In this document: positions 1 to 64,000 of the stretch, piece by piece
Position numbering within the stretch: the stretch's first letter is position 1
How the letters are laid out: each line of letters begins with the position of its first letter
The notes under the pieces: model-generated
Seen by the model: only the letters and a program-made list of their open reading frames with translations
What the model was told of the DNA's origin: nothing
Databases searched by the model: none
DNA from: an uncultured Chloroflexia bacterium
GTDB lineage: Bacteria; Chloroflexota; Limnocylindria; Limnocylindrales; CSP1-4
DNA length: 64,000 nucleotides
Direction of reading: 5' to 3'
Assembly (NCBI GenBank): GCA_963748625.1
Contig: CAVVJT010000006.1
Coordinates: forward strand, 32,001-96,000
Program-made: the position numbers and the translations under genes

Positions 1-389
1 CTGTCGTCACCGCCGGCGACGGGGTTCAGCCCAAAGCCGTTCTGGGTCGGTGGGTAGAGTGCGTCCCGGTAGCGGCTCGGCCAGCCGTTGCCATGACCCA
101 GGTAGACGACGATCGAGGCGCCGGTCACGGCACTCTTCACGGCCGGCCATGTGGCGTTCGGCGAATAGACCATCACGACCTCGGCGCCGGCGGCCTGCGC
201 GGCCTTGGCCGCATCGTTGGCGAGGGCCCGGTAGCGGTCGGTGATGCCCCCCGCGGGTCCGACGATGAGCGCGACCTTCGGGACGGGTGTCGCCGCGGCC
301 GCGGGCGCAGCCACACCCGTCGCGCCGACCAGCGCGATGAGCGCGACGAACGTCAGGCGAAGCCGGCGATCCAGCGATCCGTCTCCCAG
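1..389 (-). CDS. Secreted hypothetical protein (runs off the left window edge); start codon uncertain (CTG 389 or 374)
   Basis: Manual minus-strand translation: LDRRLRLTFVALIALVGATGVAAPAAAATPVPKVALIVGP...SIVVYLGHGNGWPSRY; signal-peptide-like N-terminus; absent from ORF track because no stop is in the window. Confidence 0.6.
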   Translation of the reverse strand, partial: MGDGSLDRRLRLTFVALIALVGATGVAAPAAAATPVPKVALIVGPAGGITDRYRALANDAAKAAQAAGAEVVMVYSPNATWPAVKSAVTGASIVVYLGHGNGWPSRYRDALYPPTQNGFGLNPVAGGDD

Positions 390-579
390 GCCGCGAGCGG
401 AGTTGGCGGTGATCCTGCGGCCCCTACTCTAGTCGGGCGTGCCAACCCGTGCATAGTGAACTCCAGCCGGCTTCTGCGTGCCATGTAGCGTTCAGCACAG
501 GTTCCCGGGGCATCCGTGCACCGTTCGGTACCCCGGCCCGATCATCCGATCCATCCGCGGCACGCGTACCATCCGGGAC

Positions 580-2675
<2,096 letters not shown>

Positions 2676-2679
<4 letters not shown>

Positions 2680-3176
2680 TCGAGGGCGTCACCGTTCGCC
2701 TCGCCCGGGACGACGAGCTCGATGCCGCGGGGGACCTCGTGGTGGCGGCGTACCGGACGCATCCGGACATGGAGGACAGCGACGGGTACCTCGCCCACGT
2801 GCGCGACGTGCGGGGGCGGGCGACCGACACCGTCGTGCTGGTCGCGGTTGACGGTGACGGCCGGCTGCTCGGGTGCGTGAGCTATGTCCGGGACCACACG
2901 AGCGCGTTCGCGGAGATCGAGCAGCCGGGCGAGGCTGGGTTCCGGATGCTCGGCGTCGCTATGGCGGCTCGGGGCCGGGGCGTCGGGCGGGCACTGGTGG
3001 AGGCCTGCCTCGAGCGCGCACGCGCCGCGGGCCGCACGGGTCTGGTGATCGTGACCGCGCCGTCGTGGACGGACGCGCAGCATCTCTACGAGCGGGTCGG
3101 GTTCCGGCGAGCGCCGCACAGGGACTTCGAGCCCGTGCCCGGGATCAGCCTGTGGGCCTACGCCCTGGCCCTCTGA
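2676..3176 (+). CDS. GNAT family N-acetyltransferase
   Basis: Motif A ARGRGVGRALV and AQHLYERVGF; GTG overlaps the upstream TGA. Confidence 0.85.
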
Positions 3177-3212
3177 CGCTCCCGGCGGGCAGCGCCGCGT
3201 GCCGCAGCCGGG

Positions 3213-3422
3213 TCAGGACTGGGGGGGCTTGGTCTCGTCCGTCGCGGCCGTCGCGGCCGTCTCGGTCTCGGTCGTCGTGGTGTCGTCCTTGACGCCCTCG
3301 ATCTCCTTGCGCGCCTCCTTGACGCCCTGGCCGAACGCGCGGCCGAGCAGGGGCAGGGTCTTGGGCCCGCGCCAGATGAGGACGATCACCAGCACGACGA
3401 CGAGGATGAGCGCGAGGTCCAT
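3213..3422 (-). CDS. tatA: Twin-arginine translocase TatA/TatE subunit
   Basis: Short TM helix, GPKTLP, amphipathic helix LGRAFGQGVKEARKE, acidic tail. Confidence 0.85.
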   Translation of the reverse strand: MDLALILVVVLVIVLIWRGPKTLPLLGRAFGQGVKEARKEIEGVKDDTTTTETETAATAATDETKPPQS

Positions 3423-3481
3423 GCGCGGGATGGTAGCAGCGCCGCTGCCCGGCGACCGTGCCGCGGAGTATCGTCCCGGGG

Positions 3482-5266
3482 ATGTCCAGCACGGCGGGTC
3501 CACTGCTCGTCTTCGGGCCCCGGTCACTCGCTTATGACTTCGGCCCGTCGCATCCGCTGACGCCCCGCCGGTTCGGGCCGGGCATCGACCTCCTGCGTCA
3601 GCTGGGGGCTGCGCCGGGCCTGGAGCCCGAGCCCGCTACCCTCGACGCCCTGCTCCGTCTCCACCTGCCCGAATATGTCGCCGCCGTGCGCAGGCTCTCG
3701 GCGGACCCGTCCGGCAGGGGCGCCATGGGGCTCGGTCTCGCGGACAACCCGGCCTTCGCCGGCATGCACGAGGCGGCCGCCGCCGTCGCGGGCGGTTCGT
3801 TGGCCGCGATGGAGGCGATCATCGGCGGCTGCACGCTCCATGCCCACCACCCCGGCGGCGGCCTCCACCACGCGATGGCGGACCGGGCGTGGGGCTTCTG
3901 CATCTACAACGACGTCGCCCTGGCCGTTGTCCGGGCCCGCACCGAGGGGCTGCGCGTGCTCTACGTGGATCTCGACGTCCACCACGGAGACGGTGTCCAG
4001 GCGCTGACCTGTGGCGATCCGGGGGTCCTCACGCTGTCGCTCCACGAGAGCGGCCGGTACCTGTTCCCCGGGACAGGGTTCCTCGACGAGCTCGGGGGTG
4101 GGCCGGCGGCCGGGTCGGCCGTGAACATGCCGTTCGAGCCGTACAGCGGGGAGGCGGTCTGGCTGGCTGCCGTCCGGGCGCTCGTGCCGACGCTCGCCGC
4201 CGTGTTCGGGCCGGACGTCGTGGTCTCGCAGCACGGGGCCGATACGCACGCCTGGGACCCGCTGGCGAACCTCCGGGTGACCACGACGGCGATGGCGGAG
4301 GCGGCCCGGGTGGTGGATGCGGTCGCGCACCGCTGGGCACGGGGGCGGTGGCTCGCGACGGGTGGGGGCGGGTATGAGGTGTACCGGGTGGTGCCGCGAG
4401 CCTGGGCCCTCACGTGGCTCGCGGGCGCCCACCGCGAGCCGCCGGAGCTGACGCCGGAGGCGTGGCGCGACCGGTGGTCGTCGGACGCGTCGTCGTTCGG
4501 GGCTCCGGGGATGCCGACGTCGTTCCTGGACGAGCCGAACGCCGGGCAGGCGGCCGGGGCACCGCAACGGGCTGCGGAGGAGCGGTCGCTCGCGATGCTG
4601 GCCAGGGTCCGTGCCGTGGCCCTGGCGCGGCTGGTGCGCGAGGCCGAGGACCGGGGCTGGTGGTCGCCGGCACTGCAATGGGCCGGGCACGAGCTGCTGA
4701 GCGGGACCGCACCGCATGAGCGCGCGTTGACGGGTTTCGGGGGCGCGCCAGGGGTTGCCGTCGCGGGCCCAGCTCACGACACGACCCCCACGGTGCGCGC
4801 CGTGACGGTCGCGAACCTCACCGGTCTCGGCCTGGTGCCGCGGGTCGTCGCGCCGTTCGACCCCGCGGATGCGCTGGCTCTGCTGCGTGCGGCGGCGCTC
4901 GACGGAGCGCGAGTCGTGGTGGCGGTGTCCGGACCGATGATCGTGGGAGTCGCCCTGGCCGCCCGCTCCGCCACCGAACCGGCCGAGGAGTCGCTCCTCG
5001 CCCTGGGCGTGGCCCCGCAGTTCCGGGGTGCCGGCCTGGGGACGGCGCTGCTCAGGACGCTCGTCGACGGGCGGCCGCCACGGACTCCGATGGAGGCACG
5101 TGTTGGCGTGGCGGAGCGGGACGTGGTCGAGCCGGCAGACGTCACGACGCGCCTCGAGATCGCCCGCCGCCTCCTCGACGGAGCGGGCTTCGTGATCAGC
5201 GCGACATCGCCGGACCTGGCCCGGGACGACCCGTGGACGCTGGTCGCGAGGTTGCCGGGCGCCTGA
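3482..5266 (+). CDS. acuC: AcuC/histone-deacetylase-family deacetylase fused to a C-terminal GNAT-like domain
   Basis: GGLHHA, GFCIYND, DLDVHHGDG, GADTHAWDPL, GGGGY motifs; C-terminal VAPQFRGAGLGTALL GNAT motif A. Confidence 0.8.
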   Translation: MSSTAGPLLVFGPRSLAYDFGPSHPLTPRRFGPGIDLLRQLGAAPGLEPEPATLDALLRLHLPEYVAAVRRLSADPSGRGAMGLGLADNPAFAGMHEAAAAVAGGSLAAMEAIIGGCTLHAHHPGGGLHHAMADRAWGFCIYNDVALAVVRARTEGLRVLYVDLDVHHGDGVQALTCGDPGVLTLSLHESGRYLFPGTGFLDELGGGPAAGSAVNMPFEPYSGEAVWLAAVRALVPTLAAVFGPDVVVSQHGADTHAWDPLANLRVTTTAMAEAARVVDAVAHRWARGRWLATGGGGYEVYRVVPRAWALTWLAGAHREPPELTPEAWRDRWSSDASSFGAPGMPTSFLDEPNAGQAAGAPQRAAEERSLAMLARVRAVALARLVREAEDRGWWSPALQWAGHELLSGTAPHERALTGFGGAPGVAVAGPAHDTTPTVRAVTVANLTGLGLVPRVVAPFDPADALALLRAAALDGARVVVAVSGPMIVGVALAARSATEPAEESLLALGVAPQFRGAGLGTALLRTLVDGRPPRTPMEARVGVAERDVVEPADVTTRLEIARRLLDGAGFVISATSPDLARDDPWTLVARLPGA

Positions 5267-5528
5267 TCCGGGCGGGGTCGGTGACGGCGAGGGGCCGCAT
5301 GGGCCGGAGCCGGCGGCGTGGGAGGGGTCCGTCGGCCCCCCGTCGTCCTCGATCCTCGGTCGCTACGGCACGGGCACCGGAGCGCACCCATCGTCGACAA
5401 TCTCGTCAGCGCACTGACGTCGACCGCGTGGAACCCTCCTCCCCCCACCACGCGATCGGCCAGGTACCACAAACGGCGGGCCTGCATGGGCCCGCCGTTT
5501 GGCTGTCCGGCGGCTGGGAACGGCGCTA

Positions 5529-5564
5529 GAACATCTGTACGAAAGTGCCGCTCCGACCTATACT
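5529..5564 (+). promoter_or_regulatory. Putative LexA (SOS) box GAACATCTGTAC plus -10 TATACT of lhr
   Basis: GAAC-N4-GTAC at 5529-5540 (one mismatch to GAAC-N4-GTTC) overlaps the expected -35; TATACT at 5559-5564. Confidence 0.6.
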
Positions 5565-5573
5565 CGGCGTCCG

Positions 5574-10291
<4,718 letters not shown>

Positions 10292-10295
<4 letters not shown>

Positions 10296-10630
10296 GCGAC
10301 CGCAAAAGCGCCACAATCCGGACCGGTGAGGCCACAACGCCGCTGGACGTCGATGATGCGGGCCCGCTGACGGCGGGTGTCCGTGAGCTGCGCGACCACC
10401 TGTCGCGCTATCTCGACGAGGTCAAGGCAGGACGATCGGTCACCGTGACCGATCACGGAAGGGTGATCGGGACCATTGTCCCGATGCGCTTCTCGGAGCG
10501 GACGATGGAGCTCTACCGGGAGGGGAAGGTCAACCTGCCGACCCTGCCCAAGCGCCCCGCAAGTGAGTTCAAGCGGGTCCATGTCGAGGGCGGGATCCAG
10601 GACATCCTCCGCGAGGTCAAGGGCGGGTGA
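10292..10630 (+). CDS. Phd/YefM-family type II antitoxin
   Basis: GVRELRDHLSRYLDEVKAGRSVTVTDHGRVIGTIVP signature; overlaps the downstream toxin. Confidence 0.88.
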
Positions 10631-11058
10631 GCACCTGCTTCGACGCCTCGGCCCTCGTCAAGCTGTTCCTCGACGAGGGAGACGCGGAGACTGTCGAGGC
10701 GCTCTGGACGGACACGGCGGATGCCTTCGTGTCGATCGTCGCGTACGCGGAGCTTCGCGGCTCGATCTCGCGGGCGCTCCGTGGTGGGCGGATCCTCCCC
10801 GATGCGTACCCGACCGTCCGGCTGGAGCTCGAGCAGCTGTGGGGATCCGTCGTGGAGGTCCGGCTCGAGGGCACGCTGCCGCAGCGCGCAGGAGCCCTGG
10901 CCGACAGGCATGGCCTCGGCGCCCTGGATGCCATCCACCTCGCATCGGCGCTGAGCATCGCCACGCCGGCCGATCAACCCACCTTCGTCACCTTCGACCG
11001 GCGGCTGGCCGAGGCCGCCATCGCCGAGGGGCTCGCGGTTCTGCCCGAGGTCGCATAG
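10627..11058 (+). CDS. vapC: VapC PIN-domain toxin
   Basis: FDASALVKLF, E of AYAELR, LDAIHLASA, FVTFDRRLAEAA PIN motifs. Confidence 0.9.
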   Translation: MSTCFDASALVKLFLDEGDAETVEALWTDTADAFVSIVAYAELRGSISRALRGGRILPDAYPTVRLELEQLWGSVVEVRLEGTLPQRAGALADRHGLGALDAIHLASALSIATPADQPTFVTFDRRLAEAAIAEGLAVLPEVA

Positions 11059-11841
11059 GTGCCCGAGGGCGACACGCTCGTCCGCACCGCGGCGGGCCTG
11101 CGGCCGTACTTGGTCGGACGCACGGTGACTGCCGCGTCGGCCCGCGCGCCGGGTCCGCGAGTGGAGCGTCTGGTCGGCGCGACCGTGACCGGCGTCGAAG
11201 CGCAGGGCAAGAACCTCCTCATCCGCTTCGACAACGGCCTGGTGGTGCGGACGCACCTGCGCATGAACGGCTCGTGGCACCGCTACCGGCCGGGCGAACC
11301 GTGGCGCCTCCCGCCCGCACGGGCGCGGCTCGTCATCGAGGTCCCGGGATCGGTCGCCGTCTGCTTCGACGCCCCGACCGTGGAGCTGTTCGAGCAGCGG
11401 GCCGAGGGGCTGCACCCGGCCCTGGGCCGCCTCGGGCCGGACTTGCTGAAGGACCCGTTCGACGACGCCGAGGCGTTGCGACGGCTGCGGGATCCTGCCT
11501 GGGCGGACCGGTCCATCGCTGAAGCGCTCCTCGACCAGCGTGCGCTCGCCGGCATCGGCAACGAGGTGAAGAACGAGGTGCTGTGGCAGGCGCGGGTGTC
11601 GCCGTGGAGGCCGGTCCGCGAGGTCGATGACGAGCTGCTCGGCGTGCTCATCGACCTCGCCCGCGACGTCCTGCGCGAGGGCGCTGCCACCGGGCGCCGG
11701 CCCCGCCACGTGTACCGGCGCGCCGCCCGTCCCTGCCCGCACTGCGACACGTTGATCCGCGTCGAGCACCAGGGCCAGGACCTGCCCCGCCTAACCTTCT
11801 GGTGCCCCACGTGCCAGCCGGACCCGAGGAGCCCCGCATGA
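11059..11841 (+). CDS. nei: Fpg/Nei family DNA glycosylase (endonuclease VIII-like)
   Basis: N-terminal PEG, HLRMNGSW, H2TH LLDQRALAGIGN, zinc finger CPHC...WCPTCQ. Confidence 0.9.
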   Translation: MPEGDTLVRTAAGLRPYLVGRTVTAASARAPGPRVERLVGATVTGVEAQGKNLLIRFDNGLVVRTHLRMNGSWHRYRPGEPWRLPPARARLVIEVPGSVAVCFDAPTVELFEQRAEGLHPALGRLGPDLLKDPFDDAEALRRLRDPAWADRSIAEALLDQRALAGIGNEVKNEVLWQARVSPWRPVREVDDELLGVLIDLARDVLREGAATGRRPRHVYRRAARPCPHCDTLIRVEHQGQDLPRLTFWCPTCQPDPRSPA

Positions 11842-12128
11842 ATGACAATCCCAACACGCCCGTCGACGTCCGCTGCGAGCCTGCTCCCGGCGGCTGGACC
11901 TGCCGCGTGACGGTGGGCGGTGCCGGAGCTCCCACGACGCATGTCGTGGGCATCTCGAACGCTGATCTTGCCCGCCTCGCCCCCGGCGCCCCGACCCCGG
12001 ACGACCTCGTCCGCCGGTCCTTCGCCTTCCTGCTCGCCCGCGAGCCGAAGGAGTCCATCCTGGGCCGCTTCGACCTGCCCCTGATCGGCCGCTACTTCCC
12101 GGAGTACGAGCGGATGGTCCTCGGCTAG
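11838..12128 (+). CDS. Small conserved hypothetical protein
   Basis: ATGA overlap with nei, RBS GAGGAG; C-terminal SFAFLLAREPKESIL..FDL..I.RYFPEYE. Confidence 0.7.
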   Translation: MNDNPNTPVDVRCEPAPGGWTCRVTVGGAGAPTTHVVGISNADLARLAPGAPTPDDLVRRSFAFLLAREPKESILGRFDLPLIGRYFPEYERMVLG

Positions 12129-13111
12129 GAGCCGAGCTCGCAGGTCAAGTCCACCGGCACCACGATCTCGTGACTCGGCTCGAGGTCGGACACGCGGGGC
12201 CACCCGAGGACGTCGTAGGACACCTGGATCGTGGTGGGTCTGAAGTCGGTACCGGGCGGGGGCGACGCCGGGTCCGCCAGGATCACGCCGCAGGTGTCCG
12301 GTGCCCCGGTCAGCACGATGAACACACGTTGCCGTGGTCCGAGCGTGAGTGGCTCGAACGGCCGGCTTGGGGCCCTGCCCGGGTCCCCCAAGGGGTGGTC
12401 GAGGAGGTTGATCGGATCGTCGACGATGTCCACCCGCTGCCACGGAGCGTCCCCGCCGCTCAGGATGCCGTTGAGACGGATCGGCAGTGGGCCGGAGTTG
12501 GCGATCGAGAAGCCCGTCCTGTACGGCTGTCCGGCCGCGTACACGAGCTGGCGGCCGGTGTACCCGGAGGGCATCTCCGCGCGCACGATGTCGGTCACGT
12601 AGGCACCATCCGATTCGTCGGCTACCGCCGCGGGCAGGAGGGACAGCGCCGCCGCCGCGATCGGGATCGCGAACATCACCGCGAGCACCATCAGCGACGC
12701 ACGACGCCGGCGGCGCAATGCGAGGATGGCGGCGACGGCAAGGCATCCCAACCCGATGAACGCGGCGACCTGGCCGGCTTGGGCGATGTCGGGGTAGTTG
12801 ACGATCCCCGGCCCGAGCGCTGGTGACACGTCCCCGGGAGCCGGTGATGCGCCCACCACTGTGGCGTCGAGCACCGCGCGATTGCCCAGCGCGACGACGA
12901 CGATCACGGCAGCCGCCGCGACCATCACCGTCCCGATAACGCTGGCGGCGATCCGCGCCCGGTCCGCGCCGCGTGGCGCCGTCTCCGGCACGCGGGCCAC
13001 GCCGTCGCGCAGGGCGTAGGGAGCGGTGCCAGGATCGCGGTCGGCGAGGAGGCCGCGGAACTCGCGCTCGAGTCGCGCGTCGGTGGCGTCGGTGATCGGC
13101 TGGTCGCTCAT
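12125..13111 (-). CDS. Membrane protein, probable anti-sigma factor
   Basis: Translationally coupled downstream of the ECF sigma; short cytoplasmic N-terminus, TM helices, extracellular C-terminus. Confidence 0.6.
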   Translation of the reverse strand: MSDQPITDATDARLEREFRGLLADRDPGTAPYALRDGVARVPETAPRGADRARIAASVIGTVMVAAAAVIVVVALGNRAVLDATVVGASPAPGDVSPALGPGIVNYPDIAQAGQVAAFIGLGCLAVAAILALRRRRRASLMVLAVMFAIPIAAAALSLLPAAVADESDGAYVTDIVRAEMPSGYTGRQLVYAAGQPYRTGFSIANSGPLPIRLNGILSGGDAPWQRVDIVDDPINLLDHPLGDPGRAPSRPFEPLTLGPRQRVFIVLTGAPDTCGVILADPASPPPGTDFRPTTIQVSYDVLGWPRVSDLEPSHEIVVPVDLTCELGS

Positions 13112-13674
13112 CGGTCCGCCTCCAGGAGCACGGTGCGGAGCTTTGTCATCGCGTGATGGAGGCGGGACTTGACGGTCCCCTCAGGCACGCCCGCGAGTGT
13201 CGCAACCTGCGGCACCGTGAGATCCCCGTGGAACCGGAGCGTCACCACCAGGCGCTCGTCCGGCGAGAGGGCGTCGAGGGCCCGCGAGAGCGCGTCGCGG
13301 ACAGCGGTCGTTTCGGACGCGTCGGCGACGCGCGGGTGCTCGATCTCGGTCAGGTCCCGGCCGACGTCCACCACCCGGTGGCGGGCTTTCGCGCGAAGGC
13401 GGTCGCGGCAGCCGTTGACGACGATCCGCGCGAACCAGGCGTCGAACGCACCGGGATCGCGTAGCGAGGCGAAGGCCCGCCAGGCTGCGACCGCAGCGTC
13501 GTGGACCGCGTCCTCGGCCTCGACCCGGTCGTTGAGGATCACGGCGGCAAGGCGGTAGGAGGCGTCCAACTGCCGGTCCACGAGGTGCCGGAAGGCGTCC
13601 GCCCGCGCGTCGATGACGCGCAGCGACGCTCCAGCACGCTCCCGGATCGGTTCCCCCACGAGACTCCCCAGCAT
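13108..13674 (-). CDS. ECF RNA polymerase sigma factor
   Basis: AEDAVHDA, FDAWFARIVVN (region 2), VPEGTVKSRLHHA (region 4); start approximate. Confidence 0.9.
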   Translation of the reverse strand: MLGSLVGEPIRERAGASLRVIDARADAFRHLVDRQLDASYRLAAVILNDRVEAEDAVHDAAVAAWRAFASLRDPGAFDAWFARIVVNGCRDRLRAKARHRVVDVGRDLTEIEHPRVADASETTAVRDALSRALDALSPDERLVVTLRFHGDLTVPQVATLAGVPEGTVKSRLHHAMTKLRTVLLEADR

Positions 13675-13765
13675 CGTCGCCTGCCTCCGTTCATCGAACC
13701 TGACGAACGGGCGGCACGAATCGTTCACGACTTGGCGAGCGTGCACCAGTGTCAACCGCCTGGCG

Positions 13766-14164
13766 CTACCCGGTCGTTCGAATCTTCCAGAACGAGTCCT
13801 TCGTCACGACCTTGCCATCGCGGAAGACCCACAGATCGCAGCCTCGGACCTCGATTCGCGCTCCCTCGATCGTCGTCCCGGACAGGGTCCACTCGGACGC
13901 CCCGCGGTCGCCGTCGACGAAGTGCTGATCCTGCCGATACCGGATGTCCGGGATACTGGAAAAGCGGGCGGCGAAGGCCTCGCGGATCGCTTCCCGGCCA
14001 ACGAACCGGGTGCCCCACGAGTCCGATCCCCGCGGCCCTTCGAAGACGGCGTTCTCGGCGAAGTGGGCCATGATCGCATCGAGGTCGTGCTCATCGAAGG
14101 CTGTCGCGATGGCCTTGAGCATCCGCATCGCGCCGTCGTGGTCCATGTGGCGCGGCTCGGTCAC
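13766..14164 (-). CDS. NTF2/SnoaL-like protein
   Basis: AFDEHDLDAIMAHFAENAVF, GREAIR, EWTLSGT, VRGCDLWVFRDGKV. Confidence 0.85.
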   Translation of the reverse strand: MTEPRHMDHDGAMRMLKAIATAFDEHDLDAIMAHFAENAVFEGPRGSDSWGTRFVGREAIREAFAARFSSIPDIRYRQDQHFVDGDRGASEWTLSGTTIEGARIEVRGCDLWVFRDGKVVTKDSFWKIRTTG

Positions 14165-14393
14165 GACATCATGGTACTCACCGGCGCGTATGATCCGCGC
14201 CGGCCCTGTTCCCTGACGCGGCGAAGGGCGCAACAGATCGGTCTCTCGCGCGTCTCCAGAGCACTGTCGCGCTCGATGCGCACGGGCGTCCCGCCAGAGC
14301 CGGCCTCCGTCGGCAGACCCGTTCCTGCGGAGGGATCTGACCGGCCGATCACGAGCCCAGCGGGGCCCCGACCCGGGGGATGGGAGGACGACC

Positions 14394-15752
14394 GTGGACG
14401 ACACCGCGACCGGCGCGATCCCCCTGACCGGCGACGCCACGCCGGAGGTCGACCCGGAGGCGGGGGCCCGTCCCACCGCGCTGTTGCCGATGACGCAGCT
14501 GATGCGGATCTCGGCCTACTGGCTGGGCCTCACCGCCATCGATGCCGCGGTCGGGTTGTTCATCACCAATCGTGTCGAGTTCGACGGCCTGGTGCCCAGG
14601 GACGACGTCGGCAAGTCGCTGTTCATGATCGGCATCGGCGCCGCGATCGTGGGAATCATCATCCAGCCCACCGTCGGCTACATCAGCGACTACACCGTTT
14701 CCAGGTGGGGTCGGCGCAAGCCGTACATCGTCTTCGGGTCCCTGCTGGACGTGGTGTTCCTGATCGGGATCGCCATGGGGAACTCGGTCCTCATGCTCGC
14801 GGCCTTCATGCTGCTGCTCGCCGTCAGCACCAACATCGCGCGCGGTCCATTCCAGGGCTACATCCCGGACCTCGTCGCGGAGCCGCAGGTCGGCATGGCG
14901 AGCGGGATGGTGGGCCTCATGCAGGTGGTCGGGAACGTCACCGGGTTCCTCCTCGTATCGCTGTCCGTCACGCTCGGCGTCATGGAGCTCTCGCTCGTGG
15001 CGGTTGCGATCGTCGAGCTCGTGACCATGGCCAGCGTGGTCCTCAAGGTCGGAAAGGGCATGCCGCCCAAGCCGCGCCACGGCAAGTCCTGGGCACGCAT
15101 CGCACGCGAGGCCTGGGCGACCGACATCCTCCGGGAGCGGTCCTACATCTGGTTGCTGGTGTCCCGGCTCCTGTTCCTGGTCGCCGGCTCGCTCCTCGTC
15201 AACTTCGTGGTCATCTACCTCGGGCGCGCCTTCTTCATGTCCAAGGAGGAGGCGAACTCGATGTACGTCGTCATCCTGATCGTCGTCATCGCCGCCAACG
15301 TGGTGGCGATCCTGCCCGCCTCCCGCCTGTCCGACCGGATCGGGCGCAAGCCGCTGATCTTCGCAGCGTGCGCTGGCGGTGCCGCGGGTGCGGGGATCAT
15401 CGCCCTGACACCGTCCATCCCGATCGCGATGGTCGGCGCCGCGCTGTTCGGCGCCGCGAACGGCAGCTTCCTGGCCGTCGACTGGGCGCTGATGACCGAC
15501 ATCATCCCGCGAGCGTCGGCCGGCCGCTACATGGGCATGAGCAACGTGGCCACCGGTTCGGCCGGGCCTCTCTCCGTCGCCATCGGCGGGGTCGTGCTGG
15601 ACCTCGTGACCTCGGCCGGCAACGAGCCCCTCAGCCCAAGGGTGGTGTTCATTCTCGCCGTCGCGTTCTTCGCGAGCGCAGCGGTCACCCTTCGCCCCGT
15701 CGTCGAGCCGCGCCGCGACCGCCACCCACGGGCGGAGGCCGCAGCCGCCTGA
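14394..15752 (+). CDS. MFS transporter
   Basis: About 12 hydrophobic segments; GYISDYT.SRWGRRKP and SDRIGRK motif A. Confidence 0.88.
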   Translation: MDDTATGAIPLTGDATPEVDPEAGARPTALLPMTQLMRISAYWLGLTAIDAAVGLFITNRVEFDGLVPRDDVGKSLFMIGIGAAIVGIIIQPTVGYISDYTVSRWGRRKPYIVFGSLLDVVFLIGIAMGNSVLMLAAFMLLLAVSTNIARGPFQGYIPDLVAEPQVGMASGMVGLMQVVGNVTGFLLVSLSVTLGVMELSLVAVAIVELVTMASVVLKVGKGMPPKPRHGKSWARIAREAWATDILRERSYIWLLVSRLLFLVAGSLLVNFVVIYLGRAFFMSKEEANSMYVVILIVVIAANVVAILPASRLSDRIGRKPLIFAACAGGAAGAGIIALTPSIPIAMVGAALFGAANGSFLAVDWALMTDIIPRASAGRYMGMSNVATGSAGPLSVAIGGVVLDLVTSAGNEPLSPRVVFILAVAFFASAAVTLRPVVEPRRDRHPRAEAAAA

Positions 15753-15756
15753 CCGG

Positions 15757-16755
15757 TCAGTCGCCGATCTCAGCCACGGCCGCGGCGCCTCCTCTCGACG
15801 CCGGGTCGTGCCGGCCAGCGTCGAAGCCGAGGTATGCGCGCAGCCACGCTGCCGATCGAGCACGCCCGATGCGGACGGTCGCCCGGGGCTCCGTGCGGAA
15901 CGCGTGACCCCACCGGACCGCCCGGTCGCGCTGGATCCGCAACGCGGCCACCCACGCGGACGCGCTCAGGAAGGCGAAGGGGTGGTGCAGCCGCCACCAC
16001 CATGGCACGGCCGACCAGATGAACACGAGGTAGTCCGCCCGGAAGGGTCGCTCCCCGAAGCCGAACAGGACCTGGAGCTGGACGATCGTCATCGGCAGCA
16101 TCACGAGGGAGAGCAGCCCGGACAGGGCCAGGAACACCAGCCCCCATGAGCGCGCCCGCGGCGGCAGCACGAACCACAGGGGCGCCGGGACCCACTTCAT
16201 CCAGGTCGCCAGGCCCCAGATCAGGCCGCCGACCCTGGGGCCCGTGAACTGGGCGCCGAACAGCGCGAGCGCCAGCAGCAGATTGATGTTCCCCGTGTCG
16301 AGGTTGGCCGCCATCGGGAACCAGATCAGCCCGACGAGGATGGCGGTCGGCAGCGGCCGCCGCGTGTAGGCCCAGCGGATGGACCACAGCAGCAGCAGGA
16401 TCTGGACCCCGCGCCACGTGAACCAGGCCACCTCCCACGGCAGTAGCGCCCACGGGACGAACAGCGGGAGCATCCAGGGCGAGTAGACGTAGGGCAGGAA
16501 CGGTCCAAGTGGGTGGTACGGGTCGCCACCCTCCAGCCAGATCCGCACCGCGGCCCAGTAGGCGCGGGCATCGGCGCCCGCGGTCTCGCCGCGGGCCGTC
16601 ATGCCGGCCAGGGCGAGCGCGAAGACGACAATGAGGATGCCCATCGCGACGATGCGCCGGGGTTCGCGGATCCGGGTCGCCTCCTGGTGGAGGGCACGCC
16701 GGATCACGCCCGCGCGTCGGGCCGGCCGTCGGTGGAGCGTCGCCTGGGGGTCCAT
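15757..16755 (-). CDS. Glycosyltransferase family 87 (DUF2029) membrane protein
   Basis: ADARAYWAA...GGDPY, PYVYSPW, GNINLLL, K..P motifs; multiple TMs. Confidence 0.75.
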   Translation of the reverse strand: MDPQATLHRRPARRAGVIRRALHQEATRIREPRRIVAMGILIVVFALALAGMTARGETAGADARAYWAAVRIWLEGGDPYHPLGPFLPYVYSPWMLPLFVPWALLPWEVAWFTWRGVQILLLLWSIRWAYTRRPLPTAILVGLIWFPMAANLDTGNINLLLALALFGAQFTGPRVGGLIWGLATWMKWVPAPLWFVLPPRARSWGLVFLALSGLLSLVMLPMTIVQLQVLFGFGERPFRADYLVFIWSAVPWWWRLHHPFAFLSASAWVAALRIQRDRAVRWGHAFRTEPRATVRIGRARSAAWLRAYLGFDAGRHDPASRGGAAAVAEIGD

Positions 16756-16812
16756 CGACCTGCATTCTCGCGCGTTCAGGCCCGGTTGGGGCGCTGCTAG
16801 ACTCCCGGGACC

Positions 16813-17646
16813 ATGCCGCACGGGACAGTCATCGTCATCGGCGGGGCCGAGGACAAGGTCCGCGATCGGGTCATCCTCGGCCAATTCGTCGCGCTCGCGG
16901 GCGGGCCCGAGGCGAGGATCGCCGTGATCGCAACGGCCAGCTCCTTCGGCATGGAGGCGGGCGACCGGTACCGGTCCGTGTTCACCGAGCTGGGTGCTGC
17001 GAACGTGGCGCCGCTCAACGCCGTGAGCCGCGCGCAGGCGAACGACGAGCACGCGGCGCGAATCATCGGCGACTCCACCGGCATCTTCATGACCGGCGGC
17101 AACCAGCTCCGGCTCTCGTCGATGCTGGGCGGGACGCGCCTCGCCGACGCGATCATGGCCCGCTTCATGGCCGGTGCCGTGGTCGCAGGCACCTCCGCCG
17201 GGGCAAGCGCCATCTCGTCGCACATGATCGCGTTCGGGGCGTCGGGCGCCACGCCCAAGCACCGGATGGCCCAGATCGCCGCGGGTCTCGGGTTGCTCCC
17301 GGGCGTCATCGTGGACCAGCACTTCCAGCAGCGGAACCGGCTGGGGCGGCTGCTGTCGCTGATCGCCCAGAACCCGTCGCTGCTGGGCCTCGGCGTGGAC
17401 GAGGACACGGCCGGCGTCGTGGGCCCGGACCAGGTGATGGAGGTCATCGGGCGCGGGTCCATCACCGTGGTGGACGGCGCGGCGTCCGAGACCGACGCCT
17501 GGGAGATCCGCGGCCACCGGCCCCTCATGATCAGCGGGGTGGTGCTGCACAGCCTGCCGGCGGGCTACCGCTTCGACATTCGTCGGCGGACGCGGGTCTC
17601 GGCGCCGGACCTGCAGGTCATCGAGGGCGAGATCGCCTCGAGCTGA
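16813..17646 (+). CDS. cphB: Cyanophycinase
   Basis: IIGGAEDK, FMTGGNQLRL, GTSAGA (Ser), VDQHF (His), GVDEDT (Glu). Confidence 0.92.
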   Translation: MPHGTVIVIGGAEDKVRDRVILGQFVALAGGPEARIAVIATASSFGMEAGDRYRSVFTELGAANVAPLNAVSRAQANDEHAARIIGDSTGIFMTGGNQLRLSSMLGGTRLADAIMARFMAGAVVAGTSAGASAISSHMIAFGASGATPKHRMAQIAAGLGLLPGVIVDQHFQQRNRLGRLLSLIAQNPSLLGLGVDEDTAGVVGPDQVMEVIGRGSITVVDGAASETDAWEIRGHRPLMISGVVLHSLPAGYRFDIRRRTRVSAPDLQVIEGEIASS

Positions 17647-17749
17647 CGCGCGTGCTCAGCCTGGCGGCGACGTTGGCTCGGGGGAGGCTCGACCGAGCGC
17701 GACGCCCAGCGATTACACTCCGGTTCCCCACGCACGCGAGGAGGGTCCA

Positions 17750-20719
17750 GTGGCGCAGGCGGATCCCGCTTCCCCGAAGCGGCCGAGGAAGACCGCGGCT
17801 CCGGCCGCCGACACGACCGCGGACGGGGGCGCAGCCGCGGCTCCGGCCGCCGCCACCACGCCGGACGCCGGCGCCACGCCGGAGGCGGACCCGGCCACGC
17901 CGCGGCGGAGGGCCTCGGACGCGATCCCGGGCGGCCTGCGTCCCGAGCCCACCCTGCGCATCCTCGAGACCCGCGTCCTGCGCGGCGCCAACTACTGGGC
18001 CAGGGAGCCCGTGATCCGCCAGGTCGTGGATCTGGGCGTGCTCGAGGAGTTCCCGAGCAACACGATCCCTGGTTTCGTCGACGCCCTCGTCGGGTTGCTG
18101 CCAACCCTGGAGGAGCACGCCTGCTCCCTGGGCCGGCGAGGCGGGTTCATCACGCGCCTCCGTGATGGGACCTGGGCGGGCCACGTGGCCGAGCACATCG
18201 CCCTGGAGTTCCAGAACCTCGCCGGCACGGACGTCCGCCACGGCAAGACCCGCGGCACCGGCGAGCATGGTCGCTACAACGTGATCTTCGAGTACCGCGA
18301 GGAGCAGGTCGGCATCGAGGCCGGCCGCAAGGCCGTCGGGCTCGTCAACCACCTCGTGGCGCCCCACGACCCGGCCTTCGACTTCGATCTCATGGCGGAG
18401 CTCGAGAGCCTGATCCTCATGGCGGAGCGGCTCGCCTTCGGGCCCTCCACCCAGGCGCTCATCGACGAGGCCGCGGGCCGCGACATCCCGTACATGCGCC
18501 TCGACCGCTACTCGCTCGTCCAGTTTGGCCAGGGTGTCCACCAGCAGCGAATCCGCGCCACGATGACCAGCCGCACGAGCGGCATCGCGGTGGACATCGC
18601 GTCGGACAAGAAGCTGACCAACCGCCTCCTCGACTCGGCAGGGCTCCCGGTGCCGCGCTCGGAGATGGTGGAGACCGAGGACGAGGCCGTCGCCGCGGCC
18701 CGCCGCCTGGGTTATCCATGCGTCATCAAGCCGCTCGACGGCAACCACGGCAGGGGCGTCGCGCTGGACCTGCTGAACGAGGCCGCCGTCCGCGCCGCCT
18801 GGCCCGAGACGCTGCGCCAGAGCCGCGGCGGCGACGTGATCGTGGAGTCGTACATCACCGGCCGCGACTATCGCTGCCTCGTGATCGGCGGCAAACTCGC
18901 GGCGGTCGCCGAGCGTGTCCCGGCCAGCGTCACCGGCGACGGCGAGCGGACGATCCGCGAGCTGGTCGAGGTCACCAACGCCGACCCGCGCCGGGGCCTC
19001 GGGCACGAGAAGGTCCTCACCCGTATCAGGCTCGATGCCAACGCCGAGGCGGTCCTCGCGGGCCAGGGCTTCGCCCCCGACGACGTGCCGCCCGCCGGCG
19101 CCTTCGTCAAGCTCGCCCTCACGGGCAACATGTCCACCGGCGGCACGTCCATCGACCGCACCCTCGAGGCCCACCCCGACAACGTGGAGATCGCCGAGAC
19201 GGCGGCCCGCGTCGTCGGCCTCGACATCGCCGGCATCGACTTCATCTGCCCGGACATCGAGGAGCCGGTCCGCGAGACCGGCGGCGGCATCGTCGAGGTC
19301 AACGCGGCCCCCGGCTTCCGGATGCACACGCATCCAACCGAGGGTGAGCCCCAGTACGTCGCAAAGCCGGTCATCGATCTCCTGTTCCCGCCCGGCACTC
19401 CGGCCCGCATCCCCATCCTCGCCGTCACCGGGACCAACGGCAAGACGACGACCGTGCGGATGACCGCCCACGTCCTCAAGCTGATGGGCAAGCGCGTGGG
19501 CATGACGTCCACCGACGGCATCGTCATCGACGGCCGGCTGATGAAGCGCGGCGACATGAGCGGGCCGAAATCGGCACAGATGGTCCTCCAGAACCCGACG
19601 GTGGACACGGCGGTGTTCGAGGTGGCCCGCGGCGGCATCCTTCGCGAGGGCCTGGGCTACGACCGCAACGACGTCGCTGTGGTCACCAACGTCACCGGCG
19701 ATCACCTGGGGATCGGCGGCATCGACACGCTCGGCCAGCTGGCCAACGTCAAGGGCGTGGTCGTCGAGGCCGTGCCGCGGGCGGGGACCGCGGTCCTCAA
19801 CGCCGACGACCATCTCGTCTACCGGATGGGACGCCACTGCAGCGGACGCGTAGTGCTGTTCTCGATGTCGAAGGCGAAGGGGGAGGAGGGCTTCGATCGC
19901 GTCGACGGGCACGCCGCGCGTGGCAACGCCGCCTTCTGTCTCGAGGACACGCCCCAGGGCGAGCTCATCGTGCTGCGCCACGGCCCGCGCAAGATGCCGG
20001 TCCTCTACACCCACCTCATTCCCGCCACGTTCGGCGGGCGGGCGCGGATGAACGTCGCCAATGCGCTCGCCGCCGCTGCCGCCGCGTGGTCGATGGGCGC
20101 CCACATCCACGACATCCGCCAGGGCCTGAGGACCTTCTCGACGTCCTTCTTCCAGGCGCCGGGCCGCCTCAACCTGGTGGAGGTCGCGGGGACGCGCGTG
20201 GTCATCGACTACTGCCACAACGTGGACGGCATGCGCCAGCTGGCGGACTTCGTCAACCGGATGATGGTGGAGCCGCAGACGCGGGCGGGCGTGCTGGGAG
20301 CCTCGGCCGCACCGCCGCGAACCGGGCGAGCCATCGGCGTCATCGGGATCCCGGGCGACCGCCGCGACCAGGACCAGCGCGAATACGGCGCCCTGGCCGC
20401 CACCGCGTTCGACGAGCTCGTCATCCGCGAGGACCGCAACCTGCGCGGGCGGCAACCCGGCGAGTCGGCGTCCAACGTCGCCGCGGGGATCCGTGCCGCC
20501 CGCGGCGAGGGCGGTGGCCGGGCCGTGCGGATCGACAAGATCCTTGACGAGGCGTCCGCCGTGCGCGCGGCCCTGCGTCGCTCGGCCCCGGGTGACCTCG
20601 TGGTGGTCTGCGCCGACGATGCAGTGGACGTGTACCGGCAGGCGATGGCACTCGCCGGGCGCAACCAGGGCGGCACCGCCTTCGCCGACCCGGGCGAGCT
20701 GGAGGCTCCGCTGGGATGA
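17750..20719 (+). CDS. cphA: Cyanophycin synthetase CphA1
   Basis: N domain (HACS...GHVAEHIALE), ATP-grasp (KPLDGNHGRGV, EVNAAPGFRMH), Mur-like domain (VTGTNGKTTT, EVARGG, PGRLN). Confidence 0.95.
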   Translation: MAQADPASPKRPRKTAAPAADTTADGGAAAAPAAATTPDAGATPEADPATPRRRASDAIPGGLRPEPTLRILETRVLRGANYWAREPVIRQVVDLGVLEEFPSNTIPGFVDALVGLLPTLEEHACSLGRRGGFITRLRDGTWAGHVAEHIALEFQNLAGTDVRHGKTRGTGEHGRYNVIFEYREEQVGIEAGRKAVGLVNHLVAPHDPAFDFDLMAELESLILMAERLAFGPSTQALIDEAAGRDIPYMRLDRYSLVQFGQGVHQQRIRATMTSRTSGIAVDIASDKKLTNRLLDSAGLPVPRSEMVETEDEAVAAARRLGYPCVIKPLDGNHGRGVALDLLNEAAVRAAWPETLRQSRGGDVIVESYITGRDYRCLVIGGKLAAVAERVPASVTGDGERTIRELVEVTNADPRRGLGHEKVLTRIRLDANAEAVLAGQGFAPDDVPPAGAFVKLALTGNMSTGGTSIDRTLEAHPDNVEIAETAARVVGLDIAGIDFICPDIEEPVRETGGGIVEVNAAPGFRMHTHPTEGEPQYVAKPVIDLLFPPGTPARIPILAVTGTNGKTTTVRMTAHVLKLMGKRVGMTSTDGIVIDGRLMKRGDMSGPKSAQMVLQNPTVDTAVFEVARGGILREGLGYDRNDVAVVTNVTGDHLGIGGIDTLGQLANVKGVVVEAVPRAGTAVLNADDHLVYRMGRHCSGRVVLFSMSKAKGEEGFDRVDGHAARGNAAFCLEDTPQGELIVLRHGPRKMPVLYTHLIPATFGGRARMNVANALAAAAAAWSMGAHIHDIRQGLRTFSTSFFQAPGRLNLVEVAGTRVVIDYCHNVDGMRQLADFVNRMMVEPQTRAGVLGASAAPPRTGRAIGVIGIPGDRRDQDQREYGALAATAFDELVIREDRNLRGRQPGESASNVAAGIRAARGEGGGRAVRIDKILDEASAVRAALRRSAPGDLVVVCADDAVDVYRQAMALAGRNQGGTAFADPGELEAPLG

Positions 20720-21006
20720 GCGACGCGGGCGTGCCGTGACGGGCTCCGGTGGGCCGCGGGGCGCGGAGCTCGAGGTCCGCGCACCTGGCGAACCCATACC
20801 CCCGGCCGCGCTGCTCAGGATGGCTCGCGTTGGGTGTATCGGATCCGGGCCACGACGGTGCGGAGGAGCAGTCGACGAGCGACCACATCGGCCGATCGTA
20901 CTGGGCTGATCTGAGCACGAATCGGGGTTGCCGACCCCCACGGGCCGAACGCCGCCGCCTGCCGGGCGCATCATCGTCTCGACAATGCACGGCAGGGTGG
21001 GGAGCC

Positions 21007-21560
21007 ATGGAACGAGACAGCGCACCACGACGGTTCGCGACCCTGGTGCTCGCTGCAGCGGCAATCGGATCTCCACTCGCGGGTTGTGGCACGCCGACGA
21101 CACCGTCGGCTGTGCCGAGCCCTTCCAGCGACCAGCCGGCACCCGCGACCCGGCAGGGGGAAAGCCGGGCCGCGACCGGAGTGTGCGTCACTCAGCCGGA
21201 CGCGAGCAGGGCAGTCGCTCCGGACATGGCATCAACCTCGACGAACCAGTGGCTCGTCACGTCGGCGGTCGTCCCGTCGGCCCTGCCGGACAGGTAGACC
21301 TGCCAGACGAGCCGCTGCTCGCCGGCCTGGGTGAAGGTGATCGGCAGCTCGGCCGTGTCCCCCTTGACGCCAGTGGCGTCGGTGATGACGGTGGCGCTGC
21401 GGACTCGGCGGCAACGCGTGCGACCGCCGGCGTGGGCGGGTCGGCGTACGGCCGGGACACGTTGACGATGGCCGCCCGGCGGCCCATCTGTCGCCCTCTG
21501 GCGGCGAACCGTCCTCTGGGCGGCCAATTGCCGTCGTAGCGGCTGCGAGGGACTGGTCTG
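21007..21560. pseudogene. Disrupted lipoprotein: signal-peptide fragment on +, PepSY-like C-terminal fragment on -
   Basis: + strand MERDSAPRRFATLVLAAAAIGSPLAGC with RBS; - strand ...RLVWQVYLSG...HWFVEVDAMSGATALLASG* ending at 21192, with frameshifts. Confidence 0.4.
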
Positions 21561-21639
21561 GTCGCGCCCAGGGGACCGAGCGTCCGGGTGCGGCGACGAA
21601 CGGTCCGCCCAGCGGACCGGGGAGCCCCCGGAGCCCGCC

Positions 21640-23403
21640 CTACTCCCGAACGCGCCCCTGGTCGGTGAGCCTCGGCGCCAGGGCCAGGAGTTCCGTGGCC
21701 ACGTCAACCCCACGCGCCCCCAGGCGCTCGAGCAGCGCGAAGACCTGGTCCCGATCCTGGTGGCAGAACAGCACGACGACCCGCGGCGCGTCGGGGCGCC
21801 CATCGGCGGCGACGCTGCCCGCACCGACCAGCTCCGCATCGAGGGCCATTGCCTCACTCTCGTAGACCGGGACCGTCGCTGGGTCCAGGCCACCCTCCAT
21901 GAGCCCCTCGCCGATGACCCGCACGATCTCCGCGCGATCACGTCCGCGCAGGTAGGCGAGGGTCTCCTTGAGCACGACCCGCTGCGCCCGCTGCGCGGCG
22001 AGGCGCCCGATCCCCCGCAGCGTGTCGTCCGGCCGGTCGCCGGCGGTCCCGATGATGGCGGTCACGGGCGCGACCCCTTCGGCCTCCCCGCCGGCGATCG
22101 CCGACGCGACGTCGAGGATCGCCTCCGTGCCGGCCTCGTTGTGCGCGAAGTCCACGATGATCGTCCGACGGCCGAGGCGGAACAGGTTGAGTCGCCCCGG
22201 CGAGAGGTCTGCAGACGGCCGGAAGTCCAGGAGCCCGGCCGAGACCTGCTCGCGCGTCGCACCCAGCGCCCGTGCCCCGCCGGCCGCCGCCAGCGCGTTC
22301 GCGACGTTGTGCCTCGCCAGGCCGCCCAGCGCGACGGGCAGGTCGGCGACGTCGAGCAGGGCTTGCGCGGCGGCGCCGTCCCATTCGACCAGCCGGCCCC
22401 GATCGAGGACCCAGGCGAGCCCGCCCGCGCGCCGGTGGCGCGCGAGGAGCGGCGAGGAACCCGGGTCCATCGAGAAGTAGGCCACGCGCGCTCGTACCCG
22501 GCGCGCGATGCTCGCCACGAGCGGGTCGTCGGCGTTGAGCACGACGAGTCCGCCGGGCTTCGTCACGCGGCACACCGTCGCCTTGACCTCGGCGAGCTCC
22601 GGGAGCGTGTGGATGCCCTGCAGATCGAGGTGGTCCGCCGAGATGTTGGTGAACACACTCGCCTCGTTGGACTCATAGCCCATGCCCCGCAGGACGAGGC
22701 CGCCGCGCGCCGTCTCCAGGACCGCCACGTCCACGTCGTCCCGGCGCAGGACCGCCGCCGCGCCACCCGGCCCGGTCCAGTCCCCGGCGTCGACCATGCG
22801 CTCGTCCACGAGGATCCCGTCGCTGGTCGTCGTGCCGACGTGGTGCCCGGCCAGCAGCAGGATGTGGGTGATCAGCCGGGTGACGGTCGACTTGCCGTTG
22901 GTCCCGGTGATGGACACGACGGAGATCCGCCGATCGGCGTCGCGGATCCAGGCCGGCGGGGCAGCGCCGGCCTCCGCGATCCGGGCCTCCCAGCTGTCCA
23001 CGAGGCGTTCCTGGGTCATCGTCAGGTGCACGCGACGGGCCGCCGAGACAGACCGGCCGGCGAGGTCCACCGCGGCCTCCGCGAGCAGGCGGGCCCGCTC
23101 GGCGCCCGACCAGGGCCAGGTGATCACCCATCGGCCGGCATCCGACGCCCGGTGGACGACCGCGGGACCCGCATGCTCGCCATGGTCGGCGCGGAGCCGC
23201 CGGGTCCAGGCCACGATATCCGCCACGGGATCCGGCCACTCGCGCATCGGCACCGGACGGGCGAGATGCACGGTGGACCCATCCGAAGGCGTCCGGGATC
23301 CCTTCCAGGTGCGCGTCCGGCCGACGGTGACTTCGACCTTGACCACCGGCAGCAGCCGGTAGACGTTGGGGCCCTCGAGCAGCCGGATCTCCACGAGTCG
23401 CAC
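21640..23403 (-). CDS. CphA-like Mur-ligase protein (degenerate N domain + M domain, no ATP-grasp)
   Basis: Start MRLVEIRLLEGPNVY resembles the CphA N-domain start; ITGTNGKSTVTR, TSDGI, GDWTGP, ETARGG, DHLDLQGIHTL, PGRLN, DFAHN align with the CphA M domain. Confidence 0.8.
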   Translation of the reverse strand: MRLVEIRLLEGPNVYRLLPVVKVEVTVGRTRTWKGSRTPSDGSTVHLARPVPMREWPDPVADIVAWTRRLRADHGEHAGPAVVHRASDAGRWVITWPWSGAERARLLAEAAVDLAGRSVSAARRVHLTMTQERLVDSWEARIAEAGAAPPAWIRDADRRISVVSITGTNGKSTVTRLITHILLLAGHHVGTTTSDGILVDERMVDAGDWTGPGGAAAVLRRDDVDVAVLETARGGLVLRGMGYESNEASVFTNISADHLDLQGIHTLPELAEVKATVCRVTKPGGLVVLNADDPLVASIARRVRARVAYFSMDPGSSPLLARHRRAGGLAWVLDRGRLVEWDGAAAQALLDVADLPVALGGLARHNVANALAAAGGARALGATREQVSAGLLDFRPSADLSPGRLNLFRLGRRTIIVDFAHNEAGTEAILDVASAIAGGEAEGVAPVTAIIGTAGDRPDDTLRGIGRLAAQRAQRVVLKETLAYLRGRDRAEIVRVIGEGLMEGGLDPATVPVYESEAMALDAELVGAGSVAADGRPDAPRVVVLFCHQDRDQVFALLERLGARGVDVATELLALAPRLTDQGRVRE

Positions 23404-23492
23404 GGTTCGGAAACTCTACGCGAGCGGGCACCGCGGCGACTGCCCGCTCCGGCGCCACGTGGCGCGGGGTCGTGTGCCGATAGACTGGCCGC

Positions 23493-24743
23493 ATGGTTCG
23501 CTCCGACAACGCCCTCGTCGCACCGGAAGAGCTCGCCGCGCTGCGGGCGAGCATCGAGCGGGCCTACCCGGCCTATCTCGCCGACCTCGAACGGCTCGTG
23601 AACACGGACTGCGGCAGCTACACGAAGGCCGGCGTGGACGCCATCGGCCACTGGACCGCGGAGCGGCTCCGGATCCTGGGCTTTGCGGTGACGGCGCACG
23701 AGAACGACGAGGACCTGGGCGAGACGGTCATCGGCGAGCTGCGAGGGACCGACCCTGACGGGCCGACGCTCCTCTGCATCGGCCACATGGACACGGTCTT
23801 CGACCCCGGGACGGTCGAGGAGCGGCCGTTCGCCATCCAGGGGGGCATCGCCACGGGCCCCGGTGTCACGGACATGAAGAGCGGGCTGCTGGCAGGGCTG
23901 CACGCGATCGCCGCCGTGCGCGAGGTCCTGGGCGGCGTCCCGTTCGCGCGCCTGGTGTTCGTCGCCAATCCGGACGAAGAGATCGGGTCGCCGGTGTCCA
24001 CGCCGCACATCCGGCGGCTCGCCCGCGAGGCCGATGCATGCCTGGTCTTCGAGTGCGCGCGCGGGAACGGCGACATCGTGTCGTCGCGGAAGGGGACGCT
24101 GGACCTGGTCGTCACGGTGACCGGGCGGGCGGCCCATGCCGGCGTTGAGCCCGAGAAGGGGCGCAGCGCGGTCCTCGAGGCCGCCCGGATCACGCTGGAC
24201 CTCCACGCGCTCAACGGGCGCTGGGCGGGGGTCACGGTCAACGTCGGGGTCATCGAGGGCGGCACGCGGCCGAACGTTGTCGCGGAGCGATGCTCGCTCG
24301 AGGTGGATGTGCGGGCGGTGACGCGCGAGGGCCTGGAGGGGGTCGAGGCGGCGATCGCCCGCGTCCTCGCGCCGCAGCTCGTGCCGGACGTCACGGTGGA
24401 GTCCGTCCAGACCGGCCGTCACTGGCCGATGGAGAAGCTGGAGCGGTCCTGCAGGCTCGTCGAGCGTGCCGTGAGCCTCGCCGACGAGCTGGGCTTCGAG
24501 CTCCGTGACGCCATGACCGGCGGAGCGTCGGACGCGAACACGACTGCGGGCATGGGCGTGCCCACGCTCGACGGGCTGGGCCCCATCGGCGGGATGGACC
24601 ACTCGCCGCAGGAGTACCTGGAGGTCGCGTCGATCGTTCCCCGGACCACGCTGCTCGCCGCGTTGATCGTGGCCGTCGGGCGCGACCCCGAAGTCCGGCG
24701 CTGGCGGGCCGAACGCCTGGCGAGGACGGGTGTCGCGCGGTGA
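23493..24743 (+). CDS. M20 family metallopeptidase (glutamate carboxypeptidase-like)
   Basis: GHMDTV, GPGVTDMKSG, DEEIGS, AAHAG, GGASDAN, H of MDHSPQE. Confidence 0.9.
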   Translation: MVRSDNALVAPEELAALRASIERAYPAYLADLERLVNTDCGSYTKAGVDAIGHWTAERLRILGFAVTAHENDEDLGETVIGELRGTDPDGPTLLCIGHMDTVFDPGTVEERPFAIQGGIATGPGVTDMKSGLLAGLHAIAAVREVLGGVPFARLVFVANPDEEIGSPVSTPHIRRLAREADACLVFECARGNGDIVSSRKGTLDLVVTVTGRAAHAGVEPEKGRSAVLEAARITLDLHALNGRWAGVTVNVGVIEGGTRPNVVAERCSLEVDVRAVTREGLEGVEAAIARVLAPQLVPDVTVESVQTGRHWPMEKLERSCRLVERAVSLADELGFELRDAMTGGASDANTTAGMGVPTLDGLGPIGGMDHSPQEYLEVASIVPRTTLLAALIVAVGRDPEVRRWRAERLARTGVAR

Positions 24744-25126
24744 GTCGCCGCCACGTCGGGAGCGGAGGGCCCTGGGAGGCACGCGCCGGCTACTCGCGGG
24801 CCCTGGCCGTGGGCGACGCCTGCTTTGTGGCGGGCACCACGGACGCTGGGCCTGACGGCGAGTCGCGGAACCCGGGCGACGCCGCGGGCCAGGCGCGCGC
24901 GGCATTCGCGATCGTCGAGGGCGCGCTGATCGAGGCGGGCTTTGCCCTTGACGACGTGGTCAGGACCCGGATGTACGTCGTGGACCCGGGCGATGCCGAC
25001 GTCGTCGCGGCGGTTCACGGCGAGCTGTTCCGGCATGTTCGGCCGGCCGCAACCCTGGTCGTGGTCGCGGGTCTGATGCGCCCCAGCCTCCGCGTCGAGG
25101 TGGAGGCGGAGGCCCGGCGCGGCTGA
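24740..25126 (+). CDS. RidA/YjgF family protein
   Basis: GYSRA, VAGTT, DVVRTRMYV, RPAATLVVV, VEVEAEA. Confidence 0.88.
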   Translation: MSRRHVGSGGPWEARAGYSRALAVGDACFVAGTTDAGPDGESRNPGDAAGQARAAFAIVEGALIEAGFALDDVVRTRMYVVDPGDADVVAAVHGELFRHVRPAATLVVVAGLMRPSLRVEVEAEARRG

Positions 25127-25202
25127 GCGGAGGCGGGCCTCCGCCATGCGGACCTGCGCCCGTCGCGCCCGTCGCGGGCTGTGAGCCTGGTTCCTGTCGG
25201 AT

Positions 25203-25463
25203 GCCCGTGGAGCGGACCGTGTCCGGCCATCTGCCACCGGTGGGTCGGGTCGGGTGGACACCGGGCACCGTGGTGCGTGCCTGGGCTCGCCATCACGCGC
25301 GCGACCCTCCCGCCGCTGGTCCATCACGCGGACCGTAGGCGAGACGCTCCTGCCTACCGTCCGCCACCCGGACGGATGGCGGAAGGACCGCCGTCCGGAG
25401 CCGATACCGTCCGTGGAGCGGACCGCTGGCGGGATGGGGCGAGATAGCGTCCGCTGGGCGGAC
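25203..25463. repeat. Cluster of degenerate 15-bp palindromes (GTCCG-N5-CGGAC), REP-like
   Basis: Units at 25203, 25319, 25359, 25409, 25449; the reverse complement of the last also occurs at 21603-21617. Confidence 0.5.
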
Positions 25464-25515
25464 AATCGGCGGGAAGCGGGGCGGAAGTGGGGCGGGAACG
25501 GCCCACCACGTCCGG

Positions 25516-25848
25516 TCAGCCCAGGCTCAGCATCCGGGCCAGCGCCACGAATGCGACGCCCGCGATCAGCCCCAGGAGCAGGTTCCTGCGCCAGGCGACC
25601 ACGGCCACGCACACTAGCACCCCCAGGATCTCCGGGCCCAGGACGATCGACCGCGCCCCCGCGTCGTCCGTCCGGACGAGGGTCTGGGTTGCCGCGATGG
25701 ACGCCAGGATGGCAGGCCCGACGAGCCGGAGGTAGACAAGGGCACGGGGCGGCAGGCGCTCGATGCCCGGCGCCAGGAGCGGCACGGCCCGGGAGGGGTA
25801 CGTGACAGCTGCCATCAGCAGCGCGAGGAGAACGAGCTCCGTGCTCAA
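25516..25848 (-). CDS. azlD: AzlD-domain branched-chain amino acid exporter small subunit
   Basis: AAVTYPSRAVP...YLRLVGPAILAS; downstream of azlC. Confidence 0.8.
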   Translation of the reverse strand: MSTELVLLALLMAAVTYPSRAVPLLAPGIERLPPRALVYLRLVGPAILASIAATQTLVRTDDAGARSIVLGPEILGVLVCVAVVAWRRNLLLGLIAGVAFVALARMLSLG

Positions 25849-26651
25849 GGCGTCCCCCCGGCCGGCAGCTCGTCGACCTCGGCCATCGCCTCGTCAAGGT
25901 CCACGCGCAGGCCCGTGAGGTCCGACTCCGGCGCCACCTGCGAGCCGCCGTCGGGTATCGCCATGCCGATCAGCGGTCCGAGGAGGCCTCCGGCCACGAT
26001 CCCGACGCTCGGCCCGAGGAGCAGCGAGAACAGCACGCCGATCGCCGCGCCCGCCCCCGCGGCGACGATCTCGCGGCGGCCGGTCGCGAGGCCCACCGCC
26101 AGGCCGGCCATCGCGGCCGGGAACACGACGTCGAGCCCGTACGCGGAAGGGTCGACGATCGCGCCGCCCAGCAGCACCCCGGCGAGCGTGGCGAGGTTCC
26201 ACGGGATGAACACGCCCAGGACCGCCCCAATCCAGTAGCCCGGGACGTCCACGCGCCCGATCCGGTGGAAGTGGGTGGCGGCAAGTGCGAACGCCTCGTC
26301 GGTGAGCACGTGGGCCATCGCGGCGCGCTGGAGGAACGGGAGCTGTCGCAGCCGCGGCGCCAGCGATGCGCTGTAGAGCAGGTGGCGGGCGTTCAGGAAG
26401 AACGTGAGCACGAGGATGGGCAGCCAGGGCAGGCCGGCGCTCACGTAGCCCACGGCCGCGAACTGCGCCGCGCCGGAGAAGGCAAACACGCTCATCGCGG
26501 CCGCCTCGATGGTCGAGTAGCCGGCGTCGCGGGCGGCCAGCCCGAACACGAACCCGAACCCGACGGCAGATACGGCGATGCCCGCGGTGTCCAGGAGGAG
26601 GCGGTGGCGCGCGGCCCGCAGCTCGGCGTCGGCCCCGTTAGTGTCGCTCAA
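25845..26651 (-). CDS. azlC: AzlC family permease
   Basis: MSVFAFSGAAQF, NARHLLYSASL, LTDEAFA, GLDVVFPA. Confidence 0.88.
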   Translation of the reverse strand: MSDTNGADAELRAARHRLLLDTAGIAVSAVGFGFVFGLAARDAGYSTIEAAAMSVFAFSGAAQFAAVGYVSAGLPWLPILVLTFFLNARHLLYSASLAPRLRQLPFLQRAAMAHVLTDEAFALAATHFHRIGRVDVPGYWIGAVLGVFIPWNLATLAGVLLGGAIVDPSAYGLDVVFPAAMAGLAVGLATGRREIVAAGAGAAIGVLFSLLLGPSVGIVAGGLLGPLIGMAIPDGGSQVAPESDLTGLRVDLDEAMAEVDELPAGGTP

Positions 26652-26667
26652 GCGGCCCGCCGGGGGA

Positions 26668-26940
26668 CTAGCGCAGGAAGGACTTCGCGCAGGTCCCGTC
26701 GCAGACCGTGAAGACCGCGCGCTTCTCGATGGCGTAGCCCGCGGCATGCAGGAGGCCGGCGCAGCCCGTGGTGGGGCACTTCCACACCCACCATCGGTCG
26801 TTGTGGTCCAGGGGGATGGCCTCGGCCTTGAGCTTGTCGGCGAGACCCTCGCGCCCCCCGATCAGCTCGGCGACACAGGCCGCGCGAACGGCCTCGGTCT
26901 CGCTGGTGTAGGGGTAGTTCTGGCCGACGTTCGAGGTCAC
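26668..26940 (-). CDS. Small hypothetical protein with four C-terminal Cys (putative Zn ribbon)
   Basis: GGAGG RBS + GTG; WKCPTTGC...VCDGTC; good GC3 codon use. Confidence 0.7.
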   Translation of the reverse strand: MTSNVGQNYPYTSETEAVRAACVAELIGGREGLADKLKAEAIPLDHNDRWWVWKCPTTGCAGLLHAAGYAIEKRAVFTVCDGTCAKSFLR

Positions 26941-27061
26941 GGGCGCCTCCGCTGTCCACACGGGGCCGGCGGCAGATCGGTGTGAACGCGGCTGCCACCG
27001 GCTGGCGGAGGATACCACCCGGCGGCGGCTGCTCCGGGCCGTCCGCCACCCGTCCGAGGGC

Positions 27062-28726
27062 TCATCGAACCGCCGGCAGCCCCGCGCTCCGGGGATCCGT
27101 GGCAGCGGCCAGGGATCCGGCCGCCGCGGGTCCGCCGTCCACCAGCTCGATGGCGTGCTCGTGCCCCAGGCCGCCCTCGTACGAGACGTGCCCGAGTCGG
27201 TGCCCCCGCTCGAGGAGCCCCGCCACCACCCCGTCCCCGAGCTCGCCGTCCGTGAGGACGCGCACGGGCGGCGCGAGCCATCCGTCCGGCTCGACCGTGA
27301 TCCGGGGCGCCGCAACCGCGGTCGCGATGTCCGCCCCGCCGTCCACCAGTGCGGACACGAGCTGGACGTGGATCTGGGGCTGGATGTCGCCGCCCATGGA
27401 CCCGGCAACGACCCACGGGCGCCGTTCTCCTTCGCGGAACAGCATCCCGGGCATGAGGGTATGGGCCGTTCGCTTGCGCGGCTCGAGGACGTTGGGGTGG
27501 GACGGATCCAGCGAGAACGACGCGCCGCGGTTCTGGAAGTGCACGCCTGTCGCCGGGTCCAGGACGCCGGACCCGAAGCCCGCCGCATTCGACTGGATGA
27601 GGCTGACGGCGTTGCCCTCGGCGTCCACGACGCCCAGCCAGATCGTGCCGCCCACGAGGGTGCGAGCCGGGGGCGGTGCCGGGTCGGCGCGTGACGGATC
27701 GACCCGGGCGGCCAGCGCCAAGGCGTGCTCTCGCGAGAGGAGCCGCTCCACCGGGACGTCGCGGAACCCAGGGTCCGTGAGCAGCCGGTCGCGGTCCCCG
27801 AAGGCGAGCTTGGCGGCCTCGAGCTGGAGGTGTGGCCAGGCGGCGTCGGACCAGCCGTGACCGGTGAAGCGGGCGCCCGGCGGGGGCTCGAACTGCTCCA
27901 GGACGTTGAGGATCTCGAGGGCCAGAACGCCGCTGCTGTTGGGCGGGTGCGTCGTGACCCGGACGCCCCGGTACGTGGTGGAGATCGGTGAGCCCCAGGT
28001 GCTGCGGTGCTCCCGCAGGTCGGCCGCGGTGTGCGCGCCGCCGAACGCCCGCAGCCCGGCCGCGATCCGCTCACCCAGGTCACCGTCGTAGCAGGCGTCG
28101 AAGCCGTCGACGGCGAGGGTGCGCAGGGAGGCGGCCAGCGCGGGGAGCCGGATCAGCTCGCCGTGCCGCCACGGGCGCCCCTCGGGCCGCCACACGCTCC
28201 GGAACCCGGCCGTCCACGGCTCCCGGCCCAGGCTCGCCTCCGTCCCCTCCACGGCGTCCACCAGCCCGGCCCACGCCGGGAACCCGGCCGCCGCGTGCTC
28301 GATCGCCGCCGCGAGCACCGCGTCGCGGGACAGGCGGCCCCAGCGGCGATGGGCATCGGCCCAGGAGCGAACCGCGCCCGGGACCGTGATGGCGAGCGGC
28401 CCGCGCAGCGGAATCCGGTCCAGGCCACGGTCGCGCAGCCCGGCGGCGTCCACCCCGGCCGGTGAGCGCCCGGAGCCGTTGAGGGCCACCTGCTCGCCGG
28501 CCGCCTCGTCCCACACCAGCCAGAACGCGTCGCCGCCGATCCCACAACCGTTGGGCATCACCACGCCCAGCACGGCGTTGGTGGCGATGGCGGCGTCCAC
28601 GGCATGCCCGCCGGCCGCAAGCACGGCCAACCCGGCCGCCGTCGCGAGATGATGCGGCGCCACGACGGCACCGCGGGTTCCGCGGACCAGCCGGGCGGGA
28701 ACGAGCGCCACGTCAGGCTCTGGCAT
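27062..28726 (-). CDS. ggt: Gamma-glutamyltransferase family protein
   Basis: GGHAVDAAIA, GIGGDAF, TVPG, catalytic Thr in GGTIWLGVVD, QNRG, GSMGGDIQPQ. Confidence 0.9.
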   Translation of the reverse strand: MPEPDVALVPARLVRGTRGAVVAPHHLATAAGLAVLAAGGHAVDAAIATNAVLGVVMPNGCGIGGDAFWLVWDEAAGEQVALNGSGRSPAGVDAAGLRDRGLDRIPLRGPLAITVPGAVRSWADAHRRWGRLSRDAVLAAAIEHAAAGFPAWAGLVDAVEGTEASLGREPWTAGFRSVWRPEGRPWRHGELIRLPALAASLRTLAVDGFDACYDGDLGERIAAGLRAFGGAHTAADLREHRSTWGSPISTTYRGVRVTTHPPNSSGVLALEILNVLEQFEPPPGARFTGHGWSDAAWPHLQLEAAKLAFGDRDRLLTDPGFRDVPVERLLSREHALALAARVDPSRADPAPPPARTLVGGTIWLGVVDAEGNAVSLIQSNAAGFGSGVLDPATGVHFQNRGASFSLDPSHPNVLEPRKRTAHTLMPGMLFREGERRPWVVAGSMGGDIQPQIHVQLVSALVDGGADIATAVAAPRITVEPDGWLAPPVRVLTDGELGDGVVAGLLERGHRLGHVSYEGGLGHEHAIELVDGGPAAAGSLAAATDPRSAGLPAVR

Positions 28727-29993
28727 CGGCCGCCACGCCGCCCACCTGGTGCTCGTACCGGCGCAGCCTGCTCAGCGGCAGGAAGGCGATCGCCAGGAGG
28801 ATCAGCGACGCGACGAGGATTCCGTCGAGCCCCGCCGCCTGGGCCGCCACGCCGCCCACGATGCTGCCCACGATCTGACCGAGGCCCAGGAACACCGAGT
28901 AGAGGCCCATGATCGCGCCCCGGTCGTCGGGGTAGGCCTCGGTCATGTCCGCGAGCAGGCCGATGGCGGCGGGCGTGGCTCCGGCGAGGACGAACAGACC
29001 CGCAGCCGCGATCACGACCAGCGCGAGCAGCAGCGGCAGGGGGTCGGCGCCCACGTGGTTGATGGCCGCGGCGGCCGTCAGCATCACCGCGCCGCCGATG
29101 ATCCCGTAGACGATGATCGACGTCCTGCGCATGCTCTTGAACTTGCCGCCCCAGTAGAACAGGCCCGCGAAGAACAGGAGCCCGCCGATCGCCAGGCCCG
29201 CGCTGACCTGGAGCGGGTCGAAGCCGCCCATGAGCTGCTGCTCCGAGAACCGCGGGTCGGGCTCGCGGACCAGCTGGAACAGTGTCTGGCTGGTGTACAG
29301 GCCGAGCGTGGCGTTGATGGCGATCCACGTGGGCGCCAGCAGCCAGACGTGGGAACCGCGCAGGATCCGGAGGTAGCGATGCAGGCCCTCGTCGGGATCG
29401 TGGCCGTGGGCCGCCGGCGCCGGCTCGGCGTGCTCGGGGACACCCAGCTTGTAGATCGCGAAGGAGACGCCGTACAGGACCGCGTTGGCCAGGAACGCCG
29501 TGGGGCCCAAGGCAGCGAACAGCGGGCCCGCGACGACGAAGCCGAGCAGCAGCCCCGCCAGGGTCGCGGCCTCGAACCGGGCGACGGCTTTGCCCCGCAA
29601 CAGCTCGTCGGAGGCGGTGGCGAAGGCGATGAACCCCAGGATCGAGGGTACCGACGCGGCCGTCGACGCTCCCTCGAGCAGGCGGGTGAAACCGATGACC
29701 GGGAGGCTGACCGCGAACGCCGTGATGATGACGGCGACTGCGCCGAATGCCGGGCCAACGAGCATGATCCGGCGGTGGCCGACGCGATCCGACAGGACAC
29801 CGAAGATCGGCGAGAGCACGAGCTCGCTCGCGTAGAACAGCGCCCCCAGGACGCCGATCTCCCATGCCTCCACGGTCTCGCCGCCGTACCGGGGCAGGAC
29901 GGCCAGGTAGTAGATCAGCATGGCGCCGGTCACGCCCGTCGCGAGTCGCAGCGTGAAGGTGCCGAAGATCACCGCGAGGATGGGACGCGCCAT
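28713..29993 (-). CDS. MFS transporter
   Basis: GVLSDRVGHRR motif A; about 12 TMs; RGAIMGLYS. Confidence 0.88.
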   Translation of the reverse strand: MARPILAVIFGTFTLRLATGVTGAMLIYYLAVLPRYGGETVEAWEIGVLGALFYASELVLSPIFGVLSDRVGHRRIMLVGPAFGAVAVIITAFAVSLPVIGFTRLLEGASTAASVPSILGFIAFATASDELLRGKAVARFEAATLAGLLLGFVVAGPLFAALGPTAFLANAVLYGVSFAIYKLGVPEHAEPAPAAHGHDPDEGLHRYLRILRGSHVWLLAPTWIAINATLGLYTSQTLFQLVREPDPRFSEQQLMGGFDPLQVSAGLAIGGLLFFAGLFYWGGKFKSMRRTSIIVYGIIGGAVMLTAAAAINHVGADPLPLLLALVVIAAAGLFVLAGATPAAIGLLADMTEAYPDDRGAIMGLYSVFLGLGQIVGSIVGGVAAQAAGLDGILVASLILLAIAFLPLSRLRRYEHQVGGVAADARA

Positions 29994-30175
29994 GCATGGA
30001 AGCGTATCGGGTCGGGACCGTGCGGTCGTGCCCGAATTTCCGCCGGGACTGATCGTGGCCGCGCGGGCGTGCGCGCCGGTTGCTGTCGCCGAGCCACGCC
30101 GCTCCGTATGATCCGTGTCCCGAGAGGGAGCCCCGCCCGCGGCGGCAACCGTCAGCGCCCGAGGAGGCCCAGCCC

Positions 30176-31021
30176 GTGTCCCGTGTCGCGATCGTCACCG
30201 ACTCTGCCAGCGACCTGCCGCCCGAGGTCGCGGCCGCGGCCGGCATCACCATCGTCCCGCTGGTCGTGAACTTCGGGTCCGAGACGTTCCGCCCGAACGT
30301 CAACCTGACCACCGACGAGTTCTGGGCCCGGATGACCGCGCCCGACGCGCCGTTCCCGACGACCGCCGCCGCCTCGCCGGGCGACTTCGGGAAGGCCTAC
30401 CAGGCGGCGTTCGGCGCCGGCGCCGGCGCCGTCGTCTGCATCACCGTGTCGGGCGACCTGTCCGGCACGCTCAAGTCCGCGACGCTCGGCGCGCAGGGGC
30501 TGCCGGACCGCGAGATCCACGTCATCGACTCCCGCTCCGCGTCCATGGGCCACGGGATGCTGGCCCAGGTAGGCGCGGAGATGGCAGCCGAGGGGGCGAC
30601 CGGGGCGGTGATCGCGGCGGCCCTCGAGGAGGCCAGGACGCGCATCAACCTGTACGTGGCGCTGGACACGCTCGAGTACCTCAAGCGCGGCGGGCGGATC
30701 AGCGGCGCGCGCGCGGCGATGGGCACGATGCTCTCGATCAAGCCGATCATCACGGTGACCGACGGCCTGGTGGAGAACGCCGAGCGGGTGCGGACCCGGG
30801 CGAAGGCGCGCGAGCGCTGCCTGGAGCTCCTGACCGAGCGTCCGATGGAGCGGGTGACCGTCCTGCACACCACCAACGCCGATGTCGAGGAGTTCCGTGC
30901 CCGGCTCATCGAGCGGGCCGGACTGGATCCGGCCAGGGTCCAGACGATGACCGTCGGGCCGTCCGTTGGCCCGCACCTTGGCCCGGGCTGCGTCGGCGCC
31001 GTGGCGATCTACGAGGCCTGA
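30176..31021 (+). CDS. DegV family fatty-acid-binding protein
   Basis: IVTDSASDLP, SGDLSGT, VIDSRSAS, LEYLKRGGRI, HLGPG. Confidence 0.92.
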   Translation: MSRVAIVTDSASDLPPEVAAAAGITIVPLVVNFGSETFRPNVNLTTDEFWARMTAPDAPFPTTAAASPGDFGKAYQAAFGAGAGAVVCITVSGDLSGTLKSATLGAQGLPDREIHVIDSRSASMGHGMLAQVGAEMAAEGATGAVIAAALEEARTRINLYVALDTLEYLKRGGRISGARAAMGTMLSIKPIITVTDGLVENAERVRTRAKARERCLELLTERPMERVTVLHTTNADVEEFRARLIERAGLDPARVQTMTVGPSVGPHLGPGCVGAVAIYEA

Positions 31022-31308
31022 TCGAGTCGCCGGTTGCGATGCATCGGTGCGGGCGAGAACCTCGGCAGCGTCCCGGACCCCTGCCACTCGACAGGGACGG
31101 CGAGGTGACGGATTGGTTGCGGCAGGGTGACGAGCGGCCCGTGGGCGGGGCCGTCTCGTGGCTATACTCGGACTTCGAAGGCGGCGTGCGACGAGCGGCC
31201 GGCCATGCCGTGGCCGGCACTCGAAACCGCCCCCGTGGGGTCGTCCGGATGACGACCCATCGCTCAGGGACGGCGTCCACCGCCCCGCCACCGAGGATCT
31301 TCCGTTCC

Positions 31309-32574
31309 ATGACGACGGAGAAGGCAACGGCGCCGATCAACGCCTGGCAGGTCGCGCAGCACCAGTTTGATCTCGCGGCCGAGATGCTCAACCTTGACCC
31401 GGGCCTGCGCAATGTGCTGCGCGAGCCGCGCCGCGAGCTCACGGTCCACTTCCCGGTGCACATGGACGACGGTACCGTCCAGGTCTTCACCGGCTATCGC
31501 GTCCAGCACAATCTCGGCCGAGGCCCCGCCAAGGGCGGCATCCGGTACCATCAGGACGTCACGCTCGACGAGGTCAAGGCCCTCGCGATGTGGATGACCT
31601 GGAAGTGCGCGGTCGTGGGTATCCCGTACGGTGGCGGCAAGGGCGGCGTCAGCGTCGACCCCAAGAAGCTGTCCCAGCGGGAGCTCGAGGGCCTCAGCCG
31701 CAGGTACTTCACCGAGATCTCGATCCTCATCGGACCCGAGCGCGACATCCCGGCGCCGGACGTCAACACGACGCCCCAGATCATGGCCTGGTTCATGGAC
31801 ACGTATTCCATGCACGTCGGCTACACGGTCCCCGGCGTGGTGACCGGGAAGCCGATCAGCCTGGGCGGCTCGGAGGGTCGCAACGAGGCCACCGCGCGCG
31901 GCTGCGTGTTCACGATCGTGGACGCGGCCAAGCACCTCGGCATGGACCTCGCCAGGACGACGACCGTCGTCCAGGGCTTCGGCAACGCCGGCTACATCGC
32001 GGCGCGGCTCATGGCCGACGAGCGTTCGACGATCATCGCGGTCTCCGACACGGGCGGCGGCATCAAGAACGAGGACGGCCTCGACGTCGACCGCGTGCTC
32101 AACTGGAAGAAGGAGCACGGCACCGTCGTCGGGTTCCCGGGCAGCACGACGATCACGAACGCGGAACTCCTGGAGCTGCCCTGCGACATCCTGATCCCGG
32201 CCGCCTACGAGAACCAGATCACCGCCGCGAACGCGGACAACGTGAAGGCCAAGATCGTCGCCGAGGCCGCCAACGGTCCCACGACACCCGAGGCCGACAA
32301 GATCCTGGCGAGCAAGGGCGTGTTCATGATCCCGGACATCCTCGCGAACGCCGGCGGCGTGACCGTCAGCTACTTCGAGTGGGTGCAGGACCTGAACCGC
32401 GACCACTGGAGCGAGGCCGTCGTCAACGCCAAGCTCAAGGAGATCATGGACCGCTCCTTCGGGGAGGTCCTCGCGATGGCGCATCTCAAGGACGTCGACA
32501 TGCGCACGGCGGCGTACCTCGTCGCCGTGAAGCGCGTCGCCGACGCGACCGCCCTCCGCGGCCTCTACCCGTAA
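31309..32574 (+). CDS. gdhA: Glu/Leu/Phe/Val dehydrogenase (glutamate dehydrogenase)
   Basis: GPAKGGIRY, GGGKGG, DIPAPDV, QGFGNAG, EAANGP, NAGGVTVSYFEW. Confidence 0.93.
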   Translation: MTTEKATAPINAWQVAQHQFDLAAEMLNLDPGLRNVLREPRRELTVHFPVHMDDGTVQVFTGYRVQHNLGRGPAKGGIRYHQDVTLDEVKALAMWMTWKCAVVGIPYGGGKGGVSVDPKKLSQRELEGLSRRYFTEISILIGPERDIPAPDVNTTPQIMAWFMDTYSMHVGYTVPGVVTGKPISLGGSEGRNEATARGCVFTIVDAAKHLGMDLARTTTVVQGFGNAGYIAARLMADERSTIIAVSDTGGGIKNEDGLDVDRVLNWKKEHGTVVGFPGSTTITNAELLELPCDILIPAAYENQITAANADNVKAKIVAEAANGPTTPEADKILASKGVFMIPDILANAGGVTVSYFEWVQDLNRDHWSEAVVNAKLKEIMDRSFGEVLAMAHLKDVDMRTAAYLVAVKRVADATALRGLYP

Positions 32575-32615
32575 GCCCCCCGCGGCCATCGTGGCCGTAG
32601 CGATTGGCTACGCGC

Positions 32616-32645
32616 GAAATGGCCCGGGTTCGCCCGGGCCGTTTC
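32616..32645 (+). terminator. Strong hairpin after gdhA, probable intrinsic terminator
   Basis: GAAATGGCCCGGG-TTCG-CCCGGGCCGTTTC stem-loop. Confidence 0.6.
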
Positions 32646-32779
32646 AATTCCCCGGTCTTCCCGCGTCTCTTCCCCGGCAACTCAGCCCGGAGTCATCCGG
32701 CAGGTCGCAACGAGGAGCTGGGCCGCGATCAGGGTGATTCGGCGCCCGAGCCCTGCACGCCGCGTGCCGGCATGACCCG

Positions 32780-32842
32780 GGGTCGAGTCGCGCCGGGTCG
32801 AGTCGCGCCGGGTCGAGTCGCGCCGGGTCGAGTCGCGCCGGG
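32780..32842. repeat. Tandem repeat, 4 x GGGTCGAGTCGCGCC (15 bp)
   Basis: Four perfect adjacent copies in an intergenic region. Confidence 0.9.
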
Positions 32843-32941
32843 CCGGTCGTCGCGGCCGGGTGTGGGTTCGGACCACCGGGCGCCGCCTCCGGGGGCGGTG
32901 CGGGCGTCAGGGCCGACCCGGCCCCCTGCTACCATCCCTCC

Positions 32942-33547
32942 ATGCTTGACCACGAGGAGAAGTTCCTCTTCAAGGAGGAGATCCTCCACCTCGCCGACGC
33001 CCTCAACGACCCCGGCAGCCTCGACAACGTCGAGGATCTCCTGACCGATGTGATCACCAGCCCGCGGTTCGACTCCGAGGTCTTCACCCTGGAGCGCAGC
33101 CTCCAGGTGATGCTGGGCGCCCGGGCCGGTACGACGCTCGTCGGGCTCGTGACCGTCGCCCCCGAGGTCTTCGAGGAGGTCGCGGAGGTACGGATCCCGC
33201 CCGAGGTCTACGAGCGCCTCGTCGCCTGGCGGGCGCGGTTCGGCCTCGCCATCGACAACGCGCTCAACTTCCTCAACAACCCCGACGGTATCCAGGGCCA
33301 CAACTTCAGCACCCAGGTCGCACACGTCGAGGAGCGCCGGGTGCTCCAGGGCCGCCTCACGATGGTCCGTTACAACAACGAGCCCCAGTTCTTCATCGCC
33401 GACGCCGCGGTGTTCCTGGGCCTGGTCACGGACATCATGGAGCGCCTCGGGCCGTACCTCGAGCCCGACAGCGTGGACGAGGAGTCGCTCACGCGCCTGC
33501 GCGAGGTCGTGCAGCTCATCGAACGCAAGACCGCCTCGCGGGGCTGA
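32942..33547 (+). CDS. Hypothetical acidic cytoplasmic protein
   Basis: Strong GC3 codon bias; TACCAT 6 nt upstream; no family recognised. Confidence 0.8.
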   Translation: MLDHEEKFLFKEEILHLADALNDPGSLDNVEDLLTDVITSPRFDSEVFTLERSLQVMLGARAGTTLVGLVTVAPEVFEEVAEVRIPPEVYERLVAWRARFGLAIDNALNFLNNPDGIQGHNFSTQVAHVEERRVLQGRLTMVRYNNEPQFFIADAAVFLGLVTDIMERLGPYLEPDSVDEESLTRLREVVQLIERKTASRG

Positions 33548-33558
33548 GCGGCAACCGC

Positions 33559-34728
33559 GTGCGCCAGCTGTTCCTCGCCGCCACCGGCCAGAACCGCGGC
33601 AAGACCACGGCCTGCGTCGGGCTGCTGGACGGCTTCCGTCGTCGCGGCTACCGGACCGGATTCTCCAAGCCCGTGGGCCAGCGCACCATGATGATCGACG
33701 GGGAGCCGGGCGACGAGGACGCCGTCCTGATGAAGACGATCTTCGGCCTGCCCGACCCGTACACCGCGATGAGCCCGATCCACATCCCGCGCGGCTTCAC
33801 CAAGAGCTACCTGGCCGGCGACGTGGTCGAGGACATGGAGGGCCCGATCCTCGCGGCCCAACGGTACTTCGCCGACCACGACATCTGGCTCATCGAGGGC
33901 ACGGGCCACGCCGGTGTCGGCGCGGTCGTGGGGCTGTCGAACGCACGGGTCGCCTCGATGCTCCGGGCGCCGACGGTCATCATCTCCGAGGGTGGCGTGG
34001 GCCGGCCGATCGACGAGATCGTGCTCAACGCCTCGCACTTCGAGGCGCACGGGGTGCCGGTCGCGGGCGCCATCGTGAACAAGCTCCGGGTTGACGAGTC
34101 GCCCGGGATCGAGAAGACGCTGGAGCGCGGCCTCGCGCTGCACGGGATCCCGCTCCTGGGCGTTCTGCCCTACAAGCCCATCCTGTCCAGTCCCACGCTG
34201 GACATGGTGCTGCGTGGCGTGAAGGGCCGGGTCATCTGCCCCGGGCCGGACCTGGACCGGGTGATCGATGGCGTCGCAATCGGCGCGATGGAACCGAACC
34301 ACATGCTGGAGCACGTCGGTCCCGGCACCCTCGTGATCGTGCCCGGGGACCGCGAGGACGCGATCCTGACGCTGGCCGCAGCCCACCTGCCGGACTCGGC
34401 GCCCGCGCGCGCCATCGAGCACCTCGAGACGCTCGTGGACGAGACGCCCGGGGCCATCGACGCCGGCCCCGAGGGCAAGGCGCTGGGCATCGTGCTCACC
34501 GGTGGCTATGAGCCGCGGCCGGAGGTCCTGGCCGCGATCCGCCATGCCAACCTGTTCACGGCCATCGTCCCCGAGGACACCTACACCGTGGCGTCCGTGG
34601 TCCACGACCTCCTCGTGAAGACGCACCCGGCGGACGTCGGCAAGATCGAGCTCATCAAGGAGCTGGTCTGGGAGCACCTGCAGATGGACCGCTTCCTCGA
34701 GGTCGCCACCGAGGCGAGGTTCGACTGA
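33559..34728 (+). CDS. BioD-like P-loop + DRTGG protein (phosphotransacetylase N-terminal-like)
   Basis: ATGQNRGKTT, FSKPVG, IEGTG, IVPGDREDAIL, IVLTGG; no PTA catalytic domain. Confidence 0.82.
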   Translation: MRQLFLAATGQNRGKTTACVGLLDGFRRRGYRTGFSKPVGQRTMMIDGEPGDEDAVLMKTIFGLPDPYTAMSPIHIPRGFTKSYLAGDVVEDMEGPILAAQRYFADHDIWLIEGTGHAGVGAVVGLSNARVASMLRAPTVIISEGGVGRPIDEIVLNASHFEAHGVPVAGAIVNKLRVDESPGIEKTLERGLALHGIPLLGVLPYKPILSSPTLDMVLRGVKGRVICPGPDLDRVIDGVAIGAMEPNHMLEHVGPGTLVIVPGDREDAILTLAAAHLPDSAPARAIEHLETLVDETPGAIDAGPEGKALGIVLTGGYEPRPEVLAAIRHANLFTAIVPEDTYTVASVVHDLLVKTHPADVGKIELIKELVWEHLQMDRFLEVATEARFD

Positions 34729-34850
34729 CGAACGCCCCGCCCGCCGTCGCCGACGCCCCCATCGACGCTCCCGCCGCCGCCTCAATCCCGCCTGCCGTCA
34801 TCGCCGGCACCGCTGTCGTCGCGATCCCTGCCGCTCGCCCGCAGTCGATC

Positions 34851-36029
34851 GTGCCCTCGTGGGTCGTGTACGGCTTCCAGTTCGTGGCCATCGGGGCGTG
34901 GACGGCGTACGCGGTCGTCTACTTCGAGGCGATGGGCATCGACATCGCCCTCATCGGCGTGCTGGCCGCGGTTCCAGCGGTCGTCGCCATCCTCGCCTCT
35001 CCGGCGTGGGGCCTCGTCGCTGACAGGCTGGGCGACATGCGTCTCCCGTACCTGGTGGCGGCGATCTGGGCGGCGCTGGCCGCCGTGGGTCTCGCGATGG
35101 CGCCCGGGATGCCCGGGCTGGCGGTGGCGGTCCTGATGCTGTCCGTGGGCGCCGCGGGCCTGACGCCGCTCATCGACGCCCGCACCATCCAGCGCCTGTG
35201 GCCGCAGCGGGAGCGCTTCGGCCAGGCCCGCGTGGCGGGATCGATCGCGTTCATGGCCGGGACGATCGGGACCGGCATCCTGGTCGCCGCGAGTGACCTG
35301 CGGACGATGTTCGTGGTCTACGCGGTGGCGATGACCGGCGCCGGGATCGCCGCCGTGGCGCTGCTCGGCCGGCCGCGCGGGGCTCGGAAGGTGGGCAGCG
35401 TGGGACCGAGGGCCGCGACGGGTCTCCTGCGCCTGCCCGGCCTCGCCCTCTTCTTCGCCGGGTCATGCGTCATGTGGACGTCCGCGGTGGGGTCCATGAC
35501 GCTGTTCTCGCTGCGCATCATCGAGTTGGGCGGGGACACGCAACTCGTGGGCATCGGCTGGGCGACGTCGGCGCTATTCGAGGTGCCGATGATGATCCTG
35601 TTCGCGCGGTTCGCGACGCGGATCGGGGTGGAGCGGCTGATCGTGATCGGCGCGCTGCTGTTCGTCGTCCGGGCCGGGTTCTGGACGGTGGCGGACAGCC
35701 CGCTGACGTTCATCGCCTTCACGTCGCTGGGCGGCAGCGGGTATGCGCTGGCGATGGTGGGGACCACGAGCTATGTGGCGGCGCGCGTGCCCGGGCGACT
35801 GCAGGCAACGGCCCAGGCGCTGTTCGGGAGCGCCGCGTTCTCCATCGGGACGATCGCCGGCGCGATCATGGCCGGACAGGTTGCCGCGATCGGCGGTCTC
35901 TGGGCCGTGTACCCGGTCGGCGGCGTGATCGCCGCGGTTGGCGCGGTGATGGTCTGGGCGGCGATCGGGCGGCGGCCGACGGGCGGGCCGGTCCCGGTTC
36001 CAGGGCCCGGGGCTGCGTCTCCAGCCTGA
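34851..36029 (+). CDS. MFS transporter (MFS_1-like)
   Basis: WGLVADRLG, FGQARVAGSIAF, ATAQAL; hydrophobic profile; start approximate. Confidence 0.85.
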   Translation: MPSWVVYGFQFVAIGAWTAYAVVYFEAMGIDIALIGVLAAVPAVVAILASPAWGLVADRLGDMRLPYLVAAIWAALAAVGLAMAPGMPGLAVAVLMLSVGAAGLTPLIDARTIQRLWPQRERFGQARVAGSIAFMAGTIGTGILVAASDLRTMFVVYAVAMTGAGIAAVALLGRPRGARKVGSVGPRAATGLLRLPGLALFFAGSCVMWTSAVGSMTLFSLRIIELGGDTQLVGIGWATSALFEVPMMILFARFATRIGVERLIVIGALLFVVRAGFWTVADSPLTFIAFTSLGGSGYALAMVGTTSYVAARVPGRLQATAQALFGSAAFSIGTIAGAIMAGQVAAIGGLWAVYPVGGVIAAVGAVMVWAAIGRRPTGGPVPVPGPGAASPA

Positions 36030-36328
36030 GAGGCGCCTCCCGCCAACTGGTGCGCCGGCCCGGTCCCGTCCGCGCGCGCCGGATGCCCCGGGCCGCCCGG
36101 CGGCCCATTCGTCGTCCGCGGCCGATCGTTCGTCCGCTGCAGGGGACGATTGGCCAAACTCCAACTCCCTGGCAGCCGGTATGTCCGGCGGAAGCCACCG
36201 AACGTAGAACCCGACCGACGAATGGGCCGCTCGCCGGCCACCCAGCGGCGGCGGGCCGCGCGACGTCGCGTGCGCCAATCCCACCGTGTGATCAGCCGGC
36301 CGCGTCACCTGCCCGCTTGCCGCCCTCG

Positions 36329-37162
36329 CTAGGGCGCCCGCTCGTTGTCGATCAGGCGAACATCATCGATCCGAACGGCCAGCGAGAGCAGGGCCCGCCC
36401 CGCGACCACCTCAAGCTCGGCCAGGGTGTCCGGGTCGGCCACGGACACGTAGTCTGGCGTGGCAGCCGGCTCCGTCGCGAGGATCGCCAGCATCGCGTCG
36501 CGCACGGCGGTGCCGGTCTCCTCGCCGTCCCGAACCCGTGCCGCGCCCGCGAGGAGCGCGCGCCGGAGCACGGGAGCTGCCTTGCGGCCCTCGGGCGTGA
36601 GCCGTGCGTTGCGTGACGACATCGCCAGGCCGTCGGGCTCCCGCACCGTCTCGCAGGGCACGACCTCCGTCGGCAGCGCGAGATCGAGCGCCATGCGCCG
36701 GATCACCGCGACCTGCTGGTAGTCCTTGAGCCCGAAGTAGGCACGCTCGGCGCCCACGAGCGCGAACAGGATCGCGACCACCGTGGCAACCCCGTCGAAA
36801 TGTCCGGGCCGCGCCGCGCCCTCGAGCGGTCCCGCGATGGCGCCCACGGCGACCCGCGTGTCGAAGCCAGGTGGGTAGACCTCGTTCACGGACGGTGCGA
36901 ACACGACATCCACGCCCGCGGCCTCGCACATCGCCAGGTCGCGCGCCTCGTTGCGGGGATAGCGCGCGAAGTCCGCGGACTGTCCGAACTGGCGCGGGTT
37001 GACGAAGATCGAGACAACGACGGTGGCGCTCTCGGCGCGAGCCCGGTCAACGAGCGAGACATGCCCCGCGTGCAGCCAGCCCATGGTGGGCACGAGCCCG
37101 ATCGGCCTCGTCGCCGCGACCAGCACGGCACGGAGATCCGCGCGGGTGCGGACGACCTCCAT
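36329..37162 (-). CDS. panC: Pantoate--beta-alanine ligase
   Basis: VPTMGWLHAGH, SIFVNPRQF, RPGHFDGV, FGLKDYQQ, GLAMSSRN, RLIDN. Confidence 0.95.
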   Translation of the reverse strand: MEVVRTRADLRAVLVAATRPIGLVPTMGWLHAGHVSLVDRARAESATVVVSIFVNPRQFGQSADFARYPRNEARDLAMCEAAGVDVVFAPSVNEVYPPGFDTRVAVGAIAGPLEGAARPGHFDGVATVVAILFALVGAERAYFGLKDYQQVAVIRRMALDLALPTEVVPCETVREPDGLAMSSRNARLTPEGRKAAPVLRRALLAGAARVRDGEETGTAVRDAMLAILATEPAATPDYVSVADPDTLAELEVVAGRALLSLAVRIDDVRLIDNERAP

Positions 37163-37202
37163 GCGCGTCGGGCCGGTTCGCGGGCGGGTGGGGGAGCCGC
37201 GC

Positions 37203-38123
37203 CTAGAGGTCGCGGTCGAGCGGGATGCCGGCGAGGTTCTCAATCCCCGCCGCTCCGGCTCGGTCCTGGTCGGTGCGGCCCAGGACATCGTCCAGCACGG
37301 CCGGGTCCATCAGCACGGTCTCCGCCGAGCCGGGGAAGTCGCCGGCCTCCACATCCTTCCGGTACCCGCGGATCGCTTCGAGGATCGTGCCCCGCAGGTC
37401 CGCGTACTTGCGGGCGTGCTTCGGGGTCCAGTCGCCCCAGCCGAGCGTGTCGGTGATGACCTGGATCTGGCCACTGCATCCCGCGCCCGCCCCGATCCCG
37501 ATCGTCGGGATGTGGAGGCGCTCGGTGATGGCCTCGGCGAGCTGGCCCGGGACGAGCTCGAGGACGATGGAGAAGGCGCCGGCCTCCTGGACCGCGAGGG
37601 CGTCCGCGAGGAGCGCGCGCGCCTGCTCCTTGTTCTTGCCCTGGACGCGGACCCGGCCGATCGCGTTGATCGCCTGCGGCGTGAGCCCGATGTGGCCCAT
37701 GACCGGGATCCCGGCGCGAACCAGGGCCTCGATGGTCCGGGCGCTCCGGACGCCGCCCTCGACCTTCACCGCCTGGGCGCCACCCTCGCGGAGGAAGCGG
37801 CCGGCATTCGCCACCGCGTCCTCGGCCGTGGCGTAGGAGAGGAACGGCATGTCGCCGACGATCAGCGCCCGCTTGCTGCCCCGCACGACGGCCTTGGTGT
37901 GGTGGAGCATCTCGTCCATGGAGACCCGCACGGTCGTGTCGTAGCCCAGCATCACCTGGGCGAGCGAGTCGCCCACGAGGATGAGCGGGATGCCGGCCTC
38001 GTCCACCAGCGCGGCGGTCGGGTAGTCGTACGCGGTGATCGTCGCGATGCGGACACCGTCCGCGTAGAGCTTCGCGATGTCGACCACCGACAGGCGGCGG
38101 ACGATCTCGGACTGGGCGCTCAT
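37203..38123 (-). CDS. panB: 3-methyl-2-oxobutanoate hydroxymethyltransferase
   Basis: TAYD, LVGDS, DMPFLSY, VKVEGG, GHIGLTPQ, IGIGAG. Confidence 0.95.
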   Translation of the reverse strand: MSAQSEIVRRLSVVDIAKLYADGVRIATITAYDYPTAALVDEAGIPLILVGDSLAQVMLGYDTTVRVSMDEMLHHTKAVVRGSKRALIVGDMPFLSYATAEDAVANAGRFLREGGAQAVKVEGGVRSARTIEALVRAGIPVMGHIGLTPQAINAIGRVRVQGKNKEQARALLADALAVQEAGAFSIVLELVPGQLAEAITERLHIPTIGIGAGAGCSGQIQVITDTLGWGDWTPKHARKYADLRGTILEAIRGYRKDVEAGDFPGSAETVLMDPAVLDDVLGRTDQDRAGAAGIENLAGIPLDRDL

Positions 38124-38139
38124 CGGGTGGTCTCCATGG

Positions 38140-39441
38140 TCAGGCAGTGTGCGCCCGGGCATCACGTTCGTCCAACGCCGCGACCACTCGGTCGAGCAGC
38201 CGGTCGGCGACCTGGCGCTTGGTGAGCAGCGGCAGGTCGTCCCGGGACCCGTCCGCCGCCAGGATCACGACCCGGTTGGTGTCGGTGCCGAACCCGGAGC
38301 CGGGCTCCGCGACGTCGTTGGCCACGAGGAGGTCCGCGCCCTTGCGGCGGAGCTTGTCCGGTGCCCGGTCCAGGGACCCGGTCTCGGCGGCGAACCCGAC
38401 GATGACGGGACGCGGGTCCAGCTCCCGGGCACGGGCCCCCACCTCGGCGAGGATGTCCTCCGTGGGCTCCAGCTCCAGGGTCAGGCCCCCGCCACGGGTG
38501 AGCTTCGTGTCCGCAGCGCGCCGCGGGCGGAAGTCGGCGACGGCGGCGGCCATCACCAGCACGTCGGCGGGGTGGTCGATCACGGCGTCGAGGACGGCGG
38601 TCCGCATCTCGGCCGTGGACTCGGCGCGGACGATGGCGGCACCGGCGGGCAGCGGGACCTCCAAGCGCCCGACCACGATCGTCACGCGTGCTCCGCGGGC
38701 GAGGGCGGCATCGGCGATCGCAACGCCCATCCTGCCGGTGCTGCGGTTGCCGATGAACCGGACGGGGTCGATGGCCTCGGCGGTCCCGCCGGCGCTGACG
38801 ACGACGTGGCGGCCCTCGAGGTCCGGCTCGACCCAGGGCGCGGTGGCCGGCGGGCGCTCCGAGGCGTCGGGCTGGCGCACGGGCCTGCCCTCGACGGCCG
38901 CGACCAGCGCGTCCACGATCAGCGACAGGTCCGCGAGCCGCCCGATGCCGGACTGGCCCGACGCGAGCGACCCGATCTCGGGCGGCACGATCCGGTAGCC
39001 GAAGTCCCGCTCCAGGCGCGCGACGTTGTCCTGCGTCGCCCGGTGCGTCCACATGTCGCCGTCCATGGCCGGCGCGACCACGACCGGGGCGGTCGTCGCC
39101 AGGCAGGCCGCCGTCACCGTGTCGTTCGCGATCCCGTTTGCCATCGAGCCCAGCCAGCGGGCCGTGGCGGGCGCGATCACCAGCGCATCGGCGGCGTCGG
39201 CGACCACGATGTGCCCGATCCGCTGGTCCGGAAGGAGCCCCAGGACGTCCGTCTCCACGGCGTGCCGCGAGAGCGCCGCGAACGTGAGCGGTCCGACGAA
39301 CTGGGTCGCGGCCGGCGTGAGCATCACGACGACGTCGGCACCTTCCGTGCGCAGCAGCCGCACCAGCTCCACGGACTTGTAGGCCGCGATCGACCCGCAG
39401 ACGCCAAGGCCGATCAGCCGGCCCTCGAGCCGACCGCTCAC
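38140..39441 (-). CDS. coaBC: Bifunctional phosphopantothenoylcysteine decarboxylase/synthetase
   Basis: GSIAAYK, APAM, AGGTAEAIDPVRFIGNRSTGRMG, AAVADF, GFAAET, VANDV. Confidence 0.95.
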   Translation of the reverse strand: MSGRLEGRLIGLGVCGSIAAYKSVELVRLLRTEGADVVVMLTPAATQFVGPLTFAALSRHAVETDVLGLLPDQRIGHIVVADAADALVIAPATARWLGSMANGIANDTVTAACLATTAPVVVAPAMDGDMWTHRATQDNVARLERDFGYRIVPPEIGSLASGQSGIGRLADLSLIVDALVAAVEGRPVRQPDASERPPATAPWVEPDLEGRHVVVSAGGTAEAIDPVRFIGNRSTGRMGVAIADAALARGARVTIVVGRLEVPLPAGAAIVRAESTAEMRTAVLDAVIDHPADVLVMAAAVADFRPRRAADTKLTRGGGLTLELEPTEDILAEVGARARELDPRPVIVGFAAETGSLDRAPDKLRRKGADLLVANDVAEPGSGFGTDTNRVVILAADGSRDDLPLLTKRQVADRLLDRVVAALDERDARAHTA

Positions 39442-40247
39442 AGGGTGCCGACCAGCGGCTCGCCACCGGCGACCTCGGCGTAGAGGATCGCGAGGCCCTT
39501 GAGGGTGAGGTCGGGGTCGATGATCTCCACCCCCTCCACGTCGCCGGCCCACGGTTCGATCGAGAGGCCGCCCGTCAGGATTCCGCGAACCCCCTCGAGG
39601 CTCGTGCCGGTCTGCTCGGCGAGCTCGCGGCGGATCCGCGCCAGGAGCCCGGTCACGGCCGCCTGGTAGCCGAAGACCGTGCCGCTCTGCATCGCGCTCA
39701 CGGTGTCGCGACCGATCGCGCGGTCGGGCGTGCGCAGCTCGATCCGCGGCAGCCGGGCGGTATTGGCGGCCAGGGCCTCGAGGCCCAGCTTCATGCCCGG
39801 GGCGATCGCCCCGCCCAGGAACGCGCCATCCACGCCGACGCAGTCGTAGGTCGTGGCCGTGCCCATGTCCACGACGACCGCGGGTGCGCCGTAGAGCCGC
39901 TGGGCGGCCAGCGCGTTGACGATCCGGTCCGGGCCCACCTCGCCGGGGCGGTCCACGCGGATGGCGATGGGGATCGTGCCGGGGGCGGCCACGAGGATCG
40001 GGATGCCGCGCCGGTTGGCGACGGCCTCCACCAGCGCGGTCTGCGACGGCACCACGGAGACGAGCACCGCCCCGCTCGCGCCGTCGAGGCTCCGGCCGTC
40101 GAGCGCGAGGAGGCCGTCCAGCAGCAGCTCGAGCTCATCCGCCGTGGTGGCGCGGTGCGTCCCGGCCCGGCGGGTTCCGACGATCGAGCCACCCTCCACG
40201 AGACCAAGCGTGATGTTCGTGTTGCCGATGTCGATGGCGAGCAGCAT
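39438..40247 (-). CDS. coaX: Type III pantothenate kinase
   Basis: LAIDIGNTNI, SVVP, GPDR, VDMGTATT, GGAIAPG, LTGG. Confidence 0.95.
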   Translation of the reverse strand: MLLAIDIGNTNITLGLVEGGSIVGTRRAGTHRATTADELELLLDGLLALDGRSLDGASGAVLVSVVPSQTALVEAVANRRGIPILVAAPGTIPIAIRVDRPGEVGPDRIVNALAAQRLYGAPAVVVDMGTATTYDCVGVDGAFLGGAIAPGMKLGLEALAANTARLPRIELRTPDRAIGRDTVSAMQSGTVFGYQAAVTGLLARIRRELAEQTGTSLEGVRGILTGGLSIEPWAGDVEGVEIIDPDLTLKGLAILYAEVAGGEPLVGTL

Positions 40248-40476
40248 GCGACGATCATACGTGCGAGCTGCGCGCGGCGACCACGCTGTGCCGTACCGAG
40301 GTTCGCCTTGCCGGAGCGAAGACCGGTTGGACATGGCCCGGAGTCGCGGGACGCTGCGAACCACACCGTCCCGCAACCGGTCCGGTCCGTTAGCATTTGG
40401 GCCTGGTCGCAACGTCCCGGGATGGCGGAGCGGCGAGCCGCTGCCAGCCCCCCACAGCACGCACTGGGAGCCCATC

Positions 40477-40908
40477 GTGGCGAGCGAACCGCCCGCGAAG
40501 TTCTTCGTCAACCAGGGTGTCGTGACCAGCCGGACCGACGTCCAGCACGTCCTGCGCCCGATCCTCAAGCAGACCGTCACCTACCGGTTCTACCGGGGAC
40601 GGGATCTCGTCGCGCACGGGACCGGGTGGGTGGAGCGCATCGTTGCCGACGAGCCCGAGATGTCGACGTACTTCACGCCGATCTCGATCTCGGTCAACGT
40701 GGACTCCTTCGAGCACCTGGAGTTCGAGACCCGCCCCGACCAGCTCCTCGTGTACACCCTGGTCCAGGGCGACGAGCGGGTCGTCATCGAGTTCACGCCC
40801 GGTGCGGGTGGCGACGGAGAGGGACCCTCGGCGCCACGCCAGCTCGAGTTCGACATGGATGGCTTCGTGCAGATGGAGCTCACCGGCCTCGAGGGACCCG
40901 AGGAGTAG
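40477..40908 (+). CDS. Hypothetical protein
   Basis: GGGAG RBS + GTG, strong codon bias, acidic tail; no family recognised. Confidence 0.75.
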   Translation: MASEPPAKFFVNQGVVTSRTDVQHVLRPILKQTVTYRFYRGRDLVAHGTGWVERIVADEPEMSTYFTPISISVNVDSFEHLEFETRPDQLLVYTLVQGDERVVIEFTPGAGGDGEGPSAPRQLEFDMDGFVQMELTGLEGPEE

Positions 40909-40962
40909 CGGGGGGACCGGAGAACCAGCGAGGGAGCCGTCCGCTCCGCCCACGACGCCGGG

Positions 40963-41931
40963 CTACCGACCTCGCTCGCCCCGAACGTACGGGATGCCGA
41001 GGGCGGCCGGCGCCCCGATCCGCTTGCGCATCGCCTCGCGCGACCCGACGACGAGCGCAATGAGCACGAGCGCGTAGGGGAGCATGTCGAGGAAGAACGT
41101 GTTCGGGTGGTACTGGTAGAACGGGTTCGCCAGGCCGAGGATCGTGGGCGGCAGCTGCATCGACAGCGTGAGCTGGACGACCGCGCCGAACAGGTAGGCG
41201 CCCGCCGCGGCCCGGAACGGCGACCACTGGGCGAAGATGACGAGCCCGACGGCGATCCAGCCGCGCCCGTTCACGGTGAGCGAGCCGAACCAGCCCGGTT
41301 GGACGGCGAGCGTGATCGTCGCTCCGGCCAGGCCGGCCAGCATCCCGCCCGCGAACACGTACCGGTACCTGGTCGCGAACACGTTCACGCCCAGCGCGTC
41401 GGCGGCCGCCGGTTCCTCGCCCACCGACCGCAGGTGGAGGCCCGGTCGCGTCCGGTTGATCCAGTACCAGGTTGCGGGCACCAGCAGGTAGCCGACGTAG
41501 ACAAGGATGCTCTGCTCGGTGAACGCGATCCGACCGAGCACCGGGATCTCCGAGAGCAGCGGGATCGAGAAGCGGGGCAGGAGGGAGATCGCCCCCGCCT
41601 TGCTGAGCCCCTCCCCGAGCACGCGCGCCAGGCCGGTTCCGAGGAACGTGAGGGCCAGCCCGGAGACGACCTGGTCGGCGCGGAACGTGATCGTGATGAT
41701 CGCGTGGAGGAGGCTGAGGAGCCCGCCCGCGAGCATCGCGGCCACGACGCCCAGCCACGGGTTGCCGGACGACACGGCGGTGGCATAGCCCACGACGGCG
41801 CCAAGGAGCATCATCCCTTCGACGCCCAGGTTGATGACCCCGGATCGCTCGGCGAGGATCTCGCCCACGGCCGCGAACAGGAGGATCGTCCCAACCGCGA
41901 TCCCGGCCGCCGCGATCAGCTCGAGGTCCAC
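40963..41931 (-). CDS. Nucleoside/sugar ABC transporter permease
   Basis: ERSGVINLGVEGMML, LRSVGEEP.AA, GRGWIAV, LPY, APAALG. Confidence 0.92.
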   Translation of the reverse strand: MDLELIAAAGIAVGTILLFAAVGEILAERSGVINLGVEGMMLLGAVVGYATAVSSGNPWLGVVAAMLAGGLLSLLHAIITITFRADQVVSGLALTFLGTGLARVLGEGLSKAGAISLLPRFSIPLLSEIPVLGRIAFTEQSILVYVGYLLVPATWYWINRTRPGLHLRSVGEEPAAADALGVNVFATRYRYVFAGGMLAGLAGATITLAVQPGWFGSLTVNGRGWIAVGLVIFAQWSPFRAAAGAYLFGAVVQLTLSMQLPPTILGLANPFYQYHPNTFFLDMLPYALVLIALVVGSREAMRKRIGAPAALGIPYVRGERGR

Positions 41932-41932
41932 G

Positions 41933-43070
41933 CTATCGCTCCACGCCGGCGACTGCGCCCGCAGACGACAGGCGGCGGACGATGCTGACCCGGTAGCGCA
42001 GGAAGACCTCGCTCGCGATCAGGCAGAACAGGATGATCCCCTGGATCATCGCCGGCACACCCGAGGGCTGGATCTCGCGGCCGGCGAGGATGAGCGCCCC
42101 GAACAGGATTGCGACCGGCACGACCCGCAGTGGGTGGAACTTCGCCAGGTAGGCGACGATGATCGCCGTGAAGCCGTAGCCGGGCGAGAAGTTGTCCTGG
42201 AGGCGGTGCACGACGCCCGAGACCTCCGTCATCCCCGCGATCCCCGCCAGGCCTCCGGACACGGCGAACACGAGCAGGATGTTCCGTGAGATCCGGATCC
42301 CGGCGTACTTCGCGGCTCGAGGGCTGTCGCCGATGAGCCGGATCTCGTAGCCCCACGCGCTGCGCTCGACGATGAGCCAGACCACCACCGCCGCCACGAG
42401 CGCGACGACGAACCCGCCATGGACCGTCAGACCGCTGAACGCGGGGTATGCGTCCGCGAGGTCGTCGAGGCGGGGGAGCCATGCCTCGACGGGGAACTGC
42501 GCCGTCATCTGGAACCCCCCCTCGGTCCATGGCCCGAACACCCAGTACTGGATCCAGGCGAGGGCGATGAAGTTGAGCATCAGGGTGGCGATGATCTCGT
42601 TGACACCAAAGCGCGCCTTGAGGATCCCCGGGATCAGGCCCCACGCGGCCCCGCCGAGGAAGCCCGCGACCAGCATGACCGGCAGGACCACGAACCCCGG
42701 CGTCCCGGCCGGCAGGAGTGGAGCCAGGACCACGGCGCTGGCCGCCCAGGCACCGAGGTGCAGCTGGCCTTCCGCACCGATGTTCCAGAGCCGCATCCGG
42801 AAGGCGAGGGCACAGGCGAGGCCGGTCAGGATGAGCGGGGTGGACTTGACGAGCGTGTCCGAGATGGCGCCGACGCTGCCCAGGGACGAGCCGACGATGT
42901 GGACGTAGACCCGGATCGGGTCGGCGCCCACGATGGCCAGGATGAGCCCCGAGATGACGAGCGCGACGATCAGGGCGCCCGCCGTCAGGGCCGGCGACAG
43001 CCAGCGCGACGTCTCGAGTCGCGGCTCGAGGCTCAGCGTGTACGGCAGGCCGCCACGACAGAATCGTCAT
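41933..43070 (-). CDS. Nucleoside/sugar ABC transporter permease (apparent +1 frameshift near 43050)
   Basis: WNIGAEGQ, NEIIATLMLN, GYGFTAIIVA; ATG at 43070 overlaps the ATPase stop but is one base out of frame. Confidence 0.88.
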
Positions 43071-44683
43071 CCCGCGCCTCCGTCGGTCGCAGGCTCCGGC
43101 GCGTGGTCGCCGCTCGTGCCGCCCGTCATCAGCAGGCCGATCCGGGCGATATCGGTATCCGCGGCGTCGGTGATCCCGGCGATCCGTCCTTCGTACAGCA
43201 CGGCAACCCGGTCCGAGAGCGCGAGGATCTCGTCGAGATCCTCCGAGATGAGGAGGATCGCAGCGCCCGCGGCCCGCCGCTCGAGGAGCAGCCGGTGGGC
43301 CAGCTCGACCGCGCCCACGTCCAGCCCGCGGGTGGGCTGGACGGCGATCATCAGGCGCGGCTCGGACTCGATCTCGCGCGCCAGGATCAGGCGCTGGATG
43401 TTGCCCCCGGAGAGCAGGCGGGCCTGGGTCTCGATCGATGGAGCCACGATGTCGTAGCCGTCCTTCAGCTGGCTGGCGGCGGCCCGGGCCGCGCCCATGT
43501 CGATCGTCCAGCCGTGCCCGATTGGCGAGGCGCGGTAACGCTTCATGATCAGGTTGTCGACCAGCGACAGGTTCGGCGCGGTACCGACGCCGGTTCGGTC
43601 TTCGGGCACGTGCGCCACGCCGCGCTGGATCGCCTTGCGGACCGGCCGGTTGGCGATGTCCTCGCCACCGACCAGGACGCGACCACGGCACGGGCGCAGG
43701 CCGGTGATGACCTCGGCCAGCTCGCTCTGGCCGTTGCCCGCGACGGCTGCGATGCCGACGATCTCGCCGGCGCGGACCTCGAGCGAGACGCCGCGCAGGG
43801 CGGGCACTCCCTTGTCGCCGTCCGCCTCGACCTGCTCGAGGGCGAGCACGGTGTCGCCGGGGGGCATCGGCGTGCGCTCCAGGCTCTCGAGGATCTCGCG
43901 GCCGACCATCAGCGTGGCGAGCTGGGCCTGCGTGGCGCCCGCCGCAGGCAGCGACGCGGCCGTGACCTTCCCCCTGCGCATGACGGTGATCCGGTCCGCG
44001 ATCGAGAGGACCTCGCCGAGCTTGTGGCTGATGAACACCACGCTGCGCCCTGCCGCCGTCATCGACCGCAGCGTCCGGAACAGGTCGTCGATCTCCTGCG
44101 GCGCCAGGACCGCCGTCGGCTCGTCCATGATCAGGACCCGGGCGCCGCGATACAGCACCTTGAGGATCTCGACCCGCTGTCGCTCGCCGACGGACAGCTG
44201 CCAGACCCTCGCCCGCGGGTCGACGCTCAGGCCGTGCTCCTCCGCGAGGCGGCCGATCTCGGCGTCGTAGCGGCCGAGGTCGAGCCGGAAGCGTGGCTGG
44301 TCGAGGCCGATGATGACGTTCTCGGTGACGGTCATCGACGCGACCAGCGTGAAGTGCTGATGGACCATCCCGAGGCCGGCGGCGATCGCGTCCCGCGGGG
44401 AGCGGAACGCCATCGGCCGCCCGTCGATGAGGATCTCCCCGGCATCGGGCTGGTACAGCCCGTCGAGGATGTTCATCAGCGTGCTCTTCCCGGCGCCGTT
44501 CTCGCCGAGGAGGGCATGGACCTCGCCGGTCGCGAGGGCGAAGTCGACGCCGTCGTTGGCGACGACGCCCGGGAACCGCTTGACGATGCCGCGGAGCTCG
44601 ACGGCCGGCACCGGTCCGGCGACGGCCGTCGGTCGCTGCCCGCTCACCGGGGTGCGGTCAATGCCGGAGGGCGCCTGGTGCAC
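43067..44683 (-). CDS. Nucleoside/sugar ABC transporter ATPase (tandem NBDs)
   Basis: GENGAGKST, LSVGERQRVEI, DEPT, LSGGNIQR, QPTRGLD. Confidence 0.93.
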   Translation of the reverse strand: MHQAPSGIDRTPVSGQRPTAVAGPVPAVELRGIVKRFPGVVANDGVDFALATGEVHALLGENGAGKSTLMNILDGLYQPDAGEILIDGRPMAFRSPRDAIAAGLGMVHQHFTLVASMTVTENVIIGLDQPRFRLDLGRYDAEIGRLAEEHGLSVDPRARVWQLSVGERQRVEILKVLYRGARVLIMDEPTAVLAPQEIDDLFRTLRSMTAAGRSVVFISHKLGEVLSIADRITVMRRGKVTAASLPAAGATQAQLATLMVGREILESLERTPMPPGDTVLALEQVEADGDKGVPALRGVSLEVRAGEIVGIAAVAGNGQSELAEVITGLRPCRGRVLVGGEDIANRPVRKAIQRGVAHVPEDRTGVGTAPNLSLVDNLIMKRYRASPIGHGWTIDMGAARAAASQLKDGYDIVAPSIETQARLLSGGNIQRLILAREIESEPRLMIAVQPTRGLDVGAVELAHRLLLERRAAGAAILLISEDLDEILALSDRVAVLYEGRIAGITDAADTDIARIGLLMTGGTSGDHAPEPATDGGAG

Positions 44684-44718
44684 GCGGTCGCACCCTCCGG
44701 CATCGAGGTTCCTTGCGC

Positions 44719-45981
44719 CTAGTTGCCGAGCTTCGGCAACTCGGCCGTGATGCCCTCGTTCCACCAGTACATGCAGGTTGTGCACTCGGAGCCGGGGGCG
44801 CCGGGCGGGAACTGGTCGAGGTCGGACTGCTGGAGCTTCTTGCCTTCGGCGAGGAGGGTCTTGCCGGTGTTGTCCACGATCGGGCCGGGGAACACGATGT
44901 CGAACCGCCCGGTGCTGCTCTTGAGCATCGTCGCGAGCGTGTCCTTCACCAGCTTCAGGTCGGCTTCCGGCAGGGTGGCCACGCCCTTGCGCAGCGTCTC
45001 GCCCTCCATGAAGCCCAGCAGGCCCATGGCGCCGGCGTCGGCGTCGAAGTACTCGTAGCCGGCCTTATAGGTCTTGGCCTTGACCTGCTCCGCGATCCGG
45101 CTGTACTCCGGACCCCAGATCCAGTACGGGGCGGTCAGACAGGCGTCCACCTTGCAGGAGGCCGGGTGGTCATACGTGATGCCCCACTTGCCCTTCTCCT
45201 GCGCGACGTCGGCGACGGCACCCGTGTCCGCGCCGGTGAAGACAACCTGGGCTCCGGCGTCGAACAGGGCGGTGGCGCCGGCCTTCTCCTTGATCGGGTC
45301 GTGCCAGGTGTTGATGAACACGACGTCCATCGTGCACTCGGGGCAGGTCTCCTTGACGCCGCGCATGATCGCGTTGCCCAAGCGGAGCTCCTCGGGGATC
45401 GGGAACGTGGCCATGTACCCGACCTTCGGGTTGCCGTCGGCCTTCGCGCGCGAGCCGGCGAGCATGCCGGCGAGGTACTTCATGGTCTCCATCGCGCCGA
45501 AGAAGTTGCCGAAGTTCTTGCCGTTGCTCTTGTACCCGGTCAGGTGGAGGAACGTCTGGTCGGGGAACTCGGTGGCGACGGTCTCCATCGGGTCCATGTA
45601 CCCGAAGGACGTGCCGATGATGAAGTTGAAGCCCTTGCGCCCGAGCGACCGGAAGGTCTGCTCGGAGTCGGCACCCTCGGGCACGTTCTCGATGTACGCG
45701 ATGTGGGTGTTGTCGACGTTCTCGCACAGGTACTGGAGGCCCTCGTAGTGGGCCTGGCTCCAGCCGCCGTCGTCATGCGGTCCGATGAGGACCATGGCGA
45801 CGTTGAACTTGCCCTCCACGGCCTCGGGGATCTGGGTGCCCGCCGCGGCACCCGCGACACAGCCCGTGGCCGACGAAGCCGCCTCCGACGCCGCCGGGCT
45901 CGAGGCTGCCTGTGAGCATCCACCGAGCACCAGCGATCCCGCCATCAGCAATGCCAGGACCCGCCCAGTTCGACCGACCAT
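44719..45981 (-). CDS. BMP family ABC substrate-binding lipoprotein
   Basis: Lipobox VLGGC; DGGWSQAH, GTSFGYMD, W.DP.KE. Confidence 0.9.
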   Translation of the reverse strand: MVGRTGRVLALLMAGSLVLGGCSQAASSPAASEAASSATGCVAGAAAGTQIPEAVEGKFNVAMVLIGPHDDGGWSQAHYEGLQYLCENVDNTHIAYIENVPEGADSEQTFRSLGRKGFNFIIGTSFGYMDPMETVATEFPDQTFLHLTGYKSNGKNFGNFFGAMETMKYLAGMLAGSRAKADGNPKVGYMATFPIPEELRLGNAIMRGVKETCPECTMDVVFINTWHDPIKEKAGATALFDAGAQVVFTGADTGAVADVAQEKGKWGITYDHPASCKVDACLTAPYWIWGPEYSRIAEQVKAKTYKAGYEYFDADAGAMGLLGFMEGETLRKGVATLPEADLKLVKDTLATMLKSSTGRFDIVFPGPIVDNTGKTLLAEGKKLQQSDLDQFPPGAPGSECTTCMYWWNEGITAELPKLGN

Positions 45982-46189
45982 CGATAGCTCTCCTCACTCG
46001 CGGGACGCGGCTTGGCACACGCAGGACCGCGCGACACGCCCCGCCGTCGGTCGTCGTGCTAGGCCGCCATCATAGGCTGCATCGGCGGCCGCGAAGTCAC
46101 GCGCGCGTCGCCATCGGGATGCCGTGTGGTTGCGGCCCGACCGCGTCGTCTCCGCCCGGCCGACGGCGCTCGGGCTACCATCGCTCACG

Positions 46190-47458
46190 ATGTTCCAACG
46201 CACCGAGCTGCCCGCGGGGCCGCGCGTCATCTCCGCCCGTCTCCCGGGCTCCCGATCCGTCGCCGTCGCCGCGTACGTGCTGGCCGGGTCGCGCCTGGAG
46301 TCGACCTCGGAGGCCGGCGTCGCGCACTTCATGGAGCACCTCACGTTCAAGGGCACGGCCCGCTACCCGTCGAGCCGGGCGATCAGCGAGGCGGTCGAGG
46401 GCGTGGGCGGGTCCGCGAACGCCGCGACGGACCGCGAGTCCACCGTCTACTGGGCCCGCGTCCCGCGCCGCGAGGCCGCCAGGGCGATCGACGTCCTGGG
46501 CGAGCTCGTCGTGCGTCCCCGCCTGACCGACGCCGACATCGACCAGGAGCGGACGGTCATCGTCGAGGAGATCCGCTCGTACCTCGACGACCCGGCCGAG
46601 TACTGCCAGATGCTGATCCAGACCGCCGTCTTCGGGGACGGGCCGCTGGGTCGCGAGATCTGCGGCGACGAGGCAGGGATCCGTTCCCTGCCGGCGGCCG
46701 CGATCCACGACTTCTGGGGCGCGCTGTACCGGCCGTCGAACACGGTCGTCGCCGTGGCGGGGGACCTCGAGCACGACGAGGTGGTGGACCTGGTTGCGGC
46801 GGCGTTCGGGTCCGGGGACGGGGTCGTGCCGACGGCACCGGCCGCGCCCGCGCTCCCGGCGGGACCGCGGGTGCTGACCGGCAAGCGCGACACCTCGCAG
46901 GCGCAGCTGTCGATCGCCCTGCCGGGCCTCGGCCGGGACCACGCGGACGCCTGGAACCTCGCGGTCCTCAACGCCGTGCTGGGCGACGGCATGTCGAGCC
47001 GCCTGTTCCTGGGCGTGCGCGAGGAGCTGGGGCTGGCCTACGACGTCTCGTCGGGCGTCGTGGAGTACGCCGACGCCGGTGCCATCGAGATCTCGGCCGG
47101 CGTGGACCCGGCGCAGCTGCCGGCGGCGATCGAGGCGATCCTGGCCGAGCTCGTGCGGCTGGTGGACGAGCCGGTTGCCGCCGAGGAGCTGGCGAAGGCG
47201 AAGGCGTACCTCTCGGGCGGCCTGGAGCTGCGGATGGACGACACGCGCCATCTCGCGTCGTGGATCGGCGGGCAGGAGGCGCTCCACGACCGCGTGTACA
47301 CGCTGGACGATGCGCTCGCCGCCGTCGAGGCCGTGCGCTCCGAGGACATCCAGCGGCTCGCGGGCGTCCTGTTCCGGGACGATGCGCTGCGGATGGCGGT
47401 GGTGGCGCCGGGGCGCTACCTCCGCGGGCTGGATCGTCACCTGCGGCTCGCGCGATGA
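46190..47458 (+). CDS. M16 (pitrilysin-like) zinc peptidase
   Basis: AHFMEHLTFKG (HxxEH), NAATDRE, GMSSRLF..VREELGLAY. Confidence 0.92.
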   Translation: MFQRTELPAGPRVISARLPGSRSVAVAAYVLAGSRLESTSEAGVAHFMEHLTFKGTARYPSSRAISEAVEGVGGSANAATDRESTVYWARVPRREAARAIDVLGELVVRPRLTDADIDQERTVIVEEIRSYLDDPAEYCQMLIQTAVFGDGPLGREICGDEAGIRSLPAAAIHDFWGALYRPSNTVVAVAGDLEHDEVVDLVAAAFGSGDGVVPTAPAAPALPAGPRVLTGKRDTSQAQLSIALPGLGRDHADAWNLAVLNAVLGDGMSSRLFLGVREELGLAYDVSSGVVEYADAGAIEISAGVDPAQLPAAIEAILAELVRLVDEPVAAEELAKAKAYLSGGLELRMDDTRHLASWIGGQEALHDRVYTLDDALAAVEAVRSEDIQRLAGVLFRDDALRMAVVAPGRYLRGLDRHLRLAR

Positions 47459-48488
47459 GGGCGCGCAGCCGACGGCCGGACCCGGACGACGAGCTGGCGG
47501 CCGCTGACGAGGATCCGGTGGCAGTCGAAGGCTCGATCGAGGTCGTCGATCCGGTATCGGGCTGGACGAGCGGCCGAACGAGCCGCGACACCGAGCCCGT
47601 GGCCGACACCGAGCCCGTGGCCGACACCGAGCCCGCTGGCCGACACCGAGGCCCGCGGCCGACACCGAGCCCGTGGCCGACACCGAGCCGCGCGGCCGAC
47701 ACCGAGCCCGGCCGACCGACGCAGCCGACGCGACGAGCGAGGAGCCCGGCCGACGAGCGATCTCGCTCCGCCTCGCGCGGCTGCACCTGCGCATGGGGCT
47801 GCTCGCGCTGGCACGCGCGGAGCTCGAGGCGAACGCCGGGCGTGGATCGCTCGATGAGCTCGCGCTGTTGGACCTCGCCGAGGCGCGCTGGCGCACCGGC
47901 GACCTCGCAGGCGCGGGCGAGGCGGCCAACGCGACCCTCGGCCGTGGCGCCGAGGATCCGCTGGCCTATGTGATCGCGGCCGAGGCCATCGCCGGGGTCG
48001 GGCGACCCGCCGAGGCGCGACGCCTGGCCGCCCGTGCGCTCGAAGGCGAGGGCCTGTCGCTCGATGAGGTCTTCGCCGGCATGCCGCGCAGCCTCATCTG
48101 GCCGGGCGACGCGCCGATCGATGACGACGCCCCGCCCCTGGCCGGGCACCGGACACGGGCGGTCGACGACGACCAGTCGCCCGCCTCGGCCGCCGCGGCG
48201 GAGGCCTTCGCCGGTGGGCGCGCCGCGCTCGCCGCGGGGAACGTCGCGCTCGCGTCCCTGCGCCTCGGCGTGGCCATCCGCCTGGAGCCCAAGTTCGCCC
48301 AGGGCGTGCTGACCGCGATCGGCGGACGGGCGTCGGAGCCGTACCTGGCGCTCGTCGCTGGCGATGCGCTGCGCCTGCTGGGCCGCGAGCATGAGGCCCT
48401 CGCGGCTTTCGACCGCGCCCGGGGCAAGGAGCCCACACCCGAACCGGTCGACGTCACGACGCTCTGGCCGGACGACGACGAGGTCTGA
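47455..48488 (+). CDS. TPR-like helical protein with an N-terminal ADTEPV repeat tract (frameshifted within the repeats)
   Basis: ATGA overlap with the M16 gene; repeat tract; Ala/Leu-rich helical repeats ([25 protein letters not shown]). Confidence 0.6.
47587..47710 (+). repeat. About 7 x 18-bp coding tandem repeat (GCCGACACCGAGCCCGTG)
   Basis: GACACCGAG core at 47587, 47605, 47623, 47642, 47661, 47679, 47698. Confidence 0.85.
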
Positions 48489-48631
48489 CCGCGGCGGCGC
48501 CGGAGACGTCGGCAATGCGGCGCTCTCGCGTGCCAGCGGCGCGCCCGCGGTCGCGCTACCCTGTTCCTCCACCCGACCACCCCGCGATCCGGCGCGCCCG
48601 GCATCGCCCCAGATCCGAGGCTCAAGCTCCC

Positions 48632-49099
48632 ATGGCGGAACTCCAGCGCACCCTCCTCCTCGTCAAGCCCGACGGCGTCCAGCGCCAGCTCGTGGGCCGG
48701 GTCATCACCCGGTTCGAGGAGCGAGGCCTCAAGATCGTCGGCCTCAAGCTGGTCCAGGTCGACCGCGCGCTGGCCGAGCAGCACTACGCCGTCCACAGCG
48801 AGAAGCCGTTCTTCCGGGGGCTCGTGGACTTCATCACCTCGGGTCCGCTCGTGGCCGCCGCCCTCGAGGGCCCGAACGCCATCGCCATCGTCCGGGCCAT
48901 GAACGGAGCAACGCGGCCGCACGAGGCCGCCCCGGGCTCGATCCGCGGCGACCTCGCCGTCGAGACCGCCCAGAACCTGGTCCATGCGTCGGACAGCCCC
49001 GAGAACGCCGCCGCGGAGCTCGCCCTGTGGTTCCGCCCCGAGGAGCTGATCAGCTACGAGCGGGAGATCGACCGCTGGGTGCTCGCCCCTGCGGAGTAG
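48632..49099 (+). CDS. ndk: Nucleoside diphosphate kinase
   Basis: [27 protein letters not shown]. Confidence 0.96.
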
Positions 49100-49108
49100 A
49101 CGCAGCGG

Positions 49109-50845
49109 TCAGTCGCTGCCCGGCCCGAGGATGATCGGCGCCGGCTCTGCGGCTGCGTCCGCGATGCCCAGCGCTCCCCAGCTCGCCAGGGCGCCGAGGA
49201 TCGCCAGGGCGAGGACGGCCGCCGGACAACAGCTCCGTTCGGTTCCGCCGCAACGCGGCGGCGAGCCGCTGCCCGGCGAGCGCGGCCCGCTCTGCACCCG
49301 CGGCCGCCGTCGCAGTCACCGAAACGGTCGTGGTCGGTGCCGCTGCGGCCGCGACGCCCGCCACGCCCGCCACGCCCGGCCCGGCCGCGACTTGCTGCCC
49401 GGCTCCGGCGCCCCGCTCGGCGGAGCACCCCTGCGTGGCCTCCGCCCCGATCTCCGCAGCCCTCCAGCTCCACCGGCAGCGACTCGGCCTGACGCCGGCG
49501 GCGGCCCATCCGCTCCGGCGCGGTACGGTCCACCCGGCTGGTCACGCGGCCGGCGCCCACGGCGAGGAGGCGAAGGTAGGTCGGCAGGGTCAGGAACCCG
49601 GCCAGCAGCAGCAGGCCGCTCCACGGCTCTTCGGCGACCAGTGTCGCCAGCGAGCTCCGCGAGTCGAACGCCACCCAGCCGGGCAACCCGAACGTCGCGA
49701 GCGCCGTGATCGCCAGCGCGAGAGCCAGCAGGGGTGAGCGCCGCGCCCACCCGCGCAGGTCGGGGACGCTGCGGGTCTCGAACCGGTCCTCGGTCACGGC
49801 GGCCCACGCCGCGAGCGCGCTCTTGGACGCGGCCAGCACGATCACCCATGCCCGTCCGGGACCCCAGGCGGCGGGGTCCATCGCGGCGATCGCGAGCAGG
49901 AGCAGCCCGGAGTCGGCGACCACGAGGTAGCCGGTCACGCGTCGGATGTCGTCGTGGAGCCAGGCGGCCAGCGAGGCGCCCACAAGCGTCAGCACTGCCA
50001 GGACCACCAGCACGGTCCGCTCGCCGGCGAGCGGCAGCGCGAGCGGCGCGATCAGCCGGTCGACGGCAGCGAAGGCGACCACGGTCAGCGGGACTGCGAT
50101 CCAGGCGAGGAGGAGCGGGAGCGTCTCGGGCGGCACCAGGTCGGTGAGCCTCGAGACCCGTACGTGGAACGGCAGCATGCCCCAGCGGCCCGCGACCGCG
50201 AGGCCGACCGCCACGGTGAGCAGCCCCAGCGCCGGCCCGGCCACGGAGCCCGCGCTGCTCGGCGGCGACATCGGACCCGACGCCACTCGCGATCAGCGCC
50301 AGGCGCGCGGCGATCGGGACGACGGCGATCACGGCCAGCAGGACCGCGCCCGCGACCAGGGTCACCCGAAGCTCGCGTGCCGCGGCCGCAACCGCCGCCG
50401 GGCCCTCGACCGCCAGGATCACGATCAGGGCGGCGAGGCCGGTCGCCGCCGCGGCGCCCGCGCCCACGCCGAGGTCCGCCGACGCCATGGCCACCGTGCC
50501 ACCCGTGATGGCGGCGAGGGTTGCCGGGAGGAGGCCCCGGAGCCGCGCCAGGCCTCCCAGCAGCCATGCCATGAAGACGAGGACGAGGCTCTCGAGGCCC
50601 CACAGGCCGACCACGAGCCGCAGGAAGTCCGTGGTGACCAGGTGCGCGTCGAACAGGCCGGTGATCGGCTGCCCGGTGTCGGTGAGGCGGGCCGGCCGCA
50701 GGACGAACGCGTCGGCCGTGATGACCAGCAGCGCGAGCACCCCCGCTGCCACGCCCGCGCGCGCGGCGCGCCCGCCCCGGGGGAGTCCCCACATGGCGAT
50801 GCTAGTCCCCAGGGCGCCGACGACGAGGAGCAGCAGGAGGCGCAT
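49109..50845 (-). CDS. Proton-conducting membrane transporter (NuoN/MrpD/HyfB-like), several apparent frameshifts
   Basis: GMLPFH, RRVTGYLVVADSG, DLRGWARRSP, LATFGLPG.VAF; coding signal split over at least three frames. Confidence 0.6.
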
Positions 50846-50848
50846 CGA

Positions 50849-51574
50849 TCAGGAGTCCGCGAGCCGGTGCGCGTCGTCCGCTGCCCGGTGGCGGATTGCC
50901 GCGTCCGGCCGGAGCGCGTCGCGGATCACGAGGTCACCACCCCGACGGATCGAAGCGGCGATCACCGCGGCCACGCCCGCGCCGGCGAAGGCCGCGATCA
51001 GCGCCCCGCCGAGCTCCGTCACGCTATCGAGGCGAACCTCCAGCGCGTTGGCCACGAGGCCGGCCGCCGAGAGCAGCAGCAGCAGCCCGACGCCGAGGCG
51101 GAGCGTGTCCCGGGCCAGCACGACCTGGGGCACGGCGAGCGCCGTCAGGGCCAGGGCTGCGCCGAGCGCCGCCTGGGGGACGATGGAGCCTGCAAGCAGC
51201 GCCTGGGCCAGGCCGCCGCTCCCCGGTCCCTCCGGGGTGCCGCCGTCCAACGCCGCTCCCAAGGTGCCGACCGCCAGCCACCCGGCCGCGAATGCGGCCG
51301 TCGCGATCGCCGCGGACCCGACCCAGCCGGTGGTCGCTGCCGGCATGGCGGCGGGCGCCCCGCGCAGCGAGATCCAGACGAGGTAGATGCCCAGCGTTGT
51401 CCCGGCCAGCCGTGCGCCCAGGCCCAACGGGCCGGGAAGCGGGTCGGCGATGTACGCAGCGCCCACCGCCGCGAGCAGCAGCCCGAGGACCGCCAGGCGC
51501 GGCGTGGCCGCCGCCACGGCCGCGACCGCACCGGCCACGACGAGGACCGCAAGAGTGACGAGGACGGGTGTCAC
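50849..51574 (-). CDS. Hydrophobic membrane protein, partner of the antiporter-like subunit
   Basis: About 7 TM segments; 3 nt upstream of the next gene. Confidence 0.7.
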   Translation of the reverse strand: MTPVLVTLAVLVVAGAVAAVAAATPRLAVLGLLLAAVGAAYIADPLPGPLGLGARLAGTTLGIYLVWISLRGAPAAMPAATTGWVGSAAIATAAFAAGWLAVGTLGAALDGGTPEGPGSGGLAQALLAGSIVPQAALGAALALTALAVPQVVLARDTLRLGVGLLLLLSAAGLVANALEVRLDSVTELGGALIAAFAGAGVAAVIAASIRRGGDLVIRDALRPDAAIRHRAADDAHRLADS

Positions 51575-51592
51575 GGCTCGGCCGGCCGCCCG

Positions 51593-52186
51593 TCAGGGCG
51601 CCGCTGGGACGTCGGGGTAGGTGGGCGTCTGGAGGATCTGGAAGGTGTTGATCGGCCAGTAGCGCAGGAATGCCCGGCCGACCACGTCGGAGACGCCGAT
51701 GGGGCCGAAGAGGCGCGAGTCCGCGGACTTCTGGCGATGATCGCCCATCACGAACAGCTGGCCCTCGGGGACGACCCAGCTGGTCTGGTCCGGGGACACC
51801 TCCGTGGGCTCGTTGACACCCGCGTCGTTGGCGTAGGTGTACGGCTCGTCGAGGGCGACGCCGTTGATGTAGACGAGGCCGTCGTCCCTGACCTCTACGG
51901 TGTCGCCCGGCTCGCCGATGACCCGCTTGATGAACGGCGTGGGGTCGCTGGTCCAGGTCTCGGGCGGGTTGAACACGACGATGTCACCGCGGTTGTAGGC
52001 GTCCCAGCGCGGGGTGAGCTTGTCGACCAGCACGTACTGCCCCGGTTCCAGGGTCCGCTCCATCGAGTTCTGCTGCACCTGGTAGGGCTGCGCGATGAAT
52101 GTCTGGATGACGAAGAAGATGACGAGGGTGAGGACCAGGGTCTCGACGACCTCGAACAGACACCCCAGGCTGGATCGACGGTTCAC
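51593..52186 (-). CDS. lepB: Signal peptidase I
   Basis: NSMERTL, RGDIVVF, FIKRVIG, MGDHRQKSADSR.FG. Confidence 0.93.
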   Translation of the reverse strand: MNRRSSLGCLFEVVETLVLTLVIFFVIQTFIAQPYQVQQNSMERTLEPGQYVLVDKLTPRWDAYNRGDIVVFNPPETWTSDPTPFIKRVIGEPGDTVEVRDDGLVYINGVALDEPYTYANDAGVNEPTEVSPDQTSWVVPEGQLFVMGDHRQKSADSRLFGPIGVSDVVGRAFLRYWPINTFQILQTPTYPDVPAAP

Positions 52187-52355
52187 GAGCGGGGAGTATA
52201 GGGGTCGGGGGCTCTGCGCCCGGGGATCGCGTGCGGGGGACTGGGTCTGCGGCCGTCGGCGGGTAGGGCCGTCTGGCCCGGGAGGACCGGTCCGGGAGTC
52301 GAATGCATAGGCTCCATGGGTCTCTGCATCCCATCCACCAGGGCCCGGAAGTCGT

Positions 52356-52385
52356 TTGACCCGTGCGAACGCGCACGCATACACT
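52356..52385 (+). promoter_or_regulatory. Sigma70-type promoter of hppA
   Basis: TTGACC-18 nt-TACACT, about 160 nt upstream of the ATG. Confidence 0.55.
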
Positions 52386-52544
52386 CTGCCGGCCGACGCG
52401 GCGGTTCCCCTGCGTTCCGAACCCCCGTTGGCGACGTGCCCACGTCAGGCGCGGGTGCCCGCGCTCCCGCCCGGCGTTCGCTCGACGAGACAACGACGGA
52501 TCACCGGTGTTCCGAACCCTGGGTAGGAGGCTCTGCAGACGCTG

Positions 52545-54776
<2,232 letters not shown>

Positions 54777-54909
54777 GCCGCGCCACCTGACGGGCTATGC
54801 CGTTGTTGCCGCCTGCGGGCGCTCGCTCACGCACGGCGGGGTGCGCTCGCTGCGCGTCCTCGGCGGCGCCCAGGCCTGGCCGCGTCATCCGGCGCGGCCA
54901 GGAGATGTG

Positions 54910-55735
54910 ATGGAGCAGATCCTCCAGGCGCTGGTCATGGGGATCGCCCAGGGGCTCACCGAGTTCCTGCCGATCTCCTCGTCCGGCCACGCCATCCTGC
55001 TCCCGTACCTGCTGGGCTGGGACGACGCATTCATCGAGTCGCTGGCGTTCTCCGTCGTGCTCCACGCCGGCACGCTGGCTGCGCTGCTCGTCTACTTCCG
55101 CGAGGACTGGGCGAGGCTCGTGCCCGCCTTCTTCGCGGGGTTGCGGGACCGCTCGTTCCGGGACGACCGGGACCGTCGGCTCTCGTGGCTGCTGTTCCTG
55201 TCGACTGTCCCGGCAGCGGCCATCGCCTTCCTGCTCAACGACCTCGCCGAGGGGTCGTTCCGCCAGGCCGGCCTCGTGGCGGTGACGCTCGTGATCGGGG
55301 CCGGGATCATGTGGACGGCCGACCGTTGGGGTCCGCGCACGCACACCATCGACCGACTCACGTCACGCGGGGCGCTGGGCATCGGGCTCGCCCAGGCGCA
55401 TCGCCCTGGTCCCGGGCATCAGCCGGTCCGGCATCTCCATGTCAGCGGGGCTCTTCGCCGGCCTCGATCGGGCCGACGCCGCCCGCTACAGCTTCCTGAT
55501 GGCGACGCCGATCACGGCGATGGCCGTCGCCTGGGAGACCCTCAAGATCCTGCGCGGCGAGGTCGGCGGCGCCGAGCCGATCACCCTGGTCGTGGGTGTC
55601 TTCGCGTCCTTCGGGGCGGGAATCCTCGCGATCTCCGTGCTGCTGCGCTACCTGCGCACGAACTCGTTCACCATCTTCGTCGTCTACCGCCTGGTGCTGG
55701 CCGCCATCGTCGTGGTGGCCTTCCTGGCCCGGTAG
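54910..55735 (+). CDS. uppP: Undecaprenyl-diphosphate phosphatase (apparent +1 frameshift at about 55399)
   Basis: QGLTEFLPISSSGH in the first frame; ALVPGISRSG, AARYSFL, FVVYR in the second frame. Confidence 0.88.
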
Positions 55736-55762
55736 CGTCCCGGAGGCATCCTCGTGGAGGTC

Positions 55763-56227
55763 ATGAAGCAGCTTCGCCAGCGGGCGATCCGCGACCTGGT
55801 GGAGCAACGGCCGATCCGGACCCAGCAGGAGCTGGCCGCCGCGCTGCGGGAGCGTGGCTTCCGTACGACCCAGGCCACGATCTCGCGGGACGTCGCGGAG
55901 CTGGGTCTCGTGAAGTCCAGCCGCAACGGGACCCAGGCCTACGCGCTCCCGCCGCGACTCCGCGAGGCGGACGCAAGCGGCGAGGAGCGCATCCGCCGCC
56001 TGCTGCGCGAGATGCCCGTCGACATCCGCGAGGCGGGCACGATGCTGGTGCTGCGCACGCTGCCCGGATCCGCGCACCCCCTCGCCGCGGCGATGGACCG
56101 TGCACGCTGGCCCGAGGTCGCTGGTTCCATCGCCGGCGACGACACGGTGTTCGTGGCCTTCTCGGACCGTGGTTCGATGGGGCGCGTCCGGCGGCGCCTG
56201 GAGCAGCTGGCCGAGATCCCGGAGTAG
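55763..56227 (+). CDS. argR: Arginine repressor
   Basis: TQQEL, TQATISRD, RTLPGSA, GSIAGDDT. Confidence 0.95.
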   Translation: MKQLRQRAIRDLVEQRPIRTQQELAAALRERGFRTTQATISRDVAELGLVKSSRNGTQAYALPPRLREADASGEERIRRLLREMPVDIREAGTMLVLRTLPGSAHPLAAAMDRARWPEVAGSIAGDDTVFVAFSDRGSMGRVRRRLEQLAEIPE

Positions 56228-56558
56228 AGGATCGCGCCGCGTCGGAGAGCTGGGGTCTGGAGATGCCTGATTGACCGACGGTGCCTCGAGGTGCGCCGCT
56301 CCTCCGGTTCTGAGCCCGCGACGTGCATGCGGCGCAACGTTCCCCGGCCGTCGTGCTGTCAGCCTGCGTCGCCAGCAAGGTCGCTGCGTCCGTGAGCAAC
56401 GAGTTCCTCCCGATCGTGCTCTCGGCCTGCATGCCGCACACGCCGGCGGCACGAGGACCAAGGATCCTTGCGTGGCATGCAAGCACCTGCGCGCCCGGCG
56501 GACGCGGAGTTGGCCGCCGGGATGGCCGCGCTACGTCAACTGCTGCACCCGCCCCGCT

Positions 56559-56587
56559 TTGACGATCCGGGCCTTCGCCGATACCAT
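56559..56587 (+). promoter_or_regulatory. Sigma70-type promoter of greA
   Basis: TTGACG-17 nt-TACCAT. Confidence 0.7.
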
Positions 56588-56601
56588 TCGGCCCGATCCG
56601 T

Positions 56602-56645
56602 GACCCTCGGCGGCGCATGAACGGCGCCCCGGGGTCCTTTTGTTC
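56602..56645 (+). terminator. Intrinsic terminator/attenuator in the greA leader
   Basis: GACCCTCGGCGGCGC-ATGAACG-GCGCCCCGGGGTC hairpin followed by CTTTTGTTC. Confidence 0.6.
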
Positions 56646-56705
56646 AAACCGACCCAGCGGCGGCACCAGCAGGTGCCGGTTCCGCGCCTCGGGGGTCTCG
56701 CCCGC

Positions 56706-57170
56706 GTGAACACCAAGACCACGTACATCAGCAGGGATGGCCTGGACAAGCTGCGCGCCGAGCTCGCGGAGATGACGAACGTCCGGCGGCCCGAGATTGC
56801 CCAGCGGATCCACGACGCCAAGGAGCACGGCGACCTGTCCGAGAACGCCGAGTACGAGGACGCCAAGAACGAGCAGGCCTTCGTCGAGGGACGCATCCAG
56901 ACCCTCGAGACGATGATCAAGAACGCCAGCCTGATCGACGAGCACACCTCGACCGACCACGTCCAGATCGGCTCGACCGTCAAGGTCAAGGGTGACGACG
57001 GCACCGAGACGTTCTCGATCGTCGGTTCCGCGGAGGCCAAGCCGGCCGATGGCCGGATCTCCAACGAATCACCCGTGGGCCGCGCCCTGCTCGGCCGCAG
57101 GAAGGGCGACAAGGTCGTCGTCAAGGTCCCCGCCGGCGACTTCGCCTACACGATCCTCGAGATCAAATAG
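56706..57170 (+). CDS. greA: Transcription elongation factor GreA
   Basis: HGDLSENAEY..AKNEQ, ISNESPVGRALLG. Confidence 0.96.
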   Translation: MNTKTTYISRDGLDKLRAELAEMTNVRRPEIAQRIHDAKEHGDLSENAEYEDAKNEQAFVEGRIQTLETMIKNASLIDEHTSTDHVQIGSTVKVKGDDGTETFSIVGSAEAKPADGRISNESPVGRALLGRRKGDKVVVKVPAGDFAYTILEIK

Positions 57171-57232
57171 CGGAGGGGGCAACGCCGCCATCGGGCGGCA
57201 GGGGCGACAGCCCGGAGAGGGAGGCACCTGAC

Positions 57233-58843
57233 GTGGATTGGGCGGACGAGCTGGCAGCTAGCGTCGAGGGCCCGCAGGTCGTCAACGACTCCAAGACCCC
57301 GTCTGGCACCGTCCACGTCGGCAGCCTCCGCGGACCCGTCATCCTCGACGTGATCACGCGCGCCCTACGGGCCAGGGGTCTCGAGACCACGCTCCTCTAC
57401 GGCGTGGACGACATGGACTCGATGGACGCGCAGGCGCTGCTCACGCCCGATGCCGTGGACCGCTACATGGGCGCGCCGCTGGCCCACATCCCGGATCAGG
57501 CCGGCGACTGTCACGCCTCGTATGCCCGCCACCACGCCCAGACGTTCATCGACGTCTTCGCCGGTCTCGGCATCCACCCGGACCGCTACTACTGGATGAG
57601 CGACATCTACCCCACCGGGCAGATGGACCCGTTCATCCGGACCGCCCTCGACCGCGCGGCCGTGGTGCGCGACATCTACCGTCGCGTGGCCAACGTCCAA
57701 CATCCGGAGCACTGGCTCCCCCTCGGCGTGGTCTGCCCCGACTGCGGCAAGGTCGGCACGACGATCGCGTCCGACTGGGACGGCGAGACGGTGTCGGTCG
57801 CCTGTCGGCCGGACCTCGTGACCTGGGCCGCGGGCTGCGGCTGGACCGGCCGCATCGCGCCGTTCGGGGGGACCGCGAAGCTGCCCTGGAACCTCGAGTG
57901 GGCGGCCCAGTGGAGCCTGTTCGGCGTCACGATCGAGCCCAACGGCAAGGACCTCGCGACGGCCGGCGGGTCACGTGACCGGTCCGACGCCGTCGCCCGC
58001 GAGGTGTTCGATCGCCAGCCCCCGCTCAACTTCCCGTACGAGTTCCTCAACCTCGGCGGGCGGAAGATGTCCACCTCGAAGGGCGTGGGTGCCGCCGCGC
58101 ACACGATCGGCCAGGTCATCCCGCCCGAACAGCTGCGCTTCCTGTTCGTCCGCAATCGCCCCGAGTCGGCCATCGAGTTCGACCCGCAGGGCACGGACGC
58201 CATCCCGCGCCTGTTCGACGAGTTCGACCGGCTCGCCGCCGCCACCGCCGGCCGCGAGGTGAAGGGCGAGCTCCCGTCGGGCCACGAGTCCATCTTCCGC
58301 TACTCGCTCCTCGATCCGGCCGCGGACCTCGCCCGTGCCGCGGACGCCTTCCGGCCGGCCTTCGCTCACCTGGCGCTCCTGGTCCAGGTCCCGGGCGTGG
58401 ATGTCCACGCTCGCGTGGTCGCCGAGAAGGGATCCGCGCTGACGGAGGCCGAGGCGGCCGATCTCGAGGAGCGCCTGGCCGCCGTCAGCCGCTGGCTCGA
58501 GGCCTACGCACCGGACCGCGCCCGGATCGAGATCCGGCGCGACGCCCTGCCGCCCGAGGCCGGGCAACTGCGACCCGAGCAGCACGAGTTCCTCCATGAG
58601 CTCGCCCTCACCGTCCACCGTGACGCCCCGGCCTCCGGCGAGCAGTGGCAGACCGCGATCTTCGCCGTGGCCGCCGAGAACGGGCTCGACGCGAAGGCCG
58701 CCTTCAACGCGCTCTACCTGGCGTTTCTCGGCCGTTCCAACGGCCCCCGGGCGGGCTGGCTGCTGGCGAGCCTTGAGCGCGACTTCGTGATCGGCCGGCT
58801 GACCGAGGCCGGCGCCGCAGCCACCGGGGAGGCGACCGCATGA
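57233..58843 (+). CDS. lysS: Lysine--tRNA ligase, class I
   Basis: TPSGTVHVGSLR (HIGH-like), CPDCG, KLPWNLEWAAQW, GKDL, KMSTSKG, GPRAG. Confidence 0.92.
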   Translation: MDWADELAASVEGPQVVNDSKTPSGTVHVGSLRGPVILDVITRALRARGLETTLLYGVDDMDSMDAQALLTPDAVDRYMGAPLAHIPDQAGDCHASYARHHAQTFIDVFAGLGIHPDRYYWMSDIYPTGQMDPFIRTALDRAAVVRDIYRRVANVQHPEHWLPLGVVCPDCGKVGTTIASDWDGETVSVACRPDLVTWAAGCGWTGRIAPFGGTAKLPWNLEWAAQWSLFGVTIEPNGKDLATAGGSRDRSDAVAREVFDRQPPLNFPYEFLNLGGRKMSTSKGVGAAAHTIGQVIPPEQLRFLFVRNRPESAIEFDPQGTDAIPRLFDEFDRLAAATAGREVKGELPSGHESIFRYSLLDPAADLARAADAFRPAFAHLALLVQVPGVDVHARVVAEKGSALTEAEAADLEERLAAVSRWLEAYAPDRARIEIRRDALPPEAGQLRPEQHEFLHELALTVHRDAPASGEQWQTAIFAVAAENGLDAKAAFNALYLAFLGRSNGPRAGWLLASLERDFVIGRLTEAGAAATGEATA

Positions 58844-60165
58844 GTGTCGGCGTGCAGCGGCTCCGCGAGGAGCCGGACCGGATCCGCCAGGGCGCCATCG
58901 ACAAGCGCGAGGATCCGGCGCTGGTGGACCAGGCCATCGAGGTCGACGCGCGCCGACGCCGGCTCCAGTCCGAGTCGGACGGCCGCAAGGCGGAGCGCAA
59001 TGCGGTCTCCAAGCAGATCGGCGAGGCCATTCGCGGCGGCGCGCGCCCGGATGGACCTGAGGTGGCCCAGCTGCGTGCCGCCTCGACGGCGGCCGGCGTC
59101 CGGATCGACGAGATCGACGCCGAGCTGTCCGCGGCCGAGGCCGAGCTCGAGGAGCTGCTCCTGCGCATCCCCAACCCCGCGGACCCCGAGGTCCCGGTGG
59201 GCGGCGAGGATGCCAACGTCACGGTCCGGACATGGGGCGAGAACGGCAGCCGCGAAGTGTCGGCCGCGGATGGCACCACCTGGGAGCGCAGGCCCCATTG
59301 GGAGATCGGCGAGGCCCTCGACATCATCGACAACCCGCGCGGCGCGAAGATCGCCGGCTCCGGGTTCCCCGTCTACAAGGGCGCGGGCTCGCGGCTCCAG
59401 CGCAGCCTCATCTCCTGGTTTCTCGACGTCCACACCGCCGAGCACGGCTTCACCGAGGTCTGGCCGCCGGCGGTCGTGAACGCTGCGTCCGCGCGTGGCA
59501 CCGGGCAGATCCCGGACAAGGAAGACCAGATGTATGTCGCCACGCGTGACGATCTGTACCTGGTCCCCACCGCCGAGGTCCCGGTCACCAACCTCCACCG
59601 CGACGAGATCCTCGAGGCCGCCCAGCTGCCCATCCGGTACGCGGCCTACTCGCCGTGCTTCCGGCGCGAGGCGGGCGCCGCCGGCAAGGACACGCGCGGC
59701 ATCCTCCGCGTCCACCAGTTCGACAAGGTGGAGATGGTCCTGTTCGAGAAGCCGGAGGACAGCCCCGAGGCGCTGGAGTGGATGACCTCCCGTGCCGAGG
59801 TGCTGCTGCAGCGCCTCGGCCTGCCGTACCGGGTGCTCCTCATGAGCACCGGCGAGATGGGCTTCGTCCAGCGCAAGAAGTACGACCTCGAGGTCTGGGC
59901 ACCGGGTGTGGAGCGCTGGCTGGAGGTCAGCTCCTGCTCCAACTTCGGCGACTACCAGGCGCGCCGGATGGCGATCCGCTATCGCCCGGCTCCGGGCGCC
60001 AGGCCGGAGCTCGTCCACACGCTCAACGGTTCCGGGCTCGCGCTGCCGCGCATCGTGGCCGCGATTCTCGAGGCCTACCAGGAAGCGGACGGGTCGGTGG
60101 TGGTGCCCGAGGTGCTGCGCCCCTATGTCGGCGCCGATAGGATTGGCGGACCGGTGACAGCCTGA
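58840..60165 (+). CDS. serS: Serine--tRNA ligase
   Basis: N-terminal coiled coil, PTAEVP, FRREAG, RVHQFDKVE, EVSSCSN, HTLNGSGLA. Confidence 0.96.
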   Translation: MSVGVQRLREEPDRIRQGAIDKREDPALVDQAIEVDARRRRLQSESDGRKAERNAVSKQIGEAIRGGARPDGPEVAQLRAASTAAGVRIDEIDAELSAAEAELEELLLRIPNPADPEVPVGGEDANVTVRTWGENGSREVSAADGTTWERRPHWEIGEALDIIDNPRGAKIAGSGFPVYKGAGSRLQRSLISWFLDVHTAEHGFTEVWPPAVVNAASARGTGQIPDKEDQMYVATRDDLYLVPTAEVPVTNLHRDEILEAAQLPIRYAAYSPCFRREAGAAGKDTRGILRVHQFDKVEMVLFEKPEDSPEALEWMTSRAEVLLQRLGLPYRVLLMSTGEMGFVQRKKYDLEVWAPGVERWLEVSSCSNFGDYQARRMAIRYRPAPGARPELVHTLNGSGLALPRIVAAILEAYQEADGSVVVPEVLRPYVGADRIGGPVTA

Positions 60166-60210
60166 GGGGGCTCCGCGGCCGGCGCCCGCCACCAGATGGA
60201 GGATCTCCGC

Positions 60211-60696
60211 ATGACCCAGCCCTACCAGCCGCTCCCGCCCGCCGCCCCGGATGGCCCCGCGCCCGGGGTCCAGTTCGCCAGCCCCGTCGCGCGCCTGGTC
60301 GGCTACCTCATCGACGGGTTCATCGCAGGCGCGGCCGCGCTCGCGCTGGGCCTGGTGCTCGGGACGGTCATCGGTCTCGCCGGTGAATCGGGGCGGAACT
60401 TCATCGCGGGTCTCGGCTTCATCCTGTACTTCGTGGCGATCCTCGCGATCTGGCTGCTGTACTTCCCGTACTTCTGGCAGAAGAGCGGCCAGACGCCGGG
60501 CATGAAGGTCACGAAGGTCAAGGTGGTCCGCGACGAGGATGGCGGACCGATCGGCTGGGGGACGGGGTTCGTCCGCCTGTTCGGCTTCTTCGTGAGCCAG
60601 CTCGTCCTCTACATCGGGTTCCTGTGGGTCCTGGTCGACAAGCGCAAGCGCGGCTGGTTCGACCTGATGGCCGGCACCTGCGTCGTCAAGGCGTAG
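60211..60696 (+). CDS. RDD family membrane protein
   Basis: RLVGYLID, GQTPG, FDLMAGTCVV. Confidence 0.88.
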   Translation: MTQPYQPLPPAAPDGPAPGVQFASPVARLVGYLIDGFIAGAAALALGLVLGTVIGLAGESGRNFIAGLGFILYFVAILAIWLLYFPYFWQKSGQTPGMKVTKVKVVRDEDGGPIGWGTGFVRLFGFFVSQLVLYIGFLWVLVDKRKRGWFDLMAGTCVVKA

Positions 60697-60756
60697 AACT
60701 ACCCGAACCCGGGTGGTCCTACCCCGGGCGGTCGGACCCCCGGGCGGTCGCGCCGC

Positions 60757-60791
60757 CCGCGACCCGCGACCCGCGACCCGCGACCCGCGAC
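60757..60791. repeat. Tandem repeat, 5 x CCGCGAC
   Basis: Perfect heptamer repeats between convergent genes. Confidence 0.85.
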
Positions 60792-60800
60792 CCGACCCGG

Positions 60801-61538
60801 TCAGGCGGCCGGCGTCTCCTCCAGGGTCCCGTCGAGGATCCGGCCGTCGACCATGTGCACGGTCCGCCGCGTGCGCGCCGCGAGCTCGTGGTCGTGGGTG
60901 ACCATGACGATCGTCCGCCCTTCGGCCACGAGTGTCTCGAACAGCTCGAACACCTCCTCGGCCGTGACCTCGTCCAGGTTCCCGGTGGGCTCGTCCGCCA
61001 CGATGATCGGCGGATCGTTGGCGAGCGACCGCGCGATCGCCGCGCGCTGCTGCTGGCCGCCTGACGTGGACGCCGGGAGCTTGCGCGCCTGGTCGTCCAG
61101 CCCGACGAGCTCGAGCAGGTGCATCGCCCGCTCGTAGCGCTCCTTCGTGGACCACAGGCCCGCGAAGTCCATCGGCAGCATCACGTTCTCGACCACCGTG
61201 AGCGTGGGCAGCAGCTGGAAGAACTGGAAGATGACCCCGCACGTCCGGCCGCGCCACTGCGCCATGCGACTCTCGGACAGGTTGGCGAGGTTCGTCCCGC
61301 CGACGACCAGCGAGCCGGCGGTCGGCCGGTCGATGCCCGTGATCATGTTCATCAGCGTGGACTTGCCCGAGCCGGAGCGGCCGACCACGGCGATGAACTC
61401 GCCGGCGTCCACCTGGAGCGAGACCTCCTTGAGCGCGCGGAACGGTCCGGCGTCGGTCACGTAGTCCTTGACGACGTCCCGCAGGTCGATCAGGTGGCCG
61501 TGCGCGAGGTCGCGGTCGGCGAAGGGTGCGCGGATCAC
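60801..61538 (-). CDS. ABC transporter ATP-binding protein (MacB/LolD-like)
   Basis: [45 protein letters not shown]. Confidence 0.92.
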
Positions 61539-61601
61539 GCGCGAACGATACCGGGGAACGCGCCGGCCGTCCGCACGGCGCCCGCTGGTATGCTCGCCCG
61601 C

Positions 61602-61687
61602 GGCGAGGTGGCCGAGTGGTCTATGGCAGCGCTCTTGAAAAGCGCCGGGCGCAAGTCCCGTGGGTTCGAATCCCACCCTCGCCGCCA
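61602..61687 (+). tRNA. tRNA-Ser (anticodon TGA)
   Basis: Acceptor stem GGCGAGG/CCTCGCC, anticodon stem GCGCT/AGCGC with loop CTTGAAA, long variable arm, GGTTCGAATCC, discriminator G, encoded CCA. Confidence 0.95.
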
Positions 61688-61751
61688 GGATTGGCAGCGC
61701 CAAGGGCGTGACACCGGTCGCGGCGGCACGACCGAGGAGGAAGCCTGAGCC

Positions 61752-62487
61752 ATGGACCCGATGATCGCCCTGGCCGCCGTTGCCGTGGGCTATCCTGCTG
61801 GGCTCCATCTCGTTCGCGCGCCTCGTCGCCCGGCGGGTCGATCGCAGCGTGGACGTGACGTACATCGTCACCGAGGTTGGCGACGGGGTGACCTTCACCA
61901 GCGACGCGGTGAGCGCCACGTCGGTGCGCATGAAGCTGGGCAAGCGATACGGGCTTCTCGTGGCGCTCCTGGATATGGCCAAGGTCGCGATCCCGGTGCT
62001 CGTGCTGCGCCTGCTGTACCCGGGCGAGCCCTACCTGTACCTCGCCGCCGCGGCGGGCGTCGCCGGGCACAACTGGCCCGTCTATCACCGCTTCAAGGGC
62101 GGCCGGGGCGAGTCCGCCATCATGGGCGCCCTGCTCGTCATCGACCCGATCGGGCTGGTCCTCATGCTCACCCTTGGGATGGTCATCGGGTTTCTTTCCG
62201 GCAACATCCTCGTGCTGGAGTGGACCGGGTTCATCCTGATGGTGCCCTGGCTGTGGCTGACGACGGGCGATCCGTGGGCCGTGGCCTTCATGGTGTCCGT
62301 CCTGGCGATGTGGACGGTCGCCATGCTGCCCGAGCTGCGCCAGTACGCGGCGATGATCAAGCTGTCCGACGCGCCGACAAACGAGCAGGTGGTGGCGGAG
62401 TACGGTATGAGCGCCAGGCTGGGCCGGGCCATGGACAACTACTCGATCCCGGCGCTGGTGAAGCGGTATCGCTCGACGCCGGGCTAG
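61752..62487 (+). CDS. PlsY-like glycerol-3-phosphate acyltransferase, divergent (apparent +1 frameshift at about 61794)
   Basis: [30 protein letters not shown]; RBS GAGGAGG before ATG 61752. Confidence 0.75.
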
Positions 62488-62502
62488 GGCTGGGGGCCAC
62501 CC

Positions 62503-62737
62503 ATGGCAATCGGCGTGCGCTGGCGGAAGGTCCGGGGCGTCCTGGGCCAGTACCGCGCACGCACCGCGCTCGTCGTCGGGCACGAGCATCTCCCGGACGG
62601 TGGCGCGCATCGGCGCGTATGGTGAGAGTCGCCAGGGCGGGATCGTGTACGGGGTGGTGGTGGTCCCGGCCGGCAACGTGCCCGATGGAGTGCGCTGGAA
62701 CATGACGACCACGGTCGCGATCAAGGTCGGCGGATGA
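62503..62737 (+). pseudogene. Deletion scar: 5' end of an FtsX-type ABC permease joined to the 3' end of a HlyD-type adaptor
   Basis: MAIGVRWRKVRGVLGQYRARTALVV, then in another frame TVARIGAYGESRQGGIVYGVVVVP...GVRWNMTTTVAIKVGG*. Confidence 0.55.
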
Positions 62738-62750
62738 GGCTGCGCAGGTC

Positions 62751-63479
62751 ATGGCCGGCCCGGCGGCGCTCGCACTTGCCGGGGTGATTGCCGCGGCCTG
62801 CATCGGCCCACCGCCGTCGCCCTCTCCGTCGCCAACTCCCTCGCCCTCGCCCTCGCCGTCGCCTTCGCCTACCGCCCCGCTCGCGACCGCGGCGCCCACG
62901 TCGGCCACGACGCCGGCGGCGCCGCCGTCCGGCACCGTGCTCGTGGATGTTCCCGCGGCCGGCGCCCGCCTGCCGGTGCCGGGGGGCTGGGAGCAGGCGG
63001 ACGCGGATGCCCTTGAGGATCCGGATCGGCGTGCCGACATCGTGGCGCGCTATCCAGGCGCTGATGCCCTGCTGGCGGCCGCCGCCGAGATGGGCGACCG
63101 GGCCGTCCCAGCCTTCGTGGCGTTTGATCCTTCGACTGCCGGCACCGGCGCCGGGCTGGCCACCAACATCGCCGTGCTCGTCGCCCAGCCTTCGGTCAGT
63201 GGGCCGCTGCTCGACTTCGTGGCGGGGTTCATCGGCGACGGGTTCAAGGACGCGTTCGGGGCAGAGGAGACAGCCCGCGAACGGGTGGACACGCCGCTCG
63301 GCGAGGCCGTGCGCCTCGAGTACGCGCTGCCGCCGCGAGACGGGGTGGCGCTGACGGCGGTCCAGTACATCGTCGGTGCGCCGGCGGGCACGGTGCTGGT
63401 GTCCATCCTGGGGCCGGCCGACGTGGTTGCGTCACTGGACCCGGACGCGCTCGTGGCAGCGATGGCGCCGATGCCGTAG
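62751..63479 (+). CDS. Hypothetical lipoprotein with Pro/Ser linker
   Basis: Lipobox IAAAC followed by a PSPSP tract; start approximate. Confidence 0.7.
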   Translation: MAGPAALALAGVIAAACIGPPPSPSPSPTPSPSPSPSPSPTAPLATAAPTSATTPAAPPSGTVLVDVPAAGARLPVPGGWEQADADALEDPDRRADIVARYPGADALLAAAAEMGDRAVPAFVAFDPSTAGTGAGLATNIAVLVAQPSVSGPLLDFVAGFIGDGFKDAFGAEETARERVDTPLGEAVRLEYALPPRDGVALTAVQYIVGAPAGTVLVSILGPADVVASLDPDALVAAMAPMP

Positions 63480-63558
63480 CCGCAGTTCACCCAATCCGAC
63501 GGCACCGGTGTGCCGAATAGTGGAAGTAATCCCAACTTCCGAGGAGATCCCGAGCCCA

Positions 63559-64000
63559 ATGACAGCCCAGACCGGCGCGACAGTCGCGCAACCCATCCAC
63601 ACGGAGACTGCCGCCGCGATCCCAGAGGGGAACAGCCGTTCGCTGCGCCGCTGGAACCGGTTCCTGGTGTTCGCGCACGGCGGCCAGTTCCTGCTCATGG
63701 TCCTGATCTCGAAGACGACGACCCTGTTCGAGCCGGTCGTGCCCACGGTCAAGCCGATCATCACAGACGGCAAGTTCACCGGTGTCGAGCCGACCGAGGT
63801 CGTGCTGTTCTCCTTCCCGCTCGCCTACCTGATCGCCAGCTTCTTCCTGATGAGCGCCATCGCGCACTTCGTCGCCGGCTGGCCGCTGCGCGCGCGCTAT
63901 GAGGCGTGGCTCGCGCGAGGCATGAACCCGCTCCGCTGGATCGAGTACGCATTCTCGTCCTCGGTCATGATCGTGGCCATCGCCTACATCAGCTACATCA
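63559..64000 (+). CDS. heR: Heliorhodopsin (truncated by the window end)
   Basis: Manual translation: LRRWN...AHGGQ (TM1), SAIAH (TM2), YEAWLARGMNPLRWIEYAFSSSVMIVAIA (TM3); RBS GAGGAG; absent from ORF track. Confidence 0.9.
   Translation, partial: MTAQTGATVAQPIHTETAAAIPEGNSRSLRRWNRFLVFAHGGQFLLMVLISKTTTLFEPVVPTVKPIITDGKFTGVEPTEVVLFSFPLAYLIASFFLMSAIAHFVAGWPLRARYEAWLARGMNPLRWIEYAFSSSVMIVAIAYISYI

Follow-up and report, generated by a model that had tools for sequence, protein, structure and literature searches.

A CphA-like protein without the ATP-grasp domain, encoded beside cphA1: a candidate stand-alone Mur-type amide ligase of the cyanophycin pathway

Why would a bacterium that encodes a complete cyanophycin synthetase keep, beside it, a second and shorter protein of the same family? 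The metabolism of cyanophycin, a nitrogen-storage polymer, is generally considered to require one synthetase (CphA1 or CphA2), a cyanophycinase and a dipeptidase. In the window (the whole stretch of 64,000 nucleotides that was analysed), the locus is laid out as follows.

16813..17646, + strand: cphB-type cyanophycinase (Peptidase S51; PF03575, E 1.2e-22)
17750..20719, + strand: cphA1, full N-G-M synthetase (TIGR02068, 1126 bits against a cut-off of 850)
21640..23403, - strand: N-M gene (P0001), 587 aa, GTG start (open reading frame and translation)
23493..24743, + strand: M20 metallopeptidase, carboxypeptidase G2-like (Pfam M20 and M20_dimer)

The first-pass annotation had reported a 587-aa reading frame beside cphA, and this frame is present as described; its GC3 of 0.91, in DNA of 72% GC, reflects the codon bias of a real gene. 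The neighbouring CphA1 contains PF18921, ATP-grasp and Mur_ligase_M/C according to Pfam, and the motif Cx19HxxEH can be read in its translation. The N-M gene is convergent to cphB-cphA1, with 920 bp between the stop codons of cphA1 and N-M, and divergent from the M20 gene across an 89-bp spacer. The M20 protein scored 289 bits against PRK06133, under the cut-off of 349, and matched PDB 1cg2 with an E value of 2.5e-44. Neither an Rfam search of 16000-25500, with E values up to 0.1, nor a scan of 20500-23700 for promoter and terminator consensus sequences returned a match. In a search of sequencing runs, no run was found to contain more than 0.17 of the sampled words; run contigs over the locus are mostly 90-95% alike and therefore come from relatives. 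Short contigs of the metatranscriptome X20 cover parts of the N-M gene, and were set aside as proof of transcription because DNA carry-over is possible.

Domain architecture and active site of the N-M protein

In the N-M protein, a CphA-type N domain is followed immediately by an M domain of the CphA Mur-ligase type, and the ATP-grasp (G) domain is absent. The parts referred to below are the following.

22954..23403, - strand, residues 1-150: N domain, CphA-type, without Cx19HxxEH (hhalign and structure)
22219..22941, - strand, residues 155-395: Mcore, central Mur-ligase domain with the ATP site (Pfam Mur_ligase_M, 165-375)
22885..22911, - strand, residues 165-173: P-loop ITGTNGKST, K171 being the counterpart of TeCphA1 K499
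22630..22635, - strand: catalytic Asp-His, D257 H258, equivalent to SuCphA1 D585 H586 (ungapped alignment to 7lg5)
21709..22218, - strand, residues 396-565: Mlid, C-terminal Mur-ligase domain (Pfam Mur_ligase_C, 403-522)
21940..21969, - strand, residues 479-488: remodelled substrate loop KETLAYLRGR (alignment with CphA1 and MurE)

Pfam, alignment and structural superposition agree with the earlier claim that the G domain is absent and that the P-loop and catalytic Asp-His pair are intact. The N domain passes into the P-loop near residue 155, and Pfam reported only Mur_ligase_M and Mur_ligase_C (PF08245, 78.2 bits against a gathering score of 24; PF02875, 31.7 against 28.4), with no match to an ATP-grasp family at E 0.01 or better and none to PF18921. 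Residues 155-525 match positions 474-835 of the 862 of the cyanophycin synthetase model TIGR02068 (E 1.9e-110); at 370.3 bits over part of the model, against a curated cut-off of 850, the protein lies below membership in the full-length CphA1 equivalog. It also falls short of MurE (TIGR01085, 102.8 bits against a cut-off of 257.3), and FolC, MurT and PgsB scored 46, 36 and 26 bits. Thus, the protein has PF08245 and PF02875 in common with the Mur ligases (MurC-F, pMur, MurT, FolC, CapB/PgsB) and, by analogy, would use the same ATP-dependent acyl-phosphate chemistry, but its scores to them are far below those to CphA, it carries CphA-specific loops instead, and Pfam reported no Mur N-terminal UDP-binding domain.

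The BLAST likeness of the N-terminus to the CphA N domain is weak (E 0.032). Nevertheless, a profile-profile comparison with CphA1 N domains by hhalign gave a probability of 97.8% and an E value of 8e-13 over 122 columns, and the AlphaFold model superposes on CphA1 from residue 1 onward, so that the N-terminus, already described in the first pass as mirroring CphA, is a genuine CphA-type N domain despite its low BLAST score. The Cys/His metal motif is missing, as had been noted: the stretch 1-160 contains no Cys, the loop that carries it in CphA1 has been lost, and DIVAW stands where CphA1 has HxxEH. This metallopeptidase motif, Cx19HxxEH, is present in 83% of CphA1 according to PMC9262961. 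R7, G11, P12 and N13 are near-invariant at the N-M start (88 sequences) and correspond to the CphA1 loop that touches the M domain; the same paper gives the Y14/I17 loop of CphA1 a role in N-M domain contact.

The AlphaFold (AF2) model has a pLDDT of 93.2. VIA-align superposed it on CphA1 7wae_A with a Z of 39.8 and an rmsd of 2.3 A over 498 residues, taking N and M together and skipping G. Across CphA1 structures (7LG5, 7LGQ, 7TXV, 7WAC, 7WAE), Z is 36-42 with 498-508 residues aligned, the N and M folds and their relative packing being the same, as against a Z of about 25 for MurE.

All M-domain motifs listed in the first pass were found in the translation: TGTNGK at 166-171, SDGI at 194-197, GDWTGP at 207-212, ETARGG at 230-235, DHLDLQGIHTL at 257-267 and PGRLN at 402-406. 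Mcore aligns with SuCphA1 485-~720, and K171, S172, S194, E230, D257 and H258 (P-loop Lys, Mg ligands and catalytic Asp-His) are present. Among 88 family members, G167, N169, K171 and T173 are invariant, as are R404 and H421, the probable counterparts of TeCphA1 R731 and H748. D257 and H258 are invariant in 88/88. K499A impairs TeCphA1 (PMC9427784), and D585A/H586A is the M-inactivating CphA1 mutant (PMC9262961). Residues tied in the CphA1 papers to ATP and Mg binding and to catalysis are invariant or conservatively replaced throughout the 88 members. The CphA-specific loops GD..GP and ETARGG are invariant in the family as well, and the genome's own MurE has neither. Thus, the N-M protein has in common with CphA1 the P-loop, the Mg ligands, the catalytic pair, GD..GP, ETARGG, the RGR of the substrate loop and the gene cluster itself. 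It differs in having no G domain, and hence no means of backbone extension, and no Cx19HxxEH peptidase site.

According to PMC10273328, the G domain of CphA2 is active, whereas its M domain is truncated and inactive. Both CphA2 and the N-M protein would be reduced family members needing only one active site, but the reduction is opposite, as had been stated in the first pass: in the N-M protein, G is absent and M is complete with its catalytic residues and looks active. The name CphA3, which papers might seem to offer for a related enzyme, belongs to an Aeromonas beta-lactamase and is irrelevant here.

Conservation, linkage to cphA1 and descent

More than 100 clusters of 556-624 aa share at least 70% identity with the N-M protein, and pairing of N-M with cphA1 recurs in Chloroflexota, Actinomycetota, Gammaproteobacteria, Myxococcota, Planctomycetota and Acidobacteriota. 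In a sample of 401 genomes of the phylum, 42 of the 43 with N-M also carry cphA1. In the lone exception (G301), cphB is gone, cphA is reduced to its last 59 codons, and the N-M gene lacks codons 1-82 and is frame-broken, a natural co-loss of the cph genes and N-M. Where sampled f1 relatives showed no N-M match (12/23), a CphA1 match was likewise absent. CphA1 is nevertheless independent of N-M, since no N-M was detected in eight phylum-sample genomes that encode CphA1. Among public N-M loci of other phyla, 16/23 contain cphA1 as well, and the lone N-M loci checked genome-wide have CphA1 elsewhere in 5/5. The expectation that the gene travels with cphA is thus borne out. Such neighbourhood evidence shows linkage, not substrate.

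Gene order was compared as well. In every f1, f3 and f18 locus examined, cphB lies upstream of cphA1 and the pair is convergent to N-M, and the M20 gene occupies the same position in the nine f1 and f3 loci examined. In Gammaproteobacteria, Myxococcota and Planctomycetota loci, N-M lies directly behind cphA1 on the same strand. A 423-aa unknown reading frame behind the f31 gene is restricted to f31 loci. An apparent second copy of N-M on contig C10 was ruled out as a paralogue, because contig C6 is collinear with C10 at 70-83% nucleotide identity.

Could the N-M gene be a truncated cphA copy in decay that retains, at most, a structural or regulatory role? A whole domain is missing, and the reading frame is interrupted in G301 and in the bin's copy on C10, although the C10 breaks may be long-read indel errors. 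Against decay stand a frame that is intact here and in dozens of genomes, and 27 invariant columns across the 88 members that include every catalytic residue. M-domain trees also place N-M outside the CphA1 clade, which makes it an old lineage, not a recent truncation. A non-catalytic or decaying paralogue is accordingly very improbable, and the N-M gene is confirmed as an intact, real and widely conserved cut-down synthetase gene.

The window protein belongs to clade A of the N-M family. The MurE of the same genome forms a long branch that falls in neither the N-M nor the CphA1 group. As had been anticipated, profile scores, trees and structure all group the M domain with CphA, far from MurE, FolC and CapB. 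With one MurE outgroup under LG+G4, clade B is sister to CphA1 (SH-aLRT 80); with five Mur outgroups under a C20 mixture, clades A and B are sisters (91), and the Mur_C3 outgroup falls inside clade A as a rogue long branch. Because the rooting differs between trees, neither N-M nor CphA1 is claimed as the ancestral architecture.

Architecture and length are also shared with proteins annotated as DUF4938 (PF16292) plus Mur_ligase. The clade B representative P0195 (573 aa) matches DUF4938 over residues 4-273 (5e-29, 102 bits), and the window protein gave no match at E 0.01 or better (gathering score 32 bits). No function was found in the DUF4938 literature; the single paper located, PMC13592688, reports a Pseudomonas knock-out as without effect on peroxidase secretion. 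For the N-M family itself, no paper was found and no biochemical or genetic data on any member, in line with the first-pass remark that no characterisation of the architecture was known; this type of enzyme appears to be unstudied. The protein atlas contributed no more than the names of clusters and their taxa.

The substrate loop and the proposed reaction

Which residue does the enzyme add? In MurE, the DNPR motif selects the incoming amino acid. The loop KETLAYLRGR of the N-M protein aligns with (K/R)ED.(D/N)-LRGR of CphA1 and with DED-PR of the genome's own MurE, and the change between N-M and CphA1 falls at the columns aligned with the MurE motif D(D/E)(N/D)PR / DNPR. CphA1 conserves the Glu, Asp and D/N positions in 27/28, 27/28 and 22/28 sequences, whereas Asp at the T481 column occurs in 0/32 of clade A and 4/27 of clade B. 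Tyr484 is an insertion, kept in 23/23 close relatives and a gap in 25/28 CphA1. Sharon and colleagues reportedly described, in 2021, the CphA1 M-site residues that contact cyanophycin and arginine; our reading of the loop comes from sequence alignment, not from coordinates. This remodelling, from ED.(D/N)-LRGR in CphA1 to KET..YLRGR, is what is new here. Because the conserved acidic residues of CphA1 are lost and an invariant Tyr is gained, the residue added by the N-M enzyme is probably not arginine. The first pass had proposed arginine or another amino acid, and the loop comparison favours the second option over the first. A shift from acidic to basic, with addition of an acidic amino acid, was also considered, as 25/32 clade A sequences have R/K/H at the D/N column, and was dropped because the window protein's own subfamily has A/G/M there. 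In addition, the Arg of ETARGGILR is replaced by Leu in clade A (21/23 close relatives), and the acceptor could therefore differ too.

The loop bears directly on the idea of an arginine-adding helper, which would perform the CphA1 M reaction in trans, filling bare Asp side chains or making the first beta-Asp-Arg units, possibly in a hetero-oligomer with CphA1. The M domain of N-M resembles those of CphA1 most and shares with them every catalytic residue and the RGR of the loop, and the same-strand position directly behind cphA1 in several proteobacterial and myxobacterial loci would fit a stoichiometric partner. However, an arginine pocket is expected to stay acidic, and N-M does not keep the Glu-Asp pair and D/N position of CphA1 and has the inserted Tyr. 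An arginine or primer helper also seems redundant, because the window already encodes a CphA1 with an intact M domain and with Cx19HxxEH, the primer-making motif. We consider such a helper unlikely.

A ligase whose product is not the polymer, such as a beta-aspartyl or other dipeptide or a small peptide, or one acting on another polycarboxylate, would be found near cph only through a shared nitrogen and amino-acid economy. This would fit the Arg-to-Leu change of clade A, extra domains such as TPR in some members, and the clade B member of f31, whose gene is remote from cphA1 and flanked by proC and the gene of an unknown membrane protein, near proS. On the other hand, N-M still has the N domain, packed rigidly on Mcore in the arrangement that forms the polymer groove of CphA1; nearly every sampled genome with N-M also has cphA1, and N-M decays where cphA is deleted. 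A non-polymer product is likewise improbable, at about the same level as the helper.

The reading we prefer, at a probability of roughly 0.5, is that N-M acts in the cyanophycin pathway as a stand-alone amide ligase of the Mur type, ATP-dependent and catalytically competent; its acceptor, its chemistry and a substrate other than arginine are what we infer. The protein would be the N and M domains of CphA1 as one rigid unit, minus the backbone-extending ATP-grasp domain. A cyanophycin-type acceptor would be bound first. The ATP site (K171, S172, S194, E230, N169, R404, H421), together with D257-H258, would then phosphorylate a free carboxylate of the acceptor. An amino acid seated in the Mlid loop K479-E-T-x-x-Y-L-R-G-R488 would next attack it through its amino group, to yield a cyanophycin chain that differs in a terminal or side-chain residue and so carries a cap or a minor second side chain. 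Being unable to extend the backbone, N-M would therefore depend on CphA1 for its substrate.

Implications for cyanophycin metabolism

A broader and tentative proposal, which we regard as doubtful at present, is that N-M represents a third, unrecognised class of cyanophycin-family enzyme. It would add a non-arginine residue, either as a cap at the chain end, which halts CphA1 and protects the polymer against the exo-acting cyanophycinase, or as a further type of side chain. In Limnocylindria-like bacteria, it would be paired with the divergent carboxypeptidase G2-like M20 hydrolase, which would remove or recycle that residue. The N-M unit might even be the ancestral scaffold that received the ATP-grasp insertion to give CphA1.

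Direct tests of the function of N-M are feasible, because some of its carriers are harmless and can be cultured (Kribbella, Terrabacter, Luteimonas, Plesiocystis). A ligase that decorates the poly-Asp backbone with another residue would be a tool for tailored cyanophycins, which are sought as biomaterials, and the family bears on the origin of the three-domain CphA1 machine. Overall, a conserved extra ligase that accompanies cphA1 in at least six phyla would imply either that the natural polymer is chemically more varied than beta-Asp-Arg, or that its length and turnover are controlled in a way not described before.

Gene, domain content and neighbourhood

The minus-strand open reading frame at 21640-23403 opens with GTG and encodes a 587-aa protein, exactly as the first-pass annotation had proposed. 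The window is 72% GC, and many of its long open reading frames are spurious; the codon signature of this frame (GC3 0.91, GC2 0.52) indicates a real gene. The claim that its product combines a CphA-like Mur ligase (M) domain with the absence of the ATP-grasp (G) domain was also borne out. In Pfam, just two families match at E <= 0.01, Mur_ligase_M (78 bits over residues 165-375) and Mur_ligase_C (32 bits over residues 403-522), and neither the ATP-grasp families nor PF18921 match at E 0.01 or better. In NCBIfam, residues 155-525 of this N-M protein align with positions 474-835 of the 862 of TIGR02068 (cyanophycin synthetase; E 1.9e-110, 370 bits), compared with 103 bits for MurE, 46 for FolC, 36 for MurT and 26 for PgsB. 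The closest solved structures by sequence are CphA1 of Synechocystis (E 1e-74) and Trichodesmium (E 1e-70), residues 157-522 lying on 485-840, and MurE is the next solved relative (E 1e-13). Identity to the M domain of the neighbouring CphA1 is 36%, and the N-M gene is therefore not a recent copy of the adjacent cphA1. The genes of the region are as follows.

14394-15752, plus strand: MFS transporter
15757-16800, minus strand: GT87 glycosyltransferase-like ORF piece, between the MFS gene and cphB
16813-17646, plus strand: Peptidase S51 cyanophycinase (cphB)
17750-20719, plus strand: full CphA1 (TIGR02068 1126 bits, cut-off 850; PF18921, ATP-grasp, Mur_ligase_M and Mur_ligase_C; Cx19HxxEH in the translation)
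20720-21639: spacer of 920 bp between cphA1 and the N-M gene
21640-23403, minus strand: N-M gene, convergent to cphA1
23493-24743, plus strand: M20 peptidase, divergent from the N-M gene across an 89-bp spacer
Farther downstream: AzlC, gamma-glutamyltranspeptidase, MFS and DegV

The piece at 15757-16800 has a weak GT87 match (E 1.4e-08), failed the codon-bias filter and extends on the opposite strand into the region of cphB. The 920-bp spacer holds apparent gene remnants: on the plus strand a Pro/Ser-rich stretch preceded by a lipoprotein-like start (ATG near 21007, lipobox LAGC), and on the minus strand a piece resembling a protein C-terminus, about 65 codons long, that ends at 21192 and has no clear start. 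In relatives, this spacer measures about 0.2 to 2.5 kb.

The M20 peptidase is carboxypeptidase G2-like (PDB 1cg2, E 2.5e-44), and each of the nine loci fetched from f1 and f3, two family groups of the phylum sample, has its gene divergent from N-M. The known beta-Asp-Arg dipeptidase families IadA (TIGR01975), IaaA (PF01112) and AstE_AspA (PF04952) were not found in the genome bin; among 26 genomes of the family, IadA scored above cut-off in none and IaaA in one. The M20 enzyme may be the cyanophycin dipeptide hydrolase of this lineage, or a hydrolase matching the N-M ligase.

The window's contig C6 (125 kb) is collinear with positions 714626-844437 of contig C10 of the same bin, at 70-83% nucleotide identity with 102 of 125 kb covered. 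The bin measures 4.6 Mb with 7.7% contamination, its relatives 2.6-3.8 Mb, and from this and the collinearity it seems to mix sequence from two related organisms. Given the collinearity, the cph/N-M block on C10, which might be read as a "second" copy, is an orthologue and not a paralogue. The reading frame of the C10 N-M copy (L038, C10:792000-810000) is interrupted at about codons 346 and 536, and cphA1 of another genome (G349, locus L050) is split into three frames. Since both assemblies have few contigs, these splits may be long-read indel errors and not pseudogenes.

N domain, active site and substrate loop

The first-pass annotation had also read the protein start as CphA-like without the Cys/His metal motif. 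BLAST gave only a faint match to the CphA N domain (residues 1-39, E 0.032); in hhalign, a profile of 32 N-M N-termini matched the CphA1 N-domain profile with 97.8% probability (E 8e-13, 122 columns). The motif Cx19HxxEH is the cryptic primer-making metallopeptidase site of CphA1 (PMC9262961, accessible part). The N-M protein lacks the Cys loop in the alignment and has DIVAW opposite HxxEH; its first Cys occurs at residue 278 or later. The N-terminal 150 residues are, as judged by this alignment, a CphA N domain without the peptidase site. Its best-conserved stretch is the extreme start, with R7, G11, P12 and N13 in at least 90% of 88 sequences. This stretch corresponds to the hydrophobic loop of the CphA1 N domain that is described in the available text of PMC9262961 as packing on the M domain.

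An AlphaFold2 model built from the 88-sequence alignment without templates reached a mean pLDDT of 93.2 and a pTM of 0.93, and CphA1 ranked first in Foldseek (7wae, E 3e-37). In VIA-align, model residues 1-562 superpose on TeCphA1 (Trichodesmium) chain 1-877 at a Z of 39.8 (498 residues, rmsd 2.3 A); SuCphA1 (Synechocystis) entries gave Z 36-42 over 501-508 residues, and MurE entries Z about 25 over 347-384. Since the M domain accounts for just about 410 residues, the CphA1 superpositions take in the N domain as well. The two domains are thus predicted to keep the mutual arrangement of CphA1, the G domain simply being absent.

Catalytic residues were mapped through an ungapped alignment to 7lg5/7wac and the residues named in CphA1 papers. 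TeCphA1 K499, T500, T522 and E558 correspond to N-M K171, S172, S194 and E230, and SuCphA1 D585 and H586 to D257 and H258; the D585/H586 double mutation abolishes the M site of SuCphA1, according to the accessible part of PMC9262961. The 27 invariant columns of the 88-sequence family alignment include G167, N169, K171, T173, R176, G207, D208, G211, E230, R233, G234, G235, N253, D257 and H258, and further K274, N369, R404, D418, H421, N422, G455, D456, R457 and R486. The P-loop is intact, as initially described, and by this residue mapping the N-M active site as a whole is intact. The GD..GP and ETARGG loops are common to N-M proteins and CphA1, whereas the genome's own MurE has neither.

The M domains of 28 CphA1 proteins were compared column by column with 32 and 27 N-M proteins of clades A and B, the two N-M groups of the M-domain tree. 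Nearly all CphA1-conserved positions are retained, with one clear exception, the loop preceding the invariant RGR, whose CphA1 consensus is (K/R)-E-D-x-(D/N)-L-R-G-R.

Residues of the loop preceding RGR in CphA1 and N-M proteins
Position; CphA1; clade A; clade B
Loop Glu; 27/28; 17/32; 11/27
Loop Asp; 27/28; 0/32; 4/27
Loop D/N position; D/N in 22/28; not kept; not kept
Extra aromatic column; gap in 25/28; Tyr in 32/32; 18 Tyr, 4 Phe and 4 His of 27

Among the 23 sequences of the window's own subfamily (identity of 55% or more) the loop reads K-E-T-x-x-Y-L-R-G-R, with K, T, Y, L, R, G and R each in 23/23 and the former D/N position variable. In clade A, the final Arg of ETARGGILR is replaced by Leu in 21 of 23 close relatives. 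The genome's own MurE shows D-E-D-P-R at the aligned position, which we take to be the DNPR motif, the selector of the incoming diamino acid. If this homology holds, the acidic loop would serve arginine in CphA1 and would have been given up in the N-M enzymes, which points to a different substrate; the residue added by the N-M enzyme is probably not arginine.

Distribution, linkage to cphA1 and phylogeny

Among 8000 word-sharing candidates, 6527 matches were obtained, CphA1 proteins among them. The best 120 of these are all 556-624 aa long with 70-89% identity, and are named "cyanophycin synthetase" (JGI) or "Mur ligase family protein" of Candidatus Limnocylindrales (NCBI). A search of 1.84 billion cluster representatives gave 1219 proteins at E 1e-30 or better; many of the best 150 are 530-600 aa long, with the M domain starting at about residue 150-190. 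Of 59 scanned representatives (519-650 aa), all contain Mur_ligase_M, 58 contain Mur_ligase_C and a few have a weak PF18921 N-domain match; one (P0195) matches DUF4938 (5e-29). The representatives also include unusual relatives (P0138, P0173 and P0272): a 972-aa tandem M-M protein in which Mur_ligase_M and Mur_ligase_C each occur twice, a 745-aa N-M protein with a C-terminal TPR_5 domain, and a 602-aa fusion of peptidyl-tRNA hydrolase to Mur_ligase_M.

In the window's phylum, 62 of 401 sampled genomes have a match at E 1e-20 or better, with three candidates scored per genome and absence meaning "not found with this query". N-M type genes occur in family groups f1 (12 genomes), f3 (16), f18 (8) and f31 (7), CphA1 only in f14 (5), f67 (2) and f7 (1), and MurE-level matches only in 11 others (one being the unpublished genome G038). 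The co-occurrence with cphA suggested as a check at first pass was found in 42 of the 43 N-M genomes. Twelve of 23 sampled f1 relatives have no N-M match, and CphA1 matches are likewise missing from those 12.

Gene order was followed by tblastn of the window proteins on 14 fetched regions. The arrangement of cphB-cphA1 convergent to N-M with the M20 gene divergent recurs in 5/5 f1 and 4/4 f3 regions; the two f18 regions keep the convergent part and have no M20 gene. The three f31 regions contain none of the window N-M neighbours: there the N-M gene follows proS and proC and overlaps the gene of a 423-aa membrane protein of no assigned family. This protein, hydrophobic in its C-terminal half, has no Pfam match and occurs only in f31 loci. 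At one of them (L047, 7448-10317, genome G223), the clade B N-M gene lies far from cphA1 with a 19-bp overlap with the 423-aa protein.

A natural experiment is provided by a genome of the same genus (G301, 94% complete), in which the flanking block is kept (L129, C24:171000-190500), cphB is gone, and cphA is gone save for its last 59 codons. Beside this remnant the N-M and M20 genes are decaying: codons 1-82 of N-M have been lost and the remainder falls into three frames, and M20 has a frame break at codon 329/330.

A one-genome-per-species scan yielded 77 loci, 23 with an N-M type ORF. CphA1 with a G domain was found in the same locus (<=17 kb) in 16 of the 23, one more case being uncertain; when the N+G part of CphA1 was searched for in the whole genomes behind four lone loci and in one f31 genome, CphA1 turned up in 5/5. 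As assigned by record titles, the carriers belong to Actinomycetota (Kribbella, Terrabacter, Nocardioides and MAGs), Chloroflexota/Thermomicrobiota, Gammaproteobacteria (Luteimonas, Lysobacterales), Myxococcota (Plesiocystis, Nannocystis), Planctomycetota and Acidobacteriota. In proteobacterial, myxobacterial and planctomycete loci the N-M gene lies on the same strand after cphB and cphA1, and in four of these the cphA1 and N-M frames abut or overlap.

A quick-search M-domain tree (97 rows, LG+G4, with the genome's own MurE as outgroup) placed the CphA1 M domains in one clade (SH-aLRT 97), together with three short and six intermediate-length proteins, which may represent fragments or sporadic secondary loss. 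Outside this clade the N-M proteins form two groups: clade A (32 rows, support 81) contains the window, f1, f3 and f18, and clade B (27 rows, support 98) contains f31 and the DUF4938 protein. When five Mur outgroups are combined with a mixture model (quick search), A and B become sisters (91), and one outgroup misbehaves. From the M-domain sequences it is safe to conclude that the N-M lineage is old and did not arise by truncation of present-day CphA1; its M domain may be either sister or ancestor of the CphA1 M domain.

A candidate ligase of the cyanophycin pathway

A 2025 paper lists MurC-F, MurT, CapB, CphA and FPGS as the Mur-domain family (PMC11915815, accessible part). A literature search, with some subscription papers and supplements beyond reach, returned no paper on the N-M architecture, and the accessible part of a bioinformatic survey (PMC10206079) is silent on truncated or M-only forms. 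Of the earlier interpretation, an M-only enzyme that would ligate arginine or another amino acid, the kind of protein is supported: a CphA relative with the M domain only, tied to cphA1. The best-supported reading, to which we assign roughly even odds, is of an active ligase in the cyanophycin pathway that stands alone, works on side chains or chain ends and adds a residue probably other than arginine. This reading is directly testable in the culturable carriers.
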